Shown here: positions 1 through 64,000 of the stretch, piece by piece
How the letters are laid out: every line of letters begins with the position of its first letter
How positions within the stretch are numbered: position 1 is the stretch's first letter
Source: an uncultured Candidatus Saccharibacteria bacterium
GTDB taxonomy: Bacteria > Patescibacteriota > Doudnabacteria > UBA920
Reading direction: 5' to 3'
DNA: 64,000 nt
Assembly (NCBI GenBank): GCA_964600695.1
Contig: CAZRKK010000003.1
Coordinates: 22,914-86,913, forward strand
Made by a program: the position numbers and the translations under genes
The notes under the pieces: model-generated
Told to the model about the DNA's origin: nothing
Seen by the model: the letters and a program-made list of their open reading frames with translations, nothing else
Databases searched by the model: none

Positions 1-685
1 CGACAGTACCATTAAAGATTTCTGGAACTTCCAATTCGAAGAGTTTGCGAACCATATCTGGATGACTTCGAGACAAAGTAATTTTAGGTCCTTTGCTGGT
101 TGGTTCTACGTGTAAGATTAAAACTTTAATACGAACACCGACTTCATACTTTTCGTTACGAATTTGTTCGGATGGGAATAAAATACCAACAGCTTTTCCA
201 AGGTCAACCAATACAGTATCACCTTCTACACGTTGGATGATTCCATTGATAAGAGTGCGTTCTTTAGACTTAAAGTCGGAGAACTGCATGTTGCGTTCAG
301 CTTCACGCAATTTTTGAATAATAACTTGCTTCGCAGTTTGTGCAGCGATACGTCCAAATTCCATTCCATCAGTTGGAGTGATTTCCATACGGACAACATC
401 ACCAGGCTTAGCACCCTTTTGCCAGTTCTGAGCTTCTTCGATACTGATTTCTTTTTGCTGATCTTCGATTTCATCTTGATTGATCGGCACAACTGTTTTT
501 TCATCATAAATTTTTGCGGATAGATCTTCTGTACTAAATTCAACAACTGGATTCTGATCTTTCTCTCCGTAGTCTTTACGAAAAGCCGCAGCCAAAGAGG
601 CTTCGATCATTTCGATAATTTCTTCTCGGGAGATTCCTTTTTCTTCGGCGATTTGTGCCAAAGCTTGTTCTAATTGTTCATTCAT
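1..685 (-). CDS. nusA: Transcription termination/antitermination factor NusA, N-terminal part (gene runs off the window edge; start codon at 683-685)
   Basis: The minus-strand translation from the ATG at 685 reads MNEQLEQALAQIAEEKGISREEIIEMIEASLAAAFRKDYGE... and continues to GDVVRMEITPTDGMEFGRIAAQTAKQVIIQKLREAERN, which matches the NusA N-terminal and S1 domains. It has no stop codon before position 1, so it is absent from the ORF track. Confidence 0.85.
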   Translation of the reverse strand, partial: MNEQLEQALAQIAEEKGISREEIIEMIEASLAAAFRKDYGEKDQNPVVEFSTEDLSAKIYDEKTVVPINQDEIEDQQKEISIEEAQNWQKGAKPGDVVRMEITPTDGMEFGRIAAQTAKQVIIQKLREAERNMQFSDFKSKERTLINGIIQRVEGDTVLVDLGKAVGILFPSEQIRNEKYEVGVRIKVLILHVEPTSKGPKITLSRSHPDMVRKLFELEVPEIFNGTV

Positions 686-747
686 ATTTTCACTATTTAA
701 TTGTCTTGTGCAGAACAGAGTAAATAAAAAGACGAGCGTTGGCTCAT

Positions 748-1161
748 CTAGTTCAGTTCTACTGCATTCGTTATTATTTTAGCATATTTTACGAATTTGT
801 CAAGATCTGAGTTGTTGGGTATTTTTGCCGCAGAGCTCAGTAAAATTGCGCAGACATCTATTCTCGGTTGCAGGTTTTGATACTGTTTGTGTTTAACCAA
901 AAACCAATTTACAATTTTTATCAGTCGCTGCCTTTTATGATTACTGATAGATTCTTCGGGTAATCCAAATCTGCTGGACACTCTGGTTTTTACTTCTACA
1001 AAGATAATTTGATTCTTACCTAAGACTATTAAATCTATCTCACCGATCTGTTTACCGGTGTGATTAAAACTATTCTTCATCAGTATTTTGTAACCCTGAC
1101 GAGAGTATAAACGCGCCGCGTAATATTCGCCCCAAGCTCCCAAAGTTGTTTGGTTTATCAT
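748..1161 (-). CDS. yraN: YraN family (UPF0102) endonuclease
   Basis: 137 aa. The sequence GEYYAARLYSRQGYKIL...GEIDLIVLGKNQIIFVEVKTR is the typical YraN/UPF0102 signature. Confidence 0.75.
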   Translation of the reverse strand: MINQTTLGAWGEYYAARLYSRQGYKILMKNSFNHTGKQIGEIDLIVLGKNQIIFVEVKTRVSSRFGLPEESISNHKRQRLIKIVNWFLVKHKQYQNLQPRIDVCAILLSSAAKIPNNSDLDKFVKYAKIITNAVELN

Positions 1162-1220
1162 TCTTTAAGACTAACATGCGGTCAATCAAGACTGCTTCAA
1201 AGTTATCCTAAAGTTGGATA

Positions 1221-1250
1221 AAGAAAAAACAGGCCGAAGCCTGTTTTTTA
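1221..1250 (-). terminator. Rho-independent terminator downstream of the 1259-1669 gene
   Basis: Hairpin aacaggc-cgaa-gcctgtt flanked by an A-run and a T-run; it could act on either strand. Confidence 0.5.
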
Positions 1251-1258
1251 TTTAGAAA

Positions 1259-1669
1259 TTATCGATTCATGTTTAAGTATTTCTCTTTCAACTGTTCCTT
1301 ACTCTGGATCACTACATCTTTTCTGTAGCTGAATAAGAAGTACTTGATTGGTTTCCATAAAAACATTAAACCAATAATACCGATCAAGGCTGCCATAAAA
1401 CGAGAGCCTAGGGCATTAACATATTGCCAACGCAATACATACCATAACATTTCTAGTAGCCCAACAGTTATAAATACAGAGCTAACCCTACTAATCTGAG
1501 GCTTTTTGAGAGTATCCTTACTAATCAATTTAACTATTAATAGAATAACACCCAACAACACCAACGCGGCTCCGGTGTATAAAATTATTTGATCGGTTAA
1601 ATGCACTACTCCGCGGTCTAAGCCAAACCAATACTGTTTTGTGATAAGTTCTTTCCAATTGATATTCAT
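1259..1669 (-). CDS. Hypothetical integral membrane protein (3-4 predicted TM helices)
   Basis: 136-aa ORF with several hydrophobic stretches (ILYTGAALVLLGVILLIV, GIIGLMFLW). No recognisable family. Confidence 0.5.
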   Translation of the reverse strand: MNINWKELITKQYWFGLDRGVVHLTDQIILYTGAALVLLGVILLIVKLISKDTLKKPQISRVSSVFITVGLLEMLWYVLRWQYVNALGSRFMAALIGIIGLMFLWKPIKYFLFSYRKDVVIQSKEQLKEKYLNMNR

Positions 1670-1712
1670 AGAGATATTTTACCTATATTTTTAAGGAGTC
1701 GCAAGTTATAAA

Positions 1713-1740
1713 AAAACTGGGCCTGAACCCAGCTTAATTA
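1713..1740 (-). terminator. Rho-independent terminator after the methyltransferase gene
   Basis: Minus strand reads ctgggttcaggcccag followed by ttttttt. Confidence 0.5.
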
Positions 1741-1748
1741 GATATAAA

Positions 1749-2276
1749 TTAAAGCTTTTCAAAGACCATCGCGTAATGATAGACATCGCCGTTTAAATCC
1801 TTAGTGTGTTTAAAACCTAGGGTTTCTAGCTCGGCACGTAGGTCGTGTTCGGAGATACGCTTATCCATAGCCGGGCCAAATGGACTATGTTCATCTTTCC
1901 AATCGACTGTAAGTAGTAACCCACCGGATTGAAGTAAAGCATAGGCGTTCTTTAGCAGCGCATGACGATCTTTAACCTCATGAAGAATACTCGCCAAGAT
2001 TACAACATCTTCTCCACCGGCTGGGATTTTTTCCATTGGTTTTTCTAGATCGGCTTTGTAAATTTCTACGTTGTGAAAACCATTTTGAATGGTAATAGAT
2101 TTGGTTGCAGCTAATTTTGAATCTTGAACATCCACTGCTGCCACACGGCCAGTATTACCAACCATCCGTGCTGCTGCTAGGGTATAAAAACCACTACCAC
2201 AACCAAGGTCGGTGACTTTATTTCCTGGGCGCAATCCCAAATGCGCAACTACGTTTTCTGGTTTTATGAATTTCAT
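1749..2276 (-). CDS. Class I SAM-dependent methyltransferase
   Basis: VTDLGCGSGFYTLAAARMV (motif I GxGxG) and VAAVDVQDSKL (motif II acidic residue), then DVVILASILHEV. Confidence 0.75.
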   Translation of the reverse strand: MKFIKPENVVAHLGLRPGNKVTDLGCGSGFYTLAAARMVGNTGRVAAVDVQDSKLAATKSITIQNGFHNVEIYKADLEKPMEKIPAGGEDVVILASILHEVKDRHALLKNAYALLQSGGLLLTVDWKDEHSPFGPAMDKRISEHDLRAELETLGFKHTKDLNGDVYHYAMVFEKL

Positions 2277-2302
2277 TTTATTTTTGAACTTTTATACAAA
2301 TA

Positions 2303-3172
2303 TTATTTGGTTTCAGTTTGCAATCTCTGAAAGTTAACAATTTTATTAACTCCATTTTCCTGGCCAACCTCTATTAATAGAGCGTTGACGATTCCTGCAC
2401 CTTCTTCTGGAGTTTCTAGTTTGAACTTGCCGCGCTCCAAGAATGGATTAAGTGAGTTCTCTACTATTACTCCTAGAACAGAATCGCGTGCCCCGCTCAT
2501 TCCTAAATCGGTTTGAAACACAGTGCCTTTAGGAAGAATTTTAGTGTCGGCGGTCGGGATATGAGTATGGGTGCCATAGACAATTGTGGCGCGGCCATCA
2601 ACATGCCAAGCAAAGGCATTTTTTTCGCTGGTGGCCTCGGCATGTAAATCTACTATGATTATATCATCTTTTTGAGCTTCTTTTGAATAGATGTCATCAA
2701 AGGCAAAAAAAGGATTAGCTATATCACCTCGGAATTGTTTTTCAAAAAACAATTGCCCACCTAAATTAATAACCAAATATTGTTGACCATTCTTAGCAAA
2801 GCGGTAAAAACCATGCCCTGGGACCGAACCAGAATTCAATCCAGAAGCAGACATACCCATCTCTTCCGCACGACCATCTTGCCCTAGAGAAGTATAGTTT
2901 GCCGGCCGCGTAATGTTATCGAATTTATCAAAACATTCCTCCGCGCGAGGCCCACTATCAAACACATGATTCCCAGAAGTAAAAGCATTAAACCCAAGTG
3001 CAGTAAGTTCTTCGATATGACGCAAAATAATTCCCTTGCCGTGAGTGAGGTTTTCGACATTCCCAATAATTACATCTGGTTTATGTTCTTCCTGCCACAA
3101 TGGCAAAACGGCAGAGATTGCTTCTCTGCCGGGTCTTCCCATAATATCACCAAATAATAATATTTTTGCCAT
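2303..3172 (-). CDS. ymdB: YmdB-like metallophosphoesterase (TIGR00282; 2',3'-cyclic-nucleotide phosphodiesterase family)
   Basis: MAKILLFGDIMGRPGREAI...DVIIGNVENLTHGKGI...GNHVFD...VDLHAEATSEKNAFAWHVDGRATIVYGTHTHIPTAD. It sits directly downstream of rny, as in Bacillus. Confidence 0.85.
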   Translation of the reverse strand: MAKILLFGDIMGRPGREAISAVLPLWQEEHKPDVIIGNVENLTHGKGIILRHIEELTALGFNAFTSGNHVFDSGPRAEECFDKFDNITRPANYTSLGQDGRAEEMGMSASGLNSGSVPGHGFYRFAKNGQQYLVINLGGQLFFEKQFRGDIANPFFAFDDIYSKEAQKDDIIIVDLHAEATSEKNAFAWHVDGRATIVYGTHTHIPTADTKILPKGTVFQTDLGMSGARDSVLGVIVENSLNPFLERGKFKLETPEEGAGIVNALLIEVGQENGVNKIVNFQRLQTETK

Positions 3173-3183
3173 TTAGAATCTTT

Positions 3184-4728
3184 CTAACGCGCGTACTCAA
3201 TTACTCTAAAGTCACGGATAACCTGCACACGGATTTCTCCAGGGAACTTAAGTTCACTTTCTAAGCGATTAGCAATTTCGCGAGCAAGTTTTTGACAACC
3301 ATAATCATCCAAAGCTGTTGGGGTTACAAACACGCGAAGTTCACGTCCACCTTGAATCGCATAAGTCTTTTCTACACCTTCGAAGGAGTTAGCGATTGCT
3401 TCTAAGTCACCTAAACGCTTAACATAGTTTTCAAAACTATCTTTACGAGCACCTGGGCGAGAACCACTAATACCATCAGCTGCATCTACTACCATTGCTT
3501 CGATAGATAGAGGTGCGCGGTGAGTAGCATGTTCGGCTACGTCTGTGTCATGGTGATGAGATTCAATTGCTTCGATAACTTTTTCGTCCAAGCCAAACTT
3601 CTCGGCAATACGACGACCGATTTCGATATGAGTTCCTTCCATATCTTGGTCTAAGGCTTTTCCAATATCGTGTAATAGTGCACCTTGCTTACAGATCATT
3701 TCGTCTGCACCAAGTTCGCGAGCGATTAAGGCAGCGATCTTCGCCATTTCTACAGAGTGAAGAAGCACGTTTTGTCCATAAGAAGTACGGAACATTAAAC
3801 GTCCAACTAAATGAACAAGCTTTGGTGGGAAGTTAGTAATCCCAAGTTCATAAACCGCATCTTCTCCGGCTTGCTTAATTTTGTCGTTAACTTCACCTTT
3901 ACTTTTCTCATAAGCTTCCTCGATACGGGCTGGGTGAATACGACCATCTTGCAATAGTTTTTCTAGGGTAAGTTTACCAATATATCGGCGGATAGAATTA
4001 AACCCAGATACAACTACAGTGTCGGGGCTATCATCAATTAGAATTTCTACACCCATCAACTGTTCGAAGGTACGAATATTGCGACCCTCTTTACCAATGA
4101 TACGGCCTTTCATTTCTTCATTTGGAATAACTACAGTTGTAGTAGTACTTTCGGCAGTAACTTCGGTAGCAATTCGTTCGATAGCTTGAGCAACAATCTT
4201 ACGAGCTTCTTTTTCGGCAGTTTCGTGAGCAGTATTTAGAAGTTTGCGGTGCAAACCAAGCATTTCTTCGCTGATTTGCTTTTCAGCATTATCAAGTAAA
4301 ACCTTGCCGGCTTCTTCGCGAGTCATACCAGCGATTTTTTCGAGGTTAGCAAGCTGTTTAGCACGAAGTTCTTTAACTTCTTCTTCACTCTTTTTAAGAG
4401 CCTCAACTTTATCTTCTAAATCTTGAGTCTTTTTTTCTAAGTTGTTAGATTTTTGTTCTAACTCTTTTTCGCGACGATCGATACGATCTTCAAAACGAAC
4501 AATTTGAGCCCGAAAATCTGCTTCTGCTTTCTTGGCAGAATCAGTAATTTCTAGAGCCTTAGCTTTCGCTTCAATTAATAATTCTTTTTCTTTATTTTTG
4601 GCATCTTCTAGAATGCGTTCGGAACGAGCTTCGGCATTGCCCACTCGTTTTGACACTAGTTGCTGACGGAGGAAGTATCCTATCCCCGAACCGACAACTA
4701 AGCCGACAATTAAATATACGTATAACAT
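3184..4728 (-). CDS. rny: Ribonuclease Y
   Basis: N-terminal TM segment, a long coiled coil, a KH domain (GRIIGKEGRNIRTFEQLMGVEILIDD) and an HD domain (HSVEMAKIAALIARELGADEMICKQGALLHDIGKA). Confidence 0.9.
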   Translation of the reverse strand: MLYVYLIVGLVVGSGIGYFLRQQLVSKRVGNAEARSERILEDAKNKEKELLIEAKAKALEITDSAKKAEADFRAQIVRFEDRIDRREKELEQKSNNLEKKTQDLEDKVEALKKSEEEVKELRAKQLANLEKIAGMTREEAGKVLLDNAEKQISEEMLGLHRKLLNTAHETAEKEARKIVAQAIERIATEVTAESTTTTVVIPNEEMKGRIIGKEGRNIRTFEQLMGVEILIDDSPDTVVVSGFNSIRRYIGKLTLEKLLQDGRIHPARIEEAYEKSKGEVNDKIKQAGEDAVYELGITNFPPKLVHLVGRLMFRTSYGQNVLLHSVEMAKIAALIARELGADEMICKQGALLHDIGKALDQDMEGTHIEIGRRIAEKFGLDEKVIEAIESHHHDTDVAEHATHRAPLSIEAMVVDAADGISGSRPGARKDSFENYVKRLGDLEAIANSFEGVEKTYAIQGGRELRVFVTPTALDDYGCQKLAREIANRLESELKFPGEIRVQVIRDFRVIEYAR

Positions 4729-5066
4729 AAATAAAAACCCTTAACCGATTAGAGAGGGCTTTTTTGAGAAGGTATTTAGTTTTTAACCACGCTTACGTAG
4801 AAATAGCCTTTAATCTAGATTAGATAAGGTATAAGAAATCTGAGCTAATTATTAGACTTCTGGATGTCTCTAGGACAGAAACGGTATTAATTTCTAAGGT
4901 TATAGTGGTTAAATTCATAAGTATTGCTTCCAAAAACTCTCAAATCAGAATTTATAATCTAATTTTATGAACTTAATATACCACTTTTTTAGCAATCTGG
5001 TCAAATGTTGATTCTTTCCCCTATAATCGCTAATATAATTACATAGACTATTAATTTATATTTTTT

Positions 5067-5645
5067 ATGCACGATTTAGAACACGATATCTACGAAGATG
5101 AAATGTTTGATGTGGCTCCAAAAGTTGGAGTAGCAGCTCCAGAATTCGAAGGCCTACAAACTTACCATAAGGGTGAGTTCCATAAAGCCTCTCTAAGCGA
5201 TTACAAAGGTAAGTGGTTAGTGTTATTCTTTTATCCACGCGATTTTACCTTTATCTGTCCTACCGAAATTGAAGAATTTGGCCGTCTTTACCCAGAATTC
5301 CAGAAGTTAAACTGTGAAATATTGGGTGCAAGCACCGACAGTGAACATGTTCACAAAGCTTGGTACGAAACTGACCATCGATTAAAGAATGTTGAATACC
5401 CTATTGTCGCTGACACAACTCAAGAATTAGCAGACATGTATGGTGTCTTAGACCACGACGGCTCTGCTCAACGCGGAACATTTATTATCGACCCAGAAGG
5501 TACTCTAAAATTTATGTTGGTGTCTGCAGATTCCGTAGGACGTAATATTGCAGAAATGCTTCGTGTTGTGGAAGCTCTTCAAACTGGAGAACGTTGCCCA
5601 GCAAACTGGGAACATGGCAAAGAAACATTAGGTAAAGCTGAATAA
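5067..5645 (+). CDS. Peroxiredoxin (typical 2-Cys, AhpC/Prx1 family)
   Basis: KGKWLVLFFYPRDFTFICPTEIEEF contains the peroxidatic Cys, and a resolving Cys lies in GERCPANWEHG near the C-terminus. There is a ~25-aa N-terminal extension, so the true start may be internal. Confidence 0.85.
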   Translation: MHDLEHDIYEDEMFDVAPKVGVAAPEFEGLQTYHKGEFHKASLSDYKGKWLVLFFYPRDFTFICPTEIEEFGRLYPEFQKLNCEILGASTDSEHVHKAWYETDHRLKNVEYPIVADTTQELADMYGVLDHDGSAQRGTFIIDPEGTLKFMLVSADSVGRNIAEMLRVVEALQTGERCPANWEHGKETLGKAE

Positions 5646-5646
5646 T

Positions 5647-6264
5647 ATGTACGAAGCAAAACAATTTGAAAGCATCAATGGCGTCGAAGGTTTATCTGAG
5701 CGCTTAATGAAAGAGCATTACAAGCTTTATGAAGGTTATATCAAAAAAGCTAATGAGATCACTGAAAAACTAAAGACCGTAGACCTGACAACTGCTAATG
5801 CCACATATTCTGACTTACGTGCTTTAAAACTTGGTTATAGTTTTGCTGTTGATGCCATCAAGAGCCACGAACTATACTTTACTAATTTATCAGGTACAGG
5901 GGCGAACAAAGGTGGACAACCGAGTGGATGGTTAGGTAGTGCTATCGAAAAGCAGTTTGGTAGTTTCGAAAACTGGCGGGCCGACATGAAAGCTACTGGC
6001 ATCGCGGCTCGAGGGTGGGTTTGGTTAGCTTTTGATTGGCAAAATGGTAGCTTGTTTAACTACCTTGGTGACCAACATGATGGTTTTCCAATCTGGCATG
6101 CCACACCAATAGTTGCTTTGGATGTTTACGAACACGCCTACATGATGGATTACGGAGTAGCCCGCGCCGATTATATAGAAGCCTTCTTCAAAAACCTCAA
6201 TTGGGAACAAGCCGAACAGGCCGTTACCAAACTATCAATAGATAAGTGGGAAAGTAATTCCTAA
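5647..6264 (+). CDS. Fe/Mn superoxide dismutase family protein (divergent N-terminus)
   Basis: DVYEHAYMMDY matches the D-x-W-E-H-A-Y-Y metal-ligand motif, and KSHELYFTNL matches the NHSxFW region. A His is retained in LMKEHYKLY. The start is 2 nt after the peroxiredoxin stop. Confidence 0.7.
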   Translation: MYEAKQFESINGVEGLSERLMKEHYKLYEGYIKKANEITEKLKTVDLTTANATYSDLRALKLGYSFAVDAIKSHELYFTNLSGTGANKGGQPSGWLGSAIEKQFGSFENWRADMKATGIAARGWVWLAFDWQNGSLFNYLGDQHDGFPIWHATPIVALDVYEHAYMMDYGVARADYIEAFFKNLNWEQAEQAVTKLSIDKWESNS

Positions 6265-6277
6265 TAATAGATAAAAA

Positions 6278-6302
6278 GAAACCCCGATTAATTCGGGGTT
6301 TT
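6278..6302 (+). terminator. Rho-independent terminator after the SOD gene
   Basis: aaaccccgattaattcggggtttt followed by a T-rich tract. Confidence 0.5.
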
Positions 6303-6318
6303 AATATTACTAACTACT

Positions 6319-6927
6319 TTAGCCATTCACTGTGGTTGAGAGTGCTTGAAACTTTACAAAGTCTACTAGCTTTCTGGACCTGGACGGATGGCGCAATATC
6401 CGCAAAGCCTTGCCCTCTACTTGTCGGATACGCTCGCGGGTTACACTAAGGACTTGTCCAACTTCTTCCAAAGTATAGCCTCCAAAAAAACGAAGGATGA
6501 TCACTGTTCTCTGTTGGTTATTTAGAGTTTTGAGAAGCTCTTGCACAGCAACCTTTAGCTCAAAATCAAAACTGAGTTCAATGACTTGAATTGGGGAGAC
6601 TAATTCTTTAATCCCACCAGATTTGAGATGGCAAACACAATCGAGGTTATAAGCCTCATCACGCACCTTGCGATCGTTTAAACTTAATTCCTCAACCAGT
6701 TTTGGTTTCGGGAAAAGTTCATCTGGAAATTTACCAGTGAGTTCAAACAACCGCTCCGAAAGTTGTTGTGAAAGCCCTTTTTTAGGTATGTATTTAAAGG
6801 TAATTAATCTAACATAATAAGTTACACTAATCCCTAAAAACTTTGCAGTGTCCTTGTCAGACCAACCACGCTTATTTGCAGCAGCTTCAATATCCTGATG
6901 CCTCTCGAGCTTACTCTTTTTATTCAT
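6319..6927 (-). CDS. Sigma-70 region 4 domain protein with an additional N-terminal HTH
   Basis: The C-terminus QQRTVIILRFFGGYTLEEVGQVLSVTRERIRQVEGKALRILRH is a typical sigma-70 region 4.2. The N-terminus has an HTH-like GWSDKDTAKFLGISVTYYVRL. No recognisable region 2. Confidence 0.6.
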   Translation of the reverse strand: MNKKSKLERHQDIEAAANKRGWSDKDTAKFLGISVTYYVRLITFKYIPKKGLSQQLSERLFELTGKFPDELFPKPKLVEELSLNDRKVRDEAYNLDCVCHLKSGGIKELVSPIQVIELSFDFELKVAVQELLKTLNNQQRTVIILRFFGGYTLEEVGQVLSVTRERIRQVEGKALRILRHPSRSRKLVDFVKFQALSTTVNG

Positions 6928-7034
6928 TTTTGTCCTCCTACGAAAATTTCTAACACTTCACAATACCATAATATATAAATTCCGTCAATATTTGAACTGT
7001 TTTACTGTTGGTTATCAACCCTATCCTAAACAAA

Positions 7035-7065
7035 AACCCCCGAATGGTCGAGGGTTTTGAATAAG
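7035..7065 (-). terminator. Terminator after rplS
   Basis: Minus strand reads aaaccctcgaccattcgggggttttt. Confidence 0.45.
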
Positions 7066-7080
7066 TAGTTTTAGTTTAGA

Positions 7081-7494
7081 CTATTCAGCTTTTTCTGCTG
7101 GTTTATCTTTCTTTACAGACTTCTTGTTCTTACTCATAGCTGTTTTAGACTTTGTTGTATTCTTACGAACACGAGGAGTGTTGTCGCGAAGTTCGCGAAC
7201 ATAGTATAACTTGCTTTGACGAACTAAATCATCTTTTACAACTTCGATCTTAGCAATATTAGGAGAGTGTAATGGGTAGATACGTTCTACACCAACGCCG
7301 TTAGAGATTTTACGAACCATGAAAGTTGCGTTAGCACCAGTTCCACCCTTACGAGCGATAACTAGACCTTCGAAAATCTGAATACGTTCTTTACCACCTT
7401 CTTTAATACGATTATGAACCTTAACAGTGTAACCGGTTTTAAAAGGTGTGTGGTCTTTAAGTTGTTCTGCTTTTAAATTCTTTACGAGTTTCAT
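7081..7494 (-). CDS. rplS: 50S ribosomal protein L19 with a Lys-rich C-terminal tail
   Basis: [68 protein letters not shown]. Confidence 0.9.
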
Positions 7495-7495
7495 A

Positions 7496-8473
7496 TTATA
7501 ATAAATTAACTTTCTTGCTATTAAGCTTTGTGAGTATTTCTTTGAGGTCTTTTGGAAATTCGCTTTCCGCTTCTATCCAAGACTCATCAGGTAATTGAAC
7601 TTCAATCTTTTTTGCATGAAGGAACTGCCTGTTAAGGCCAAGCTTCATGACATTCTTGCCACCATAGAGTTCGTCCCCCACAAGAGGGAAACCGGCGGAA
7701 GAAAAATGAACGCGTATCTGATGCGTTCTACCTGTGTGTAATTTTACAACAACTAGGGTGTATTCGTCAAGGCCGCCCGGTAACTGAAAACTTAGGTGTT
7801 CTAGCACTTCGTACTCCGTTAAAGCCGGCTTTGGTATGCCCATATCGCTCTTTTTTATAGTATGTTTACGGAAATCGTTCTTGCTTTTACCCATTGGTTG
7901 GTCAAAAGTGCCATGTGAATTGGGCATATTACCACGAACTAAGGCAATATACTCCTTTTTTACCTTCCGCTCAAAAAAAGCATCTTTAAGGTGTTCATAC
8001 ATAGGTTGTGTGAGAGCCACCAAAATCACCCCAGAAGTATCTTTATCTAAACGATGAACAATCCCATGGCGTTCTTCCTCTCCCACCAAATGAATATCTT
8101 TAAAGTGATATAACAGAGCTTGAGCTAAAGAATCACCTTTAAAGCCTGCTCCAGGATGAACCACCAAACCAGCTGGTTTATCTATAATTAACAGACCATG
8201 GTTGTTGTATAAAGTCTTGATCGGAATGTTCAACGGTTGAGGCTTCTCGGCTGCAGGACTCGGATTATAAACAATAACACTATCCTTCTTAACAGCGCGG
8301 TGTGGTAAAGTATCTACTTCTCCGTTAACTGTTACTAAACCAATTTCGATATCACGTTGAATTTTACTACGAGACATTTTTGGTAATTTTTGCGCCAAAA
8401 ATTTATCTAAACGAATTTTTAGATCTTCTACTACAAACTTTTCGGTTGTACTACTGTTTTCTGCTTTTGTCAT
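7496..8473 (-). CDS. rluD: RluA-family 23S rRNA pseudouridine synthase (RluD-like) with an N-terminal S4 domain
   Basis: S4 domain: [30 protein letters not shown]. Catalytic motif: [14 protein letters not shown]. Confidence 0.85.
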
Positions 8474-8493
8474 ATCGGTCTTTCTTAACTGAA

Positions 8494-9270
8494 TTATTGA
8501 ATTAAATCTGGACGACGCTTTTTAGTTCGCTTGATAGCTTCTTCGGTACGCCACTTCTGAACATTTAGATGATGACCACTAAGCAAAACCTTGGGGACTC
8601 GCAGTTTTTTACCCGCAACCTCTAATACTTCTGGTTTGGTATATTGAGGATATTCCAACAACACTCCATTTTTTTTAACTGCATCAGAAACAGCAAAACT
8701 TTCGTTATCTGCAGACTCATCTTTCCCAAGCACGCCAGGTATTAACCGTAAGACAGCTTCGCTAATTACTAACGATGGTAGTTCACCACCCATTAGTACA
8801 TAGTCACCAACAGAGAGTTCTTCGTCTACAAATTTACGGACGCGTTCATCAAAGCCTTCATAACGACCAGATACAAATACTAAATTATCATACTTGGCTA
8901 ATCGACGAGCATGAGCTTGATTAAACTGTTTACCTTGAGGAGTTAGTAGAATTACACGTGTCTGCTTAGTGTGCGATGTTTTGTCAGCACTTTTTTCTAA
9001 AGAACTAGCCCGACCACGCGCTTTCGCTATCGCTTTTATAACTACATCCGGACGAAGGACCATCCCCAAACCACCTCCATAAGGACGGTCATCTACAGTC
9101 TTGCGTTTATCTAAACCAAACTTTCTTAAATCTATAGCGGTAAATTTAACCAAGCGAGATTTGATAGCTCGAGCAATGATCCCAAAACTAGTGTATTGGT
9201 TAACAAACTCTGGGAAGAGTGTGATTACGGAAATAGAAATTCGCCTGTTCATATAGTAATAGTAACACAA
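8494..9270 (-). CDS. trmD: tRNA (guanine37-N1)-methyltransferase TrmD (the true start is probably the internal Met at about 9252)
   Basis: ISVITLFPEFV...DDRPYGGGLGMVLRPDVV...VFVSGRYEGFDERV...LSVGDYVLMGGELPSLVISEAVLRLIPGVLG. Confidence 0.9.
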   Translation of the reverse strand: MCYYYYMNRRISISVITLFPEFVNQYTSFGIIARAIKSRLVKFTAIDLRKFGLDKRKTVDDRPYGGGLGMVLRPDVVIKAIAKARGRASSLEKSADKTSHTKQTRVILLTPQGKQFNQAHARRLAKYDNLVFVSGRYEGFDERVRKFVDEELSVGDYVLMGGELPSLVISEAVLRLIPGVLGKDESADNESFAVSDAVKKNGVLLEYPQYTKPEVLEVAGKKLRVPKVLLSGHHLNVQKWRTEEAIKRTKKRRPDLIQ

Positions 9271-9346
9271 AACCCGCTACTTTCACCTTGCGGCAGCTGC
9301 GGGTTTTGATTTGTTTTTTGTCCCGCACTAGCGGGCTAAATTTAAA

Positions 9347-9700
9347 TTAAAGCTTGAAATCGTCCATGTCTGCTTGTACGTCTTCGTTACGAGACTCTGC
9401 TTGAGAGTCGGAGTGAGAATCACTGCCATGTTCGCGACGAGGACCACGGTGAGAACCTTCTGGTTCGTAAATCTTCAAGTTTACACGAGCTTTGTGCTTA
9501 GCACCAACCACACGTAATAGTGTGCGAAGAGCTTTTGCAGTTTGGCCCATGCGACCGATAACCTGACCCATATCATTTGGGTTGATGTGCAAAGTGATCA
9601 GTACGCCCATTTCGTCTACACTGCGTTCTGTTTTTACATCATCTGGGTTGTCGACCAAAGCTTTGACTACGAATTCAACAAATGCTTGATCATTTTCCAT
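9347..9700 (-). CDS. khpA: KH-domain RNA-binding protein (KhpA/YlqC, UPF0109 family) with a charged C-terminal extension
   Basis: MENDQAFVEFVVKALVDNPDDVKTE...GVLITLHINPNDMGQVIGRMGQTAKALRTLLRVVG. The longer ORF starting at 9793 would begin 6 nt after a terminator T-run, so the Met at 9700 is preferred. Confidence 0.7.
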   Translation of the reverse strand: MENDQAFVEFVVKALVDNPDDVKTERSVDEMGVLITLHINPNDMGQVIGRMGQTAKALRTLLRVVGAKHKARVNLKIYEPEGSHRGPRREHGSDSHSDSQAESRNEDVQADMDDFKL

Positions 9701-9808
9701 GGTATCTATATAGTATTCTGCGATAGGAAAGTTGGCTTCGACCGTGCCATCTATTGCACTGATAGAATAACAAAAATTAGTACCATGTGTCAATATTTTT
9801 CAATTAAA

Positions 9809-9838
9809 AAACCGCTAAGTAAATTTACAAAGCGGTTT
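9809..9838 (-). terminator. Rho-independent terminator after the 772-aa surface protein gene
   Basis: aaccgct-aagtaaatttaca-agcggtt, followed by tttttt on the minus strand. Confidence 0.55.
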
Positions 9839-9859
9839 ATATATTGCTAATAAAAGTTT

Positions 9860-12178
9860 TTATTGAGCAGTTTCGTTACGAACTGGCTTACCAGTGTCAG
9901 AGAATAAGTATGGAGGAGTAGTAACTCTTTTTGGTCCTGGTGGAGTCATGATACTATCTTCGTTAGTTTTAATTTCTGCAGTGTTCCAGAATCTATACAA
10001 GAAGCTTGTTGCACCAACAGGTGCTTTGAGCTTAGCAGAAATCTTTAAGGTACAAGGCGCGTTAGGAGCTACGTCACTTACATTGTATGGACCAGATGTT
10101 CCAGCACCTGAAGAGTTACAACCAACTGTGCCGTCTAATTTAACTTGATCTAAATTATGAGCATCAATTTCTGTGACTGTTACCCCTGTGATTGGACCAA
10201 AACCTGTATTACAAATATTAATATTGAAGTAAACTTTACTACCGGTTTTAAATATTCCACTACTAGGAAGCCCAAACGGATCAGATATGCTATTACATCT
10301 TAGAGCAGTCGAACTATTAGTATTATTGTCTACTTTGTATAAGTCCTTATCGGAACTACCAAGGTCGGGAATACACGGTTCAAGGACTCCTAAGACTACA
10401 TTTGAAATCGAAGAAGGAGAACTTCCATTAAATGCTCTTACCATATACCAATAACCGGCTCCAGTTCTTGGGCTAGGGTCTTGAAAACTTGTAACTGAAG
10501 GACCCAACAAAGGAGAGATTGCTGTATACTCTGGCCATGATCCTGATGGATCAGGACCACCACTTGAAGTCCATCGATAGACTTTGAAGTTTGTTGCAGT
10601 AGGTAAACCTCCGCCAGGGCTCCAATTTACGTTAACCTCACCACAAGGATTGGTAATCCAAACTATTGGAGCAGAAGGTCCAACAGGTGCAGAAACCCTT
10701 ACCCAAATTTCATCTGTGCCAGATAAAGTTGTTGGATCTGTATCATCACAAACTGCAGAAAATAAAGTATCAGATGTTAATGGTCCAGACGTGCGACTAG
10801 CAGTTAAGCGATTGTCCCACACCACACCATCTTTAAAAACAGTGCAGACTGTAGAATTTCTAGGATCCCATCTAATTATTGATTCGCCACCATACGGTAT
10901 AGTACAATCTACTGGGCTATTAGTGTTACAATAAATATCAACAGATGGCGATAAACCTGCTCCACCATCAACTCTAAAATTTATAGGCGGGCAAAACTTT
11001 GGTGTTCCAACTGCAGGTGTAGCCTTAATAATAATTTGGTGATTCCCTGCGGTGGTATTAATATCTGTCGAAATATCTACTTTGGCAAACTTATCGTAAG
11101 GACTAAGAAGAGGGTTTGGGTTCATTGCTGTATTAGCAATTGCTACCGAAGGAGGATTACCACCTGGTGGAGTAATTGATTCCAAACTAAAAGTAACAGG
11201 TTGTACAAATCCATTAACAGGATTTATTCGAAAAGTAGAGGAACCTCCAAAACCTCTAGTAACATTATGAGTTCCACCACTCATCAGTTCACAGCTAAAG
11301 GTGGCTCCAGGCGGGACAGCCACATTAATTATTACCGAACGAGTCGGACTATTAGATTGATACCCCTGACAAGTAATTGTATAAGTAAATCTACCAGGGT
11401 TCAAAAATGGACCAACACTTTGATTGCCTCCACCGGGACCGTTTTTAGGACCAACCCAAGTAGAATCAGAATTATTATTCGCAGCAACACAAGAATTACC
11501 AGGATTAACAAACTCTGTGTTCCAGTTAATATTAGCATTATCATTTACCTCAAGATTGATTTCGTTTTGACCATTAATTAGCAATGAGACATCTGGGTTA
11601 CCGTAAATTGCTAAGTTAGTATTAGTTGTTCTGGTGATGTAAGTTGGTCCGCTAGGCTCATCTACAATTAAATTTACATAAATTGCCGCACTTCCTCCAC
11701 CTATAGTATTTGGTCCAGGGGTGCAAGAATTTTGATGTGTAGAAACCATAATGAACCCATCTGCTTGAATAGGTGGGGCTGTAAATATATTAGACATTCC
11801 TGGTGTAGGATTTGGGGCGTATGAATGCTGGTGATGAGAATATCCATCATCTGTTTGATAAGTTCTACCAGATGTAAAAGACGCCACACTAGAATCGTGT
11901 GTATACCTATAAACATGACCAGCAGTCAACTCAAGGTCAAAAAAGTTTTCTCCTGGGAACTGCTCTCCATTGTCTGCGGCATAAGAAGCAACTACGACAT
12001 CAGGTTCAGGGGTTGTATCAACTATATCTAAATAAGTCGATAATGAATGACAGATTTCGTTAGCTTGAGCCTTCTTTGCATCAAAAACAACACTAGGAAT
12101 TATAGTGGCAGCGATTAATGCAAAAAATAATAGTAAATTTACAATCGATTGAATATTTGATTTGAATTTTTGTTTCAT
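9860..12178 (-). CDS. Large secreted cell-surface protein (772 aa), Gly/Pro/Ser/Thr/Asn-rich, with an Fn3-like segment and a C-terminal domain shared with the 1069-aa paralog
   Basis: N-terminal signal/anchor MKQKFKSNIQSIVNLLLFFALIAATIIP. The C-terminal ~170 aa (DKDLYKVDNNTNSSTALRCN...GSKVYFNINICNTG...FLYRFWNTA...TPPYLFS) is paralogous to the C-terminus of the 16223-19432 product. Confidence 0.7.
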   Translation of the reverse strand: MKQKFKSNIQSIVNLLLFFALIAATIIPSVVFDAKKAQANEICHSLSTYLDIVDTTPEPDVVVASYAADNGEQFPGENFFDLELTAGHVYRYTHDSSVASFTSGRTYQTDDGYSHHQHSYAPNPTPGMSNIFTAPPIQADGFIMVSTHQNSCTPGPNTIGGGSAAIYVNLIVDEPSGPTYITRTTNTNLAIYGNPDVSLLINGQNEINLEVNDNANINWNTEFVNPGNSCVAANNNSDSTWVGPKNGPGGGNQSVGPFLNPGRFTYTITCQGYQSNSPTRSVIINVAVPPGATFSCELMSGGTHNVTRGFGGSSTFRINPVNGFVQPVTFSLESITPPGGNPPSVAIANTAMNPNPLLSPYDKFAKVDISTDINTTAGNHQIIIKATPAVGTPKFCPPINFRVDGGAGLSPSVDIYCNTNSPVDCTIPYGGESIIRWDPRNSTVCTVFKDGVVWDNRLTASRTSGPLTSDTLFSAVCDDTDPTTLSGTDEIWVRVSAPVGPSAPIVWITNPCGEVNVNWSPGGGLPTATNFKVYRWTSSGGPDPSGSWPEYTAISPLLGPSVTSFQDPSPRTGAGYWYMVRAFNGSSPSSISNVVLGVLEPCIPDLGSSDKDLYKVDNNTNSSTALRCNSISDPFGLPSSGIFKTGSKVYFNINICNTGFGPITGVTVTEIDAHNLDQVKLDGTVGCNSSGAGTSGPYNVSDVAPNAPCTLKISAKLKAPVGATSFLYRFWNTAEIKTNEDSIMTPPGPKRVTTPPYLFSDTGKPVRNETAQ

Positions 12179-12227
12179 AATATGATTAACTTTTCTTTAG
12201 TATAGCACGAATTGATAAAAAAATCAA

Positions 12228-12261
12228 CTAAAAAAGACAGCGAAAGTTAACTTTGCTGTCT
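12228..12261 (-). terminator. Terminator after the metalloprotease gene
   Basis: agacagc-gaaagttaactt-gctgtct, then ttttttag on the minus strand. Confidence 0.5.
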
Positions 12262-12272
12262 TAAAATACAGA

Positions 12273-13685
12273 TTAGGGTAGAGTTATGACTATCCCGCTT
12301 CCGCCAGTAATATTTGTTATAGAAACATGACTCACCACCACACCAGCAACAGAATAACTTTGCAACACTAATGGTGCATTGTTGGTAGTTGTATCAAATG
12401 GAGTTGTATCTACAATGTATGGAATTGCATCGAAATCAGCCAATTGATCTGTACCAACAATTATCTTTACCCCATCTCGGTATGCTCGAAGTTGTTGATC
12501 ATAAATGTCAAACAATGGGTAATCCCTTCGAACTTCGATATACTCACTACTACCTAGTAGTGAACCACTAAGTGGAATAAAACAAAACTGACAAGACATC
12601 AATCTTTTAGTAGCCGGACTAGAAAATACCGACGGACTATAGACATTGTAACGACCAGAAAATTGCGGTTGTTTAAATGGTTGGTTGTGCCAACCCAACC
12701 TACGTCGCTGGTATACATTAGGAAGCATTTGCCCGGTGCCCATAAAACAAGATTTATCACCATATTCAAAGATGGCGCAACTGCTTGGAATGTTATTTTG
12801 GTCAGTGCATTGGTAAACTTTTGAATGTTGCAATCCGAGTGTATGCCCCAACTCATGAGTTGCCATCTCGTTTGCCCACGTGGCAGTCATGTCATTCTTG
12901 TTAGTAATAACCCACTCACGCGAGTTCATCATGCCGATATTACCAAATGTTGCAATGCTCTGAGTACTACAACCTGCCAGATTATTAAACGTTAGAATCG
13001 TGGCATTGTAGTTGTTAGGTTCTATGCTCTGGGCACGCAAACCATCATCAATCAAAGTTAGCCATTCACTAGTTTGCTGTTGTTGGCAATTAGTAATCTG
13101 CGAGTTAATGGTCACAAATGCAACATCACCTTCAATTCGGTTTGTATAACCAACAATTTTTAGGCGACCTGAAGATGCAACATCCATAAATACTCTTGCA
13201 GATTTAGGGTTATGGAATACTGGGGCAAGGGCTTGCGCCGCGGTAATATAGTTAGAATCTACCGGGGGACTACCAGGTTGTTGAACAGAAACTACCACTG
13301 AAATAACTTTATAATCACCTTGTGAAGTGGGTGGCAACGTCATATCAACATAAAGAGGAGAATCTAAAGTTGCTATACTTTTAGGTTCAACTTTTAAAAC
13401 TCTTAGCCCATCTTTTTGGAGTTTGAATCTTCCATCTAGAGAAACTAAGCGATTAACATATTTTCCCCAATCAACGGAACTATCCAGTTCTAAAAATGAA
13501 CCATTGACCAACAACTTAAAGGAGTAATCAGCACTGACCCCAATATCTTCAGAGACAAATGCCTTAACCACTCCTTGATAGTTTTTGCTCAAATTCTTGG
13601 TGAAATCCTTAGTTTGTCCAAAAACAAACAGAGGAAAACTCCACAAAATCAACATTACCAAAACTACATAACATTTCTTATACAT
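12273..13685 (-). CDS. Secreted zinc metalloprotease, metzincin-type (HEXXHXXGXXH)
   Basis: Signal peptide MYKKCYVVLVMLILWSFPLFVFG. Extended zinc-binding motif HELGHTLGLQH (HExxHxxGxxH), with a downstream SCFMG as a possible Met-turn. Confidence 0.75.
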   Translation of the reverse strand: MYKKCYVVLVMLILWSFPLFVFGQTKDFTKNLSKNYQGVVKAFVSEDIGVSADYSFKLLVNGSFLELDSSVDWGKYVNRLVSLDGRFKLQKDGLRVLKVEPKSIATLDSPLYVDMTLPPTSQGDYKVISVVVSVQQPGSPPVDSNYITAAQALAPVFHNPKSARVFMDVASSGRLKIVGYTNRIEGDVAFVTINSQITNCQQQQTSEWLTLIDDGLRAQSIEPNNYNATILTFNNLAGCSTQSIATFGNIGMMNSREWVITNKNDMTATWANEMATHELGHTLGLQHSKVYQCTDQNNIPSSCAIFEYGDKSCFMGTGQMLPNVYQRRRLGWHNQPFKQPQFSGRYNVYSPSVFSSPATKRLMSCQFCFIPLSGSLLGSSEYIEVRRDYPLFDIYDQQLRAYRDGVKIIVGTDQLADFDAIPYIVDTTPFDTTTNNAPLVLQSYSVAGVVVSHVSITNITGGSGIVITLP

Positions 13686-13785
13686 ATTACTTTCCTCCTA
13701 GGATTTCTTTTACACTCTGATTATATAATAAAAAAGCCAATAATAGAACCTATTATTGGCTTTTTGTCAAGCAGTTATAAAATCT

Positions 13786-14982
13786 CTAATTTACCTGACC
13801 TCTACCTCTGACAACTATACCTTTTAATATAACCCCAGGTGGGCTTGAAGGACCAGAAAGTTCTTGTTCGGTGACAGAACTACTATTGTTCGCGGTTAAA
13901 CTAATTGATGAGCCACAATTCACTGTTGGCCCATTAGGAGGAGAGCCTGGTGGTGAGAAACTCATCGTCACTCCAGTAAATTCACTGACAGCTTCTAATT
14001 GAGTTATTGGACCAGTAAAACCACCAGTACAAACAGCTACAACTGTAAAGGTTTTTGTTTGGCCAAGTAAAATCCTGTTTGGTGTTGTCTGTGAAGGAGG
14101 CACGCCTACCCCTTCTGGCCCTGGAGTAACCTGTAATTCAAAGTTTGGAGTGGAAGGATTTACGATTAATTGTGCTGTCGTACATTGTCTAGTCACGCCA
14201 CCACCTGTTCCTGTGAAAGTTAAAGTATATGTTCCGGGAGTAGTACCACTAGGACCACTCGAGGTAGTTACGTTTGCCTGAGTAATAGCAGGAGGACTTT
14301 GACCGATACTTGGCAAAGATATTACTGGTGGATTGGCTACAGGTGGAGAAATACTAGCTGTGTAGGTTACTGGACTATTAAAACCATTGGTTGGAAAAGA
14401 TTCAATATCATATATAAAACTACTTCCCTGATTTAGGGTGTGAGTTGGTGGTAAAACACTACAAGTAAAACTAGTGCCGGGATTAAAGTAAACCTCCATA
14501 CCAGCACCAGCACTTTCATCCATATTACGACAAGATGAATCTGCCATAATAACTACTTCGGAAGCACCTCTTGTAAAATAAAACGGAGGCGGTCCCATCT
14601 GACCTTGAGGATCGCCAGGATTCCATGAAAGTTGAGTTTGACCAGCGTCATTAATAGTAGCACCGGAAATAGTCATATTTCCTGCTTGCTCATAAGGCCC
14701 TGTATCACCTTGTGCACCTGACATGAAACTAACATCAATAATGTCACCAGGATTAGTTGGTACATCCCCGCCGCCACCCCAATGGTTACCATCTGTATCT
14801 CCATAGGCCCAAAATTCAGTTGTCACATTAGTGGCTCTATTTGTAAACCACCCAGTAATTTCAACCGCACACCACCCAGCTGCCGCAGCTTTGGGTGTAT
14901 AAACTATACTTGTGCCAAAAAACGTTGAAAGTAATAGCAACGTACTAACGCTAAGTCTTAAGATTGAGTTATAAAATTTCAT
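13786..14982 (-). CDS. Secreted surface protein (398 aa), a paralog of the large surface proteins
   Basis: Signal peptide MKFYNSILRLSVSTLLLLSTFFGTS...AAAAGW. Its segment YTLTFTGTGGGVTRQCTTAQLIVNP matches YTLTFTATGGGVTRTCQATLTVSP in the 1069-aa protein. Confidence 0.65.
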   Translation of the reverse strand: MKFYNSILRLSVSTLLLLSTFFGTSIVYTPKAAAAGWCAVEITGWFTNRATNVTTEFWAYGDTDGNHWGGGGDVPTNPGDIIDVSFMSGAQGDTGPYEQAGNMTISGATINDAGQTQLSWNPGDPQGQMGPPPFYFTRGASEVVIMADSSCRNMDESAGAGMEVYFNPGTSFTCSVLPPTHTLNQGSSFIYDIESFPTNGFNSPVTYTASISPPVANPPVISLPSIGQSPPAITQANVTTSSGPSGTTPGTYTLTFTGTGGGVTRQCTTAQLIVNPSTPNFELQVTPGPEGVGVPPSQTTPNRILLGQTKTFTVVAVCTGGFTGPITQLEAVSEFTGVTMSFSPPGSPPNGPTVNCGSSISLTANNSSSVTEQELSGPSSPPGVILKGIVVRGRGQVN

Positions 14983-15002
14983 ACCAATTATAAATTAATA
15001 AG

Positions 15003-15521
15003 CTACAGCTCTATATAGGTAATAGTAACTGTTTTCTTTTTACTGGTTTTATTTTCATCTACAGCAATAATCAATTTTTGATCCTCTTTGCTACCGGTTA
15101 CTTTCATAAATGTTGGATCATTGTTAGAAACAACAGTTTTCCAACCATCTTTTTTTAGAAAGTTAGTGTACAAATCAATATTTTCTACTAAGGATTTTTT
15201 GGTTATAAAACTTCGGGTAGCCTGCAGGCGACCATCAGGAGTAGCAGCATTGTAATTTTCAGTAATTTCCACACCTTCTTCTAACGGAATATTATTAGGA
15301 AATTTTTCTGGGAACTTACTAAAATCAATATTAGTTTTTTTGACCTGACTAGTCCTTTTAATTTGATCCGGTGATAACTGGTTTGATGATTTATTTTTTT
15401 GCCAGGAATATACTTGAGTTGCTCCATAAATAAGCAATAATGATAGTGCTATCACTACAAGAATTTTAACTGGCCGTGAATTGATTAAACCACCCTTTAA
15501 TTGAGGGTCTAGATTTTTCAT
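15003..15521 (-). CDS. Small N-terminally membrane-anchored protein, paralog family member 1 of 4 (unknown function)
   Basis: One TM anchor (ILVVIALSLLLIYGA) plus a ~110-aa domain with the family consensus FPxNIPLEEG...DGRxQATRxF.TKKSL.EN..LYT.FLKK.GW. Confidence 0.65.
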   Translation of the reverse strand: MKNLDPQLKGGLINSRPVKILVVIALSLLLIYGATQVYSWQKNKSSNQLSPDQIKRTSQVKKTNIDFSKFPEKFPNNIPLEEGVEITENYNAATPDGRLQATRSFITKKSLVENIDLYTNFLKKDGWKTVVSNNDPTFMKVTGSKEDQKLIIAVDENKTSKKKTVTITYIEL

Positions 15522-15577
15522 TTTAGTTTCTTAATGTGCTCATTTTTTATACTATACCAGATTTAGCTCAAAGCCCC
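15522..15577 (-). promoter_or_regulatory. Conserved upstream element (probable promoter/leader) shared with 16106-16160
   Basis: About 80% nucleotide identity over ~55 nt immediately 5' of the two paralog start codons. The minus strand contains TATAGTATAAAA, a -10-like sequence. Confidence 0.45.
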
Positions 15578-15607
15578 AAGCTAGAGTCGCGAGTAACCTG
15601 CTTTTAT

Positions 15608-16105
15608 TTACTTATTCTCTGTATAACTAATTGTTACAATCTTAACCTGATTAATTTTATTTTCTTCGATGGTTACTTGGATAGCTTTCTTTAATAAATT
15701 TCCCATTACCATCTTATAAGTAGGATCGTCTGTTGTGGCCTTAATTTCCCAACCGTTTTTTTTCATGAAATCTGTGTACAAAGCATAGTTTTCTGCTAGT
15801 GATTTTTTGGTCTCAAATTGACGTGTTGCCTGAAACTGGCCCTCAGGTGTTTCTGAGTTATAATTTTGAATAACTTCAGCACCTTCTTCTAATGGGATGT
15901 TACTTGGAAATTTTTCTGGTAACTTACTGATCTCTACATCGGTCTTTTCTACATTAACCAACTGAGGGACCTCTGCTACTTTTTTTGTATTCATTAATTT
16001 ATATGCTACAAACAACAAACACAAGATTACAACAACCATCAGTAAGAGTTTAAACAACTGATTAAAATTAACCGATGAGTCAGGTTGGCTATTTTTATTT
16101 TCCAT
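15608..16105 (-). CDS. Small N-terminally membrane-anchored protein, paralog family member 2 of 4
   Basis: LPEKFPSNIPLEEGAEVIQNYNSETPEGQFQATRQFETKKSLAENYALYTDFMKKNGW, closely similar to the 15003-15521 product. Confidence 0.65.
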   Translation of the reverse strand: MENKNSQPDSSVNFNQLFKLLLMVVVILCLLFVAYKLMNTKKVAEVPQLVNVEKTDVEISKLPEKFPSNIPLEEGAEVIQNYNSETPEGQFQATRQFETKKSLAENYALYTDFMKKNGWEIKATTDDPTYKMVMGNLLKKAIQVTIEENKINQVKIVTISYTENK

Positions 16106-16160
16106 TTTAGTTTCTTAATACACTTATTTTCTATACTATAGCAGATTTAAGCCCAAATTG
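16106..16160 (-). promoter_or_regulatory. Second copy of the conserved upstream element
   Basis: tttagtttcttaatacacttattttctatactatagcagatttaagccc here, versus tttagtttcttaatgtgctcattttttatactataccagatttagctc at 15522. Confidence 0.45.
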
Positions 16161-16222
16161 CAAAGTTTAAATAAAATAACTGCACGAAAGTGCAGTTATT
16201 TTGGTCACATCTTGATTAAACC

Positions 16223-19200
16223 CTACGGAGCGCTTTCTCCTCTGGATGGAACACCTGTCGCACTAGTAGAATACAAATAAGGTGGTGTTGCGACTGTCTT
16301 TGGATTCAACTCGTTAGAATAAATTATAGCTTGATTCCAAAATCTATGTAAGTAACCAGTAGATGCAGAAGGGGTAGCTATTGTGGCTTCCAAATTTACA
16401 TAACAAACCGGTATAGGTTCTTTCTGGTTTGTCCAACCTTCTATGTCGCCAACAGTAATAAAGCCTTTACCACTATCTTCAATCTTACATAAGTTTTTTT
16501 CTGGTATCACCGGAGTGATATCAATCAAATTATTACTACCGGACAACTCGACTCTAATACCAGTTAAAACCTTACTACCTGAGTTACAAACATTGATAGA
16601 GAAATAAACTTTACTTCCGGCTCTAAACACTCCCTGGTTAGGAAGTACGAAAACATCTGATTTATCATTACAAGCCGTAGATGAACCGTTGATATTATCA
16701 ACCTTCGTCAAATCTTGATCGGACAAATCTATGTTTGGTGCACAGCTTGTAGGGATGACTGGATTAGCAGCTGCATAATCAGAATATAATCCATCTAAAT
16801 AAGACCTCACAGAATAATAATTTTCGAACTCACTATAGAAAGGTTCTGTATGAATAAATGAGAACTTTCCATCACCAAGACCCGTATCTATTATTGGCCC
16901 ACTAACTAGTTCCTGAGTAGCTGACTTCAATGATCCTCCTGTAGGATATGATAGACTATAAACTTCGTAGTGAGCTGGTGTTGGTCCAGATTTAGGTCTG
17001 TCCCAAGTTACTTCGACAGTTCCACAGGTCTGGCCTGCCTTAGCCTGTACATTTGTTGGATCTTGAGGAGCAACACCACTAATAATTAAAGTAACATAAC
17101 ATGTTAAAGTTTGAGGAGTACCCTGAAAACCACCTGGATCTGAAGCCCAATCGATTGGATACTTAATCTCCGGTACAGCACTCAAGGTTAAGATATGAGT
17201 GCCTGCTGTGGTATTACCTGAAGTTGAGACAATTACACTGGACTGTCCGGGAGTACCCTCTTGAGGATTATTAGAATAACTAAAAGTAGGTGGATTTGCT
17301 GGCTGGCCATTATCAAAGCTTGGAACAATATTAATATTGTAATAGTTTATTAAAGGAAGAGTCATCGAAACATCAACTGTAATCACCCCTGGAGCACCAC
17401 CCTTTGTTAACATCAAAGGCGAAGGAGCACAAGCCATTGTATCTACATTAATAAAAACTGAATCTTTTAATGAGGTTGGTTTACCCATGACATTTGCATC
17501 ACATCTAATGCTAAACTCAGTAGTCTCGGTAACTTCCACATCCATCTCTGGAACTTTAGCATAAGTTACATCACCAATGTTTGGTTGGATACTTATTGCA
17601 TCACATAAATTTGAAGTCCAAGAAATTTTTGTGGTTTCACCACTTAACACCCGGCAAGGACCATCATTAGGGGTATCTTTAGAATTAGAAATACATTTAA
17701 TATCAATACTTGGACTACCAACCACTTCGATATTTACAGTAACAGTGTCTACTATAGTTGGTGCTTCGCCAAAAGCTGGATCACAACTGATTATGAAAGT
17801 TGTATCTCCCGAGATAGTAACATCTAAACCTGGGTTAGTATTATTACTAGCCACTAATCCAATACCATTATCTATGGAAACTGGTCCACAATATTCTGAG
17901 GTCCAAGTTAAGTTTGTTTTTGCTCCGCTTACCACAGTACATGGACCATCACTGGCAATTCCATCTGTACCTGTACATTTAATATCAACGGTACGTGTGC
18001 CGGAAGGAACATTTATAGTCACAGTATCACTTACACTGCCGCCAGGGCCCGTACATAATAATGTATAGATAGTTGTTGTGAATAACGCACCAGTAGAAAC
18101 GCCGACTACTTCACTTGTACCTGGACTATAACCAGAAATTGTTGGAGACAAAGTACAACTTTGAAGGTTAGTGGTAGAGAAATATAACAATGCGTATCCA
18201 CCAAAGGCCACGTCACAAGGTCCATCAACACCAGAGACATCACCATCACCTTGACATTGTAAATCAGCAGTAGGTGTTGCTGGAGCCCCTACATTAACAA
18301 TTACTTCATCATACGCGGTACTGCCATATTGAGCAGTACAGGTGAGTCTAAATTGATAAGTTGTGTTTGTTTGTAGTCCTGTAAGTGCTTGAGTTTCCTG
18401 ACCGGAGTTTGCAGTATTTTTAGCTCCAGACCAAGAACCATACGACCCCTGAGTCATACTCGCCGAACAAGAAGTGGCATCTTGTGTGACCCATTCTAAT
18501 TCCCCAGTTGAACCATTAGAAGGTGTTGGAGTAGTTGGTCCATCTGAGTTATTAAATTTTAAGTTAACTACTGGTATAAGCGGTGAAACCGTTAATGTTG
18601 CTTGGCAAGTTCTAGTTACCCCACCACCGGTTGCTGTAAAAGTTAAGGTATATGGATCAGTAGAATCTAAATTAGCGGTAGGGACTATGACATTGTTCAA
18701 ATAACTATTACCTGAATTCAGTTGAACATCTGCAATATCTGTTAATCCATTGTCTGGCGCGATCGTGGTTCCAACAGTAATGTCGGAACTAAAATTTGTG
18801 AGGTTAGATGCTAGCACAGGGAAATTAGCATTTTGCCCACGAGTAACACTTTGGTTTACACCACAAGAAAAGTCAAAACTTGGTGTACCAGTTCCGCTAT
18901 AAGTTACATAGGCATACCATAAAATTTCTGTGGTATTACCGCAAGCTTGAGCTGTGACTGTTATCCATAATGCGTAGCCTGTAGCAGTAATAGTCGGAAC
19001 ATCATAACTAGAACTATAATCAGCTGGTCCAACCTTATTACCACCTGTAACAGTTTCATCAAAAACAGTTATACCATCTACTTGTATCTGACTATGAACT
19101 GTTCCCTCAGCATCACCAGGTCCAGCATTTCCAGTCATATCAATGTGGAAATTTGAAAGCTCGTTAGCATATTGAGTTGTGGCACCACCGTTATTATTGA

Positions 19201-19432
19201 CTCCATTAACACCATCTGCAGATTGATTTATAGGACCACTCGGAGAATCATAGGAAACACTAATATGAGCACGGGTGTCTGCTAACTCAGGATAAACAGA
19301 ACAAAATTCCGCACCTTGAGCTTTAACCTCAGGAGTTATTAGAGGAGCTGTAGTAAAAAACATCCCCAAAACCATAACCAATCCAAGAGTGGCCGATAAA
19401 TAAATGTTAGTTTTTGCTATTAATCTCTTCAT
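16223..19432 (-). CDS. Very large secreted cell-surface protein (1069 aa) with internal tandem Ig-like repeats, an Fn3-like segment and the shared C-terminal domain
   Basis: Signal/anchor MKRLIAKTNIYLSATLGLVMVLGMFFTTAPL. Two adjacent ~95-aa repeats (DIKCTGTDGIASDGPCTVVSGAKTNLTWTSEYC... and DIKCISNSKDTPNDGPCRVLSGETTKISWTSNLC...). The C-terminus ...GSKVYFSINVCNSG...YLHRFWNQA...TPPYLYS is paralogous to the 772-aa protein. Confidence 0.7.
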   Translation of the reverse strand: MKRLIAKTNIYLSATLGLVMVLGMFFTTAPLITPEVKAQGAEFCSVYPELADTRAHISVSYDSPSGPINQSADGVNGVNNNGGATTQYANELSNFHIDMTGNAGPGDAEGTVHSQIQVDGITVFDETVTGGNKVGPADYSSSYDVPTITATGYALWITVTAQACGNTTEILWYAYVTYSGTGTPSFDFSCGVNQSVTRGQNANFPVLASNLTNFSSDITVGTTIAPDNGLTDIADVQLNSGNSYLNNVIVPTANLDSTDPYTLTFTATGGGVTRTCQATLTVSPLIPVVNLKFNNSDGPTTPTPSNGSTGELEWVTQDATSCSASMTQGSYGSWSGAKNTANSGQETQALTGLQTNTTYQFRLTCTAQYGSTAYDEVIVNVGAPATPTADLQCQGDGDVSGVDGPCDVAFGGYALLYFSTTNLQSCTLSPTISGYSPGTSEVVGVSTGALFTTTIYTLLCTGPGGSVSDTVTINVPSGTRTVDIKCTGTDGIASDGPCTVVSGAKTNLTWTSEYCGPVSIDNGIGLVASNNTNPGLDVTISGDTTFIISCDPAFGEAPTIVDTVTVNIEVVGSPSIDIKCISNSKDTPNDGPCRVLSGETTKISWTSNLCDAISIQPNIGDVTYAKVPEMDVEVTETTEFSIRCDANVMGKPTSLKDSVFINVDTMACAPSPLMLTKGGAPGVITVDVSMTLPLINYYNINIVPSFDNGQPANPPTFSYSNNPQEGTPGQSSVIVSTSGNTTAGTHILTLSAVPEIKYPIDWASDPGGFQGTPQTLTCYVTLIISGVAPQDPTNVQAKAGQTCGTVEVTWDRPKSGPTPAHYEVYSLSYPTGGSLKSATQELVSGPIIDTGLGDGKFSFIHTEPFYSEFENYYSVRSYLDGLYSDYAAANPVIPTSCAPNIDLSDQDLTKVDNINGSSTACNDKSDVFVLPNQGVFRAGSKVYFSINVCNSGSKVLTGIRVELSGSNNLIDITPVIPEKNLCKIEDSGKGFITVGDIEGWTNQKEPIPVCYVNLEATIATPSASTGYLHRFWNQAIIYSNELNPKTVATPPYLYSTSATGVPSRGESAP

Positions 19433-19448
19433 GTAATTCGTTAATGAA

Positions 19449-19949
19449 TTATTTTGTGGACTTTAGGTTTTGAATAACACTAACCTCTAGAATTGATCCT
19501 TTACCTGCAGGATCCTCAGTAGCGACAATCATTAAAATATTGTTGTCTTTAGAAAATAGTGCTGGAGACTTTATTGCCTCTGTATTATTGCGAACCCAAC
19601 CTAAATTTTCAAAAAAGCTAGCATATTTTACTAATGCTTTTTGAGCTGAAAGAGCAGAAGTAAATTTTCGAGTAGACTGAGTACGCCCATCATTCGTGGT
19701 GGATTCGGAGTTTTGCAAAATTTTCCCACCAGATTCACTAGGAAGATTGTCTGGGAATCCTTTTAGAGTCTGAGTTTTATTAACATCTTTAGTTTGAACC
19801 TCAAATTTTGGAGTAGTTTGATCTACTTTAGTAGTGAAGTAGTTTTTTGACCATAAAAACCAAAAAAATCCTGTTAGTATAAGTAACACGATTAAGGCAC
19901 CCACTAATAATTGCTTGTGATTAGTTTTTGGGGATACTGGATTATCCAT
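19449..19949 (-). CDS. Small N-terminally membrane-anchored protein, paralog family member 3 of 4
   Basis: TM anchor LLVGALIVLLILTGFFWFLW, then KGFPDNLPSESGGKILQNSESTTNDGRTQSTRKF...FFENLGW. Confidence 0.6.
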   Translation of the reverse strand: MDNPVSPKTNHKQLLVGALIVLLILTGFFWFLWSKNYFTTKVDQTTPKFEVQTKDVNKTQTLKGFPDNLPSESGGKILQNSESTTNDGRTQSTRKFTSALSAQKALVKYASFFENLGWVRNNTEAIKSPALFSKDNNILMIVATEDPAGKGSILEVSVIQNLKSTK

Positions 19950-20034
19950 TTGAATTTATTTTTGTTTCGATTCCGAAAATTTACTTTTTAATTATAGCAT
20001 AAAAAGATTTTTTTTGCAATAGAACTTTTAAGTT

Positions 20035-20520
20035 TTACTTTGTGAACTCTGTTAAGGTCATTGTAATAACATTAACTTTGTTATTTGGATCTAGAGCTGC
20101 AGAGATTTGTAACAGTTGGTTATCTTTTTTACCAGCAACCATTTTCACATTAGACTGATCTAAGCTATTATTTATTGTCCAACCATTGTCTTTTAAATAC
20201 TTGGTGTAGAGGGTAATATTCTGAGCTAAAGTTTTCTTACTTTCAAATTCGCGAGTAGCATTAAATCTACCGTCTCCTTCAATGGCATTAAAATTACTAG
20301 TCACTACAGCACCTACCTCTGTTGGTAAGTTGACTGGAAACTTGTCGGGCAAGGTACCTTTATCGACTTGGGTAATTTGTACAGGCTTCACCTTTTCGAC
20401 TTTGTTAATTTTTGAATTTGGCTGGAGAGGATAATTTGATAACTGAATTGCTACAAACAGTAAAGCTAGCAATGCAGCCACCATAACTACCATTTTAAAC
20501 ACAGGGTTATTTAGTTCCAT
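20035..20520 (-). CDS. Small N-terminally membrane-anchored protein, paralog family member 4 of 4
   Basis: DKFPVNLPTEVGAVVTSNFNAIEGDGRFNATREFESKKTLAQNITLYTKYLKDNGW. Confidence 0.65.
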   Translation of the reverse strand: MELNNPVFKMVVMVAALLALLFVAIQLSNYPLQPNSKINKVEKVKPVQITQVDKGTLPDKFPVNLPTEVGAVVTSNFNAIEGDGRFNATREFESKKTLAQNITLYTKYLKDNGWTINNSLDQSNVKMVAGKKDNQLLQISAALDPNNKVNVITMTLTEFTK

Positions 20521-20568
20521 TTTAGTTTTGTTAATTTTATTATTTTTTTTTAAACTTCAAATTTAAAT

Positions 20569-21300
20569 TTAGTATTGAGCTCTAGTCTTTGTACGCTTTA
20601 CTTGTAAATAGACTTTTGCGGGACTTAAAGTAGGTTCAGTTTTATTTCTACTATTACTCGAAGGTTTATTAACCAACTGTGAATACTCTGACCACCCTCC
20701 ACCATTTCTTGCCGAAGGTGTGTACTCAACCTTACCTTTACCTACGGAAATTCCAACTCTTGCATCCGAGATTAAGACACCTGCAGGCATTGGTCTAGTT
20801 TGATAATGTAACCATAAGCAATCTGGTATTTTAGTTCTACTACGGGGTGTGGAGTTCTTGCTAGCCCCGCCGCCTAAGCTAGCCCATGATGTCCATTGAA
20901 CAACTGTCTGTTCACCTGTACAATCAGACTTTTTTTCTGCCATGCTGATTCCAATTCTAAAATCTTGTTGATAGATAGCACCATTCAAGGGAGCAGAACC
21001 AACATTACCAGGATCAAAATAGATACTCGCACAGTCTGGATCCTTTGCGTTTTCATCTGTACCATAACTTGAACCACCAGGAACCGCTAAAGCGGATTCT
21101 ACTTCTTGATCTGTGCAATAATGGTCCATTAACGCAACCTTAAAACCTGTTGGAGCTAAAGCAGATGGAGTTGATGTATTCCCAGAGGAAGCATCACTAT
21201 ATTTTGGAGCTAATCTTTTTCCCTGGAACGCGTATGCAGCAGTTCCGACTAATGCAACACCAGCTAATACAAGCACTGGTAATATTAATTTTGGTTTCAT
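20569..21300 (-). CDS. Secreted hypothetical protein (243 aa) containing Cys
   Basis: Signal peptide MKPKLILPVLVLAGVALVGTAAYA. Six Cys. No recognisable domain. Confidence 0.55.
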   Translation of the reverse strand: MKPKLILPVLVLAGVALVGTAAYAFQGKRLAPKYSDASSGNTSTPSALAPTGFKVALMDHYCTDQEVESALAVPGGSSYGTDENAKDPDCASIYFDPGNVGSAPLNGAIYQQDFRIGISMAEKKSDCTGEQTVVQWTSWASLGGGASKNSTPRSRTKIPDCLWLHYQTRPMPAGVLISDARVGISVGKGKVEYTPSARNGGGWSEYSQLVNKPSSNSRNKTEPTLSPAKVYLQVKRTKTRAQY

Positions 21301-21371
21301 TTTTGGATCTTATTTTGCCAAACTTGTAAATTTATTATACCACAATATGTAAATTTCTTATTAATATTAGT

Positions 21372-21400
21372 ATTAAAGAAAAACCCTACTCACAGGAAGA
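21372..21400 (-). terminator. Rho-independent terminator immediately downstream of rpsP
   Basis: aaccctactc-acaggaa-gagtagggtt; the minus strand is followed by tttttc. Confidence 0.5.
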
Positions 21401-21415
21401 GTAGGGTTTAAAAAT

Positions 21416-21922
21416 TTATTCAGCTTTTTCTTCTGCCGATGTTTCGGGAGTTGCTTCTGGAGCGGCTTCTTCTGGCTTGGCTTCTTCAGCAGGAACTTCT
21501 TCTACTGCAACAACCATTTCTGGTTCTTCTGCAGGAGTTGCTTCTGCTGGTGTAGCTTCATCAGCTGGAGTTTCGGTAACAGCTTCATCGGCAGTAGCAG
21601 ATTCAGCTGCAGGTGCTTCTGGTTTAGCTTCTTCAGCTACAACTTCTTTTTTAGGAATAGTGAAAGATTTAGTTTTATCTGCTTTAAGGATTTCCTTAGT
21701 GACAAATAAGTTATGGACTGTAGCAGAGAGTTCAACATGCTGGTCGTTCATCCAGTAATTCAAACGGTCGTTGCTACGAATTCCTAATTCTTTAGTATGA
21801 GGATTGTAAGATCCTAAGATCTCTACAAACTTCTTTTGGTTAGCAGCGGTTTTTTGAGCTAACACTACTTTGTATTGAGCAGTGTTGCGTTTACCACCAC
21901 GTTGTAAACGAATAGTTAACAT
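21416..21922 (-). CDS. rpsP: 30S ribosomal protein S16 with an Ala/Glu/Pro-rich low-complexity C-terminal extension
   Basis: MLTIRLQRGGKRNTAQYKVVLAQKTAANQKKFVEILGSYNPH...NDRLNYWMNDQHVELSATV, followed by ~80 aa of EAKPEAPAAE-type repeats. Confidence 0.9.
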   Translation of the reverse strand: MLTIRLQRGGKRNTAQYKVVLAQKTAANQKKFVEILGSYNPHTKELGIRSNDRLNYWMNDQHVELSATVHNLFVTKEILKADKTKSFTIPKKEVVAEEAKPEAPAAESATADEAVTETPADEATPAEATPAEEPEMVVAVEEVPAEEAKPEEAAPEATPETSAEEKAE

Positions 21923-22039
21923 GGAATATAAAATTATAATAAATTAGAGTTGCTTTACTATTATTTAATCTTGAATTTCGGAGTTCAACGTTTTGACTGG
22001 TAGCTGGTTTGACGGTCCAACATGAGTCCGGATGACTTA

Positions 22040-22080
22040 GAAAATCACTTAATAAAAGTAAAAAGACTTCAATAGTCTAC
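22040..22080 (-). terminator. Bidirectional terminator between smc and rpsP
   Basis: aagacttcaa-tagtctacca-cttgaagtctt, flanked by an A-run and a T-run. Confidence 0.5.
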
Positions 22081-22116
22081 CACTTGAAGTCTTTTTGGTC
22101 AAGGCTGATTTTTTAT

Positions 22117-24750
22117 CTATTTAGCGTAAACCTTGGCTTGATCCATTTTAATAGAAAGTAATTGAGATACACCATCATCACCCATAGTCACTCCATAAAG
22201 AATATTTGCTTGTGACATTGTTTCGCGATTATGGGTAATTGTTATGAACTGAGTAGTCGAAGATAACTTTCCTAGAATTTGCCCGAATCTAATTGTATTG
22301 GCTTCGTCTAAGGCCGCATCAACTTCATCTAAAACTACGAAAGGTGAAGGGAAACAAGTTAATAAACTACATAATAAGGCTATAGATGTTAGAGATCGTT
22401 CTCCACCAGACAACGACTGAATAGAAGATAACTTCTTTCCTGGAGGTGTGGCTTTAATATCTACACCTGCAACAGCTAATGACCCCTTTTCGTATTTAGC
22501 AATAATTTTTTCTTCTGGACGAATATGTTCTTCGGCTTCCTCGGCAGCGATTTCGGCAGCTTCTTCCTTAGCTAACTCTGCATCAGCTTCTGTTAAGTTA
22601 TCTTGAGATTTTACTAAGGACAAATGTGCACGACCTCCATTGAACAACACTCTAAAATACTGTTCGAACTGTTCATTAACTTTATGGAAGGCGGTATTGA
22701 ATTTAGTTTTGATATGTTCATCGAGTTCATCCATAACTGCTCGTAAATCATCCATGCTTTTGTTCAAATCTTTTGTCTGTGATTCAAGATTAGTAAAACG
22801 ACTTTCGGTTTCGTGATACTCCTGAATAGTTAACTCGTCCACTCCACCAATGGATTCAATTTGCTTTCGTAATCTTTGAATCTTATCCGGCAAACTTGTG
22901 TCTGTATTAGTAATTTTAGCCTGCTTAATTATTTCTAAGCGTTCATGCCCAAGGTGGCTAACAATTTCTGCGACTATTCCTTCGGCTTGGGTTTCGTAAC
23001 GAGCTTTTTCTACCTGAAGTTTACTTTCTGAATCACGGATAATACTTAACTCATCTTGTTGCTTTCGAAAATTTTTATCCTCTTCAGCAATAGCTGCTTT
23101 CCAACTATTTTCTGCAGCATAAATTTGATTAAGCTTTTTTTCTAATTGATCTTGCTCTAAAGTTTTACTATCAACTTGATCTTGTAACTTTTTTTCGTCT
23201 TCCATTAATCCTGCAGAAAAACTTTCGTCGGATGTAGCAGAGACTTTTTTTAATTCTAGATCAATTTGCAACTTCTGGTTTTGCAAAGCCACTAACTGAC
23301 TTGTTAAAAATTCTCTACTTAATTTTGATTTAGAATTAACTAGAGCTAAATTACTTAACTCTTGTTGTAGAACATCTTTCTTTTTTGAAAGGTCTTGTAA
23401 TTCTTGCTGTAATTTAATAAGTTTTTGACCAGGACTAACCACTGCTTCATGAGTTGTAGATCGAAACTTATCCCATGAATTAGACAGATCGGTCGCTGCA
23501 TTTAGTACTGGAGAGACTTCTGTGGCTTGATCTAAAATCCCTAGAAAAGTTTTAAAGCTTTGGTCAAAAGAACTAACTTCTTTTTCTACAATCACCCAAT
23601 CTGCCCCTGCAGGATTATGTAAAGTATCTTGTAAATTAGAAATCTGCTGATTAATTTGTTCTATTGAAGAAGTTTGGGAAGCAATCTGTTGCTGGGATTC
23701 GGTAAAATCAGTTTCGGTTTTCGCAATCTGGTTTTCTAGTTCTTTTATTCGCTGATTAATTTTATGCAGTTCGATATTCAAACTTTCGCTATCACCACTG
23801 CTAGTTTGCATACTAGTCATCTTACCTCGCACTAAACTAATTTGTTCTAGTAAGGCATTTTTTTCGTTTTGTAAAATTTGAATTTGTTCTTGAAGTTTTT
23901 TGTAATCCCCTAAAGCTTGTTCGTTATCTTTTTCGTGTTGCTCTATTTTAGTTAAGTGACCAGACATTTTTTGTTCGATCGCTTTTCGTTGTTGCCCAAA
24001 CTCTGCTAGCTTTGTTTCGAGTCCACTAATTTGATCGTTCAAAGACCACCACTGACTTCCGAGGTGTTCTTGAAGATGAACTTTTAATTCTGTTTCAATC
24101 TCGGCACGAGCCTCCATACGTTTTGCTTGACGACGAAGTGATTTCACTCTAGGTTCTAGTTCGGTAAGTAAATCTTCGGCACGCATTAAGTTCTGTGCAG
24201 TTTGTTCGAGACGACGCAGTGTTCGTTCACGTTTTAAGTAATAGGTTTTTACACCACTAGCTTCATCAATTAAATTTTTAATTTCAGTTGGACCAGTCAA
24301 AATCATTTGGTCGATTGTTCCCTGACCAATAACTGTGTAACGAGAAGTTCCAATGTTGCTTTTGAGAACAAGGTCGATGATGTCTAGTAAACGTACTCTG
24401 GTACCATTCAAAAGATATTCACTTTCTCCACTTCGAGTAATACGACGACCGATAGCGACCTCTGCAGCATCTAAGGGAATCTTGTGATCGCGGTTATCAA
24501 ATGTGGCAATAACTTCAGCAAAGCCTGCACGCCCTTTTTTATCACTACCTGCAAAGATAACATCTTCACTTTTTTTACCACGCATAAGTTTTGCACTCTG
24601 TTCTCCAAGTACCCAACGCAAACAATCAGCGGTATTTGATTTACCGCTGCCATTTGGGCCAACAATCGCTGTAATGCCTTGGCCAAATTCTAATGTTGTT
24701 TTTTTTGCAAAGGATTTAAACCCTTGAATTTCTAGTCGTTTGAGATACAT
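22117..24750 (-). CDS. smc: Chromosome segregation protein SMC (compact, 877 aa; no canonical hinge recognisable)
   Basis: N-terminal head: MYLKRLEIQGFKSFAKKTTLEFGQGITAIVGPNGSGKSNTADCLRWVLGEQSAKLMRGKKSEDVIFAGS. C-terminal signature and Walker B: LSGGERSLTSIALLCSLL...VVLDEVDAALDE. Long coiled coils. It lies upstream of rnc, as in the Firmicutes rnc-smc arrangement. Confidence 0.8.
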   Translation of the reverse strand: MYLKRLEIQGFKSFAKKTTLEFGQGITAIVGPNGSGKSNTADCLRWVLGEQSAKLMRGKKSEDVIFAGSDKKGRAGFAEVIATFDNRDHKIPLDAAEVAIGRRITRSGESEYLLNGTRVRLLDIIDLVLKSNIGTSRYTVIGQGTIDQMILTGPTEIKNLIDEASGVKTYYLKRERTLRRLEQTAQNLMRAEDLLTELEPRVKSLRRQAKRMEARAEIETELKVHLQEHLGSQWWSLNDQISGLETKLAEFGQQRKAIEQKMSGHLTKIEQHEKDNEQALGDYKKLQEQIQILQNEKNALLEQISLVRGKMTSMQTSSGDSESLNIELHKINQRIKELENQIAKTETDFTESQQQIASQTSSIEQINQQISNLQDTLHNPAGADWVIVEKEVSSFDQSFKTFLGILDQATEVSPVLNAATDLSNSWDKFRSTTHEAVVSPGQKLIKLQQELQDLSKKKDVLQQELSNLALVNSKSKLSREFLTSQLVALQNQKLQIDLELKKVSATSDESFSAGLMEDEKKLQDQVDSKTLEQDQLEKKLNQIYAAENSWKAAIAEEDKNFRKQQDELSIIRDSESKLQVEKARYETQAEGIVAEIVSHLGHERLEIIKQAKITNTDTSLPDKIQRLRKQIESIGGVDELTIQEYHETESRFTNLESQTKDLNKSMDDLRAVMDELDEHIKTKFNTAFHKVNEQFEQYFRVLFNGGRAHLSLVKSQDNLTEADAELAKEEAAEIAAEEAEEHIRPEEKIIAKYEKGSLAVAGVDIKATPPGKKLSSIQSLSGGERSLTSIALLCSLLTCFPSPFVVLDEVDAALDEANTIRFGQILGKLSSTTQFITITHNRETMSQANILYGVTMGDDGVSQLLSIKMDQAKVYAK

Positions 24751-24979
24751 AACTCTATTTATTATATCATGCCACTAAATATACTATTTCATTGGCAAAA
24801 CTCTTAAACAATAAATACAAAAACGACTTCCTTCCACAGATAGCGGATTTTGAAAGTCGTTTTTGTAAACTTTGTGTTTGTTTGGTTACTCGGAAATCTT
24901 TCCTAAGTTCAGATTATCAAGTGAGCCAAGGTCGGTCAATCTGACTTATCCCCTTTTTGGTAAAATAGCAGCTAAAATT

Positions 24980-25663
24980 TTATTGTAATTTTTTCAAAGC
25001 ATCCTCTGCTGCAGAAACTTCTGCTTCCTGCTTGCTTGGACCTTCACCGCGACCAATTTCTTTATTGCCCTGGAAGCCAGCTACCACAAAAACCTTATCG
25101 TGATCTGGTCCACTTTCGGACATGACTTTATATGTAGGGGTAACACCATATTTATCTTGAACCATTTCTTGTAATTGACTCTTTGGATCTAAATATTTTT
25201 CTCCAGAGATGATTGATGGTAGTTCTACCAAGACTTCTTTCTCAATAAATGTTTGTGATGGGCCATAACCAAGATCTAAGTACAATGCGCCAATTAGCGC
25301 TTCGATAGTATTAGCCAAAATCACTTGTCGGGCACGACCGGTATCCTTAGCTTCCCCACGAGACATTAACAAATATTCTTCTAAGCCCATGCGCTTAGCG
25401 ATTTCGGACAACATTTTATAATTTACCAACGCGCTACGGAAGTTGGTAAGTTCACCTTCTGGATGTTCATATGTTTTGTAAAGATGTTCGGTAGCAACTA
25501 ACTCTAAAACCGCGTCACCTAAAAACTCTAAGCGTTCATTGTGAGGAAGTTCAAAGCCACGATGTTCGTTTAAGTACGAACGGTGAGTGAAAGCTGAAAT
25601 ATACAGCTCTAAATTCTTTGGTGCGAAGCCAGTTATGCCTTCGACTTGTTTTGCAGTCAACAT
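24980..25663 (-). CDS. rnc: Ribonuclease III
   Basis: ERLEFLGDAVLELVATEHLY is the RNase III signature, and a C-terminal dsRBD follows (KSQLQEMVQDKYGVTPTYKV...GRGEGPSKQEAEVSAAEDAL). Confidence 0.9.
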   Translation of the reverse strand: MLTAKQVEGITGFAPKNLELYISAFTHRSYLNEHRGFELPHNERLEFLGDAVLELVATEHLYKTYEHPEGELTNFRSALVNYKMLSEIAKRMGLEEYLLMSRGEAKDTGRARQVILANTIEALIGALYLDLGYGPSQTFIEKEVLVELPSIISGEKYLDPKSQLQEMVQDKYGVTPTYKVMSESGPDHDKVFVVAGFQGNKEIGRGEGPSKQEAEVSAAEDALKKLQ

Positions 25664-25771
25664 GAGAAACCTTTCTCAAGAATCACGAATCTTGTATCAA
25701 GCCCTACCTTTATAGTCTTGATTCCAAATTCCCAACTCTTGAATATTATTATTTAACACCTGTTTAACGAA

Positions 25772-25847
25772 TGGTGGGCGGTACAGGAGTCGAACCTGTG
25801 ACATTCACAACGTCAATGTGACGCTCTACCACCTGAGCTAACCGCCC
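25772..25847 (-). tRNA. tRNA-Val (anticodon GAC), CCA encoded
   Basis: Reverse complement GGGCGGTTAGCTCAGGTGGTAGAGCGTCACATTGACGTTGTGAATGTCACAGGTTCGACTCCTGTACCGCCCACCA folds as a cloverleaf; anticodon loop TTGACGT. Confidence 0.85.
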
Positions 25848-25922
25848 TTATCTATCTCTTAAAAACTATACTTAAAAACAGGAATCTTTGATATTTTATT
25901 ACAAAACCTCAGGTTTGTCTAC

Positions 25923-26879
25923 TTAATGGTGAAGCATTACAGGTTTAGCGGGTATAGACTCGAGAAGTTCATGACTCTCCTTAGAAACCAAAGCACCTAT
26001 CAATTGGTCAAACATAACCAACATTGCCACATTAAAAAATACATTATTAATAACCAACCACCCTAAAAACATCAGCCCAGCCACCCAAGATATGATTGTC
26101 TGACTAGCTATAACAATATTATTATTAGCAATTATATTAGGTAAAGTACTAAATAGCTCTGGTAGTTGCCAGATAATCAAACTCCCAAGAGATATCGCCA
26201 TCAAAAATATTGCTGTTAGGATAATCGTAAACCCTAAAATTTTTGGAGCTCTACCGAATAGAATATCTAATGCCAATATTGATGCTTTAGTAAAAGCCTG
26301 TTCGTACCAAAATACAAACAACACCACGAGCATATTCCAGAGAGATATCCCTATTAAGATAATTACCAAACAAAAAGTTAAAATAGTAGCTTTCCCTACA
26401 GAAAAACTTGCCATGTTTATTAAAACACGATAAAGACTTAAAACTAAAACCGTCGAACCAATTGTTATTAAACTGGCCAAACAAGTTCTTCTAATAATAG
26501 TCGTCCGAATAATTAACGAAGCAAGTTTATGCTTATCCACAAACAATCTCTTGCATAAAAAACACTTAGGTTTATTCTCTGAATGCAAGGATACATGAAT
26601 TTTTCCAAAGAACCAAAGCTTAACTAAATTAAAAACAATTAAGCCAAGTACAAAAGCAATTACCAAACCAATCATGATAATTGGTTTCTCAAAAATAACG
26701 AGGTCATAAATTGTCGAATAGTCGATAAACTTGTTGACAATGCCAACCTGTTTTAACCAAGACAATAAATACCACCAATGCAAATTAAATCCAGATGATA
26801 AAAAAATCCCTAACGCCCACAACCCAGCATGGCTTGTGGTGATCGAAAAGGATTTTTTTAATATTTGTTGAGTAGTCAT
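25923..26879 (-). CDS. Hypothetical polytopic membrane protein
   Basis: 318 aa with several hydrophobic helices. No recognisable family. Confidence 0.5.
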   Translation of the reverse strand: MTTQQILKKSFSITTSHAGLWALGIFLSSGFNLHWWYLLSWLKQVGIVNKFIDYSTIYDLVIFEKPIIMIGLVIAFVLGLIVFNLVKLWFFGKIHVSLHSENKPKCFLCKRLFVDKHKLASLIIRTTIIRRTCLASLITIGSTVLVLSLYRVLINMASFSVGKATILTFCLVIILIGISLWNMLVVLFVFWYEQAFTKASILALDILFGRAPKILGFTIILTAIFLMAISLGSLIIWQLPELFSTLPNIIANNNIVIASQTIISWVAGLMFLGWLVINNVFFNVAMLVMFDQLIGALVSKESHELLESIPAKPVMLHH

Positions 26880-26933
26880 TTTGACGGCAACTAATTGCCT
26901 AATTAGCGACTATTTTTACTTAACACTATTTTC

Positions 26934-28814
26934 TTAAGCACCTGTGACTTCTTCGGGTAAAACTTCTGTGAATTCTGGAACCTTCTTTTTAGAAGCAGGA
27001 ATGATATCATTTACAATTTCTTCAAACTGATCTTTTTCTAAAGTTTCATCTGCTACTAATCGTTCTGCAATCTTATCTAAGTAACTACGATGTTCAATCA
27101 TTAATTCTGTGGCTCGCTTTTCAGCGTCGCGCATAATACGTCGAACCTCGTCATCAATTTTTTGAGCCACTGATTCACTATAATTCTTTTGTTCACTAAT
27201 ATCGCGACCCAAGAATACGTTAGTATGATTTTCACCAAGAGTAACCGGACCAAGTTCATCACTCATTCCATACTGAGTAATTAAACTGCGAGCCATGCCT
27301 GTAGCTACTTTTAAGTCATTGCTCGCGCCAGTGGTTAACTCTCCGTAAACCAACTTTTCGGCAGCATAACCACCAAGCAAGGCAGCAATCTCATCTAAGA
27401 AACTGCCCTTTGTATGTAAGTGCTTATCTTCAATCGGAAGCTTCATAGTGTAACCAGCAGCACGGCCACGGGATAATACAGTCACCTTATGAATAGGATC
27501 AGATTCAGGTAAAACAGCTCCTACCAAGGCATGACCACCTTCATGGTAAGCAGTACGCTTCTTTTCCTCTGGAGAAAGAATATGACTCTTACGAGATGGG
27601 CCAAGCATAACTTTTTCGATGGCTTCTTTTAGCTCTTCGGTATTGATCTCTTTCTTATTAACTCGAGCTGCTAAAATAGCTGCTTCGTTAATAATGTTAG
27701 CTAGATCAGCACCAGAAAAACCTGGAGTGCGTTCGGCCACAGAGCGGAGGTCAACATCTTTTGCCATTGGCTTATTTTTGGAATGAACTTTTAGAATAGC
27801 TTCACGATCGTTGATGTCTGGTAGATCCAACACAACTTGTCTATCAAAACGTCCTGGACGAAGAAGAGCAGGGTCTAGAACATCAGGACGGTTAGTTGCT
27901 GCTACTACAATTACATTAGTATCTGTTTCGAAACCGTCCATCTCCACCAAGATTTGGTTTAGGGTTTGTTCACGTTCATCATGACCACCACCAAGACCAG
28001 CACCACGTTGACGGCCAACAGCATCGATTTCGTCGATGAACACAATACACGGAGCGTTACGTTTAGCTTTCTTAAAAAGATCACGAACACGACTTGCACC
28101 AACCCCAACAAACATTTCTACGAATTCAGATCCAGAGATATGAAAGAATGGTACATTAGCTTCTCCAGCGACTGCGCGAGCTAATAAGGTTTTACCTACA
28201 CCAGGACTTCCTAACAACAAAACACCTTTCGGAATTTTTGCACCAAGCGCTAAAAACTTTTGTGGAAATTTTAAAAATTCTACAATTTCTGATAATTCTT
28301 CTTTGGCTTCTTTGCTTCCAGCTACATCATTAAAACGAACTTTGTTCTTCATCTCGTCAGACAACTGAACTGAGGACTGACCAAAGGTTAATGCCCGATT
28401 ATTAGAACCTTGTACTTGGCGCATCAAGAAATAAATAAACAAAGCAATCAAAATAAATGGAATCAAAAACGGTAAGATTGTTCCAGCCAAAACTGTTGCA
28501 AACGATGAATTTTTAAATTCAATTTTTACTTTGCTAATTTTATCTGTACTAACTCCACTATCTATAAAGTACTGCGGAATTTCTGTATTACCACCAACTG
28601 TCGAAGATAGTTTGGTATCACTGTCTTTTACTTTGACAGTTAACGCCTCTGGACCTACTGTGATCTGTTCTACTTTTTCGTCTTTAATTAAATTAGTTAT
28701 TTCTGAAAGTGGGACATCTCGCACTTTATCATCACTGATGAAAGCGGCAATACCTACCGAGACAATCAGAAAGACAATTAATACTAATATAATGTTCTTA
28801 ATAATTTTTCCCAT
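26934..28814 (-). CDS. ftsH: ATP-dependent zinc metalloprotease FtsH
   Basis: Walker [21 protein letters not shown] second region of homology, [40 protein letters not shown], and the zinc motif [12 protein letters not shown]. Confidence 0.92.
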
Positions 28815-28830
28815 AATATACTTTAATAAT

Positions 28831-28917
28831 TGGTGCCGGGGAGAGGACTTGAACCTCCACGGGATTGCTCCCGCCAGCTCCTAAGGCTGGTGCGTCTGCC
28901 AATTTCGCCACCCCGGC
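28831..28917 (-). tRNA. tRNA-Leu (anticodon UAG), long variable arm, CCA encoded
   Basis: Reverse complement GCCGGGGTGGCGAAATTGGCAGACGCACCAGCCTTAGGAGCTGG...GGTTCAAGTCCTCTCCCCGGCACCA; anticodon loop CTTAGGA. Confidence 0.85.
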
Positions 28918-28982
28918 ATAAAATAAATAACCAGCATGCACTGGCTATATATTATACTAAATTCTTAGGTTTTATCAAATAG

Positions 28983-29867
28983 CTACCTATTTGTTAAATA
29001 ATTGGTAATTGCCTGCACAACAGCATAAGAAACAATAATGATAGCTAGCCCAATTAGTGCATTTACAAGGGTTTTGCGTCCATTTGTAGATTGAGTTTCG
29101 TTTCCACGAGCTGTCATAAACTGATAACCACCAATTATAATCATGATAACAGCCACAATTCCTGATAATCCAAGTAATATAGAGATAATCGCAGCTGCTA
29201 ATTCTCCTACTGTACCCTTCCCTGCGATACCATCACCGTCACCAAAAGGGTTATCTGGGATACATAAAGGTCCTTTAGAGGTAAAGCCATCCGGACATTC
29301 ACCAGAATCATTTACATTAGAAGTAGAACTGGTATTAGTCTTTTTTGTAGGGGCTACATTTTTTGTGGTTGTAGTACCGGTTTTTGTTGTTCCTGTTGTG
29401 CCAGTACCAGTTGTAGTAGTGCCAGGGTTTATACCTGGAGTAGGTTCGACAGTATCGGTGTTATAAGGGTCTGTTCCAGAAACCTGACTACGATTAATCA
29501 AAGCGACATTATCATAATTTTTTGTGTCATTTTCGTACTTTGCACAAGAAATTTTACCGTTGGTATCTACCCCGTTATAAATTCCGTCTTCACCACCAGG
29601 AATAACATAAGCCAAACAAATTGCTTTAAAATTTGTTGGTACAGAATCTGGTTTTATAGATACAAAACCACCTGGACAAGTTCCTGTTGAACTTGGCCAA
29701 GATACTTCTCCATCATTAGCATTCAAACATAACTTGGAAACCATACCAACCAAAGCATGAGCCGGTTGCGCAGGGGTTAATACCAACAACAAACTAGCCA
29801 ACAAGCTAACAGAGATAAATCCAAAAACAGAAATTTTAATACTGGTTAACAAAGTCTTAGAAGACAT
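28983..29867 (-). CDS. TrbC/VirB2-like pilin-domain protein, paralog 1 of 7 (signal peptide, Thr-rich linker, C-terminal two-helix pilin module)
   Basis: Signal: MSSKTLLTSIKISVFGFISVSLLASLLLVLTPAQPAHA. Linker: GTTTTGTGTTGTTKTGTTTTKN. C-terminus: AAAIISILLGLSGIVAVIMIIIGGYQFMTARGNETQSTNGRKTLVNALIGLAIIIVSYAVVQAI. Confidence 0.6.
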   Translation of the reverse strand: MSSKTLLTSIKISVFGFISVSLLASLLLVLTPAQPAHALVGMVSKLCLNANDGEVSWPSSTGTCPGGFVSIKPDSVPTNFKAICLAYVIPGGEDGIYNGVDTNGKISCAKYENDTKNYDNVALINRSQVSGTDPYNTDTVEPTPGINPGTTTTGTGTTGTTKTGTTTTKNVAPTKKTNTSSTSNVNDSGECPDGFTSKGPLCIPDNPFGDGDGIAGKGTVGELAAAIISILLGLSGIVAVIMIIIGGYQFMTARGNETQSTNGRKTLVNALIGLAIIIVSYAVVQAITNYLTNR

Positions 29868-30313
29868 TAAGATTGATTTGTTAAGAAACGGTAAACTACT
29901 TGAACTATGATATAAGACAAAACGATTATAGCTAAACCAATAAGTGCGTTGACTAAAGTTTTACGTCCAGCCTTAGCGGTTTCGTCATTACCGCCAGCGT
30001 AAATATATTGGTAACCACCGTAGATGACAAAGATAACGGCGACAATTGCAGAAACATACAAAGCAATATCTATTACTCGCTTAGCTAAACCTTCTGGGGT
30101 CGCATCCTTATCGACAATTGTTTCTGGGAAAGCTTCGCTAATGGAGTCTAACCCATCTTGAACTCGGTCACCACTTGAAGAGGTGGAAGTTGATGTTGCG
30201 GGGTTAGTAGAAGTCTGAGCATCAACACTAGATAATGGTAACCAAGCAAAAATAGTTACAAACACCACCGTCATTATTATATTTAGACCAATTTGTTTTA
30301 TCGACTGCTTCAT
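29867..30313 (-). CDS. TrbC/VirB2-like pilin-domain protein, paralog 2 of 7
   Basis: C-terminus: DIALYVSAIVAVIFVIYGGYQYIYAGGNDETAKAGRKTLVNALIGLAIIVLSYIIVQVVYRFL. The stop overlaps the start of paralog 1. Confidence 0.6.
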   Translation of the reverse strand: MKQSIKQIGLNIIMTVVFVTIFAWLPLSSVDAQTSTNPATSTSTSSSGDRVQDGLDSISEAFPETIVDKDATPEGLAKRVIDIALYVSAIVAVIFVIYGGYQYIYAGGNDETAKAGRKTLVNALIGLAIIVLSYIIVQVVYRFLTNQS

Positions 30314-30411
30314 AATTAAATATTAATTAAATAATTCTGGAGGGAAAATTAATAAATTTTGCCCCCAGAATTACCCCGCATACTAACTACTGCTAAATGC
30401 GGGATAAAGAA

Positions 30412-30867
30412 TTAGGTACCGAATACACCGCCACCAGTGCTACCACCGGATACAAAACGGTAAACGATTTGAACAATTACGTATGATAGTACGATAATTA
30501 CCACACCGATCAAAGCATTAAAGATTGCCTGACGGCCTGCTTTAGCACTTTCTTCATTACCACCGGCGAGAATGTAACGAAAACCACCGTAGATCAAGAA
30601 GATAACTGCCAAAATAAATCCTAATGCTAATGCCCAGTTAATAACTGTGACGAAGATTTCGCCAAGTCCACCTTCGTTACAACGAACACCGGTTTCTTCT
30701 GGACAGTCGTCAACAAACTGGTCAATCAATTGAGCGTGACCAACTTGAGGAGCCAACATCAAAACAGGAGCTAAAGCGATACCTAAAGTAAGGCTTACTG
30801 TAGCAATCCCTTGTACCACTGTTTTAAAATTTAGATTTTTTAATATTTGTTTCAAATTTCTCACCAC
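30412..30867 (-). CDS. TrbC/VirB2-like pilin-domain protein, paralog 3 of 7
   Basis: C-terminus: NWALALGFILAVIFLIYGGFRYILAGGNEESAKAGRQAIFNALIGVVIIVLSYVIVQIVYRFV. Confidence 0.6.
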   Translation of the reverse strand: MVRNLKQILKNLNFKTVVQGIATVSLTLGIALAPVLMLAPQVGHAQLIDQFVDDCPEETGVRCNEGGLGEIFVTVINWALALGFILAVIFLIYGGFRYILAGGNEESAKAGRQAIFNALIGVVIIVLSYVIVQIVYRFVSGGSTGGGVFGT

Positions 30868-31015
30868 CCTTCTGCTTTGAGCTTTTATACTCTTATCGCT
30901 TGTGCGAGTTACTGAGATTTATGCTATAAATTAGCAGAAAATCATTAACTATATTGTACTATAAATTTTGGTTTATTCAAAATAAAAACAAGGTTAGCCT
31001 TGTTTTTAAAATGTT

Positions 31016-31531
31016 TTAGAAAATTTGATTATCGACCACTAGATTAACGACTATTGTCACAATGGTTGTGGCTATAATAGCTATGGCAATCCCTGCAATT
31101 GTGTACATAATTATGTTCTTGCCTTTTTTTGTCTGTGTCTCATTCTCTCGAGCCGTCATATACATGTAGCCACCATAGATCAACGAAATTACTGCGCCTA
31201 AACCTAGAATATAGTACAACCAGTAAACAATTTTTTTATAAACTTCTCCTTCGGAACAATATTTTGGTAACTCACCAGCTCTTCCCCCACCATTGGCTTC
31301 AATCTGAGCTTGAAGACCATCACAGCCCCATGTATCAACTTCTGTATCAGAAGTGTTGGTAGGTTTATCTACCTTTACTGGATCCGCGGGTTTAGTTTTT
31401 GGGTTTGAGGTAGTTGCAGGAACGGGAGGTTTTGTGTTTTGTGCATTGACCACAAATGGTAAAAACATAGTCAATCCAATTGCCAGACTTACAAAAATTT
31501 TTAGAGATAATTTTTTTATAGAAAAAGACAT
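31016..31531 (-). CDS. TrbC/VirB2-like pilin-domain protein, paralog 4 of 7
   Basis: C-terminus: YYILGLGAVISLIYGGYMYMTARENETQTKKGKNIIMYTIAGIAIAIIATTIVTIVVNLV. Confidence 0.55.
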   Translation of the reverse strand: MSFSIKKLSLKIFVSLAIGLTMFLPFVVNAQNTKPPVPATTSNPKTKPADPVKVDKPTNTSDTEVDTWGCDGLQAQIEANGGGRAGELPKYCSEGEVYKKIVYWLYYILGLGAVISLIYGGYMYMTARENETQTKKGKNIIMYTIAGIAIAIIATTIVTIVVNLVVDNQIF

Positions 31532-31541
31532 TATTTATTTT

Positions 31542-32417
31542 TTAACTGATAATACTTTGAACAATTGCCACTATACTAAATGACATTAAACTAATTACTA
31601 GTCCACCAATTGCCCACATTATAGAACGCTTGCCTTTTGTAATCTTAGTTTCGTTACCATTAGCTGTAACCAAATTGAAGCCCCCAGCAATAATCACTAG
31701 AACAGAAACCATTGCAGCTAGCATTAAAAGAATATTAATTAGTCTGATGATTAATTCTGGTAGAGTTTCGAATTCCAAAGGATTAGAAAAAGTTCCTAAA
31801 ACCGTATCAAAGCTGGCACCTGGAATCACATCAGCTACGGAATTAATTTGATCGTTCGATAGCCCTGCACCTCCCGAAGCTCCACCATCAGTGCTACCAC
31901 CACCTCCGGTGTCTGTGCCTCCACCAGTTCCCGTGCCTGTTCCAGAGCCAGTGCCTGTTCCGGTTCCTGTCCCAGAACTACCAGATTTATTACGAGCAGT
32001 TGCTGCTGCAGAAGAATTCCTTAAACTGTTAGAAATTTGCAAGCTAGTTATCGCTGCTTGTTCGTATTGATTACTAGTAAGTTGATATTTTGCGGAAGCA
32101 ATAATTCCAATCTGAGTTTGTAATTCTACAAGCAGCTTATTATCAGTAGCCTTTCCTATAGCTGCTGTAACAAAGCCATTACAAATATCTAATTGTGATC
32201 CTCCGCTTGAATAGTCTTTCCGCGATATGTCTCCTCCTGCTTTTTGGCAAGCATTGACTGCTTGGGAAATTAATTGCTTCTCTGTTTCTGTAAACTTAGC
32301 GTTTACAAAATTTGCTGATAACCCAAATACTAACAAAACAACAGACACAGACATAAACAAAACAACGATTTGTTTAACAAAAGATTTGGCTATGCTATCA
32401 AAGTAATTAACTCTCAT
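31542..32417 (-). CDS. TrbC/VirB2-like pilin-domain protein, paralog 5 of 7 (Gly/Thr/Ser-rich low-complexity linker)
   Basis: Linker: GTGTGTGTGSGTGTGTGGGTDTGGGGSTDGG. C-terminus: INILLMLAAMVSVLVIIAGGFNLVTANGNETKITKGKRSIMWAIGGLVISLMSFSIVAIVQSI. Confidence 0.55.
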   Translation of the reverse strand: MRVNYFDSIAKSFVKQIVVLFMSVSVVLLVFGLSANFVNAKFTETEKQLISQAVNACQKAGGDISRKDYSSGGSQLDICNGFVTAAIGKATDNKLLVELQTQIGIIASAKYQLTSNQYEQAAITSLQISNSLRNSSAAATARNKSGSSGTGTGTGTGSGTGTGTGGGTDTGGGGSTDGGASGGAGLSNDQINSVADVIPGASFDTVLGTFSNPLEFETLPELIIRLINILLMLAAMVSVLVIIAGGFNLVTANGNETKITKGKRSIMWAIGGLVISLMSFSIVAIVQSIIS

Positions 32418-32443
32418 TATTTTATTTAAGTTTTATATTTTAT

Positions 32444-33388
32444 CTAAAGTAAACTTTGAACTATATTAACCATAGCGAACGCTCCAACAGAAACAATTAA
32501 ACCAACGACGGCCCACAAAATAGTAGTTTTTGATTTTTTGACAGTGGTTTCGTTGCCGCCATTAAAGACTAACATGATTCCACTAATTATGATTACAATT
32601 GTTGCTACCATTGCAATTATCATCAAGGTCCAATTAATCAATTTTGTTACTAGTTCGGATACATCATTTAAACCGCTAGGGTTTTTGATGCTCAAAGCAC
32701 CTTCCCAGTCAACTCCATCATAACTTCTAGCAACATATTCTGCCTGTTCTTTTTGTGCTGTTGCTACGGCTGTAGCTGCCGCTGCTTTAGCTGTTAACTC
32801 TGCACGTTTTTGGTCTGCGGCCGCTTGGGCTATTTGTTTAGCTTTGGCGTCTGGAGTTCCCTTTTTTAATTCAGCAGCATAAACCTTGTTATACTCTGTC
32901 TTCACCTGTGCTTCTATCTCGGCCAAAGCTTTTTTCTTAGCAGCCTCATCTGTAACAGAAGTTGAAGAATTAGTAGAAGTAGTCCCTGTAGTACTAGCGA
33001 CTTTTGTGTTAGAAGTAGTAGACGAAGTTTTATTAGTAGACGAAGTTTTATTAGTAGACGAAGTTTTGGTTGTGGATGTCTTTTTCGTTGTAGATGAAGT
33101 TTTAACACCTCCATAAGCTTGGCCTTTTATTCCACCACCAGCTGCTTGAGAAACACCACCACCAGCTGCTTGTCCACGGATACTTCCCACAGCTCCGACA
33201 CCACTACCACCCATACCAGCCGTCCCACCAACCTGAGCATTGCTAAATAATGGTTTCTTGGCGTAAGCATCTATGAAACCTAAGGCTGCACCACCTAAAA
33301 TTAATCCTGCTAAAAAAGCATAAACCACTTGGCGGGTTAGAAGTGCTACTTTAATAGAAAGTGTCGACTTAGTTTGAATAGATTTCAT
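32444..33388 (-). CDS. TrbC/VirB2-like pilin-domain protein, paralog 6 of 7
   Basis: The N-terminal ~130 aa are near-identical to paralog 7 and include KTSSTN repeats. C-terminus: INWTLMIIAMVATIVIIISGIMLVFNGGNETTVKKSKTTILWAVVGLIVSVGAFAMVNIVQSLL. Confidence 0.6.
   Translation of the reverse strand: MKSIQTKSTLSIKVALLTRQVVYAFLAGLILGGAALGFIDAYAKKPLFSNAQVGGTAGMGGSGVGAVGSIRGQAAGGGVSQAAGGGIKGQAYGGVKTSSTTKKTSTTKTSSTNKTSSTNKTSSTTSNTKVASTTGTTSTNSSTSVTDEAAKKKALAEIEAQVKTEYNKVYAAELKKGTPDAKAKQIAQAAADQKRAELTAKAAAATAVATAQKEQAEYVARSYDGVDWEGALSIKNPSGLNDVSELVTKLINWTLMIIAMVATIVIIISGIMLVFNGGNETTVKKSKTTILWAVVGLIVSVGAFAMVNIVQSLL
32984..33340. repeat. Direct repeat copy A (~357 bp), near-identical to 34013-34350; contains three copies of an 18-bp unit attagtagacgaagtttt, versus two in copy B
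   Basis: Read directly from the sequence as a long exact match; the boundaries are uncertain by about 2 nt. Both copies encode the shared N-terminal ectodomain of pilin paralogs 6 and 7. Confidence 0.8.
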
Positions 33389-33411
33389 GGTAAATATTTT
33401 GTGGATTGGTC

Positions 33412-34392
33412 TTATTTTCCTGGCTCTGTTGTTGGCTTTTCTGGGGTACCTTGAGTTTGAGTAACAGGTTTTGGAGCAGGATTAATTTCTGATTGTGGAG
33501 TATTGCCTTCGTTAATGTATTCTTTTGGATTACTTAAGATCAACGCACCATTGCGAATGCCAATATTTAATGAGCCAGCCAACAATGAGTTAACCAAAAC
33601 GAAAGCTACTGCAACTAAGACTAATCCAATCACTGCACCGGTTAATCCCTTTTTCGCTTTGGTTAATTCGCTTTGGTCAGATTCTTTAGCCGGTAGAGTT
33701 CCTTGGGATGCAACCATACGAACACCATTAATAATGATAAACAACACCGCTATTAAACCAGCCATAGAAATTAGATAATTGATGATTATGATCAACGTTC
33801 TAAATAGATGGGTAATGTTGCAAGGTGTGTCTACTGTGTTACCGCAAATTACAAAACCAGAAGCCCCACTCTCATCAACTGCCTCTCCTGTAGAGGTATT
33901 TAAATTACCTGGTTTTTTTGCCTGAGCTGCTGCTTCTTGAGCCTTCGGTGTTGTGGCTTTACCACCTCCTTCTTGAGGTTTTGTAGTGGAAGAAGATGTA
34001 GTACTTGTTGTTCCTGTAGTACTAGCGACTTTTGTGTTAGAAGTAGTAGACGAAGTTTTATTAGTAGACGAAGTTTTGGTTGTGGATGTCTTTTTCGTTG
34101 TAGATGAAGTTTTAACACCTCCATAAGCTTGGCCTTTTATTCCACCACCAGCTGCTTGAGAAACACCACCACCAGCTGCTTGTCCACGGATACTTCCCAC
34201 AGCTCCGACACCACTACCACCCATACCAGCCGTCCCACCAACCTGAGCATTGCTAAATAATGGTTTCTTGGCGTAAGCATCTATGAAACCTAAGGCTGCA
34301 CCACCTAAAATTAATCCTGCTAAAAAAGCATAAACCACTTGGCGGGTTAGGTAAGTAATCTTTGTATTTAAGATGGTGTTACTTTTTTTCAT
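33412..34392 (-). CDS. TrbC/VirB2-like pilin-domain protein, paralog 7 of 7
   Basis: C-terminus: LISMAGLIAVLFIIINGVRMVASQGTLPAKESDQSELTKAKKGLTGAVIGLVLVAVAFVLVNSLL. The N-terminus is duplicated from paralog 6. Confidence 0.55.
   Translation of the reverse strand: MKKSNTILNTKITYLTRQVVYAFLAGLILGGAALGFIDAYAKKPLFSNAQVGGTAGMGGSGVGAVGSIRGQAAGGGVSQAAGGGIKGQAYGGVKTSSTTKKTSTTKTSSTNKTSSTTSNTKVASTTGTTSTTSSSTTKPQEGGGKATTPKAQEAAAQAKKPGNLNTSTGEAVDESGASGFVICGNTVDTPCNITHLFRTLIIIINYLISMAGLIAVLFIIINGVRMVASQGTLPAKESDQSELTKAKKGLTGAVIGLVLVAVAFVLVNSLLAGSLNIGIRNGALILSNPKEYINEGNTPQSEINPAPKPVTQTQGTPEKPTTEPGK
34013..34350. repeat. Direct repeat copy B (~338 bp), matching 32984-33340
   Basis: See copy A. Confidence 0.8.
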
Positions 34393-35711
34393 TAAAATAA
34401 TTTTTGTTGTACTAAACTACCTGCCTGGCTTTGTGCTTTAGATAATGCACTGCTAGTTTTTTGCCCGCGAAATAAAATATTTTCTATTACATCACCAATC
34501 AAGGCATCAAACTTTTGCTCATCAACTTTATAAAAAGATTTAGCGGTTAAGTTAGCATGAGCAAACACACCGATTTCTAAATCTTGAGTCTGCAATTCTA
34601 TAAGATCACGGCGAGATGACGGCTGTTTGTCTTTTGCATAGTAGCTATCCAAAACTTTGGAACTAGTAGCGAACTTCAAAAAATCCCAAGCAGCGTCACG
34701 AGTCTTTCTGTCGACACTGGCCTTGCTTACCACTTCTCCAAAGTAACTCGCAAAATTAACATTTGGTTGAGACAAATCATATTGAGGAACAGGAGCCACA
34801 TCATAATTTAAATTTGGAGCCTTTGCATCAATCTGAGCTCGTGTATAACTATAGCCATATAAAAAGGCTGCCCTACCATTAGCAAATGCGTCGGTGGAAT
34901 AATCACTATCAGAATTCCATGTGTAGTTTTCACTGTTTGGATTAGCAAACGATGTATAAAAATCTACTGCTGTAATGCCAGGGTTAAAGCTTTTTCCGTC
35001 CTTCTGAATATTAGATGCAAATCGTGGACTACGTCCATCGTTAGACCATGGAACTGCTCCAGCTTGTAGCATCATTAAGTAAACAACATCAACGGCTCTA
35101 TTTACATTTTGGTAAGTTCCAATCGCAACACCACTGCGATCAAAGTAACCATCTTCACTTTGACTAGCAATTTTTCTAGAATCAATAGCAAGTTGATCCC
35201 ATGTAGTCGGAGGAGTCGCAATACCAGCGGTACCCATAATATCTTTATTATAGTAGAGAGCAAGTGAATCTACCCACAAGGCAGTACCGTAAACTTTATT
35301 ATCACGAACGAAGTCGGCATAGACCACATCAACAAAGGCATCTTTATATTCTTTGAGTGTGTAAAGTTTATCTGGTGCAGGGGTCACTTTGTCCAAATAT
35401 TCTGGTAACCAAGTATTGTTTATAGAAAATATATCCGGACCATTACCTGCAGCCAATGCATTGATTAAATCAGTTTCGTAGTTCTCTATATTTTTCTTGG
35501 TGTATTCAATTGTTACATTAGGATGAGCTTTTTTGTAAGCTTGAATAAGAACTCCCATTTTATCGCTATCAACAAATGGCTTCCAAATTTTTATAGTGAC
35601 CTTTCCTGCCTTAGTATTGCCACCACCGCAACCAGCAGAAAGTAAAATCAAACTACCTATCACCAACGCGAAAGTGAATTTTTGTAAAATAGATTTTTTA
35701 TTATTTTTCAT
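34392..35711 (-). CDS. ABC transporter substrate-binding lipoprotein (extracellular solute-binding protein family 1, sugar-type)
   Basis: Lipobox LLSAGCGGG. Start of the mature domain: KVTIKIWKPFVDSDKMGVLIQAYKKAHPNVTIEYT...GPDIFSINNTWLPEY. No permease or ATPase gene is adjacent. Confidence 0.75.
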   Translation of the reverse strand: MKNNKKSILQKFTFALVIGSLILLSAGCGGGNTKAGKVTIKIWKPFVDSDKMGVLIQAYKKAHPNVTIEYTKKNIENYETDLINALAAGNGPDIFSINNTWLPEYLDKVTPAPDKLYTLKEYKDAFVDVVYADFVRDNKVYGTALWVDSLALYYNKDIMGTAGIATPPTTWDQLAIDSRKIASQSEDGYFDRSGVAIGTYQNVNRAVDVVYLMMLQAGAVPWSNDGRSPRFASNIQKDGKSFNPGITAVDFYTSFANPNSENYTWNSDSDYSTDAFANGRAAFLYGYSYTRAQIDAKAPNLNYDVAPVPQYDLSQPNVNFASYFGEVVSKASVDRKTRDAAWDFLKFATSSKVLDSYYAKDKQPSSRRDLIELQTQDLEIGVFAHANLTAKSFYKVDEQKFDALIGDVIENILFRGQKTSSALSKAQSQAGSLVQQKLF

Positions 35712-35774
35712 TTTTGTTTCGATTAAAACTTTTGACTACTCTCTTTTAATTTCACTTTTTAGAAAATATGTATT

Positions 35775-36680
35775 CTAAACTTTTAGCTTTTTTAAAAATT
35801 CCGCAAAATCGTCATGTAAGTCTTCGTGCTTCAATCCAAATTCAACTACTGCTTTTATATATTCAAGTTTATTACCACAATCGTAATATTTTCCATTTTG
35901 AATTTCAATAGCGTAACAGTCTTTATTTTGTTCTAATAAAATATTTACTCCATCAACATATACCAATTCGTCTGGAGTATTTTTTTCTTCATGGCGACGC
36001 ATTGACTCCTCTAAAGCAGGGAAATAATCGGAGCTAAATAACATACCAGACACCACTGCACAATGCTCGTTTTCTAACGGTCTCCCAGGTTTCTCTACTA
36101 TTTGATCGATTTTTAATGCCCCTTCTCCTACTTTAGCCCCAGCCGCATACCCATATCTCTTATAATCTTGAGGGTTTTTAGCATTCAGACCGGCCAAAAT
36201 AGCACTGCCACCATACTTTTCGTAAGCATCTATTAATTGTTGGCTTCGTGATGGAGAAGCCTCAAAGACATCATCACCCCAAAGCACTAAAAATGGCTCA
36301 TCCCCAATGATTTGGCGGGCATTCCAAATCGGAGTCGCGTTTCCTAAAGGACCTTTTTGACGAACATAGTAAAAATTAGCCATTTCGGCAATTCTGCGGA
36401 TTTCTTCTAATTGTTCAATCTTTCCAGACTCTTCTAAACGCTTTTCAAGTTCAAAAGGATAATCAAAATGGTCTTCGATGTTACGTTTGTGCCAGCCAGT
36501 TACCAAAATAATGTCTTCTATCCCAGCAGAAACAGCATCTTCTACTACATATTGAATAATTGGCTTATCAACCAAGGGTAACATCTCTTTTGGTTGAGCT
36601 TTGGTTGCAGGTAAGAATCTTGTTCCAAAACCTGCTACAGGAATAATGGCTTTTCGTACTTTCTTTTGCATATAAAACAA
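35775..36680 (-). CDS. galU: UTP--glucose-1-phosphate uridylyltransferase
   Basis: KAIIPVAGFGTRFLPATKAQPKEMLPLVDKPIIQYVVEDAVSAGIEDIILVTG. Confidence 0.85.
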   Translation of the reverse strand: MFYMQKKVRKAIIPVAGFGTRFLPATKAQPKEMLPLVDKPIIQYVVEDAVSAGIEDIILVTGWHKRNIEDHFDYPFELEKRLEESGKIEQLEEIRRIAEMANFYYVRQKGPLGNATPIWNARQIIGDEPFLVLWGDDVFEASPSRSQQLIDAYEKYGGSAILAGLNAKNPQDYKRYGYAAGAKVGEGALKIDQIVEKPGRPLENEHCAVVSGMLFSSDYFPALEESMRRHEEKNTPDELVYVDGVNILLEQNKDCYAIEIQNGKYYDCGNKLEYIKAVVEFGLKHEDLHDDFAEFLKKLKV

Positions 36681-36692
36681 TTATATCATATC

Positions 36693-38303
36693 TTAAGTTG
36701 TATTAATTATACGATATTGTAAACTTTCTGCCAAATGAGATGTTTGTATATTCTCTTGGTTCTCAATGTCGGCAATTGTTCTAGCAACTTTCAAAATTTT
36801 TGCAATTGAACGTGCGGAAAGTTGGTAATTATCCGCGGCTTGTTGTAGCAACTTATCTGCATCTTCCGGTAAGCTACAATATTTTTTTAAATCTGCACTG
36901 GTCATCTCACTATTTGTTTTTGTTTCAAGTTTCTTATCTGATTCGTGATGGGAGAATCTTTGTTTTTGAATTTGTCTGGCAGAATTTACAACTGTCCTTA
37001 ACTCCATAGATGTTTGCATCGGTGGTGGTAAGGATAATGACGATGGACTCGTAATCTTGAGTTCATCATATTTTAATCTAGGAACATTAATATGTAAATC
37101 GATTCTATCCAATAATGGACCAGAAATCTTTTTGTTATAGCGCAAGACTTCTGAAGGATGACAAATACAATCCAATAATGGATCTCCGTAATTACCACAA
37201 TGACATGGATTTTGAGCCGTTACTAAAATAAACTTTGCGGGGAATGTAATATTTCTTTGAGCTCTATTGATTATGACTTTATGTTCTTCCAATGGTTGTC
37301 TTAAAACTTCTAATACTTTTCTGGGAAACTCTGTCAGTTCATCTAAAAATAACACCCCGTTGTGTGCCAAACTTATTTCTCCTGGACGGGGTTTTCCACC
37401 TCCACCTATTAACGCCAAACTAGATGCAGTGTGATGCGGAGACCGAAATGGTCTGGCTGTTACAACAGAAGATGTGTAGTTACTACTATCTTGATTAACA
37501 GACAACCTCCCAGCCAGACTATACAAATTAGTTGTCTCTAAAATTTCTTGTTCGGTAAGATCTGGTAAGATGCCAGCCAAAGCTTTAGCTAACAATGTTT
37601 TACCACTACCAGGTGGTCCTACCATTCTAATGTTATGAGATCCACTGGCTGCAATAACCAAAGCCCGCTTAGCTATAAACTGACCAGAAATTTCCGCAAA
37701 GTCTACTTCAACCATATTATTAGTATCAGTGTTGATTGATGATGTAGAGGAATAAGTATGCGGCAAAGTTTTTACCTTTTTCTCCTGCAAAAAACCCTTG
37801 CCTGTTAAATGACTTACTATAGATTCCAAACTAGTTACCTCAAAAATTTTTAACCCTTTAACTAGACTAGCTTCTTGGTCATTGTTTTGCGGGACAAAAA
37901 CTTCCTTTATTCCAGCTTGTTTTGCAGCTAAAACCATTGATAACACACCACTAGCTGGCCTCACACTGCCATCCAAAGCTAGTTCGCCAATAAACATTTT
38001 ATGGCTGGGATTAAATGCAATCAAACCATCGGCTAGTAGAATAGATAAAGCCAGCGCCAAATCAAAGTGACTACCAATTTTTGGCAAATCTCCAGGAGCA
38101 AGATTTATAGAAATTCTCGAAGCAGGATAAGAGTAACCACTATATTTAATTGCGGCTCTAACTCTCTCACGACTTTCTTGAACTATGGTGTCAGGTAAAC
38201 CAACCACAATAGTAACTGGCAAACCATTACTAACGATAGTCTCGATCTCTACGAGGCTTGCTTGGTAACCATTTGGGGTAGCGGTAATTATTTTAGGTAT
38301 CAT
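36693..38303 (-). CDS. comM: YifB/ComM family Mg-chelatase-like AAA+ ATPase
   Basis: N-terminal Lon-like domain, Walker A GPPGSGKTLLAKALAGILP, Walker B VLFLDELTEFPRKVLEVLRQPLEE, and a C-terminal ChlI-type domain. Confidence 0.85.
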   Translation of the reverse strand: MIPKIITATPNGYQASLVEIETIVSNGLPVTIVVGLPDTIVQESRERVRAAIKYSGYSYPASRISINLAPGDLPKIGSHFDLALALSILLADGLIAFNPSHKMFIGELALDGSVRPASGVLSMVLAAKQAGIKEVFVPQNNDQEASLVKGLKIFEVTSLESIVSHLTGKGFLQEKKVKTLPHTYSSTSSINTDTNNMVEVDFAEISGQFIAKRALVIAASGSHNIRMVGPPGSGKTLLAKALAGILPDLTEQEILETTNLYSLAGRLSVNQDSSNYTSSVVTARPFRSPHHTASSLALIGGGGKPRPGEISLAHNGVLFLDELTEFPRKVLEVLRQPLEEHKVIINRAQRNITFPAKFILVTAQNPCHCGNYGDPLLDCICHPSEVLRYNKKISGPLLDRIDLHINVPRLKYDELKITSPSSLSLPPPMQTSMELRTVVNSARQIQKQRFSHHESDKKLETKTNSEMTSADLKKYCSLPEDADKLLQQAADNYQLSARSIAKILKVARTIADIENQENIQTSHLAESLQYRIINTT

Positions 38304-38359
38304 AAAACCAGCTTAACAGCTGGTCGATAAATTCTACTTCAAGAAAAAGCAAAACTAAT

Positions 38360-38857
38360 TTAAATTTTTTCTGAATTATTTCTGGAGGTTAGTACTAAGA
38401 CCACTCCAAGAAAAATATAAAAGTCCGCTATATTCAAAACTCCATTAAGAATAAATATATAATCTACGACATGACCAAAATAAATTCGCTCACCTAAGTT
38501 TGCTAAACCACCTGATAGGATAAAAATAAAACCAAGTCTAGATCTTGTCGCAAGATAATTCCAATGACGAACTAAATAATAACCCATGGTTGCAAAAACC
38601 AACACATACAAAATATATATTATCGTAATAGGAAAATTTAAACTGAACGCAAACTTATCATTTAAAAAAACTTGTTGGTCGTAGTGCAAAACCAAAAAAC
38701 GAATTATCTGCGTAGTTGTTAAGAGAACCAATGCGCTAAAAAAAACTTGCAAAGAAAAACCGAACGACCATTTAGATCTTTCGGTTAAATTCAAATTTGA
38801 TTGTGTGATTTCTTCGTTCACTAAATTAAATTGCTTTATCAGCCCAAGGGATTGCAC
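38360..38857 (-). CDS. lspA: Lipoprotein signal peptidase II
   Basis: SGGLANLGERIYFGHVVDYIFI...NIADFYIFLG matches the conserved C-terminal LspA motifs; four TM helices. Confidence 0.8.
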   Translation of the reverse strand: MQSLGLIKQFNLVNEEITQSNLNLTERSKWSFGFSLQVFFSALVLLTTTQIIRFLVLHYDQQVFLNDKFAFSLNFPITIIYILYVLVFATMGYYLVRHWNYLATRSRLGFIFILSGGLANLGERIYFGHVVDYIFILNGVLNIADFYIFLGVVLVLTSRNNSEKI

Positions 38858-39131
38858 GCAAACGCTCTTCAGAAATTTCTACACCATTATTATCAACTCC
38901 GTAAGTACCGGCTTCAATTTTTTCTAGAGCAGTTTCTACTTTAGCTAGATCAGCTGTCATTCTTTCGATCTGATTCTGATTAACTTCATCCATTTGTAAC
39001 TCTGTTGCGTTCTCGTCTAAATCATCACCAACTTCTGAATGCTGGGAAAGACCTGCTAAATCATTTTTTAAAGTTTCCTGTTCTGCTAACAGTTTAGCTT
39101 TCATCTCTTGAATGAATTCTTGTGATAACAT
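38826..39131 (-). CDS. DksA/TraR-like protein without the Cys4 zinc finger
   Basis: Coiled-coil N-terminus. The C-terminal YGVDNNGVEISEERLRAIPWA resembles the DksA C-terminus but all Cys are absent. It overlaps the lspA start by 32 nt. Confidence 0.5.
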   Translation of the reverse strand: MLSQEFIQEMKAKLLAEQETLKNDLAGLSQHSEVGDDLDENATELQMDEVNQNQIERMTADLAKVETALEKIEAGTYGVDNNGVEISEERLRAIPWADKAI

Positions 39132-39189
39132 ATGCGTGTCATTAATTACTCTTTTTATATATTGGTATTATACAAGCTTAGTAGAACTT

Positions 39190-39770
39190 CGCCAAGACCT
39201 GACTAATAAAATTTTACAAACAAAAAAGCGCCCCATCATGGGCCCCAAATTATAATAATGAACAGGCCTGATAGAGGCGCTATCTGAAAGCTTCCAGATA
39301 GTCGCCGCACATGCTGTAGGACCCCAACTTTTGAGATCCTAAAGCATGCGCGGTCGCTACCAACTTAATAGCTTCCAGTGTTCCGACGAGCAAGCTCGTA
39401 AGAAAGCGTCTACATTCCAATCGATGTCAAACTGCACTCCAAACTTCTCTTGTGGTCGTTAGACCTAAAACTTTTTGTTCTCTTTTTTGTTTTTGTTTTT
39501 GAAAAATTTTTGTTGCTGTTAAGGACAGCAAAGAACCTACATTGATTTTGGTTTTCATACAGCCTAGATTGGAACAGGCTATGACGAGAAGTTCAAAGGA
39601 AAGCTACCTTCAAGCACTCTAGATACTTAAAAGTGCAGATTTCCTTCGTTCAGTTTGTTTTATTTTGTTTTCAAAGGTCAGAGCTTTCTTTTACTTTTAT
39701 ATATTAGCAGATTTTTTTGCTCTTGTCAATAATTCAACTTCACCCAATTACTAATTGGCGAATAATATTT
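39190..39770 (-). ncRNA. Candidate structured non-coding RNA of unknown class (boundaries and strand uncertain)
   Basis: A ~670-bp interval with no ORF of 60 aa or longer and locally elevated GC. It contains long-range complementary segments (agtcgccgcacatgct ... agcatgcgcggtcgct) enclosing a hairpin (tagga...tccta), plus further hairpins (ttgctgt-taagga-cagcaa; cagcct-agattggaac-aggct). The minus strand ends with a GC-rich stem followed by ttttttgtttgt. Confidence 0.3.
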
Positions 39771-39804
39771 TTCTATAAATAAAAAATTGTAGTTGTCCAC
39801 ACGT

Positions 39805-41997
39805 TTAAGCTTCTAAGTCTGTGACTGAGTTGGCGACTGTGTTAGAAACAAAAATTTTTGGTAACTTTGAACCAGACAATTGTTTAAGGTTGCTTATAAA
39901 CTCGTTAAAATTTAGTATCTTAAGTAAATTTGGATACTTAGCTAGGTAGTTTGCTAATAAAGATTTTACATATGGGTGGCTCTGGTCTGTATTTGGCCAG
40001 GCTAAATATATTACCGCCCCACTTGGTGCAGAATACTTCTGTTTATTTATAAATTGGCTGGTCGCAAGCAATAATGCATTAGGGAAAATACGAAAATTCC
40101 TAAAAATTTTGTTTCCACTACCAGAATATTCCTGTGCAAAGAGCTTGTAGTTATTAGACAGTTCAATGTAGTGATCTTTGTAAAAAGTTTTTGCACCAGT
40201 TGGTCCACTAAAGACTACAACAGCAGGAAAGTTATCTGAACCTATGTCTTGTAGCGCTGAGTGTGGGAATGCCAAATCGAAATTAATGGTCTTTGGTGAA
40301 ACAGAAATGTAATTGTTAATATTCTCGGCAATCTCGGTATTAATTCCTAAGCGTTCGGCTAAATAAAAAAGTAAATTCTTTTCTGTGAGAGTATCTGTGA
40401 ACTTAACTGATTTATAGTTGCTATACAATTTTAGAGCAATGTCTCTAATTTCTATTGGCTGACCATGCAAAGTAACGTTCTCATCGGCCAACTCGATCCA
40501 TTTAACCATATTCTCTTGTTGCTCGAAAAATCTATTAAGGTTATTAGCCAACCTTAAAATAGAGTCGAAACCCTTTGCCTCAGACAAAGTCTGAAGCCTT
40601 GCGGTAAGATTGGCTGCAGCCTGGTTTAGTCTATTATAGAACACTCCATACTTCTCTTCTAATTCATCCATTGCAATATAATCTAAATCCTTAAGGTTGC
40701 GACGTAAAGTAAGTTGAACCAAACCAAAGAATAAATCTACACTTCCTAATAATTCGATTACTTGTTTTTTAAACTTCTGTTGTCCTAAATCTGTTTCTGG
40801 ATTGTAAATTGATTTCAAAATGTAATTGAATGTGTGCCAGCTAATTCGCTCTGTACTATTATGAGTTAAGAAGTATTCAAACTTTTGCAAATCACAAACT
40901 AACAAAGATCGATCTGGTTCCAAAGAACCTTCAGTCAAATTTATAAGTGTTCGAAAATCACAAGCTATAATTCTGCTTGCACTAGATTCATAATCACCAC
41001 CAGTAATATAATTTTTAAACTGACCGCCAAAGAATGATAAGTTTAAATCTAGAATTGTTTTGGTTTGCCAGTTGGTATGTAACCACACTAAAATTTTCAA
41101 AATAAAACGATACTCTTCGGAAGATTGTGCAGAAAATTTAAACTGTTCAAAGTTTTCTTTATCAAATAAATCTTTTGTTTCAAACACACCTTCCACTAAA
41201 CCTGCTTGCCATAATTTAATAACTTCTTGTTTACTTTGCATGACTAACAACCAACGACCATCTTGATCTTGCAAAGAGTTTGCTACGCGTGATTCATGTA
41301 AAAAATGTTTGTCGTCAATTATAACTTCTTGATCTAAAGAAATAAGTTTATCTTCTGCTAGCTGATTATGCGAAAGAGAATCATTGGCTTCGATTGTGTG
41401 ATTAGAAATTTTTAAGTTTAATAAGCTAGCCCATTCAAATTGACCCTTGTCTAAAAACTCACGCAATTCTGTTTTTAATTCATCAGAAAAATTATTATGA
41501 ATTGCAATCATTTTTTCTAACAAAGAAATTGTGGAAAGACAATCGGCTAATGCACGATGACTATCTTTATGCTCTATGCCAAAATAGTGCATTAAATTTT
41601 CGAGGTTATAACTATGATGAGTTGGTAATAAAAATTGTACTAACTCTAAAGTATCAATATACTTTCCAGAAAGTTTAACACCTGCAAGTTCCAAAAATTT
41701 AATATCCAAAGTCGGGTTGTGTGCAACGATGATTGCATCCTGTAGCTTGTCTGATAGAAAATCCTTAAACTCACCTATTGAGGGTGCCACATCAATTTCC
41801 TCTTGAGTAATTCCTGTTAGGCCTAAAATCTTTTGGTGCACTTCGATGGTGGGTTTAAAAACTTGTGACCAAGATTCTGTAGTAACCAGCCCGTCGTCAG
41901 ATACATCAAAAAAGGCAAATCCAATTTCTAAGATTTGTTCCTTTTCTGGGTCAAACCCAGTAAATTCAAGATCTATACTGCAATATTTTTGGTTCAT
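39805..41997 (-). CDS. DEDDh 3'-5' exonuclease (DnaQ/epsilon-like) domain fused to a ~530-aa uncharacterised C-terminal region
   Basis: Exo I: CSIDLEFTGFDPEKEQILEIGFAFFDV. Exo II: IVAHNPTLDIKFL. Exo III: HRALADCLSTISLL. No helicase or polymerase motifs were found in the C-terminal region. Confidence 0.65.
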   Translation of the reverse strand: MNQKYCSIDLEFTGFDPEKEQILEIGFAFFDVSDDGLVTTESWSQVFKPTIEVHQKILGLTGITQEEIDVAPSIGEFKDFLSDKLQDAIIVAHNPTLDIKFLELAGVKLSGKYIDTLELVQFLLPTHHSYNLENLMHYFGIEHKDSHRALADCLSTISLLEKMIAIHNNFSDELKTELREFLDKGQFEWASLLNLKISNHTIEANDSLSHNQLAEDKLISLDQEVIIDDKHFLHESRVANSLQDQDGRWLLVMQSKQEVIKLWQAGLVEGVFETKDLFDKENFEQFKFSAQSSEEYRFILKILVWLHTNWQTKTILDLNLSFFGGQFKNYITGGDYESSASRIIACDFRTLINLTEGSLEPDRSLLVCDLQKFEYFLTHNSTERISWHTFNYILKSIYNPETDLGQQKFKKQVIELLGSVDLFFGLVQLTLRRNLKDLDYIAMDELEEKYGVFYNRLNQAAANLTARLQTLSEAKGFDSILRLANNLNRFFEQQENMVKWIELADENVTLHGQPIEIRDIALKLYSNYKSVKFTDTLTEKNLLFYLAERLGINTEIAENINNYISVSPKTINFDLAFPHSALQDIGSDNFPAVVVFSGPTGAKTFYKDHYIELSNNYKLFAQEYSGSGNKIFRNFRIFPNALLLATSQFINKQKYSAPSGAVIYLAWPNTDQSHPYVKSLLANYLAKYPNLLKILNFNEFISNLKQLSGSKLPKIFVSNTVANSVTDLEA

Positions 41998-42068
41998 GTA
42001 TCTATATTATAGAGTAAATAGTAATTAAGGGCTAAAAGAAAAACCGAGAGTTACTCGGTTTGTAATCA

Positions 42069-42698
42069 TTAGAGAAAATTCTCTAACAAAGCTCTGGCTT
42101 TACGAAATGCGATCCCGCGGTGGGATATCTTATTTTCTTCGCTTGGTGTCATTTGGGCGAAGACCTTATTTGACCCATCTGGGACAAATATAGGACTATA
42201 AGGCATCATTGGTTGAGGTTTAACTCTTGGATGACGCAAGATCTTGCCTGTGACCTCTCCGGTGACAATCACTTCTTCACCTTTTGGGGAGATTATCACC
42301 ACTGCAGCCACAAACTTGGCGTCTCGATTATGACTTTCCCTAAGTTGGTCGAGAGTATAATGAGTAATCTCCTCAGTGGTTTTACCTTCTCCAGCCCAGC
42401 GAGTAGCTTTGATACCTGGCTGGCCGTCTAAGGCATTTATATATAAACCGGTGTCGTCCGAAATTATCCAATAGCGTTTCTGCGACTTCAACTTATTAAA
42501 AGCATGAAGTGCTTTTAACATCGCGTTCTCTTCCAAAGTCTCTCCACTTTCTTCGACTTCGCCTTCTATACCAACATCATCTAAAGAATAAACTTTGAAC
42601 GATGCGGAACGGAAGAAAGCCTTAAACTGATCGAGCTTGGAAGGATTTCTTGAAGCAAATACAATCTCCATTTTCTTCTCCTTAAAATTGATTTTCAC
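42069..42698 (-). CDS. rdgB: Non-canonical purine NTP pyrophosphatase (RdgB/Ham1 family); the likely start is the MEIV Met at about 42671
   Basis: IVFASRNPSKLDQFKAFF...TGLYINALDGQPGIKATRWAG...FVAAVVIISPKGEE...ISHRGIAFRKA. Confidence 0.85.
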   Translation of the reverse strand: MKINFKEKKMEIVFASRNPSKLDQFKAFFRSASFKVYSLDDVGIEGEVEESGETLEENAMLKALHAFNKLKSQKRYWIISDDTGLYINALDGQPGIKATRWAGEGKTTEEITHYTLDQLRESHNRDAKFVAAVVIISPKGEEVIVTGEVTGKILRHPRVKPQPMMPYSPIFVPDGSNKVFAQMTPSEENKISHRGIAFRKARALLENFL

Positions 42699-42761
42699 TG
42701 ACTACAAATACTACCAAAAAATAAACCCCGAGTCAACCCGGGGTTTATTTAGCAACTAGTA

Positions 42762-43838
42762 CTATTCTTCAGAATCTTCTTCGTCATCACTAGCAGAAAG
42801 TTTTGTAGGAACTACATCGCCTGCCAATAACTTATCTCGCAATTCTTGATCGGCCTGTTTAAATACTTCTGGATTTTCTTTTAGGAAAGTTTTTGCTGTT
42901 TCGCGGCCAACTCCAAGTTTAATATCACCTAGAGAATAAGAGTTACCGCTCTTGGAAATTACTCCCATCAAAATTCCTGTGTCGAGAACATCACCTGCGG
43001 CAGAAATACCTTCGTTATACATAATATCAAACTCAGCAACTTTGAATGGAGGAGCGACTTTATTTTTTACAACCTTAGCTTTTGTTCTGTTACCAATAAT
43101 CTTATCGCCATTTTTAATCTGAGCACTTCTACGAATTTCGATACGCACAGATGCATAAAACTTTAATGCGTTTCCACCAGTGGTGGTTTCTGGATTACCA
43201 AACATTACACCAATCTTCATACGAATCTGGTTAATGAAGATTACTGTAGTATGAGTTTTAGAAATGATTCCTGTTAACTTTCGCAATGCCTGACTCATCA
43301 ATCTAGCTTGCAAACCCATATGAGAAGCACCCATTTCACCTTCAATTTCTGCACGAGGGGTTAGCGCCGCTACGGAGTCGATTACAATTAAATCGAGAGC
43401 GTTACTACGTACTAAAGTTTCTGCGATATCTAAAGCTTGTTCACCACTATCCGGTTGCGCTACTAATAGTTCCTCTAACTGCACGCCAATCCTTTTTGCA
43501 TATTCTGGATCTAATGCATGCTCTGCATCAATGAAAGCTGCTTGGCCACCCTTTTTCTGAACTTCAGCAATCATATGCAAAGTTAAAGTTGTTTTACCAG
43601 AACTTTCTGGTCCATAGATTTCTACAATTCTACCTTTTGGAATACCCCCTACTCCCAAAGCCATGTCTAAACTAATGCTACCAGTTGGGATAGATTCAAC
43701 ATTTAATTTTTGATTGTCGGCAATTTTCATAATACTACCTTCACCAAACTTCTCACGAATTTGATCGATTGCACTATCAATGGCTCCGGCTCGACCAGAG
43801 ACATCTACAGTTTTTTTTGCTTTTTCTTTCTTAGCCAT
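42762..43838 (-). CDS. recA: Recombinase RecA
   Basis: [64 protein letters not shown]. Confidence 0.95.
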
Positions 43839-43862
43839 ATATATAGTTAGTTAATTACAATT

Positions 43863-44837
43863 CTACTTATTATTTAAAAGTTCATTAGCATCTTTTCCAA
43901 AAGGAACTGTCATGGATTGTCCAACTTTTCCAAGTATCCCCATTTTCTTTCCATTGAAAGTAACCTCGGTATTTCCAGCATCACTTGTTGTGAGCTCGAT
44001 TCCTTCTTGGGCAATAATTTTTTTAGTGACACCACTGGGAACAATTTCTTCTGATAAATTTTGACCATCTCTTTTAACAAAGATAGTAGTGAGCTTATTA
44101 AATTTTAATTCCAATATTAATTCAGAGGGTTGAGTAGTTACTTCACCTGCTACTTTCGGTGTGTCATCTATTCGCAAAGAAACTAATTCTGCCTTTTCTT
44201 TTCCAAAACGATTTGTGGCCACAAATCGAAAATCTTTTTGCCCTGGTGCGACACCAAGTGTAGTTTCGAAACTACCATCACTTTGAACCAAAACGATTTG
44301 TTCGTTTACAGTAACCGTAATGCCTGGTTCAGTCTTGCCCCTTACCAACACCGAACTGCCTTGCAAGACTGTGTCTGCTTTCGGCTCTATTATAGTCAAA
44401 GCCGGTGTATGGTTTACAGAAAGAACTTGAAACAAAACGTAGACAAAAGCTCCTAGACCTAAGACAGCACCAGAGGCAATTGTGAGGAAAGCGGGGGTAA
44501 TCGATATTTGAGAGACTAGCGATCTCCAGCCTTTTGGAGGAGTAATTCGTTCACGAAAAGTTTGCAAATTAACATTTTTCTCCTTTTTAAACTGTTCTGT
44601 AATATCTTCACAAGAAATTCTATAAAGTTCAGCTAATTTCTTTAAAAACCCTAAAACGTATACATCCGGTGGTAAAACCTGATATTTACCTTCTTCTAAA
44701 GAAACAATGAATTTTTCGAAAATCCCTGTTTTTTGAGCCACTTCTTCTATTCCTAAACCTAAATGTTGACGAATAGAGTAAAGGTATTCACCTAAAGTTT
44801 CCTGGGCTACTTTTTTTGTTTCAAATCCTTCTGACAT
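43863..44837 (-). CDS. rodZ: RodZ-like membrane protein with an N-terminal HTH (XRE-type)
   Basis: LGEYLYSIRQHLGLGIEEVAQKTGIFEKFIVSLEEGKYQVLP is an HTH. A single TM segment (AFLTIASGAVLGLGAFVYVLF) and an extracytoplasmic C-terminal domain follow. Confidence 0.6.
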   Translation of the reverse strand: MSEGFETKKVAQETLGEYLYSIRQHLGLGIEEVAQKTGIFEKFIVSLEEGKYQVLPPDVYVLGFLKKLAELYRISCEDITEQFKKEKNVNLQTFRERITPPKGWRSLVSQISITPAFLTIASGAVLGLGAFVYVLFQVLSVNHTPALTIIEPKADTVLQGSSVLVRGKTEPGITVTVNEQIVLVQSDGSFETTLGVAPGQKDFRFVATNRFGKEKAELVSLRIDDTPKVAGEVTTQPSELILELKFNKLTTIFVKRDGQNLSEEIVPSGVTKKIIAQEGIELTTSDAGNTEVTFNGKKMGILGKVGQSMTVPFGKDANELLNNK

Positions 44838-44972
44838 ATCTATTATATTACCACAGACTTAAAATCCCGTTCAATTTTACCCAAGTTTTTCTTCAATTTT
44901 TACTGAATTTTTCCTCGAGGGATAAAATAAAAAAGCAGAGACGAATCTCTGCTTAACCTAACTGGTTACAAT

Positions 44973-46073
44973 CTACAAGCTTTCTGGGTACATCTGAAGC
45001 CATTTTTCTTTAAAGAACCATTGCGGAACAAAGCTACCTTCCAACTTTCCTTCCTTTTCTAATGTCCGATATTCCCAAACCACATTCTGCTCACTCCCCC
45101 GAGCTCCGTGTTCTAAATTTTGATTCCGGACGTTGAGGGCGTATTCATAAGGTGAATTAAACCCACCAGAAACTTCCATAAACCAACCATTTAAGTTTAA
45201 GGCGGAAGCTAGAGCATTATATATTTCTTCAACACCTTTTGCCGAAAGAATATGGAAGCAATTGACGTCCATAGAAAGAGTTTTACCTTCGGCATAGAAT
45301 GGATGCTTCATTGGTCCCCATGTAGAGCTCGACATACGACCACTCACTGCTTCTGTCCGTGCCTCCTCTGGACTATACAAGTAATCAATGGTCTTGGATT
45401 GGATATAACTATCAGTGGAACCATTAATGAGACCATGGCGCTTAGCTCCAGAATAGCAAGGATGGTAAACCGGAGTTGTATGCAGATTACTATCTCTTAG
45501 CCTGCCATCGTAGGGCTGATCCACACATTTCCAAATCTTAAAGATATGATCACTCTCTAAAGAAAACTTCACCAGAAAAGAATCCAATGGGAGAAGTCGA
45601 GCACCGCGTTCCATAATCTCAGCTTTTACGACTACGTCGTACTTTGTAAGGATTTTGGAAGTCGCATGAGCAAGTGCTGCCTGTCGGCTATCAAACTGAA
45701 CGTCGATGAATTCGACTTTGTTTCCGTCTGTAACAATCTCCGTGATTGCTTTTTGTGATAGCTTTTTAACTTCTGCTGGGATCTGATCGAAGTTCATAGC
45801 TCTGTTAGACTCGTTAATATTGGCAGGGTGAACAGTTCTTGCGAACCTCCGAAGCGATTCGCTCAGGTAAAAGCATCGATCATTTTGATAAGTCAGTGCA
45901 TGCCACAGGCAAAGTTGTGATATTTCCAGTCGTTTAGTTTTGTCTTGAGTCCAAAACAAAACCTTCTCAACTTCGTATCTATAGTTCATGACAAAGCAAC
46001 CTATTATTAGTCCGTCAGAATCTCTAATTTCCCAAATTCGCATACTCAAATGATGGGTTGATAATGTAGACAT
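44973..46073 (-). CDS. Hypothetical cytoplasmic protein (366 aa), no recognisable domain
   Basis: Long ORF with a strong RBS (minus-strand TTAGGAGGAAATAAATG) and its own flanking terminators. Amino-acid composition differs from neighbours (rich in Arg/His/Trp). Confidence 0.5.
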   Translation of the reverse strand: MSTLSTHHLSMRIWEIRDSDGLIIGCFVMNYRYEVEKVLFWTQDKTKRLEISQLCLWHALTYQNDRCFYLSESLRRFARTVHPANINESNRAMNFDQIPAEVKKLSQKAITEIVTDGNKVEFIDVQFDSRQAALAHATSKILTKYDVVVKAEIMERGARLLPLDSFLVKFSLESDHIFKIWKCVDQPYDGRLRDSNLHTTPVYHPCYSGAKRHGLINGSTDSYIQSKTIDYLYSPEEARTEAVSGRMSSSTWGPMKHPFYAEGKTLSMDVNCFHILSAKGVEEIYNALASALNLNGWFMEVSGGFNSPYEYALNVRNQNLEHGARGSEQNVVWEYRTLEKEGKLEGSFVPQWFFKEKWLQMYPESL

Positions 46074-46137
46074 TTATTTCCTCCTAAAAAATATTTCCCA
46101 AAGTATATCACAAAAACCTATATTAGTCAATAATAAA

Positions 46138-46165
46138 ACCCCTTTAAACAAGGGGTTTTAAATGA
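46138..46165 (-). terminator. Terminator after ftsK
   Basis: aaaaccccttgtttaaaggggtttt followed by attatt on the minus strand. Confidence 0.5.
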
Positions 46166-46177
46166 ATTAACTTAGTT

Positions 46178-48430
46178 TTATAAATCCTGATCTTCGGCTC
46201 CGTACTCCGCGCGCTCTCCGTCTGATACACCATAAACTTCACGAGGCTTTGCACCATCGGCAGGACCAACTACTCCTTGGTCTTCTAAAATATCTAGCAA
46301 GCGAGCAGCGCGAGCATAACCAATTCGCAATCGACGTTGTAGTAATGATGCCGAAGCTTTGCCTGCGCGAGTGACTTCTTCTTTGGCTTCGTTGTAAAGT
46401 TCATCATCTCCAGCACCTTCACCATTACCCATACCTGGTAAACCTAAACTTCGTTGTGGCTTTTCTGTAATATCTTCACTATATATTACAGCACCAGCTT
46501 GTTGTTTGAAGAAATCAACTACTTTATGAATTTCTTTTTCCACTATATATGTACCTTGAATACGTCGAGGCTTGGCAGATTCAGCAGTAACGAATAGCAT
46601 ATCACCATTACCTAATAACTTTTCTGCACCAGCTGCATCTAAAATAGTTCTACTATCAATTTGACTTGGTAGCTTGAATGCGATTCTAGTCGAGACATTA
46701 GCTTTGATCAAACCAGTAATAATTTCTGTGCTTGGACGCTGAGTAGCTAACACTAAATGGATACCTACGGCACGAGATAAAGATGCTAACTTTACAATCG
46801 CTGCTTCTACATCCTGTTTATTAGCCGCCATTAAGTTTGCTAATTCATCTACCACTACTACTATATATGGTAACTTCAATTCTGATTTTTCGTTGTACTC
46901 ATCAATATTTCTTTTTCCAACAGCCGCCACTAATTTATAACGTCGTTCCATTTCTGCTACAACCCACTTTAGAGCATTGATGGCTTTGTCTACATCAGTG
47001 ATAGCAGGAGTTAACAAATGAGGAATTCCATTATATGGAGTAAGTTCTACATGTTTTGGATCTACAAAAATAAATTTTACATCTTGAGGAGTATTTCTGT
47101 ATAACAACGAAACAATTAAACTGTTAATCGCAACGCTTTTACCAGAACCAGTTGTACCAGCTATTAATAGATGAGGCATTTTACCCAAATCAACAATATT
47201 TGGACGACCAGCTACATCACGTCCTAACGCAATCGCTAATTTACTCTTATGATTAACGAAGTCAGAAGTTTGCATAACTTCACGTAAAGTAACGTTGGCT
47301 TTAACTTTGTTTGGAACTTCTATCCCCACCAAGGCTTTTCCAGGAATTGGCAATTCCATACGTAACGACTGCGCAGCCAAAGCCAAGGCTAAGTTACTCT
47401 GTAAAGAAGAGATCTGAGCCAGTTTTACACCAGGCGCTGGAGCGAAAGTGTATTGAGTAACTGTTGGTCCTACATTGACTTCACCCATCTCTACTTTGAT
47501 ACCAAAGTCACTTAGAGTTTTTTGGATTAAGGCAACATTAGCTTCGATATCTCCAGAATCAACTTTACTCTTATTTTCTTCTAATAAATCAAATAAAGGT
47601 AACTTCCAATCTTTACGGTCCTCCAAAATAATTGATTCCATTGTTGAAGCTTCTAGATCTGCTTTACTTGGCTTACCTGTGGTTAAATTTACTACTGGAT
47701 CCGACTCTTCTAAACTACCCTCTTCATCTAAGTCACTGTGATCGGAATCACCTGCAACAACTTGTTCGTTAAGTGCGTTAATTTTTAACTCTGCGACTTT
47801 CGTCTCTAAATCTAATTCTTTTTTCTTCTGCCAAAACTTTAACTGAGTAAAGTTAAAGGCAATTAAAATTCCAATTATTAAGATACCTAAAATGATGAGT
47901 CCGCCTGCCCAAAAACCCAAAGAGCCAATTAAAGGAGCTGCGAACAAAGCACCTAGATAACCACCTGCTTTACCTTCACTAGCTAAAGCAAAAGCGGTTT
48001 GTGTTTCACTCATCGAAACAGCATGAATCAATCCAGCTGCTCCACCTGTGAGTAAAAACACACCAACATAAGTTTTGGCGTAAGGATGTGTTTCTACTTC
48101 CTCTTCTTCTTCATTATCACGAGAGTCTTTTCCATCCACGGCAACCATCTTAGGTTTAGACTGAAAAAGAATCCAAGCGATTAACAAAAATAGTAATGGT
48201 GTTAAATAAACCATTACTCCAAAAAGCATTCCTAAAATTTTGAATATAAACTGTCCTAAAACCCCAGCTGTGCCAATTAAACTTAACGCAACCACGCCTG
48301 CCAAAACTATAAATACAATTATGGAGATACTACGTTTTGTTTCTTGAGCTAAATTTAATTTTGGAGCCTTTAGCTTACTAACTGTTTCTTCTTCTTGTCT
48401 CTTAGTATATTTTCTTTTGGTTCTAGCCAT
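46178..48430 (-). CDS. ftsK: DNA translocase FtsK/SpoIIIE
   Basis: N-terminal TM helices. Motor domain: GTTGSGKSVAINSLIVSLLYRN, HLVLATQRPSTEIITGLIKANVSTRIAFKLPSQIDSRTIL. C-terminal gamma domain: LLQRRLRIGYARAARLLDILEDQGVVGP. Confidence 0.9.
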   Translation of the reverse strand: MARTKRKYTKRQEEETVSKLKAPKLNLAQETKRSISIIVFIVLAGVVALSLIGTAGVLGQFIFKILGMLFGVMVYLTPLLFLLIAWILFQSKPKMVAVDGKDSRDNEEEEEVETHPYAKTYVGVFLLTGGAAGLIHAVSMSETQTAFALASEGKAGGYLGALFAAPLIGSLGFWAGGLIILGILIIGILIAFNFTQLKFWQKKKELDLETKVAELKINALNEQVVAGDSDHSDLDEEGSLEESDPVVNLTTGKPSKADLEASTMESIILEDRKDWKLPLFDLLEENKSKVDSGDIEANVALIQKTLSDFGIKVEMGEVNVGPTVTQYTFAPAPGVKLAQISSLQSNLALALAAQSLRMELPIPGKALVGIEVPNKVKANVTLREVMQTSDFVNHKSKLAIALGRDVAGRPNIVDLGKMPHLLIAGTTGSGKSVAINSLIVSLLYRNTPQDVKFIFVDPKHVELTPYNGIPHLLTPAITDVDKAINALKWVVAEMERRYKLVAAVGKRNIDEYNEKSELKLPYIVVVVDELANLMAANKQDVEAAIVKLASLSRAVGIHLVLATQRPSTEIITGLIKANVSTRIAFKLPSQIDSRTILDAAGAEKLLGNGDMLFVTAESAKPRRIQGTYIVEKEIHKVVDFFKQQAGAVIYSEDITEKPQRSLGLPGMGNGEGAGDDELYNEAKEEVTRAGKASASLLQRRLRIGYARAARLLDILEDQGVVGPADGAKPREVYGVSDGERAEYGAEDQDL

Positions 48431-48523
48431 AATTTCTGTTTCACTATATATTGAATGTTAAAATCACTTTAAATTATAGCATATTTAGAGTGTTTTGTCA
48501 CGTTGAGTTTTTATTATTTTGCA

Positions 48524-48553
48524 TTCAAAAAAAGCACACTGATTAGTGTGCGT
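48524..48553 (-). terminator. Terminator after the hsp20 gene
   Basis: gcacact-gatta-gtgtgc with T-run/A-run flanks. Confidence 0.5.
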
Positions 48554-48568
48554 TTTTGCATTATAGTA

Positions 48569-49240
48569 TTACAACCCCTTAACTTTAACTTTCTTAGTTT
48601 TAGCTTTTGCTGCTTTTGGAACAATGACTGTTAGGATTCCATCTTTTAGATCTGCTTCGATATGTTCGCTATCAATATCTACGGGAACAATCACACTTCG
48701 AGAGAAACCACCCCAATAACATTCTTGATAGAAGTAATCGTCATCAGAAATCTTTTCTTCACGGCTTCGTGATCCTTGAATGGTTACCATATCATTAGCG
48801 ACTGTAATATCGATATCATCTGGTCGAACTCCTGCGATAGTAGATTTGATAATTACATTATCCTTGGTTTGATACATATCGATGTTTAGAGCACCTTCAT
48901 AATCGGTCATCCAATCTTCATCTTGTTTAGAAATTGGAGTAGAAACCGCAGCTGGCTTTACAGGAGCAACGACTGGCTCATCGTCTGGAACATCTTCATA
49001 TTCACCTTCGCCCTCTTCTTCTTCGTCTGAGTAGTCTTCACCTTCGTCCAATTCTTCATCTGCAGTCACAGTATCTACTTCCTCTTCATCATCAGATTCA
49101 AGGGAATTATCAACAGCTACTGCCACTGGAGAACCTTCGTCATAATAGTCTTGGTCTACATACACCTTTTCGACAGCTTCTGGCTCGGCTACGTTGCCAC
49201 CCATGATTTTGCCAAAAAATGATTGTTTTTGTCTTGCCAT
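48569..49240 (-). CDS. Hsp20/alpha-crystallin family small heat-shock protein with an acidic low-complexity N-terminal extension
   Basis: C-terminal ACD: DMYQTKDNVIIKSTIAGVRPDDIDITVANDMVTIQGSR...FSRSVIVPVDIDSEHIEADLKDGILTVIVPK. N-terminus rich in D/E (SDDEEEVDTVTADEELDEGEDYSDEEEEGEGE). Confidence 0.85.
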   Translation of the reverse strand: MARQKQSFFGKIMGGNVAEPEAVEKVYVDQDYYDEGSPVAVAVDNSLESDDEEEVDTVTADEELDEGEDYSDEEEEGEGEYEDVPDDEPVVAPVKPAAVSTPISKQDEDWMTDYEGALNIDMYQTKDNVIIKSTIAGVRPDDIDITVANDMVTIQGSRSREEKISDDDYFYQECYWGGFSRSVIVPVDIDSEHIEADLKDGILTVIVPKAAKAKTKKVKVKGL

Positions 49241-49381
49241 ATAGTTTTCTTTCGGAAACCGACCTATTTCTTAATCGGTAAATTTTACCTATTGGTAGGT
49301 TTTAATAAGTTATGTATATTTTTATGATATAGCACTTTATTTTGAGAGTCAAACTATTTTTTCACAGGATTTTACCTATGT

Positions 49382-50500
49382 TTACCCCTCATGAAACATC
49401 TTATTTATTGATTCTTTCAAGATTTTACCTTCTTGTCCAGCGTTCGTAATTTTCTGAGTGTTACTTGTTTCACTGAGAGGTTCGGCACGATTTAGAAGTT
49501 GTAGAGTAGCCTCGACTAAACTTTGTGAGTTCAATTGTGTAGGCATAGGAAATACAAGATTATTTTTTAACAAGTATTCATAGTTTGGTTCTTCTTGCCC
49601 AGGAAGTGTATGAGTAATTTGAATCTTAATTCCTACCTGAAGAGCTTCAGCGATTGTTAGTCCCCCAGGTTTAGTAAGTAGCACATCTGCAATTTGATAA
49701 AGATCTTTTGGTTTCTGATAAAAACCTAAAGCAACAACTCTATTTATATTAAGTTCATCAATTTCTTTTTTAAGAAGTTCGTTCTTACCACACATCACAA
49801 CAACACTAACGTCATCTCTAGAGTCAACTAACTTTTGTAAATAATCTTTTAACAACTGGAGATCAAAACCAATTCCCAATGAACCACTTCCAAAGACAAC
49901 AACTTTATTTTCACCAACACCCAATTCCTGCTCCACTGTTTTTTTTGCGATTGGCTCTAGGGGTTTTAACGTAATCCCACAGACAACAATTTTATTTGCA
50001 TCCACACCAAGATTAATCATCTCTTGTTTTTGCTCATCGATATTTACTAAGTATAAATCTGCTTGAGGGTACAACCAAAATTCATGAAGATGATAATCAC
50101 TAAATCCAATCACAAATTTTCCTGAAAATATTTTTCTGTCGATAAGAGAAGCAACTGCAGCAGAGGCAGTGGTCTGAGTTGATAAAATACAATCGGGTTG
50201 GAATTGTTTTACAATCTCTAATAAGTTTTCTGAATTACCTTTTGCAAGTGGTACTCGTAAGGGAATAGAAATTAATTTAACAAATTTACTAAAATATAAC
50301 CATCGCCAAATAAATGGAAAGCGACGATTGATCACACTATGTAACCAAGTTCCAAAATCTACCATCACACCACTTTGAACTTGCAATATATCATGCAATA
50401 AAATCTGATGCCCTGCTTGCTCTAAATGATAGGCAATATTTTCTGCAATGAATTTATGCCCTAACCCCACAGATGTATACAGAATTAAGATCTTTTTCAT
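49382..50500 (-). CDS. Glycosyltransferase, MGDG-synthase/UgtP-like (GT28 family)
   Basis: MKKILILYTSVGLGHKFIAENIAYHLEQAGH matches the N-terminal MGDG-synthase domain. The C-terminal half is GT-B fold-like (GSGSLGIGF...LTKPGGLTIAEAL). Confidence 0.65.
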   Translation of the reverse strand: MKKILILYTSVGLGHKFIAENIAYHLEQAGHQILLHDILQVQSGVMVDFGTWLHSVINRRFPFIWRWLYFSKFVKLISIPLRVPLAKGNSENLLEIVKQFQPDCILSTQTTASAAVASLIDRKIFSGKFVIGFSDYHLHEFWLYPQADLYLVNIDEQKQEMINLGVDANKIVVCGITLKPLEPIAKKTVEQELGVGENKVVVFGSGSLGIGFDLQLLKDYLQKLVDSRDDVSVVVMCGKNELLKKEIDELNINRVVALGFYQKPKDLYQIADVLLTKPGGLTIAEALQVGIKIQITHTLPGQEEPNYEYLLKNNLVFPMPTQLNSQSLVEATLQLLNRAEPLSETSNTQKITNAGQEGKILKESINKMFHEG

Positions 50501-50563
50501 AAGTTATTTTTAATTAAATTACAAGTATCACAATATCTCTATTATAGTATAATTAAATTAAAT

Positions 50564-51568
50564 ATGCAGGATCAATCTCACAATCTATCAGAAGCTGAAA
50601 TTGAAGAAATCTTTAGGCACTGGGACACCAGCAAACCTGTTTCAATTAAAAAAGTTGAAACCGGCTTGCTTAACCAAACCTACATAATCCGAACCGCAGA
50701 AGAATTATTTATTTTGCAAAAACTCCATCCAGCTGTAGCAATAGACGCATGCACTCTTAACTACTTCCACGTGACACAATATCTGTTTAGTTTAAGCCAA
50801 ATATCACAACTGGTATATGAACAGAAATCTGGTGCCTTGTGGTTAGACATTGACGGAGCAAGATGGCGCTTGTTAAAAGGGGTGGAAGGTGATGTATATA
50901 CTGTGACACCAAATGCCACAACTGCTTTTGAAGCCGGAAAGCTCCTGGCAAGTTTTCATTCTTCACTATTTGAATTTTCCGAGCCAATCTTGCCTAGCCT
51001 GCCAATGTTTCAATACAAACAAGTGTTAGCAAAACTTTTAAGCTATGAAGCAGACTTTGTGAAAACAAATAACCAACAAGTTATCGAAGCATTTAATCTT
51101 TTAAAGGATAATTTTCCTAAACAGATGCTTCCTGATAATTTACCTAAACAAATTATTCATACCGATCCAAAAATATCTAATTTCTTGTTTGATAAGAATG
51201 GTAAAGGTATTTGCATGATAGACTTTGATACCATTCAAGAACTTTCTCCTTTGTACGATATTGGCGACTGTGTTCGCTCTCTATGTGGTAAGCAAGAAGA
51301 TGATCCAAATAATTATTTTGATTTCGAAAAATACCAAGCAATTATAAAGGGTTATAATTCTGTGTCACACCGTTTAACTCAAGTCGAACAGGATTTAATT
51401 CCCCAAGCTTGCCAACTGATTATGTTAGGCTTAGCATCTCGGTTCCTGAATGATTATATAAATGATAATTACTTCGGTTGGGATGAAGGTAAATACCCAG
51501 ATCGCAAAGCTCACAATCTAGCTAGAGCTATTGGGCAAATATCGTTATGGAAAAGTTTCACAAAATAA
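50564..51568 (+). CDS. Phosphotransferase-family kinase (APH/choline-kinase-like fold)
   Basis: Brenner/catalytic motif IIHTDPKISNFLFDKNGKGICMIDFDTIQ (HxDxxxxN....D). Confidence 0.65.
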   Translation: MQDQSHNLSEAEIEEIFRHWDTSKPVSIKKVETGLLNQTYIIRTAEELFILQKLHPAVAIDACTLNYFHVTQYLFSLSQISQLVYEQKSGALWLDIDGARWRLLKGVEGDVYTVTPNATTAFEAGKLLASFHSSLFEFSEPILPSLPMFQYKQVLAKLLSYEADFVKTNNQQVIEAFNLLKDNFPKQMLPDNLPKQIIHTDPKISNFLFDKNGKGICMIDFDTIQELSPLYDIGDCVRSLCGKQEDDPNNYFDFEKYQAIIKGYNSVSHRLTQVEQDLIPQACQLIMLGLASRFLNDYINDNYFGWDEGKYPDRKAHNLARAIGQISLWKSFTK

Positions 51569-51605
51569 AACGCATCAAATGATGATGCGTTTTTAAATAT
51601 TGATT

Positions 51606-51695
<90 letters not shown>

Positions 51696-51728
51696 TTGGA
51701 ATACATAGTATCACGACTACAATATATA

Positions 51729-52349
51729 CTAAATAAAGTTTGTACAAAAAGATGGGCGATGAATTATAGATAAACCATGTTTGCGAATTGCTTCAATGTG
51801 AAATTTAGTTCCATAGCCTTTGTGTTTCTCTAATCCATAATTAGGGAATTGCTCTGCTAATTGTTGCATCAAGTTATCTCGATAAACTTTAGCAATAACG
51901 GAAGCTGCAGCAATTGAATGAACCACGCTATCCCCTCTTACAATTGATTCTTGTTTGACTGGTAAGTTCGGAATAATATTTCTTCCATCAATCAAAACAA
52001 AAGTGTTACTATGATTCGATTGCTTTAAGAGATCGTCAACTGCTCGATGCATTGCTAACAAGCTCGCTTGTAAAATATTTAATTGTTCAATCTCTTCTAC
52101 AGAAGCTACCCCAAAAGAGTATAAAGAGTTTTTTAAAATTTGCTCGTAAAGATAATCTCGTTTTTTTAGAGATAGTTTTTTACTATCAGTGATTTGCTCC
52201 CACCAGTCTTCATCTAAATTATTTTTAAAACTAACTGCTGCTGCAACTACTGGCCCTGCTAATGGACCACGACCAACTTCGTCAACACCAATTACTAATT
52301 GAGCACCACTCTTATATAGTGAGATCTCTTTTTTAAATCGATCAATCAT
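51729..52349 (-). CDS. rnhB: Ribonuclease HII
   Basis: GVDEVGRGPLAGPVVAAAV...DSKKLS...FVLIDGRN. Confidence 0.9.
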   Translation of the reverse strand: MIDRFKKEISLYKSGAQLVIGVDEVGRGPLAGPVVAAAVSFKNNLDEDWWEQITDSKKLSLKKRDYLYEQILKNSLYSFGVASVEEIEQLNILQASLLAMHRAVDDLLKQSNHSNTFVLIDGRNIIPNLPVKQESIVRGDSVVHSIAAASVIAKVYRDNLMQQLAEQFPNYGLEKHKGYGTKFHIEAIRKHGLSIIHRPSFCTNFI

Positions 52350-52771
52350 ACAGAACGCATTCGTGGATAAAATTTAAACTGTACAAACTCGTAACCCTCC
52401 TCTACTTTCATTAAAGATAGATCGATACTCCCAGCAGAACTTAAAATATCTTCGATATATTCTTCGTACACACCGTGAATATGAAATAGAGATTTACTAA
52501 AGGATAATTTTAAATTAGAAAGGCTAATGTAACTACTGCGACGTCCAAAAAATCTTTTCTTAAACATGTCTAATATTTCTGACTTTTGCATTGTAAACTC
52601 CGAGAAGCCATCTGCAGTAGCGCCTCCAGATATAAATTTGGTTAAAGTTTCTTGAGATTGATTATTAATAGTATCCACAAAGTCTTCCAAAAAATGTCGG
52701 ACATTAAAACGGTCTTCTGTACTACTAATGGTATGATCAAAATCTAGTGTAATCTCCACGGTCTTATTCAT
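52346..52771 (-). CDS. Hypothetical protein (141 aa); overlaps the rnhB start by 4 nt
   Basis: ORF only, no recognisable motif. The operonic overlap with rnhB supports that it is coding. Confidence 0.45.
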   Translation of the reverse strand: MNKTVEITLDFDHTISSTEDRFNVRHFLEDFVDTINNQSQETLTKFISGGATADGFSEFTMQKSEILDMFKKRFFGRRSSYISLSNLKLSFSKSLFHIHGVYEEYIEDILSSAGSIDLSLMKVEEGYEFVQFKFYPRMRSV

Positions 52772-53154
52772 AACTTAATTATAGCAATATAAAAAGGCAA
52801 GATGTACTTGCCTTGTATTCAGACTCTAAGACCGAGTCTGATGGGTTTTGGGGTTTTGATTTGGTTCCCTAGAATTATGGATGGTTTGTTCTATCGTTTT
52901 GACTAGATCAATCTGTCCATGATTATCACGAACCAAAATAAATTTAGATTCTTTTTTCTTTCTAGAAAAAATTCGCAGGTTTGGGAACGAAAAAAGCTTT
53001 CTCACAGTCCTCCTAAAAATCTAAAAACTGAACACAATAAGTTGCTGTTCTGTACAATAAAAACTCCATACACAGAACCATACAATCATACTCCTATTTA
53101 GGAAACTGGTCAATACAAAAACACCCTTTCGGGTGTTTAATAATATTATTTTCA

Positions 53155-53230
53155 TGGTGGACCCTACCGGGATCGAACCGGTTACCTCTTCCATGCCATG
53201 GAAGCGCTCTACCAAGTGAGCTAAGGGCCC
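53155..53230 (-). tRNA. tRNA-Ala (anticodon GGC), G3:U70, CCA encoded
   Basis: Reverse complement GGGCCCTTAGCTCACTTGGTAGAGCGCTTCCATGGCATGGAAGAGGTAACCGGTTCGATCCCGGTAGGGTCCACCA. Confidence 0.85.
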
Positions 53231-53252
53231 AGAATATTAAGCCAATGCTTAA

Positions 53253-53534
53253 TTATTCAGCTACTGATTGGGTAGTTGCTTCTGGTGAAATAAATGATTG
53301 AGGGTTAGAAGTTTGGATAAAAACCTCTCGCCATTGCTCAGCTTGCTTTTGGAAGGCAGGAATTACACCAATTACATTTAAAAACCAACCTATTAATAAA
53401 ATAGCTAAGCCAGCACCAAGCACAGAACCAAATCCAGTGAACAATCCCCTAACTAAACCAACCCAAAAGCTTCCCATGGACTTATTTAATTTTTGGATAT
53501 TTTGATTTAACTCGCGCATGTCATTGTCTAGCAT
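53253..53534 (-). CDS. Small hypothetical membrane protein (93 aa, two TM helices)
   Basis: FWVGLVRGLFTGFGSVLGAGLAILLIGWFLNVIGVIP. Lies between two tRNA genes. Confidence 0.45.
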   Translation of the reverse strand: MLDNDMRELNQNIQKLNKSMGSFWVGLVRGLFTGFGSVLGAGLAILLIGWFLNVIGVIPAFQKQAEQWREVFIQTSNPQSFISPEATTQSVAE

Positions 53535-53559
53535 GGTATTTATTATAATAATTTTTAAA

Positions 53560-53635
53560 ATGGTCCCCTTGGAGGGAATCGAACCCCCATCGTCTCCTTA
53601 GGACGGAGCTGCTCTATCCATTGAGCTACAAAGGG
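53560..53635 (-). tRNA. tRNA-Arg (anticodon CCU), CCA encoded
   Basis: Reverse complement TCCCTTTGTAGCTCAATGGATAGAGCAGCTCCGTCCTAAGGAGACGATGGGGGTTCGATTCCCTCCAAGGGGACCA. The anticodon loop is read as GTCCTAA. The acceptor/D junction is slightly atypical, so isotype confidence is reduced. Confidence 0.65.
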
Positions 53636-53720
53636 ATGCGAACAAAGAAGTATAAACACTTATATTCAATTGATGTTAAAATTATATCATACTGAAATAT
53701 TTTAGCAATTAAGCCACACT

Positions 53721-55100
53721 ATGAATCAAATGTCAACTGCTTTACAAAAGTTGAAACAAATTTTTGTTGCACGGGAAACATCTTGGATCGAAAAAATTGA
53801 ACTGATTTGTACAATTGGAGTTATATTTTCTATTTTTTTTCCAATTAGGTACGTTCTAAAAAATCACTTCTCTACCCTATTAGGTTATTATTCAGATTTC
53901 ACAGCCATCTCTATATATCTAAGTTTTTTTCTTGTTCTAATATTGCTTGGAGTGCAACTTTACAAAGATGTAAAAGTTGGAAAGCAAAAGTTTTTTTATC
54001 TAAAAATTTTTATAGGAATATTACTGACTGTAGTTCTTTACCAACTAAATCTTAATCCGAATCTAAAAGTAGTTTCACTTTACCATTTACTGAGGATAAG
54101 CTGTGTATTACTGCTGGGATATTATGTTTATAAGTCTAATATATGGCTTAAATATAAAGGGTTACTGTTGTGGATATTTATTTTTGTTGGGTCAATTCAA
54201 TCGATAATAGCTTTGGCTCAATTTACTCTTCAGCACTCTATAGGAATTAATCTGCTTGGTGAGTCCCCTCTTGCCATCTCCTCTTATGGGGTAGCTAAGA
54301 TTGTTTCCCATGGAACAACTTTCATAAGAGGATATGGTACATTACCACATCCGAACATACTTTCTGCACTTTTAGTTATCTGTTCTTTACTAAACCTACA
54401 TTTACTTAACAATGCTTTACATAAGTACCAAAGGATTATATTATCCATAAGCTTTTTCCTTATAACTATGGGAGTTTTTGTCTCCTTCTCACGTGCTGGG
54501 TTACTTGCCTTCGCCATTGGTCTCACCACGTGGGGAGTAATCACACTATTTAGAAAGAAATCTGCCTTAATTATGGGAAAAGTATTGATAGTCCCAATAT
54601 CAATAATAATTTCCTCGTTAATATTTATGCCTTGGTTACTAACCAGAGCAAACATGCAAGACCAGGCAAGTACAGAGAGATCTGTATATAATCGAGCCGG
54701 AGTGCAAATTCTTAAGAATAACTGGGTTATTGGTACAGGACCTGGAACAAACTTGTTCCACATGAAACAAAAGTTGGAAAACCAGCTAGAAGAGTGGAAT
54801 ATCCAACCGATTCATAATTACTGGCTGATTACAGTTGCTGAGTGGGGGATTATTGGCTTATTTATAGTATTTTTCCTTGTATACACCTTGTTTAGATTTA
54901 TAAGGAGAATATTCGGAAATGGTGACTCAAAATCAAATGAAAAGATTACCTGCTGGCAAGCTACTTTACTTTCAATATTCCTGATTGTGCTGACTTTATT
55001 CTGGTTTGACCACTATTTCTACACAATCTGGTCAACTCAAATGATGCTTTGGATATTTATTGGTCTAATCTGGCAAAGCATTGTTCCACGGGAAACATAA
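53721..55100 (+). CDS. O-antigen ligase/polymerase-like (Wzy_C family) polytopic membrane protein
   Basis: At least ten hydrophobic helices. FSRAGLLAFAIGLTTWGV is a Wzy_C-like loop motif. Confidence 0.6.
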   Translation: MNQMSTALQKLKQIFVARETSWIEKIELICTIGVIFSIFFPIRYVLKNHFSTLLGYYSDFTAISIYLSFFLVLILLGVQLYKDVKVGKQKFFYLKIFIGILLTVVLYQLNLNPNLKVVSLYHLLRISCVLLLGYYVYKSNIWLKYKGLLLWIFIFVGSIQSIIALAQFTLQHSIGINLLGESPLAISSYGVAKIVSHGTTFIRGYGTLPHPNILSALLVICSLLNLHLLNNALHKYQRIILSISFFLITMGVFVSFSRAGLLAFAIGLTTWGVITLFRKKSALIMGKVLIVPISIIISSLIFMPWLLTRANMQDQASTERSVYNRAGVQILKNNWVIGTGPGTNLFHMKQKLENQLEEWNIQPIHNYWLITVAEWGIIGLFIVFFLVYTLFRFIRRIFGNGDSKSNEKITCWQATLLSIFLIVLTLFWFDHYFYTIWSTQMMLWIFIGLIWQSIVPRET

Positions 55101-55126
55101 AACACCCTTTTGGGTGTTTTATTTAT
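55101..55126 (+). terminator. Terminator after the Wzy-like gene
   Basis: aaacaccctttt-gggtgtttt followed by atttat. A near-identical hairpin occurs at 53118-53140. Confidence 0.5.
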
Positions 55127-55619
55127 GATATTCTTTGCCAGATATAATCGTACAGGCTCTGTATAATTGTTCTAGAAGCAGAATTCTAGCTAGATTATGC
55201 GGAAAAGTTAGAGGGCTCAACGAAATGGAATAATTTGCCAACTCTTTTAATGATTCGTGTAAACCTACTCCACTTCCTAGTACAAATACCAACTCTTGGC
55301 CAAGAGAGGATAGGCGATCATAATTAGCGGCAAACTCTATAGAGTTCCTTACTGTACCTTTTTCTTCGAGCAAAATAACTATAACCCCCTTATTTAAGGG
55401 GTTCTTTTGATTTTGAGTTAGGAATTGTCGAATCTGATCTGCTTCTTTCTCTTTAATTCTTTCTATATCAGCATTCTTTCTGTATGGCTCTTCGATCAAT
55501 TCAACTACTTTAATCTTTGCAAAAGGGGATAGTCTTTTCAGGTATTCTTTTTCCAGCTCAAAATAAGCTTTTTCTTTAAACTTGCCCAAACAAAGAATAG
55601 TGATCTTAGCTATTGACAT
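55119..55619 (-). CDS. rlmH: 23S rRNA (pseudouridine1915-N3)-methyltransferase RlmH (SPOUT)
   Basis: ITILCLGKFKEKAYFELEKEYLKRLSPFAKIKVVEL...LVFVLGSGVGLHESLKELANYSISLSPLTFPHNLARILLLEQLYRA. Confidence 0.85.
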   Translation of the reverse strand: MSIAKITILCLGKFKEKAYFELEKEYLKRLSPFAKIKVVELIEEPYRKNADIERIKEKEADQIRQFLTQNQKNPLNKGVIVILLEEKGTVRNSIEFAANYDRLSSLGQELVFVLGSGVGLHESLKELANYSISLSPLTFPHNLARILLLEQLYRACTIISGKEYHK

Positions 55620-55743
55620 TTATCTAAAAATATGGTTTAATTATAGGTTCTCCAAGTGCCGCTGAGGAGTTCATTTAGTTGCAACGCATATTGCCTAGCA
55701 ACTGCATTATAGCGGTTATTTTCAAAACTTTCCTGGAGGAAAT

Positions 55744-56592
55744 ATGTTACCTAACACACGCGAAACCCAGACTAAGTGTCCTATTGAGGCACATATCTTT
55801 TTAAGGCACGAAGAAACCGACCGGATCTCAACCGTCAGAGTCGAACAGAACGGCTTTATCCGTAACCCCGAAGGTCGCCGGTGGGATTCTACCGACTCGT
55901 TTCGGTTGAAGTTCATCGTTCACAATACTGACTTGTGCCGGATATCGGCGCCGTTCACCGTCGCGAAGAATGATGGCGTTCAAACGATCAACGTGATCCC
56001 GGTTTGCTTCGACAACGGTTCTGTGAAAACCTTTTACAAGGAAGTAAAAGTGCGAGAGCGAAAGAACTACAGGTCTGCGGCCGACCGTTACTACAGCAAC
56101 AACTGCGACAATGAAGTCTTTTTTGCGGCTGTCAAAAACAACCGTCTCATCGTGATCGCGGCGGGCATCGTCTCGCAAAAAGGACACTTCTTCTACACCA
56201 AATTACGGAAGTACGATGTGGGGCTCTACAAGTTCCGCAATAAGATCGTCATTCCAGAGCTGCCGCAATGGACGGCTCTTCCAAAGTTCTTGGAGCCGAT
56301 GGTTGATGTCTCTGCTTTGCCGAAGCGTGCGGAGTTCAAACCCGCGACGGAAGATACTCTTCCGGTTCCGGAAGATGGTAAAGCCGTCGTTAAGTGGAGC
56401 GATCCGTTTTCCGGAAAGATTGCCTTGATCGCAAAACAAGGCGAGATCTTGTGCCCGTACGAGGAAGTTCGAAACCATGGGAAAAACCTCACCAACCCCA
56501 AAAAGGGAACTGAGGTCAAACTCGGCTATACCGTGCCGCCGATCCCTGGATCAACGGCATTCGTGGCCGTCGCTAAAGCTGTGTATGTTTAA
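55744..56592 (+). CDS. Hypothetical protein (282 aa) in a GC-rich (~55%) islet, probably horizontally acquired
   Basis: Strong RBS (ggaggaaatATG). GC of 55861-55920 counted at 33/60, versus about 35-40% in the flanks. The multiple overlapping ORFs on both strands are high-GC artefacts. No recognisable domain. Confidence 0.6.
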   Translation: MLPNTRETQTKCPIEAHIFLRHEETDRISTVRVEQNGFIRNPEGRRWDSTDSFRLKFIVHNTDLCRISAPFTVAKNDGVQTINVIPVCFDNGSVKTFYKEVKVRERKNYRSAADRYYSNNCDNEVFFAAVKNNRLIVIAAGIVSQKGHFFYTKLRKYDVGLYKFRNKIVIPELPQWTALPKFLEPMVDVSALPKRAEFKPATEDTLPVPEDGKAVVKWSDPFSGKIALIAKQGEILCPYEEVRNHGKNLTNPKKGTEVKLGYTVPPIPGSTAFVAVAKAVYV

Positions 56593-56659
56593 TCATCTAA
56601 ACTGATGATGATTCCGCCAATGTATGAAAATATGTTGGCGGATTTTTTTATACAAAAAA

Positions 56660-56692
56660 ACACCTCGCGGTGTCTTCCGACATGCGAGGTGT
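56660..56692. terminator. Bidirectional terminator between the convergent 55744-56592 and 56708-56980 genes
   Basis: acacctcgc-ggtgtcttccgacat-gcgaggtgt with a preceding A-run and a following T-run. Confidence 0.55.
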
Positions 56693-56707
56693 TTAAATTT
56701 GAACGTA

Positions 56708-56980
56708 TTAGAAACGTCGGTCTTCTCGAGGTTGCATTGGACGAGCTTCGCTAACGCTGATATTGCGTCCACCGAAGTCTTGACCATTGAACGCGTCGAT
56801 TGCAGCTTTTGCTTCGTCTTCTGTAGACATTTCTACGAATCCGAAACCTTTGCTACGACCAGACATTTTGTCCATGATTACTGTTGCGGAAACAACATTA
56901 CCAGCTTTAGAAAAAGCTGCTTCTAACTCTTCATTAGTAGTAGAGTAGGGAAGTCCGCCAACATACAATTTTGATGCCAT
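56708..56980 (-). CDS. RRM-domain (RNP-1/RNP-2) RNA-binding protein
   Basis: RNP-2: KLYVGGLPY. RNP-1: KGFGFVEM. 90 aa with an Arg/Asp-rich tail. Confidence 0.8.
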   Translation of the reverse strand: MASKLYVGGLPYSTTNEELEAAFSKAGNVVSATVIMDKMSGRSKGFGFVEMSTEDEAKAAIDAFNGQDFGGRNISVSEARPMQPREDRRF

Positions 56981-57137
56981 AGTATTCCTTATGATTAATT
57001 CATAAAACTTCCATATGAAGTTTTATTAAGAGTAAGACGACCTCTTTTACTTCGCGCCTTACTAAAACATAAGGATAGAAATACAAGAAACTTACACGCT
57101 TATTCTAGCTTAATTTAAGCTAAAAGTCAAGATGGGT

Positions 57138-57449
57138 CTAAAACAGCTTTTGATACCAAGCTTCCAAGAAAGGATTGCTTTTGTTTGAATAATACAGAGC
57201 CAATACTGCCGCTAAAAACAAGCCATTTACCACAGCTACACGAATCAAATCATGGCGAACAATTTTGTATTCTTCTGCATGAGCATTATATACAGGGGTG
57301 AGTTTATCAACCATAGCTGGTTTTGAAGCTGTCATAGTAGCTGTTGAACTTGTTTGGGCGGTTGCCACTGTACCTACAGATGTATTGCTTACACCAGAAA
57401 CATTACTTGCTGGCTGTTGATAGTATTTCTTTTTCTTCTTTTTACTCAT
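57138..57449 (-). CDS. Small hypothetical protein with a Lys-rich N-terminus and a C-terminal TM helix
   Basis: MSKKKKKKYY...LIRVAVVNGLFLAAVLALYY. Confidence 0.4.
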   Translation of the reverse strand: MSKKKKKKYYQQPASNVSGVSNTSVGTVATAQTSSTATMTASKPAMVDKLTPVYNAHAEEYKIVRHDLIRVAVVNGLFLAAVLALYYSNKSNPFLEAWYQKLF

Positions 57450-57552
57450 AATAGTTGGTTAATAAATTTAGTAATTGTAAATTTACTATAGTAAAATAGC
57501 TTATTAATTGCAAGTTGAAGGTATCGAACGAGGGTGCTAAAATAGTCATACT

Positions 57553-58074
57553 ATGCAACCACAAAATTTTGCAATTATCGCCTTAATAATCTCTGGAATT
57601 ACCTTAGCTTTAAGCATCACAGCTCTAGTCATGAGTTTAAAACTCCGAAAATGGAGAGCAATTTTTCAACCGGAGGCTCAGCCAGATAATCTCGAAGAGG
57701 TTATTACATCCATCACAGAAAAGCTAAAAAAGCTTCACACAGATCACTCTAGCCTCGAAAATATCGTCACCCTAAACGGGGAAATTCTACAAACAGCTTT
57801 TCGATATTCAAGTGTGGTAAGATTTAATTCTGGAAGCAATGATGGTGGTAATTTAAGTTTTGTTTTGGCATTATTAGATGGTCAACAAACAGGGTTAATC
57901 ATGACTAGCATGCATGGTAGAGACCATAATAGAATTTACTGTAAAGCTGTTACCGAAGGACAACCTCAACAACCATTAAATGATGAAGAGCAACAAGCAT
58001 TAATAGAGGCCTTAACAGGAAAAACTAAAAGTACGACTCAAACAAAAAAACCGAGTAACCGACCTGTGAAGTAG
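57553..58074 (+). CDS. Hypothetical membrane-anchored protein (DUF4446-like)
   Basis: N-terminal TM (FAIIALIISGITLALSITALVMSL), then VVRFNSGSNDGGNLSFVLALLDGQQTGLIMTSMHGRDHNRIY. Family assignment is from memory of the DUF4446 pattern. Confidence 0.45.
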   Translation: MQPQNFAIIALIISGITLALSITALVMSLKLRKWRAIFQPEAQPDNLEEVITSITEKLKKLHTDHSSLENIVTLNGEILQTAFRYSSVVRFNSGSNDGGNLSFVLALLDGQQTGLIMTSMHGRDHNRIYCKAVTEGQPQQPLNDEEQQALIEALTGKTKSTTQTKKPSNRPVK

Positions 58075-58098
58075 TTTATAATAATTAATCATAAAAAT

Positions 58099-58503
58099 AT
58101 GGCACAAGAAAATACAGCAGCCGAAACAATTGTCGGCCCATCAGTAAAAATCCAAGGTGATTTAGTTTCCGAAGGTAACATTCGAATCGAAGGCAGTGTT
58201 ACTGGTAAAGTTCACACATCTCAAAGTGTACACGTTGGTGAAGGAGCAGTAATCTCTGCCGACATGCAAGCTGGTAATGCAATCATCGCAGGACAAGTTG
58301 CAGGCAATATTAAAGTCACTGGAAATTTAATCCTTCAAGCTACTGCCCGAATTAGTGGAGATATCGCTTGTGGAGTGTTACGAGTAGAAGACGGGGCGTT
58401 ATTCTCTGGAAAATGCAACATGAAGGGTGCAGCAATCGATAAATCAAAATTAGCTGGAGCAACTACAAGCAGCTCTGCCAATGAACCAGAAACTGAGAAG
58501 TAA
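58099..58503 (+). CDS. Bactofilin (CcmA/DUF583) cytoskeletal protein
   Basis: Repetitive beta-helical pattern: VKIQGDLVSEGNIRIEGSVTGKVHTSQSVHVGEGAVISADMQAGNAIIAGQVAGNIKVTGNLILQATARISGDIAC. Confidence 0.85.
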   Translation: MAQENTAAETIVGPSVKIQGDLVSEGNIRIEGSVTGKVHTSQSVHVGEGAVISADMQAGNAIIAGQVAGNIKVTGNLILQATARISGDIACGVLRVEDGALFSGKCNMKGAAIDKSKLAGATTSSSANEPETEK

Positions 58504-58514
58504 AATCTTCTCAA

Positions 58515-59357
58515 ATGTATTTCTATATATTAGATAGCACCAATATTTCCCCAGCGGAATTTGAAAAAGCCCAAGTCACACTTCAGGGGCTTTTAACGCA
58601 GTTCCGAATTTCTGGTGAAATGGTCCGTGTGACTTCTATTCGAGGGATTCCCGAGCTAGTAGAATTAGCCGCAGAACGGGGAGTCAAAACTCTTATTGCT
58701 TGTGGCACCGACGATACTTTTAATATCATGTTAGCGTATCTAGCTGGTCGTGATTTTGCCTTAGGTTTCATTCCTCTGGTTCCAGAAACTTCGTTAGGAC
58801 AAATTTTAGGGATCGATAACTTAGAAACTGCTGTTAAAACTGTGGCAGCACGCAGATTAGAAAAACTAGACCTTGCTGTTCTAGGAGATAATTATTTTAT
58901 TAGTCAGGTTGAATTTGGCATTGCTTCTACAAAAGTTAAAAATATGAGCTGGTGGTCTAGTATGAGAACTTTGGGTAAAGATGAAATCAAAATTAAACTT
59001 CGCATCGACAATTCGTACACCATGGACATCACTTGTCTAGGTGGAACAGTTACTAATAGCCGAACAACTTCTAGCTCCAATAGTAGTATTGCTAACCCGA
59101 CCGATGGATTTTTGGATTTAATGATTTTAGAACGACTATCCCGAGTTGATGTTTTAAAATACAAACCCGACATAGCTTCTGGGGTACTAGAAAATATCCC
59201 AGGCACATCTGTAATCAAATGTAGACAAGTAGAATTTTTAGAACCCAGAGGATTCCCTTTAAATATTGCAGGCCGCACCTTTGCCAAAATACCTGCTGTG
59301 GTTTCTATAATCCCAAGAGAGTTAAGAATGATTGTAGGGAAAAATAGAACTTTTTAA
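58515..59357 (+). CDS. Diacylglycerol-kinase catalytic-domain (DAGK_cat/YegS-like) lipid kinase family protein, divergent
   Basis: LIACGTDDTFNIM resembles the GGDGT nucleotide-binding loop, and the overall length and architecture fit. The match is weak. Confidence 0.45.
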   Translation: MYFYILDSTNISPAEFEKAQVTLQGLLTQFRISGEMVRVTSIRGIPELVELAAERGVKTLIACGTDDTFNIMLAYLAGRDFALGFIPLVPETSLGQILGIDNLETAVKTVAARRLEKLDLAVLGDNYFISQVEFGIASTKVKNMSWWSSMRTLGKDEIKIKLRIDNSYTMDITCLGGTVTNSRTTSSSNSSIANPTDGFLDLMILERLSRVDVLKYKPDIASGVLENIPGTSVIKCRQVEFLEPRGFPLNIAGRTFAKIPAVVSIIPRELRMIVGKNRTF

Positions 59358-59450
59358 ATAAAATCGCCTAAACAAAACCTATGCCTTAATAATTACGGGA
59401 TAGGTTTTTTGCTTGCATTTTCTGCGATTTTGCAGTATAGTTAATCAGTT

Positions 59451-61391
59451 ATGAACTTATCATCTCTATCTCACGAGTTAAATATGTCGATACAAGAACT
59501 GCGGACTAAAGCTAATGCCGCAGGTTTTCGAATTTCCCCTCGTGCAAATAAGATCGATAACTACCTTGCCAAACAACTTAAGGATGCCTTCAGTGTCAAA
59601 CCTGTCGAAGCTACACCCAAAGACACCACACCAAAAAAAGTATCTCTTCCCTCATTTATTAAAGTTCGCGATTTCGCCGAACTTCTAAAACTTCCTGTCA
59701 CTGATGTCATCAAAACACTTATTCAAAATGGAGTAATGGCAACCATCAACGAAGAAGTTGATTTTGAAACTGCTAGTATTATTGCTCAAGACTTAGGTTT
59801 TGAAGTAGCCAGCGAGCAAACCACAGAGGTAAAAGAATTTGGAACTGGTTTTTTGCAAGAGCAATTAGCTGCAGAAACTGATGATGTCCGAACACCACGT
59901 GCACCAATCGTAGCTGTCATGGGTCACGTTGACCATGGAAAGACTACTTTACTTGATGCAATCCGAGAGACTGATGTTGTCGCAGGTGAAAGCGGTGGGA
60001 TCACCCAACATATTGGTGCGTACAAAGTTAAAAAAGACGGTAAGCTTTTAACCTTTTTGGATACTCCTGGTCACGAAGCCTTCGTAGAAATGCGTGCTCG
60101 TGGTGCTAATGTTACTGACATAATTATTTTAGTAGTGGCTGCTGATGATAGTGTTCGCCCACAAACTATAGAAGTAATCAATCGTGCTAAATTTACCAAC
60201 ACACCGATCATTGTTGCCATTAACAAAATTGATAAAGAAGGTGCAAACATTCCTAAAGTAAAACAAGAACTAGCCGAACATGGCATCCTCACCGAAGACT
60301 GGGGTGGTAAAACTATTGCTGTAGAAATTTCTGCTAAACAAAAGATTGGTATAGATAAATTATTAGAAATGGTTTTGCTTCAAGCCGAAGTAGAGAACTA
60401 CACCGCTAATCCAAAAGGTCAGTTACTAGGAACTGTAATTGAATCTCACATCTCACAAGGACAAGGACCAGTCGCTACTATAATTATCCAAAATGGAACT
60501 CTTCATATTGGTGACATCATGGTGGCTGGTATTGGTTATGGCAAAGTGAAGTCTATGGAAGACGAGAATGGTAAAAAACTAAAATCAGCTGGGCCATCTA
60601 CACCAGTAGTAGTATCAGGTTTTTCTGACCTTCCTGAAGCAGGAGATATTCTTCAAACTACTGAGACTTTAGATCAAGCTCGAGATATTGGCGTTACCGC
60701 GCAAAAGCTTAAGCACAGCCGTCGCTTAACTGTTCGTTCTAAATTACAACTTGATTCAGATAGCAAAGCTCTTAATTTAATTTTGAAAGCTGATGTGGCT
60801 GGTAGTCTTGAAGCTATCAAACAATCATTCAGCAAACTTAAAAATGATGAAGTTCAAATTAATGTTCTAAGTGAAGGTATTGGTGAAGTAAATGAAAATG
60901 ATGTCTTGTTAGCAGAAAGTTCTAAAGCAAACGTTATTGCGTTCCGAACCAAAACTAATCCAAAGGCAATCAATTTGGCGAAGCAGAAGAAAGTCAACAT
61001 CGACAGCTATGATGTTATTTACGAACTATTAGAAAATGTTACTAGTGCTGTAGTAGAAATGTTTACCCCAGAAATGGAAAAGAAAGTATTTGGTCGTGCT
61101 AAGGTTTTAGCTATCTTCCGTACCGAAAAAGCTTTGATGATCATTGGTGGTGAAGTTCTAGATGGAGAAATCCGCAAGAACAAAATGCTGGCCATTGTGA
61201 AGAAAAATGAAGAAGGGGAATACCAAGAATTAGCTCGCGGCGAAATTGTAGAACTTCAACAGAACAAGATTGATACTAAGGAAATTCCTCGTGGTCGCGA
61301 ATTTGGAATGAAGATTAAAACCAATTACAAACTTCAAGTTGGAGATATTATTGAAAGCTTCGAAGAAAGCCTGAAACAAAAGAGTCTTTAA
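59451..61391 (+). CDS. infB: Translation initiation factor IF-2 (short N-terminus)
   Basis: G domain: VAVMGHVDHGKTTLLDAIR, LTFLDTPGHEAF, VAINKIDK. Domains II to IV follow. Confidence 0.95.
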   Translation: MNLSSLSHELNMSIQELRTKANAAGFRISPRANKIDNYLAKQLKDAFSVKPVEATPKDTTPKKVSLPSFIKVRDFAELLKLPVTDVIKTLIQNGVMATINEEVDFETASIIAQDLGFEVASEQTTEVKEFGTGFLQEQLAAETDDVRTPRAPIVAVMGHVDHGKTTLLDAIRETDVVAGESGGITQHIGAYKVKKDGKLLTFLDTPGHEAFVEMRARGANVTDIIILVVAADDSVRPQTIEVINRAKFTNTPIIVAINKIDKEGANIPKVKQELAEHGILTEDWGGKTIAVEISAKQKIGIDKLLEMVLLQAEVENYTANPKGQLLGTVIESHISQGQGPVATIIIQNGTLHIGDIMVAGIGYGKVKSMEDENGKKLKSAGPSTPVVVSGFSDLPEAGDILQTTETLDQARDIGVTAQKLKHSRRLTVRSKLQLDSDSKALNLILKADVAGSLEAIKQSFSKLKNDEVQINVLSEGIGEVNENDVLLAESSKANVIAFRTKTNPKAINLAKQKKVNIDSYDVIYELLENVTSAVVEMFTPEMEKKVFGRAKVLAIFRTEKALMIIGGEVLDGEIRKNKMLAIVKKNEEGEYQELARGEIVELQQNKIDTKEIPRGREFGMKIKTNYKLQVGDIIESFEESLKQKSL

Positions 61392-61413
61392 ATTTAGTTG
61401 TTAGAGAAAGAAA

Positions 61414-61523
61414 GGGGTAGGTTTATTGTTCGCTCAACCTGCATCACTACGCCACTACGCTCGCTTACGCGAGCTGTGGCTGTGTGAAGATGGTTTCGCT
61501 ACGCAATAAACCTACCCCTTTTT
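61414..61523 (+). terminator. Long nested-hairpin element with a T-run between infB and rbfA (terminator/attenuator or small structured RNA)
   Basis: A 15-bp outer stem (ggggtaggtttattg ... caataaacctacccc) encloses ~75 nt that include an inner hairpin (gctcgc-ttac-gcgagc); it is followed by ttttt. GC-rich relative to the flanks. Confidence 0.45.
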
Positions 61524-61628
61524 ACACAGCTTAATTAAAAACTGACTCTGTTTACAGAAAACATTATTTTCAAGACTACTTGATATAATGTAGATAACTT
61601 GATATAGTGAGACTTAAATTCTAAATTT

Positions 61629-62012
61629 ATGAAATCTAAAAAATCACATAGCAGTGCTAAGCGGGAACCAAAAAACCCTAATAGACTTCCAAAACTTAAC
61701 TCCTTACTTCAACAACTCATTGGTGAAGCCATTTTACCGTATGTAAAAATTCAAAATGGGTTAACAACTGTTAGCCAAGTAGAAGTTAGTGGTGATTCTC
61801 GTTGGGCTAAAGTTTGGGTTTCTATAGTAGGTGGAGATGATGATGAAATTTTTAAAGTCTTGAATGATAATATTTACGATATCCAAGGCGTAATCAATAA
61901 TAAACTTGGCATGAAGATGACTCCAAGAATTCAATTCTTTCTAGACACCTCGCCACGATACGCTCAACACATCAACGAACTACTAAAAAAAGTTAACGAA
62001 GACGAAGTTTAA
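61629..62012 (+). CDS. rbfA: Ribosome-binding factor A
   Basis: Position directly after infB. KH-like fold pattern: VEVSGDSRWAKVWVSIVG...TPRIQFFLD. Confidence 0.75.
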   Translation: MKSKKSHSSAKREPKNPNRLPKLNSLLQQLIGEAILPYVKIQNGLTTVSQVEVSGDSRWAKVWVSIVGGDDDEIFKVLNDNIYDIQGVINNKLGMKMTPRIQFFLDTSPRYAQHINELLKKVNEDEV

Positions 62013-62033
62013 TATTAGACCTTACCACAGATT

Positions 62034-62984
62034 ATGATTGCAGATTTTACCAAAGCAAAAGAATTAATTGAATCTTCTAACAAGATTTTATTTACAACCC
62101 ACGAGAGAACCGATGGTGACGACCTTGGTTCTGTGTTAGCTTTGGCAGAAGCAGCTCGCAACCTAGGGAAGCAAGTAAGTATAGTCACCACAGGTGGTGT
62201 ACCGAGTCGTCTATTATACCTACCAATGGCAGACGATGTAAACGAAGACCTTGTTAGCGAAGATTTTGATTTATTAGTTGTGTCTGGCTGTTCTTCTTTG
62301 TCCAGAATCAACAATGCTAAAATTGAAAGCCTACAAGTTCCAATCATCAACTTCGATCATCACCCAGATAATAAAAATTATGCTGATGTAAATGTCGTTG
62401 ATCCTACCAAATCTTCTGTAGCAGAGTTAGTTTATGATTTTTTTAGATTTTGTGAATGGGAAATCAATCACCAAATTGCCACCTGCTTATTAACAGGAAT
62501 TATTACTGACACAGGATTACTCATGCATGCCAATACTCAGGCTAGTACTTTGTCTGCCGCTGGAGAGTTAATGAAGCATGGTGCACGAATCAGCCAAGTA
62601 TCTAAACACACCTTTACTAATGCTACCCCAACACATTTAAGAGCGTGGGGTGAGGCTTTAAAGAATTCTTATTTTAATGCAGAGAATCAAGTTATTTATT
62701 CAGTTATAACCGAAGACCAACTTGCTAGTTTGGGTAATCCAGAATTAGCTAATTTCGAAGGATTGGTAGAAACTCTAAATAAAGTTCCGGAAGCCAAGTA
62801 CGCTATGTTTTTAAAAGAAGATCATGGCCGTATAAAAGGTAGTTTACGCAGTGAAGAATACAAAGGAGTTGATGTTCAAAAGATCGCTCAGCAATTAGGT
62901 GGAGGTGGCCATAAACTAGCTGCTGGCTTCTCTATGGTAGGTAAGTTAGCTAAAACCGCTACTGGAAGATGGGAAATAGTTTAG
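62034..62984 (+). CDS. nrnA: DHH/DHHA1 phosphoesterase NrnA (bifunctional oligoribonuclease/pAp phosphatase)
   Basis: DHH motifs: TTHERTDGDDLGSVLAL, INFDHHPDN. DHHA1 motif: GGGGHKLAAGF. Confidence 0.85.
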   Translation: MIADFTKAKELIESSNKILFTTHERTDGDDLGSVLALAEAARNLGKQVSIVTTGGVPSRLLYLPMADDVNEDLVSEDFDLLVVSGCSSLSRINNAKIESLQVPIINFDHHPDNKNYADVNVVDPTKSSVAELVYDFFRFCEWEINHQIATCLLTGIITDTGLLMHANTQASTLSAAGELMKHGARISQVSKHTFTNATPTHLRAWGEALKNSYFNAENQVIYSVITEDQLASLGNPELANFEGLVETLNKVPEAKYAMFLKEDHGRIKGSLRSEEYKGVDVQKIAQQLGGGGHKLAAGFSMVGKLAKTATGRWEIV

Positions 62985-63016
62985 GAAATAAAAAAAACTT
63001 CTTTCGAAGTATGTTT

Positions 63017-63103
63017 TGGTGCGCGGAAGAGGACTCGAACCTCCACGTCCGTGAGGACACTGCCACCTCAAGGCAGCCTGGCTACCAGTTACAGCACCCG
63101 CGC
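63017..63103 (-). tRNA. tRNA-Leu (anticodon GAG), long variable arm, CCA encoded
   Basis: Reverse complement GCGCGGGTGCTGTAACTGGTAGCCAGGCTGCCTTGAGGTGGCAG...GGTTCGAGTCCTCTTCCGCGCACCA; anticodon loop TTGAGGT. Confidence 0.8.
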
Positions 63104-63110
63104 AAAATTG

Positions 63111-63800
63111 TTATAAAGACTCACCAATTATATCTAAAGCTAGCCTTATTTTCAATAGCTTACGTTTTAGAAAATTTTCCTTTGCATCTAAATAAATAGC
63201 TCTTAGCAAAATTAAACCTTCTCTTTTACCATACCTTAACTGATACACCGAAGAGTTTTTATTCTTAGCAATATGACCAGTGACTGAATACAGTTTGTTA
63301 TTCATTTCTCTTAACCATAAAATATGTTGTTTACTTGCTGACATAAATACAACATAGAAAAGAAAACTGGACTTCCACCTCTTATCAAAGTAGGAATAGA
63401 AAGATCCGTCTCCGTCAAAATGACCCCTAAGAAAATAGCTGTAGTATTTTTTCGGAATATTTATATCCTTAATAATTTTAGATTTGTTTGGCATCAACCC
63501 AATTTTTAATAAAAATTGGTATAACTTTACGCTTCCAAATTGGACAAAATGATATTTTTTATCTTTTTCACCACCCCTAGCCTTTAATGAAATTTTATTA
63601 TCTAAATTTAATACACTTTTAAAAGTCAAAGCTAAATCTAAATCTTTCGAAGTGAAATTTATGTGCCGACCATCTTTAGAGAGGTTTCCATCTGCCACAA
63701 TTAAACCAATCGCATATGCTAAATCTGGAGACCATCTTATAATTGTAAACTTAGTAGGCTTCATATTCTGATAATACCTCAAAGTGTAAGTGTATACCAA
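63111..63800 (-). CDS. Free-standing double-motif LAGLIDADG homing endonuclease
   Basis: Motif 1: LAYAIGLIVADGNLSKDGR. Motif 2: SYFLRGHFDGDGSFYSY. Low local GC. The ORF starts 8 nt past the tRNA-Leu 5' end and ends ~75 nt before tRNA-Val. Confidence 0.8.
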   Translation of the reverse strand: MVYTYTLRYYQNMKPTKFTIIRWSPDLAYAIGLIVADGNLSKDGRHINFTSKDLDLALTFKSVLNLDNKISLKARGGEKDKKYHFVQFGSVKLYQFLLKIGLMPNKSKIIKDINIPKKYYSYFLRGHFDGDGSFYSYFDKRWKSSFLFYVVFMSASKQHILWLREMNNKLYSVTGHIAKNKNSSVYQLRYGKREGLILLRAIYLDAKENFLKRKLLKIRLALDIIGESL

Positions 63801-63874
63801 ATATAAAATACAACCCTTGCTAAATTCAAAATAATTCTATATAATCGTATAGTTAGATAAAAAGAGTATTCCAT

Positions 63875-63951
63875 GGGCGGTTAGCTCAGCTGGTCAGAGC
63901 GCTTCGTTTACACCGAAGATGCCACAGGTTCGAATCCTGTACCGCCCACCA
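63875..63951 (+). tRNA. tRNA-Val (anticodon UAC), CCA encoded
   Basis: GGGCGGTTAGCTCAGCTGGTCAGAGCGCTTCGTTTACACCGAAGATGCCACAGGTTCGAATCCTGTACCGCCCACCA. Its acceptor and T arms are identical to those of tRNA-Val(GAC) at 25772. Confidence 0.85.
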
Positions 63952-63976
63952 TCAATTCTCGCAAGTAAATACAATT

Positions 63977-64000
63977 GCGCCCTGGTAGCTCAGTGGTAGA
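63977..64000 (+). tRNA. 5' part of a further tRNA gene, truncated by the window end
   Basis: GCGCCCTGGTAGCTCAGTGGTAGA has the form of an acceptor stem plus D-arm; the isotype cannot be determined. Confidence 0.4.

Follow-up and report, generated by a model that had tools for sequence, protein, structure and literature searches.

We found that the longest ORF-free spacer in the window, that is, in the whole 64,000-nt stretch of DNA analyzed here from a Candidatus Saccharibacteria (TM7/CPR) MAG, is probably an independent minus-strand gene for a multi-domain non-coding RNA (ncRNA) of ~470 nt that belongs to a new Saccharibacteria class. As read from its sequence, the spacer contains one predicted minus-strand transcription unit, made up of a promoter, the ~470-nt RNA and a 3' hairpin with a U-tract, and the best reading of the RNA is that of a new lineage-specific housekeeping-type ncRNA. 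A large structured ncRNA had been the main proposal of the initial annotation, and it is supported here by strand-specific stability and a conserved putative promoter and terminator, as well as by sequence conservation exceeding that of the proteins next to it and by compensatory changes in orthologous spacers. Since no Rfam family matched, we treat the RNA as the first member of a new class of large structured ncRNAs that is restricted to one lineage.

An ORF-free spacer with a strand-specific fold

The spacer (39132-39804) measures 673 nt, compared with a median of 77.5 nt for gaps between ORFs of ≥90 aa across the whole window, where the runner-up gap is 481 nt long and has a tRNA inside. 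Its longest ORF is 47 aa, in agreement with the initial claim that it lacks any ORF of ≥60 aa. The self-complementarity noted at the outset goes beyond chance: with -162.8 kcal/mol, the fold of the minus strand of 39215-39700 is more stable than those of its dinucleotide shuffles (z = -8.3), compared with a z of -3.1 for the plus strand. The pairing originally given as an example, agtcgccgcacatgct with agcatgcgcggtcgct around tagga/tccta (39301-39359), is real and corresponds to helices P7-P9 of the fold described below, which covary in relatives. The spacer had also been described as GC-elevated, which holds for 39200-39500 (0.44-0.46 against 0.29-0.39 in the flanks) but not for the RNA as a whole, which has a GC content of 0.40 compared with 0.38 for the window and is A-rich in its 5' half. 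In the relatives the GC content of the RNA stays at 0.36-0.41 although that of the fetched loci spans 0.33-0.47, and it is therefore a fixed composition, not 'high GC', that characterizes the RNA.

A sigma-70-type promoter is predicted at 39701-39729 on the minus strand (10/12 in a consensus scan, with TG). It consists of a -35 element TTGACA (39729-39724), a 17-nt spacer and an extended -10 element TGcTAATAT (39709-39701), and all 13 homologues that cover the region carry the pattern TTGAC[AT]-N15-TGnTAnn[AT]T ahead of the RNA. Transcription would start at ~39692-39696. Strand-specific fold z, homologue profile match and structure counts together place the ncRNA of ~470 nt at ~39694-39222 on the minus strand (RNA position p being window coordinate 39701-p), and the profile of 14 homologues has a single match in the window, at 39223-39685 on that strand. 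The RNA would end in a long, intrinsic-terminator-like hairpin (39222-39280, minus strand; GCGCCUC.AUCA.GGCC ... GGCC..UGAU.GGGGCGC) with the conserved loop sequence GUUCAUU and a U-tract behind it (39227-39222), which a simple terminator scan missed because the loop is long. This hairpin folds at -17 to -26 kcal/mol and is followed by a U-run in 14/14 homologues; 78.7-92% of the cells in its two helices are paired, and five pairs are changed on both sides. From these features we infer the promoter, the start site and the 3' end of the RNA.

Conservation and synteny

The homologue set comprised 14 distinct sequences, the window copy and 13 others, all full-length, with 1-22 kb covered per relative (the source record of homologue L011 is CP064996.1). 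In every fetched related Saccharibacteria locus the RNA sits in the identical context, between a DinG-like exonuclease gene and DksA-like-lspA, and there is one copy per fetched locus (1-22 kb each). Spacer length (575-710 nt) and gene order are kept in loci whose exonucleases are 37-78% identical. The RNA is better conserved than the neighbouring proteins, with 68-95% nucleotide identity in its core against 37-78% amino-acid identity in the flanking proteins. The features that we propose for the class, namely the promoter, the ~470-nt RNA, the 3' hairpin, the P3a-K kissing loop and an invariant CAAAAACAAAAACAAA tract, are all present in the window copy and the 13 others. The neighbouring DinG-like exonuclease and DksA-like genes are themselves of little informative value because the whole region is syntenic in the phylum. 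A metagenome pattern scan for the RNA returned eight stretches. No phage or plasmid matches to the RNA were found; viral contigs gave no match to a first pattern and five matches to a looser second one; one of these five was inspected and proved to be a chance hit within a coding sequence.

Within the Candidate Phyla Radiation, no group is better studied than Saccharibacteria, which live as ultrasmall parasitic epibionts. Their genomes are ~0.7-1 Mb in size with a coding density of ~94% (PMC10768705), and nearly every base is therefore under loss pressure. A ~470-nt non-coding gene whose place is kept in every locus examined must have an important role.

Predicted secondary structure

The multi-helix fold of the RNA is strongly supported by covariation. 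Across the 14 sequences, 93.1% of the 1511 cells in the structure model pair, compared with 36-47% in slid controls. The compensatory changes sought in orthologous spacers proved abundant: 47 pairs show changes on both sides, compared with 12-23 for the slid controls. The covariation score was 0.350 against ≤0.098 in slid controls, and 0/500 shuffles reached the observed values; shared ancestry among the 14 sequences inflates the significance obtained with the shuffles, and the slid control is the fairer one. The 149 G-U cells, with 91.8% pairing on the minus strand and 83.5% on the other, differ between the strands. RNAalifold independently predicted most of the helices, with 38 compensatory pairs.

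From 5' to 3', the model shows a predicted A-rich single strand, P2, a multi-branch domain P3, a K hairpin, a variable hairpin, a rod of ~95 nt and the 3' hairpin, all on the minus strand. The 5' segment (39648-39674) is apparently single-stranded and contains UUGAAAnnAAAAUA (39674-39661) and AAACUGAAC (39656-39648), whose columns are invariant in alignment A3; in the same alignment a variable hairpin is inserted between the two in L012, L014, L020 and L023. Pairing of a 5' UUGAAAA with UUUUCAA (A/U loop) is possible; both sides are invariant and the bulges differ. In the P2 hairpin (39596-39646) 93.5% of cells are paired and two pairs are changed on both sides (A-U to G-C and C-G to U-A); the AAGGAAA/UUUCCUU base and CUGC/GUAG are conserved, and the distal part varies in length.

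The multi-branch P3 domain (39442-39593; 96.4% of cells paired, two both-side changes) is closed by AACUUCUC (39593-39586) with GAGAAGUU (39449-39442) and holds P3a, P4 and P5. The stem of the P3a hairpin (39556-39583) is 96.8% paired with four pairs changed on both sides, and its loop UUCCAAUC (39574-39567) is predicted to kiss the loop CGAUUGGA of the K hairpin (39423-39416) through seven pairs, which are 96.9% paired and include three compensatory ones (C-G to U-A, U-A to C-G). Upstream of P4 lies an A-rich junction, AAAACnAAAAUnAAUGUAG (39555-39537). P4 itself (39477-39536) combines a predicted outer helix GUUCU/AGAAC, whose five pairs are invariant across homologues, with a covarying inner hairpin UUGCUG/CAGCAA (6/6 pairs changed on both sides); inside P4 lies an invariant internal loop rich in A, CAAAAA-UUUUUCAAAAACAAAAACAAAA (39512-39482). 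The homologues differ in the number of CAAAA(A) repeats in the P4 region, and the resulting length differences are not multiples of three. In the P5 hairpin (39454-39465; GGUC-tetraloop-GACC) all 14 sequences share the same stem, whereas the loop varies freely (UAAC, UUCG, GAAA, GUAA and others). The most conserved features (the A-tracts, GUUCU/AGAAC and GGUC/GACC) never vary among the 14 sequences, and their pairing state is a prediction only.

The local stem of the K hairpin (39404-39439) is 97.3% paired, with three pairs changed on both sides. Its 5' strand GCAGUUUG can alternatively pair with CAAACUG at 39657-39651 (92.9% paired, one both-side change). The corresponding long-range helix P1 (CAAACUG/CAGUUUG), which closed the 5' domain in our first model, is now regarded as no more than a possible alternative conformation because the local K hairpin is better supported. 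The K hairpin is followed by the variable hairpin H5 (39382-39403), for which 14/14 homologues form a hairpin of 7-10 bp from unrelated sequence, and by the 3' rod P6-P9 (39284-39378) with its conserved apex UAGGAUCUC...GGGGUCCUA. Both-side changes affect 5/5 pairs in P7 (100% paired), 11/19 in P8-P9 (96.2% paired) and 6/8 in P6 (76.8% paired on this alignment). Two other candidate pairings, that of the P4b loop CCUU with AAGG and that of UGAAC with the terminator loop GUUCA, were rejected as inconsistent across sequences.

Possible modes of action

We tentatively suggest that the RNA could act in trans as a stable ribonucleoprotein (RNP) scaffold or protein sponge, a mode proposed by analogy with CrcZ, CsrB, 6S or OLE RNAs. 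In this scheme a rigid frame made of the kissing loop and the covarying helices would present the invariant A-rich single strands UUGAAAnnAAAAUA, AAAACnAAAAUnAAUG and CAAAAACAAAAACAAAA as putative binding sites; CAAAAACAAAAACAAAA may be read as an (A-R-N)n-like repeat of variable copy number. The putative partner would be an abundant conserved component, for example the ribosome, RNA polymerase or a protein of the S1 or Hfq type that binds A-tracts. The likeness to the CrcZ/CrcY, CsrB and 6S sponges lies in repeated invariant A-rich single strands on a structured frame, the (C)AAAAA repeats being compatible with A-R-N; like CrcZ-type sponges, the RNA also has a repeat number that varies by species and would be trans-encoded with a strong promoter and a terminator. 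However, its architecture is unrelated, the CrcZ scores are at chance level, and the likeness to CrcZ-type sponges is functional speculation only. Moreover, sponge RNAs need far less tertiary structure than is seen here, and no partner such as Hfq, Crc or CsrA is known in the genomes carrying the new RNA.

A more ambitious and rather less probable proposal is that the RNA forms the core of an essential Saccharibacteria-specific RNP or ribozyme, possibly extending to the wider CPR/Patescibacteria, under constraint comparable to that on RNase P RNA. If true, it would be a phylum-specific housekeeping RNA serving a function that ultrasmall epibionts handle unlike other bacteria; control of RNA polymerase or of the ribosome is conceivable, as the RNA always adjoins a DksA-like gene without a zinc finger. 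Large ribozymes have a complex tertiary architecture, invariant unpaired nucleotides and high conservation. The long-range kissing loop and multi-way junction of the new RNA, the many invariant unpaired nucleotides of its core (positions 44-297) and its very high sequence conservation would thus also suit a ribozyme, or an RNA that serves a new RNP enzyme as its catalyst or structural component, in place of a passive scaffold or sponge. We regard such a role as unlikely, given that no Rfam ribozyme family is similar, that the data suggest no substrate, cleavage site or associated protein, and that unpaired A-rich stretches are more characteristic of sites bound by proteins. More doubtful still is a base-pairing regulatory RNA that uses the 5' segment or the A-tracts as seeds against mRNAs or another RNA. 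The invariant 5' UUGAAAnnAAAAUA...AAACUGAAC, which has no well-supported partner in the covariation model, would be available for this, but an ornate fold of 470 nt far exceeds what a seed-bearing sRNA needs, and the U/G-rich complement of the A-tracts is low in complexity.

The annotation of CPR genomes would gain from this RNA a marker and a covariance model, both of them new. Direct tests are feasible as well, since natural transformation has recently made Saccharibacteria genetically tractable (PMC10633639).

Comparison with known RNA families

Rfam 15 (4227 families) was searched at the gathering threshold with the whole window and six 22-kb loci, and additionally at E ≤ 0.1 with the whole window and at E ≤ 10 with three divergent copies (700-1100-nt searches). 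This covariance-model scan gave no meaningful match to the RNA at the gathering threshold or at E ≤ 10, the searches returning only tRNAs elsewhere and chance-level TUSC7, mir-282, CrcZ, MALAT1 and mt-tmRNA. The CrcZ matches, which fell on A-rich stretches in all three copies, scored 11.8-15.3 bits against a gathering score of 95. ARAGORN detected no tmRNA or tRNA at the RNA and no tmRNA in the window or the 14 loci. RNase P, tmRNA and SRP RNA had already been searched for in vain in the initial annotation, and both programs bore this out; the RNA is therefore not recognizably tmRNA, RNase P, SRP, 6S, OLE, GOLLD or ROOL. Full-text literature searches found neither a description of the RNA nor statements on Saccharibacteria rnpB, ssrA or Hfq.

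Large structured orphan RNAs are rare in bacteria, and several have proved to be ribozymes, RNP machines or self-assembling nanostructures. The new RNA resembles OLE (RF01071), GOLLD, ROOL, HEARO and raiA in its length of several hundred nucleotides, its many covarying helices and its conserved unpaired nucleotides, and it shares with OLE-type orphans a lineage-restricted occurrence, a function unreadable from sequence and the manner in which it was noticed, as a long structured intergenic region. However, none of these models matched it at the gathering threshold or at E ≤ 10, and the host phylum is another one (here Saccharibacteria/CPR). OLE lies inside an operon, whereas the new RNA has its own predicted promoter and terminator; GOLLD and ROOL are often associated with prophages or tRNA loci, an association that is absent here; and HEARO typically has an IscB gene nearby, which the new RNA does not.

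It is improbable that we are dealing with a tmRNA, RNase P, SRP or 6S RNA so divergent in this phylum that it escapes the Rfam models and ARAGORN. Such an RNA would be in keeping with the length of ~470 nt, the single copy in each fetched locus, conservation at an rRNA-like level and the strong predicted promoter, and the likeness to RNase P RNA, tmRNA and SRP RNA extends to conservation relative to proteins and to long-range tertiary pairings. Yet the hallmarks of these RNAs are absent, that is, the P4 pseudoknot and CR-I to CR-V, the tRNA-like domain and tag frame, and the GNRA-capped helix 8. RNase P models (RF00010, RF00011 and others) had no match at E ≤ 10 in the three divergent copies. 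By eye AAGGAAAUCUGC resembles RNase P CR-I, but its AAGGAAA is not part of a P4-type long-range helix, because its partner is the nearby UUUCCUU and compensatory changes are seen in this local helix; a second P4-like candidate, AAAUCUGC with GCAGUUU, fails covariation, since C-to-U and G-to-U changes lead to U-U. The sole tmRNA-type signal was the mt-tmRNA match over the 3' hairpin of L016 (22 bits, E = 0.38; gathering score 65). The 3' end of the RNA has neither an acceptor/T-arm with CCA nor G3-U70, the 3' helix starting with G-C, C-G and G-C and the U-tract coming next. No tag frame is conserved across the A-rich region, where indels are not multiples of three and the following UAG/UAA is absent in L023.

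SRP RNA models (RF00169, RF01854) likewise had no match at E ≤ 10 in the three divergent copies. The rod has an apex loop of 7-11 nt that is not GNRA-capped and a single conserved mismatch only, and both the P5 hairpin and the rod apex are dissimilar to SRP helix 8 by eye. The 6S RNA model (RF00013) gave the same negative result at E ≤ 10 in these copies, and the fold is a covariation-supported series of hairpins with a kissing loop, not a single rod, and is without a 6S-like central bubble. A split rRNA fragment was rejected as well, there being no LSU or SSU matches.

Relation to the downstream operon

The fallback reading of the initial annotation, a long structured leader of the dksA-like-lspA operon, was not supported. 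The RNA lies on the same strand as the DksA-like gene and directly upstream of it (44-238 nt) in 14/14 genomes, and its terminator-like 3' hairpin would be regulable in principle, as expected of a cis-acting giant 5' leader, attenuator or transcriptional-interference element of the dksA-like-lspA-comM operon. However, the conserved hairpin is followed by a separate -10 element. In the window, a promoter for this operon (TTGGCG-17-TATAAT; 10/12 in the consensus scan) is predicted at 39167-39195 on the minus strand, outside the RNA, and because the operon has this predicted promoter of its own, the RNA would not be its leader. In 13/14 genomes the stretch that separates the dksA-like start codon from the RNA terminator has a TATAAT or TATACT element, with an upstream TGn in six of them, which does not agree with a leader or riboswitch. 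Furthermore, L013, L014 and L023 have a second terminator between the RNA hairpin and the dksA-like start, and L004 has an insertion of ~125 nt there that leaves the RNA and the promoter unchanged. No antiterminator pairing with the 3' hairpin was seen, and both a length of 470 nt and conservation above that of the regulated genes would be atypical of a leader. These observations make a cis-acting element very unlikely.

A decayed or unannotated coding region or a mobile-element remnant can be dismissed with near certainty: although every copy has ORFs of 31-75 aa on one strand or the other, their strand, frame and position are not conserved, the longest ones differing in strand and position between homologues, the two ORFs on the RNA strand (43 and 46 aa) likewise lack conservation, the indels in the A-tracts have lengths that are not multiples of three in the homologue alignment, and the RNA, whose helix substitutions are compensatory, occupies a fixed syntenic site in single copy.

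The spacer and its neighbourhood

The interval 39132-39804, singled out in the initial annotation as an ORF-free, GC-elevated and self-complementary spacer, exceeds in length every other gap between ORFs of at least 90 amino acids in the 64-kb window (673 nt compared with a median of 77.5 nt). Its longest ORF has 47 amino acids and none reaches 60, as had been described, whereas the elevated GC content (0.44-0.46) is confined to 39200-39500, the remainder of the element being A-rich. The self-complementarity was also confirmed: for 39215-39700 the minus strand has a predicted folding energy of -162.8 kcal/mol (z = -8.3 relative to dinucleotide-shuffled sequences), compared with a z of only -3.1 for the plus strand, and the pairing originally quoted falls in helices P7-P9 of the model described below.

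The spacer is flanked by two minus-strand genes. The gene at 39805-41997 encodes a 730-amino-acid protein whose assignable part is confined to the N-terminal ~165-205 residues, a DEDDh exonuclease domain akin to those of DinG and PolC; nothing significant matched the remaining ~550 residues apart from a faint YoaA-helicase stretch, and the protein may be DinG-like with a degenerate helicase part. The 101-amino-acid product of the gene at 38826-39131 resembles DksA/YteA (E about 1e-10, below curated cut-offs only), has no Pfam match and lacks the Cys4 zinc finger, with none of the four DksA cysteines present. Beyond it on the same strand lie lspA and the gene for a ComM-like Mg-chelatase family protein. 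The closest exonuclease relatives are encoded in loci of Candidatus Saccharibacteria MAGs. More distant relatives, whose loci were obtained via the protein database, all keep the order recA, exonuclease, spacer, 101-amino-acid gene, lspA and comM, with spacers of 575-710 nt and exonuclease identity down to 37%, and a DNA-pattern scan of metagenomes retrieved seven further loci with this gene neighbourhood, as well as one match due to chance. The DksA-like gene adjoins the RNA in all loci examined, an adjacency of little weight given that synteny across the phylum extends over the entire region. A cluster of four to seven genes with T4SS_pilin (PF18895) matches lies ~5-10 kb downstream of the RNA in relatives L011-L016; in every syntenic locus it follows comM, NTP-transferase and solute-binding-protein genes.

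Conservation and transcription unit

Homologous spacers were compared in an alignment (A3) of 14 distinct, mutually related full-length copies. Its profile HMM found exactly one copy per locus; in the window the match is on the minus strand, at 39223-39685. Over the core (RNA positions 44-297), nucleotide identity to the window copy is 68-95%, while amino-acid identities in the same genomes are 37-78% for the exonuclease and 36-59% for LspA. GC content of the RNA is 0.36-0.41 across relatives, whose loci span 0.33-0.47.

Upstream of the conserved block lies a predicted promoter (39729-39701, minus strand), with TTGACA, a 17-nt spacer and the extended -10 element TGcTAATAT. Because the pattern TTGAC[AT]-N15-TGnTAnn[AT]T is conserved in all 13 homologues that include this region, we infer that the RNA starts near 39694. 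The block is closed in all 14 sequences by a long hairpin and a U-run, ending at 39222 in the window. In 13 of 14 genomes the stretch from this hairpin to the start codon of the dksA-like gene contains TATAAT or TATACT (with an upstream TGn in six), a putative -10 element of the downstream operon whose window copy belongs to a promoter-like site at 39195-39167 on the minus strand. With its own promoter, its terminal hairpin and U-run, and this downstream -10 element, the element is predicted to be a separate gene and not the leader of the dksA-like operon, the alternative that the initial annotation had offered. The conserved 3' hairpin (loop motif GUUCAUU) is followed by a second, canonical terminator in L013, L014 and L023, which hints at a role besides termination. 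In L004 alone, the terminator of the RNA is separated from the promoter of the dksA-like gene by a ~125-nt insertion (in L004 2899-3136); its edges are the inverted repeats GGGAAGAATAT and ATATTCTTCCC, so that a miniature mobile element is a possibility.

Secondary structure

The structure was modelled with RNAalifold and by looking for stacked pairs of alignment columns that covary (window coordinate = 39701-p for RNA position p; all features are on the minus strand). At the 5' end, a segment predicted to be single-stranded, in which UUGAAAnnAAAAUA and AAACUGAAC are invariant, precedes hairpin P2 (55-105). Helix P3 (108-115/252-259) closes a multi-branch domain holding the hairpins P3a (118-145), P4 (165-224), with its invariant A-rich internal loop CAAAAA-UUUUUCAAAAACAAAAACAAAA, and P5 (236-247). 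Next come hairpin K (262-297), the variable hairpin H5 (298-319), formed by all 14 copies from unrelated sequence, a ~95-nt rod, P6-P9 (323-417), and the 3' hairpin (421-473). The P3a loop UCCAAUC (128-134) pairs with GAUUGGA in K (279-285), and in relatives the variants UCUAAUC, UUUCAAUC and CCAAAC are matched by GAUUAGA, GAUUGAA and GUUUGG.

Over the whole model, 93.1% of 1511 cells in A3 are standard pairs, compared with 36-47% in controls in which partners were slid by 1-3 columns. Compensatory change in orthologous spacers was evident, 47 pairs being altered on both sides (12-23 in slid controls), and the covariation score was 0.350 (at most 0.098 in slid controls). None of 500 shuffles reached the observed values; since the copies share ancestry, comparison with slid columns is more appropriate, and it is still decisive. 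The 149 G-U cells give 91.8% pairing with the minus strand as RNA compared with 83.5% for the other strand, identifying the minus strand as the predicted RNA strand. One segment, GCAGUUUG (266-273; 39435-39428), has two mutually exclusive conserved partners: UAGAC within hairpin K (289-293; 39412-39408; 97.3% paired, three compensatory pairs) and the distant CAAACUG (44-50; 39657-39651; 92.9% paired, one compensatory pair). The local pairing is better supported, and partner exchange could constitute a conformational switch.

Identity and possible function

Searches of Rfam 15 at the gathering threshold in the window and six 22-kb relatives returned only tRNAs elsewhere, and at E<=0.1 the entire window gave nothing relevant to the RNA. 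At E<=10, three divergent copies gave chance-level matches only: scattered lncRNA and miRNA models of eukaryotes, CrcZ over A-rich stretches (11.8-15.3 bits; gathering score 95) and, in L016, one mt-tmRNA match to the 3' hairpin (22 bits). ARAGORN called neither tmRNA nor tRNA at the locus. Neither full-text literature searches nor three large surveys for new ncRNAs (PMC5737381, PMC8040213 and PMC11109978) yielded a comparable RNA described from TM7/Saccharibacteria. As no catalogued family and no description were found, we rate the RNA as a putative new class, in line with its original listing as a candidate structured RNA of unknown class. Coding sequence was rejected (short ORFs without conserved strand or frame, and A-tract indels that are not multiples of three), as was mobile DNA (each locus has a single copy in the same position, and neither phage nor plasmid sequences matched).

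Comparative analysis shows a predicted independent, conserved and elaborately folded RNA gene whose product would work in trans. The 3' rod and several hairpins preserve their fold despite sequence divergence, whereas the 5' core has long invariant, apparently unpaired A-rich runs, among them a (C)AAAAA repeat of varying copy number. This pattern of constraint suggests a rigid frame that would display single-stranded binding sites, and the reading tentatively favoured is a protein-sequestering or scaffold RNA of the kind represented by CrcZ, CsrB, 6S and OLE. That the RNA is a ribozyme or the core of a catalytic RNP is unlikely, and that it regulates by base pairing is more doubtful still. A universal RNA in disguise is quite improbable: RNase P was rejected because the RNase-P-like AAGGAAA sits in a local covarying helix, tmRNA for want of a tRNA-like end and a conserved tag frame, SRP RNA for want of a GNRA-capped helix 8, and 6S RNA for want of a 6S-type rod. 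A leader acting in cis is the least credible of these readings, given the -10 element that intervenes before the dksA-like gene.

Other features of the window

The second-longest ORF-free gap, 52772-53154 (481 nt including tRNA-Ala), has no Rfam match, and its two strands give fold z values of -4.1 and -4.9. Its minus strand carries, downstream of tRNA-Ala, a terminator-like hairpin, a TTGACC...TATGAT promoter-like site, a 59-amino-acid ORF (52826-53005) preceded by AGGAGG and two more hairpins; it could hold a small protein gene or a second non-coding RNA. ARAGORN calls a tRNA-Leu(gag) at 63017-63103 (minus strand) that the Rfam tRNA model does not report at the gathering threshold or at E<=0.1. 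A sub-threshold Rfam match to Plastid-psbl-rps4 (35.9 bits; gathering score 68) at 51609-51660 on the plus strand lies antisense to tRNA-Ser, and tRNA-like sequence is almost certainly what produced it artefactually.

Follow-up and report, generated by a model that had tools for sequence, protein, structure and literature searches.

A candidate free-standing LAGLIDADG homing endonuclease gene at the 5′ edge of tRNA-Leu(GAG) in CPR bacteria

The window (the whole 64,000-nucleotide stretch of DNA analysed here) carries a LAGLIDADG gene that we interpret, with a probability of roughly 0.7, as a homing endonuclease gene (HEG) of the free-standing kind, one that homes to the 5′ edge of tRNA-Leu(GAG) genes in CPR/Patescibacteria. 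The first-pass annotation had offered a free-standing homing endonuclease gene as one reading of the ORF, and the evidence below favours it, with cleavage activity and target site as inferences. The gene and its neighbours are as follows.

63017..63103, minus strand: tRNA-Leu(GAG) (ARAGORN; Rfam, 40.3 bits), immediately following the ORF in the same orientation
63111..63764, minus strand: endonuclease coding sequence, stop codon included, 217 aa (ORF list, Pfam, homologue starts, AlphaFold)
63399..63434, minus strand: second LAGLIDADG motif, FLRGHFDGDGSF, containing the predicted catalytic Asp119 (from the translation)
63681..63719, minus strand: first LAGLIDADG motif, AYAIGLIVADGNL, containing the predicted catalytic Asp25 (from the translation)
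63875..63951, plus strand: tRNA-Val(UAC) (ARAGORN, Rfam), a divergent neighbour outside the conserved unit

The ORF was originally described as encoding 229 aa. Such an ORF is confirmed in the ORF list (63111-63800, minus strand, read from a TTG), but the coding sequence is most likely 63111-63764, encoding 217 aa. The shorter form is preferred because >1000 homologues, one of them a 217-aa database entry identical to the window protein, begin at the ATG at 63764 (MKP...), and because the 12 codons between TTG 63800 and this ATG are unconserved among homologues. The ORF is indeed AT-rich, as had been remarked, with 30.0% GC against 37.9% for the whole window (~8 points lower). Pfam LAGLIDADG_3 (PF14528) matches the 217-aa protein with 39.8 bits (cut-off 22.5; E=5e-10), PF00961 matches the second domain at a sub-threshold level only, and a search of NCBIfam with the protein matched no model. 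In a 44-sequence alignment, D25 and G26 of the first motif and D117, G118, D119 and G120 of the second are invariant; D25, G26 and D119 are each at least 95% conserved in 120 homologues. The AlphaFold model (pLDDT 90, pTM 0.87) has a two-fold alpha-beta-beta-alpha-beta-beta-alpha fold, i.e. H-E-E-H-E-E-H twice followed by a C-terminal helix, and in it the 217 aa are wholly taken up by two LAGLIDADG domains and that terminal helix, with no extra domain. The closest PDB structures found by Foldseek are I-Tsp061I, I-AniI and I-DmoI, and the best 50 PDB matches are LAGLIDADG proteins throughout. By profile, motif and fold, the ORF is a genuine monomeric double-motif LAGLIDADG protein; the failure of the catalytic motifs to align, which the first-pass annotation had named as grounds for doubt, did not occur. 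Within the 64-kb window it is the only copy we could detect, since tblastn with 12 family members gave noise only (E>0.1).

Enzymes of the I-Tsp061I/I-DmoI type are the best matches both in sequence (2dch, E=6e-4) and in structure (Foldseek E=1.5e-10, TM 0.69-0.73). Like the window protein, they are single chains of ~200 aa in which each of the two LAGLIDADG motifs contributes a catalytic acidic residue, and they have the same two-fold arrangement that is modelled here. Identity to the window protein is only ~20%, however, and these enzymes lie inside archaeal rRNA introns and home to rDNA, whereas the window gene is free-standing, bacterial (CPR) and located at a tRNA flank. WhiA provides a second comparison, being bacterial, free-standing and built on a double LAGLIDADG fold (3hyi, Foldseek E ~1e-7). 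The catalytic acidic residues have disappeared from WhiA, which also has a C-terminal helix-turn-helix domain. In the window family both Asp residues are invariant and neither a helix-turn-helix nor any other extra domain is present, so the protein is not of the WhiA type.

Most LAGLIDADG genes reside in introns or inteins, and insertions of this sort abound in CPR rRNA genes (PMC11270868), which would suit an origin by decay of one of them, be it a group I intron, an archaeal-type intron or an intein, formerly lodged in a tRNA or some other gene. The first-pass annotation had raised an intron remnant as an alternative, whilst placing the ORF outside any intron or intein. Only the latter statement holds. 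Apart from the two tRNAs, an Rfam search of 62800-64000 at E<=10 gave two chance matches far below threshold and no intron family; neither flanking tRNA is interrupted or incomplete; the ORF opens and closes with a start and stop of its own, and Hint/intein blocks are absent (Pfam); and the same free-standing layout is seen in all relatives. Furthermore, LAGLIDADG proteins of CPR rRNA introns are mostly single-domain (PMC11270868). Together these results effectively refute a remnant origin, which we regard as highly improbable. A LAGLIDADG intron maturase acting on its own intron was also rejected, there being no intron at the locus.

To place the gene among its relatives, we located homologues by protein and recorded their surroundings. 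At all 18 distinct loci (a further four were duplicate places), the endonuclease gene lies directly 5′ of tRNA-Leu(GAG) in the same orientation, either ending 2-13 nt before the tRNA or overlapping it by up to 36 nt. In the overlapping variants the endonuclease stop codon falls inside the tRNA, in the D-loop. The loci are labelled Jorgensenbacteria, Brennerbacteria, Daviesbacteria, Paceibacterota, Saccharibacteria or unclassified. Upstream of the endonuclease the genes are unrelated (rplS, purD, a DAG-kinase-like gene or divergent genes), and the endonuclease gene and tRNA-Leu(GAG) stay joined where the neighbourhood is rearranged, the window included. Since the upstream neighbours vary in this way, tRNA-Val is not part of the conserved unit. 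The ORF had been placed between tRNA-Leu(GAG) and tRNA-Val(UAC) in a tRNA cluster; both tRNAs are confirmed, but the association is with one particular tRNA, tRNA-Leu(GAG), and tRNA-Val and the cluster are incidental. The spacers had been given as 8 and about 75 nt: that between the ORF stop and tRNA-Leu(GAG) is 7 nt (63104-63110), and that on the tRNA-Val side is 74 nt counted from the TTG, as described, or 110 nt from the ATG. The co-orientation with tRNA-Leu, the divergence of tRNA-Val, the specificity for a single tRNA and a third tRNA beginning at 63977 had all been overlooked; judged by the identical contig L005, this third tRNA is tRNA-Phe(GAA).

We also approached the locus from the tRNA. 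A scan of viral_contigs with an anticodon plus T-arm pattern gave 39 loci (41-70% GC), none with the endonuclease gene. Many of these were partial tRNAs beside unrelated sequence, resembling prophage attachment sites. As that scan says nothing about CPR, the pattern was redesigned on the 5′ half of tRNA-Leu(GAG) for a metagenome scan, from which 120 loci of one tRNA sequence type were listed. Among these, 106 were scorable, having at least 700 nt upstream, and 34 of them were occupied and 72 empty. The occupied loci listed comprised ~26 intact genes, four cut by the contig end and four degenerate (the disrupted copies of L058, L088, L097 and L126), and 2-3 of the 72 empty loci retain a 3′ remnant of the gene (L056 and L153, with L115 a weak candidate). 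The universal conservation that had been named as evidence against a mobile gene is thus not seen, and a universally conserved CPR core gene, considered after linkage was found at 14/14 loci, is ruled out with 68% of the tRNA-first loci listed being empty.

Two occupied/empty pairs have collinear upstream flanks. L103 and L129 are 83-93% identical in the upstream flanks, 93% in the tRNA and 93% downstream; L156 and L114 are 76-82% identical in the upstream flanks. Within each pair the interval from the upstream gene to tRNA +1 differs in length by ~715-760 nt. Identical tRNA-Leu(GAG) sequences are found in occupied and empty loci, without systematic difference between the two classes, and the leader consensus at -6..-1 is similar in both; this counts against the homing reading, under which an HEG-bearing allele would have to escape its own enzyme. 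No base in the 5′ half of the tRNA separates occupied from empty alleles, which might have hinted at the target site or at immunity; the few differences seen, all in the anticodon stem, are weak (p ~0.003 with no correction for multiple testing or for phylogeny). Three marks of a homing cycle are present, namely a fixed site, presence and absence among relatives, and degenerate and deleted copies, although all the absences could in principle be explained as losses of an ancestral gene.

The window lineage itself shows no sign of recent movement. A syntenic copy is present in CP064996.1, where the endonuclease is 66% identical to that of the window (IF2 88%, RbfA 79%, DHH 75%), and relative to this genome the gene has been inherited vertically. 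The window copy, intact and with its syntenic counterpart kept in CP064996.1, is probably still functional. This retained synteny is one of several features that would fit a domesticated host gene, i.e. an ancestral CPR LAGLIDADG protein passed on vertically with tRNA-Leu(GAG), serving a host function and repeatedly lost; regulation or processing of the adjacent tRNA, recombination, or maturation in trans of the abundant CPR rRNA introns are possible functions. The family is more strongly conserved than is usual among homing endonucleases, with 36 invariant columns and with homologues from across the CPR phyla 52-67% identical to the window protein; dN/dS is ~0.1 (0.09-0.16 in the closest endonuclease pairs); and the gene is tightly coupled to an essential tRNA, including by a shared promoter and by overlap. 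The low dN/dS, like the AT-rich composition, is also in keeping with the homing reading. We nevertheless consider domestication quite unlikely: the gene is missing from two thirds of the listed tRNA-Leu(GAG) loci of the same type, near-identical relatives included; disrupted copies occur; the similarity of endonucleases is poorly coupled to that of host ribosomal protein L19; the catalytic residues are wholly kept, unlike in the domesticated relative WhiA; and the protein has no additional domain.

We examined horizontal movement by comparing the endonuclease with its adjacent tRNA and with the neighbouring rplS (L19). Similarity between endonucleases correlates with that between their adjacent tRNAs (Mantel r=0.56, p=0.003) and weakly with that between the L19 proteins (r=0.27), and L19 and tRNA are uncorrelated (r=0.00), in tests that are noisy, as L19 and the 85-nt tRNA are short markers compared without a species tree. 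In many pairs the endonucleases are more alike than the adjacent L19 proteins (L150/L156, 73% versus 46%), but converse pairs exist (L014/L082, 49% for the endonuclease versus 71% for L19). The tracking of the tRNA, and the independence of the tRNA from L19, could also arise if a cassette of endonuclease gene, tRNA-Leu(GAG) and terminator replaced the resident tRNA by recombination in flanking genes, so that the tRNA was cargo rather than target. In L103 versus L129 the non-alignable patch runs from -784 to ~+245, beyond the tRNA, which would suit such an exchange, as would the survival of the gene-tRNA pair through rearrangement of its neighbourhood. However, ordinary homing with co-conversion of markers beside the break predicts the same pattern, an 85-nt tRNA holds little phylogenetic signal, and recombination in non-conserved flanks fails to explain spread among lineages with different neighbours. 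Cassette replacement is, in our judgement, unlikely.

Expression signals were then sought around the gene, giving the following features.

62989..63010, minus strand: terminator-like hairpin, ACTTC-GAAA-GAAGT followed by T8 (read from the sequence)
63127..63155, minus strand: promoter-like site of sigma-70 type, TTGAAA-N17-TATAAT, the best match in the region (11/12)
63765..63874, no strand assigned: divergent intergenic region (promoter scan, consensus matches only)
63829-63800 and 63800-63771, minus strand: candidate endonuclease-gene promoters (consensus matches only)
63817-63845, plus strand: candidate tRNA-Val promoter, TTGCTA-N17-TATAAT (consensus match only)

The promoter-like site at 63127-63155 lies within the last 45 nt of the ORF, with the end of its -10 box 23 nt ahead of tRNA +1, and is presumed to drive tRNA-Leu(GAG). 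An identical embedded site is found in L001, L002, L175, L177, L168 and L169. Across the non-redundant occupied loci, 11/41 have an embedded promoter scoring at least 10/12, compared with 0/202 control windows within the same ORFs; the strong site thus marks a subset that includes the window, and was rejected as a family-wide feature. The terminator-like hairpin follows tRNA-Leu directly and faces the 3′ end of the convergent DHH/NrnA gene. An automated scan missed it, as its stem has <3 G-C pairs; L001 has a comparable hairpin and T-run after tRNA-Leu.

Under the preferred reading of a free-standing homing endonuclease gene, these observations suggest the following cycle. The gene would be transcribed from its own candidate promoter in the spacer shared with tRNA-Val, as proposed from the consensus matches, and its product would be a monomeric two-domain LAGLIDADG enzyme. 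In LAGLIDADG enzymes of this class the acidic motif residues, here predicted to be Asp25 and Asp119, hold the metal ions needed for catalysis, and a ~20-bp asymmetric site is cut on both strands. The predicted target is an allele that lacks the HEG, cut where the leader meets the first bases of tRNA-Leu(GAG), and the tRNA half of the site would supply sequence that is conserved across lineages. Repair of the break off an HEG-bearing copy would then add ~0.7-0.8 kb (promoter plus ORF) and co-convert the adjacent tRNA. The inserted element would cut the tRNA off from upstream transcription, e.g. from rplS. In the window the tRNA would then be expressed from the promoter-like site within the final 45 nt of the ORF, whilst in other lineages it would be co-transcribed with an ORF that there ends within the tRNA. 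Copies would later decay and be deleted, at times leaving the 3′ end beside the tRNA.

A related logic is seen in phage T4 SegB, which is free-standing among tRNA genes; cutting of the HEG-less genome by SegB favours inheritance of segB and the flanking tRNA region (PMC2330249). The co-inheritance of the endonuclease gene and adjacent tRNA suggested here would follow that logic. SegB is a GIY-YIG enzyme of a phage, whereas here a LAGLIDADG enzyme resides in cellular genomes; and unlike segB, the CPR gene sits at one exact position by one tRNA across a bacterial radiation, with promoter sharing or overlap. The LAGLIDADG endonucleases of CPR rRNA insertions (e.g. I-ShaI) share host group and superfamily with the window gene, and site-specific homing and horizontal transfer among CPR have been proposed for them (PMC11270868). 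Those enzymes are mostly single-domain homodimers (LAGLIDADG_1/_2) in group-I-like introns of 16S/23S genes, and the paper nowhere mentions tRNA (PMC11270868); the window family is double-domain (LAGLIDADG_3), free-standing and tRNA-linked. No LAGLIDADG family linked to tRNA-Leu was described in the literature searched, where journal coverage was incomplete.

A second LAGLIDADG lineage was found 3′ of tRNA-Leu(UAA), with an example in L076 at 5323-6078. Together with that lineage, the present family raises the possibility, which we put forward tentatively, of a tRNA-flank-docking lifestyle in CPR, in which the element is hard to lose because it has captured the expression of an essential tRNA, its 3′ end being the tRNA-Leu(GAG) promoter or overlapping the tRNA. 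If so, clean deletion would silence or damage the tRNA, and decay would leave a 3′ stub of the kind seen in L056 and L153. Where ORF and tRNA overlap, maturation by RNase P would strip the stop codon from the shared transcript and would thereby tie endonuclease synthesis to tRNA maturation and tmRNA rescue. A lifestyle of this kind would also drive the horizontal exchange of tRNA genes.

To our knowledge, bacterial free-standing LAGLIDADG homing endonucleases are poorly characterised, and those known from CPR lie within introns of rRNA genes. When CPR genomes are annotated, proteins of ~217 aa encoded upstream of tRNA-Leu(GAG) and tagged ‘hypothetical’ or ‘intein-containing’ can be assigned to the present family, and ORFs that run into the tRNA are a genuine family feature rather than an error. 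The family may also supply compact single-chain scaffolds for meganucleases whose target, the 5′ edge of tRNA-Leu(GAG), can be predicted. It offers numerous natural alleles, whether intact, decayed or empty, at a single exactly defined and highly conserved site, in which it may be possible to study how a selfish endonuclease persists beside an essential gene, the expression signals common to both, and whether an endonuclease moves tRNA genes among lineages of otherwise genetically intractable organisms.

The endonuclease gene and its neighbours in the window are arranged as follows.

62989-63010: terminator-like short hairpin and T8 after tRNA-Leu (consensus match)
63017-63103, reverse strand: tRNA-Leu(GAG) (ARAGORN, Rfam)
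63111-63800, reverse strand: LAGLIDADG ORF, 229 aa from TTG (ORF listing)
63111-63764, reverse strand: most likely form of the gene, 217 aa from ATG (MKP...; homologue starts)
63399-63434, reverse strand: second LAGLIDADG motif, FLRGHFDGDGSF (translation)
63681-63719, reverse strand: first LAGLIDADG motif, AYAIGLIVADGNL (translation)
63765-63874: candidate promoters of the endonuclease gene and tRNA-Val, back to back (consensus match)
63875-63951, forward strand: tRNA-Val(UAC), divergent to the ORF (ARAGORN, Rfam)
63977-64000, forward strand: partial tRNA cut by the window end; tRNA-Phe(GAA) on the identical contig L005

We take the gene most likely to be 63111-63764 (217 aa), because more than 1000 database homologues, including one identical 217-aa protein, start at the ATG at 63764 and the 12 codons upstream of it show no conservation among homologues. 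The first-pass annotation had recognized both LAGLIDADG motifs but, at 229 aa, had most likely made the protein too long. ARAGORN and Rfam agree with its placement between tRNA-Leu(GAG) and tRNA-Val(UAC), and the ORF is AT-rich as claimed (30.0% GC versus 37.9% for the whole window); the spacer from the stop codon to the same-strand tRNA-Leu(GAG) is 7 nt rather than 8 nt. The Rfam tRNA model gives the window tRNA-Leu(GAG) a score of only 40.3 bits; a gathering scan of the whole window missed it, and a search of the region alone was needed to find it, a sign that this tRNA can be lost to filter settings.

The window protein is predicted to be a LAGLIDADG enzyme that carries two domains in one chain and has kept its active site intact. 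It matches Pfam LAGLIDADG_3 at 39.8 bits (curated threshold 22.5; E = 5e-10), with a weak LAGLIDADG_1 match in its second half. Across 44 aligned family members, 36 columns are invariant, D25/G26 and D117-G120 among them, and in 120 homologues both motif aspartates are at least 95% conserved. The AlphaFold model (pLDDT 90, pTM 0.87) has two alpha-beta-beta-alpha-beta-beta-alpha units and a C-terminal helix. In a Foldseek search of the PDB, the top 50 matches were all LAGLIDADG proteins, led by I-Tsp061I (E = 1.5e-10, TM 0.69-0.73), with I-AniI, an intein endonuclease domain, I-SmaMI, WhiA and I-DmoI ranking next; I-Tsp061I was also the sole PDB sequence match (E = 6e-4). Intact copies are under purifying selection (dN/dS 0.09-0.16 at dS ~1). 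A profile search returned 284 clusters (50% identity) at E ≤ 1e-30, within a surrounding superfamily of ~19 000 clusters at E ≤ 0.001.

An intron remnant had been offered as an alternative origin. The flanks gave no Rfam match to an intron family even at E ≤ 10 and Pfam found no intein domain in the ORF, which argues against a remnant and agrees with the earlier placement outside any intron or intein. No second copy of the gene was found within the 64-kb window.

To examine the surroundings of the gene in relatives, we fetched loci by protein homology and scanned them for tRNAs. In all 18 distinct loci (four further fetched places were duplicates), tRNA-Leu(GAG) lies directly 3' of the gene on the same strand. 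In CP064996.1 the endonuclease is 66% identical to that of the window within a syntenic IF2-RbfA-DHH neighbourhood; a Jorgensenbacteria locus has rplS upstream and gyrB downstream of the gene and tRNA; and other hosts include Brennerbacteria, Daviesbacteria, Paceibacterota and five Saccharibacteria-labelled contigs. The 18 also include four long contigs that have yet other upstream genes, with tRNA-Leu(GAG) still downstream. In the loci examined, the upstream neighbour is free to vary whilst the downstream neighbour never varies. The meaningful unit is the endonuclease gene plus tRNA-Leu(GAG); the position in a tRNA cluster, as first described, is real, but the cluster and tRNA-Val are incidental. 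The order tRNA-Val(UAC)-Phe(GAA), then Gly(GCC) in relatives, recurs beside tRNA-Leu(GAG) at many CPR loci, and in the window the Val-Phe pair is inverted relative to tRNA-Leu. One locus labelled Candidatus Pacearchaeota archaeon (L011, DAOSDM010000009.1) carries, in the bacterial-type order, rplS, the endonuclease gene and tRNA-Leu(GAG), Val, Phe and Gly. Its endonuclease shares 76% identity with the one on a Paceibacterota contig (L012), and L011 probably reflects mis-binning of CPR sequence, not an occurrence in an archaeon.

We also fetched loci from the tRNA side, in one metagenome scan with a pattern from the 5' half of one tRNA-Leu(GAG) type. This gave at least 120 loci; among the matches listed, 106 had the ≥700 nt of upstream sequence needed for scoring and 14 had too little. 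The family gene lay directly upstream on the same strand in 34 of the 106 listed (about 26 intact at 214-228 aa, 4 cut by a contig end and 4 disrupted: L058, L088, L097 and L126) and was absent from 72, so the gene is not universally conserved at this locus. Two of the empty loci listed (L056, L153) keep the last 32-58 codons beside the tRNA, and one (L115) shows a weak match over 20 codons (E = 0.09). Occupied and empty loci can have identical tRNA sequences, and occupied alleles as a group show no systematic difference from empty ones in the tRNA or the -6 to -1 leader consensus. At most empty loci rplS (ribosomal protein L19) ends 0-60 nt before the tRNA; rplS also lies upstream of the endonuclease gene at L002, L175, L103, L011 and L012. 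Upstream flanks are collinear in two pairs of an occupied and an empty locus: L103 versus L129 (flanks 83-93% identical, tRNA 93%, one downstream segment 93%) and L156 versus L114 (76-82%). In both, 783-843 nt separate the rplS end from tRNA +1 in the occupied allele, in place of 69-82 nt in the empty one. The coexistence of intact, decayed and empty alleles matches a homing cycle of invasion, decay and loss. In L129, two direct repeats of 20 nt, AGAAGCGGATAAACGCGGAT and AGAAGCGGATTAACGCAGAT, lie within the 67 nt before tRNA-Leu(GAG), in the empty-site spacer that follows the rplS stop.

The gene and tRNA may also share expression signals, called here as consensus matches. Of the promoter-like sites in 62900-64000, the best scoring is TTGAAA-N17-TATAAT (63155-63127, reverse strand; 11/12), within the final 45 nt of the ORF, its -10 box ending 23 nt before tRNA +1. 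The -35 hexamer encodes Leu-Lys in the C-terminal helix, which is conserved and has an invariant K205, and the -10 box encodes Asp-Ile-Ile. Of 41 non-redundant occupied loci, 11 have a site of ≥10/12 at this embedded position, versus 0 of 202 control windows inside the same ORFs; remnants L056 and L115 retain TTGAAG-N17-TATAGT and TTGAAA-N17-TATGAT, respectively. In these 11 loci, the window among them, transcription of the tRNA would start from the predicted promoter inside the endonuclease gene. In loci that lack the embedded site, and in those whose ORF ends in the tRNA, gene and tRNA presumably share one transcript that RNase P splits. At some loci 2-13 nt separate the stop codon from the tRNA, and elsewhere the frame enters the tRNA by 10-36 nt; the stop is the D-loop TAA (tRNA +13 to +15) in at least 16 loci of the tRNA-first sample. 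About half of the family has no stop before the tRNA, the ORF ending inside it, usually at this D-loop TAA and sometimes 30-36 nt in (L006-L015, L073, L083-L085, L089, L103, L120, L127, L145, L169 and others). At such loci, an mRNA lacking a stop codon would result when RNase P processes the co-transcript.

The window endonuclease and its CP064996.1 counterpart are syntenic and, at 66% identity, more diverged than IF2 (88%), RbfA (79%) or DHH (75%); this is vertical descent, with constraint relaxed relative to housekeeping genes. When distant lineages are compared, identity is often higher for the endonuclease than for the adjacent L19 (73% versus 46% for L150/L156; 66% versus 39% for L112/L150), but the opposite is also seen (49% versus 71% for L014/L082). 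Among the loci compared, the window L19 (about 7195-7497, reverse strand) is nearest to L014, L127 and L082, and the window endonuclease to L002, L175 and L073. In Mantel tests on 16 non-redundant loci, the endonuclease correlated with the tRNA (r = 0.56, p = 0.003) and with L19 (r = 0.27, p = 0.02), and L19 did not correlate with the tRNA (r = 0.00, p = 0.44). This is suggestive, but short of conclusive since the tRNA and L19 markers are short, of an endonuclease gene and tRNA that travel together, for the most part independently of the host gene beside them, as expected where homing co-converts the adjacent tRNA.

We infer that the protein would cleave the leader/tRNA-Leu(GAG) junction of alleles lacking the gene, and that recombinational repair would copy in the 0.7-0.8-kb element, co-converting the tRNA. 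What the computations show is the enzyme family with its catalytic motifs intact, a docking site that never varies, alleles with and without the gene, decayed copies and remnants, occupied and empty alleles in collinear settings, selection of the purifying kind and partial decoupling from a host marker. The original reading as a free-standing LAGLIDADG homing endonuclease stands on family, intact motifs, intron-free flanks and patchy occupancy, with cleavage itself presumed.

The structural kin of the enzyme, I-Tsp061I and I-DmoI, are monomeric enzymes of archaeal introns. In lifestyle the gene resembles T4 SegB, a free-standing phage endonuclease among tRNA genes that drives inheritance of the adjoining tRNA region together with its own gene (PMC2330249); however, SegB is a phage-borne GIY-YIG enzyme, whereas this is a LAGLIDADG enzyme in a bacterial genome. 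Described CPR LAGLIDADG enzymes are mostly single-domain, intron-borne and rRNA-targeted, with tRNA unmentioned (PMC11270868), unlike the two-domain, free-standing and tRNA-docked window family. The literature searched held no account of a tRNA-Leu-linked LAGLIDADG family. On these grounds we class the family as a lineage of putative free-standing bacterial LAGLIDADG homing endonucleases that docks at one fixed tRNA flank and seems to share expression signals with the tRNA.

Many IMG/VR contigs (L016-L054) carry the 3' part of tRNA-Leu(GAG) alone (anticodon arm to CCA) beside unrelated sequence, resembling prophage attachment sites; their hosts are higher-GC and apparently non-CPR, and none of these viral loci has a LAGLIDADG gene. 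A second, distant LAGLIDADG ORF (~251 aa, ~30% identical to the window family, motifs SYVLGYVTADGC and FVRGFFDGDGTV) lies ~11 nt downstream of tRNA-Leu(UAA) at L076 (5323-6078, reverse strand), and also occurs at L111, L128 and L144. The order is tRNA-Cys(GCA), tRNA-Leu(UAA), ORF, and the tRNA-Leu(GAG) site is empty at all four loci. CPR genomes may therefore hold several endonuclease lineages that dock on tRNA flanks. The principle, homing, is a known one and the lineage an undescribed one; the tRNA-Leu(GAG)-docked endonuclease offers a widespread and experimentally tractable system.
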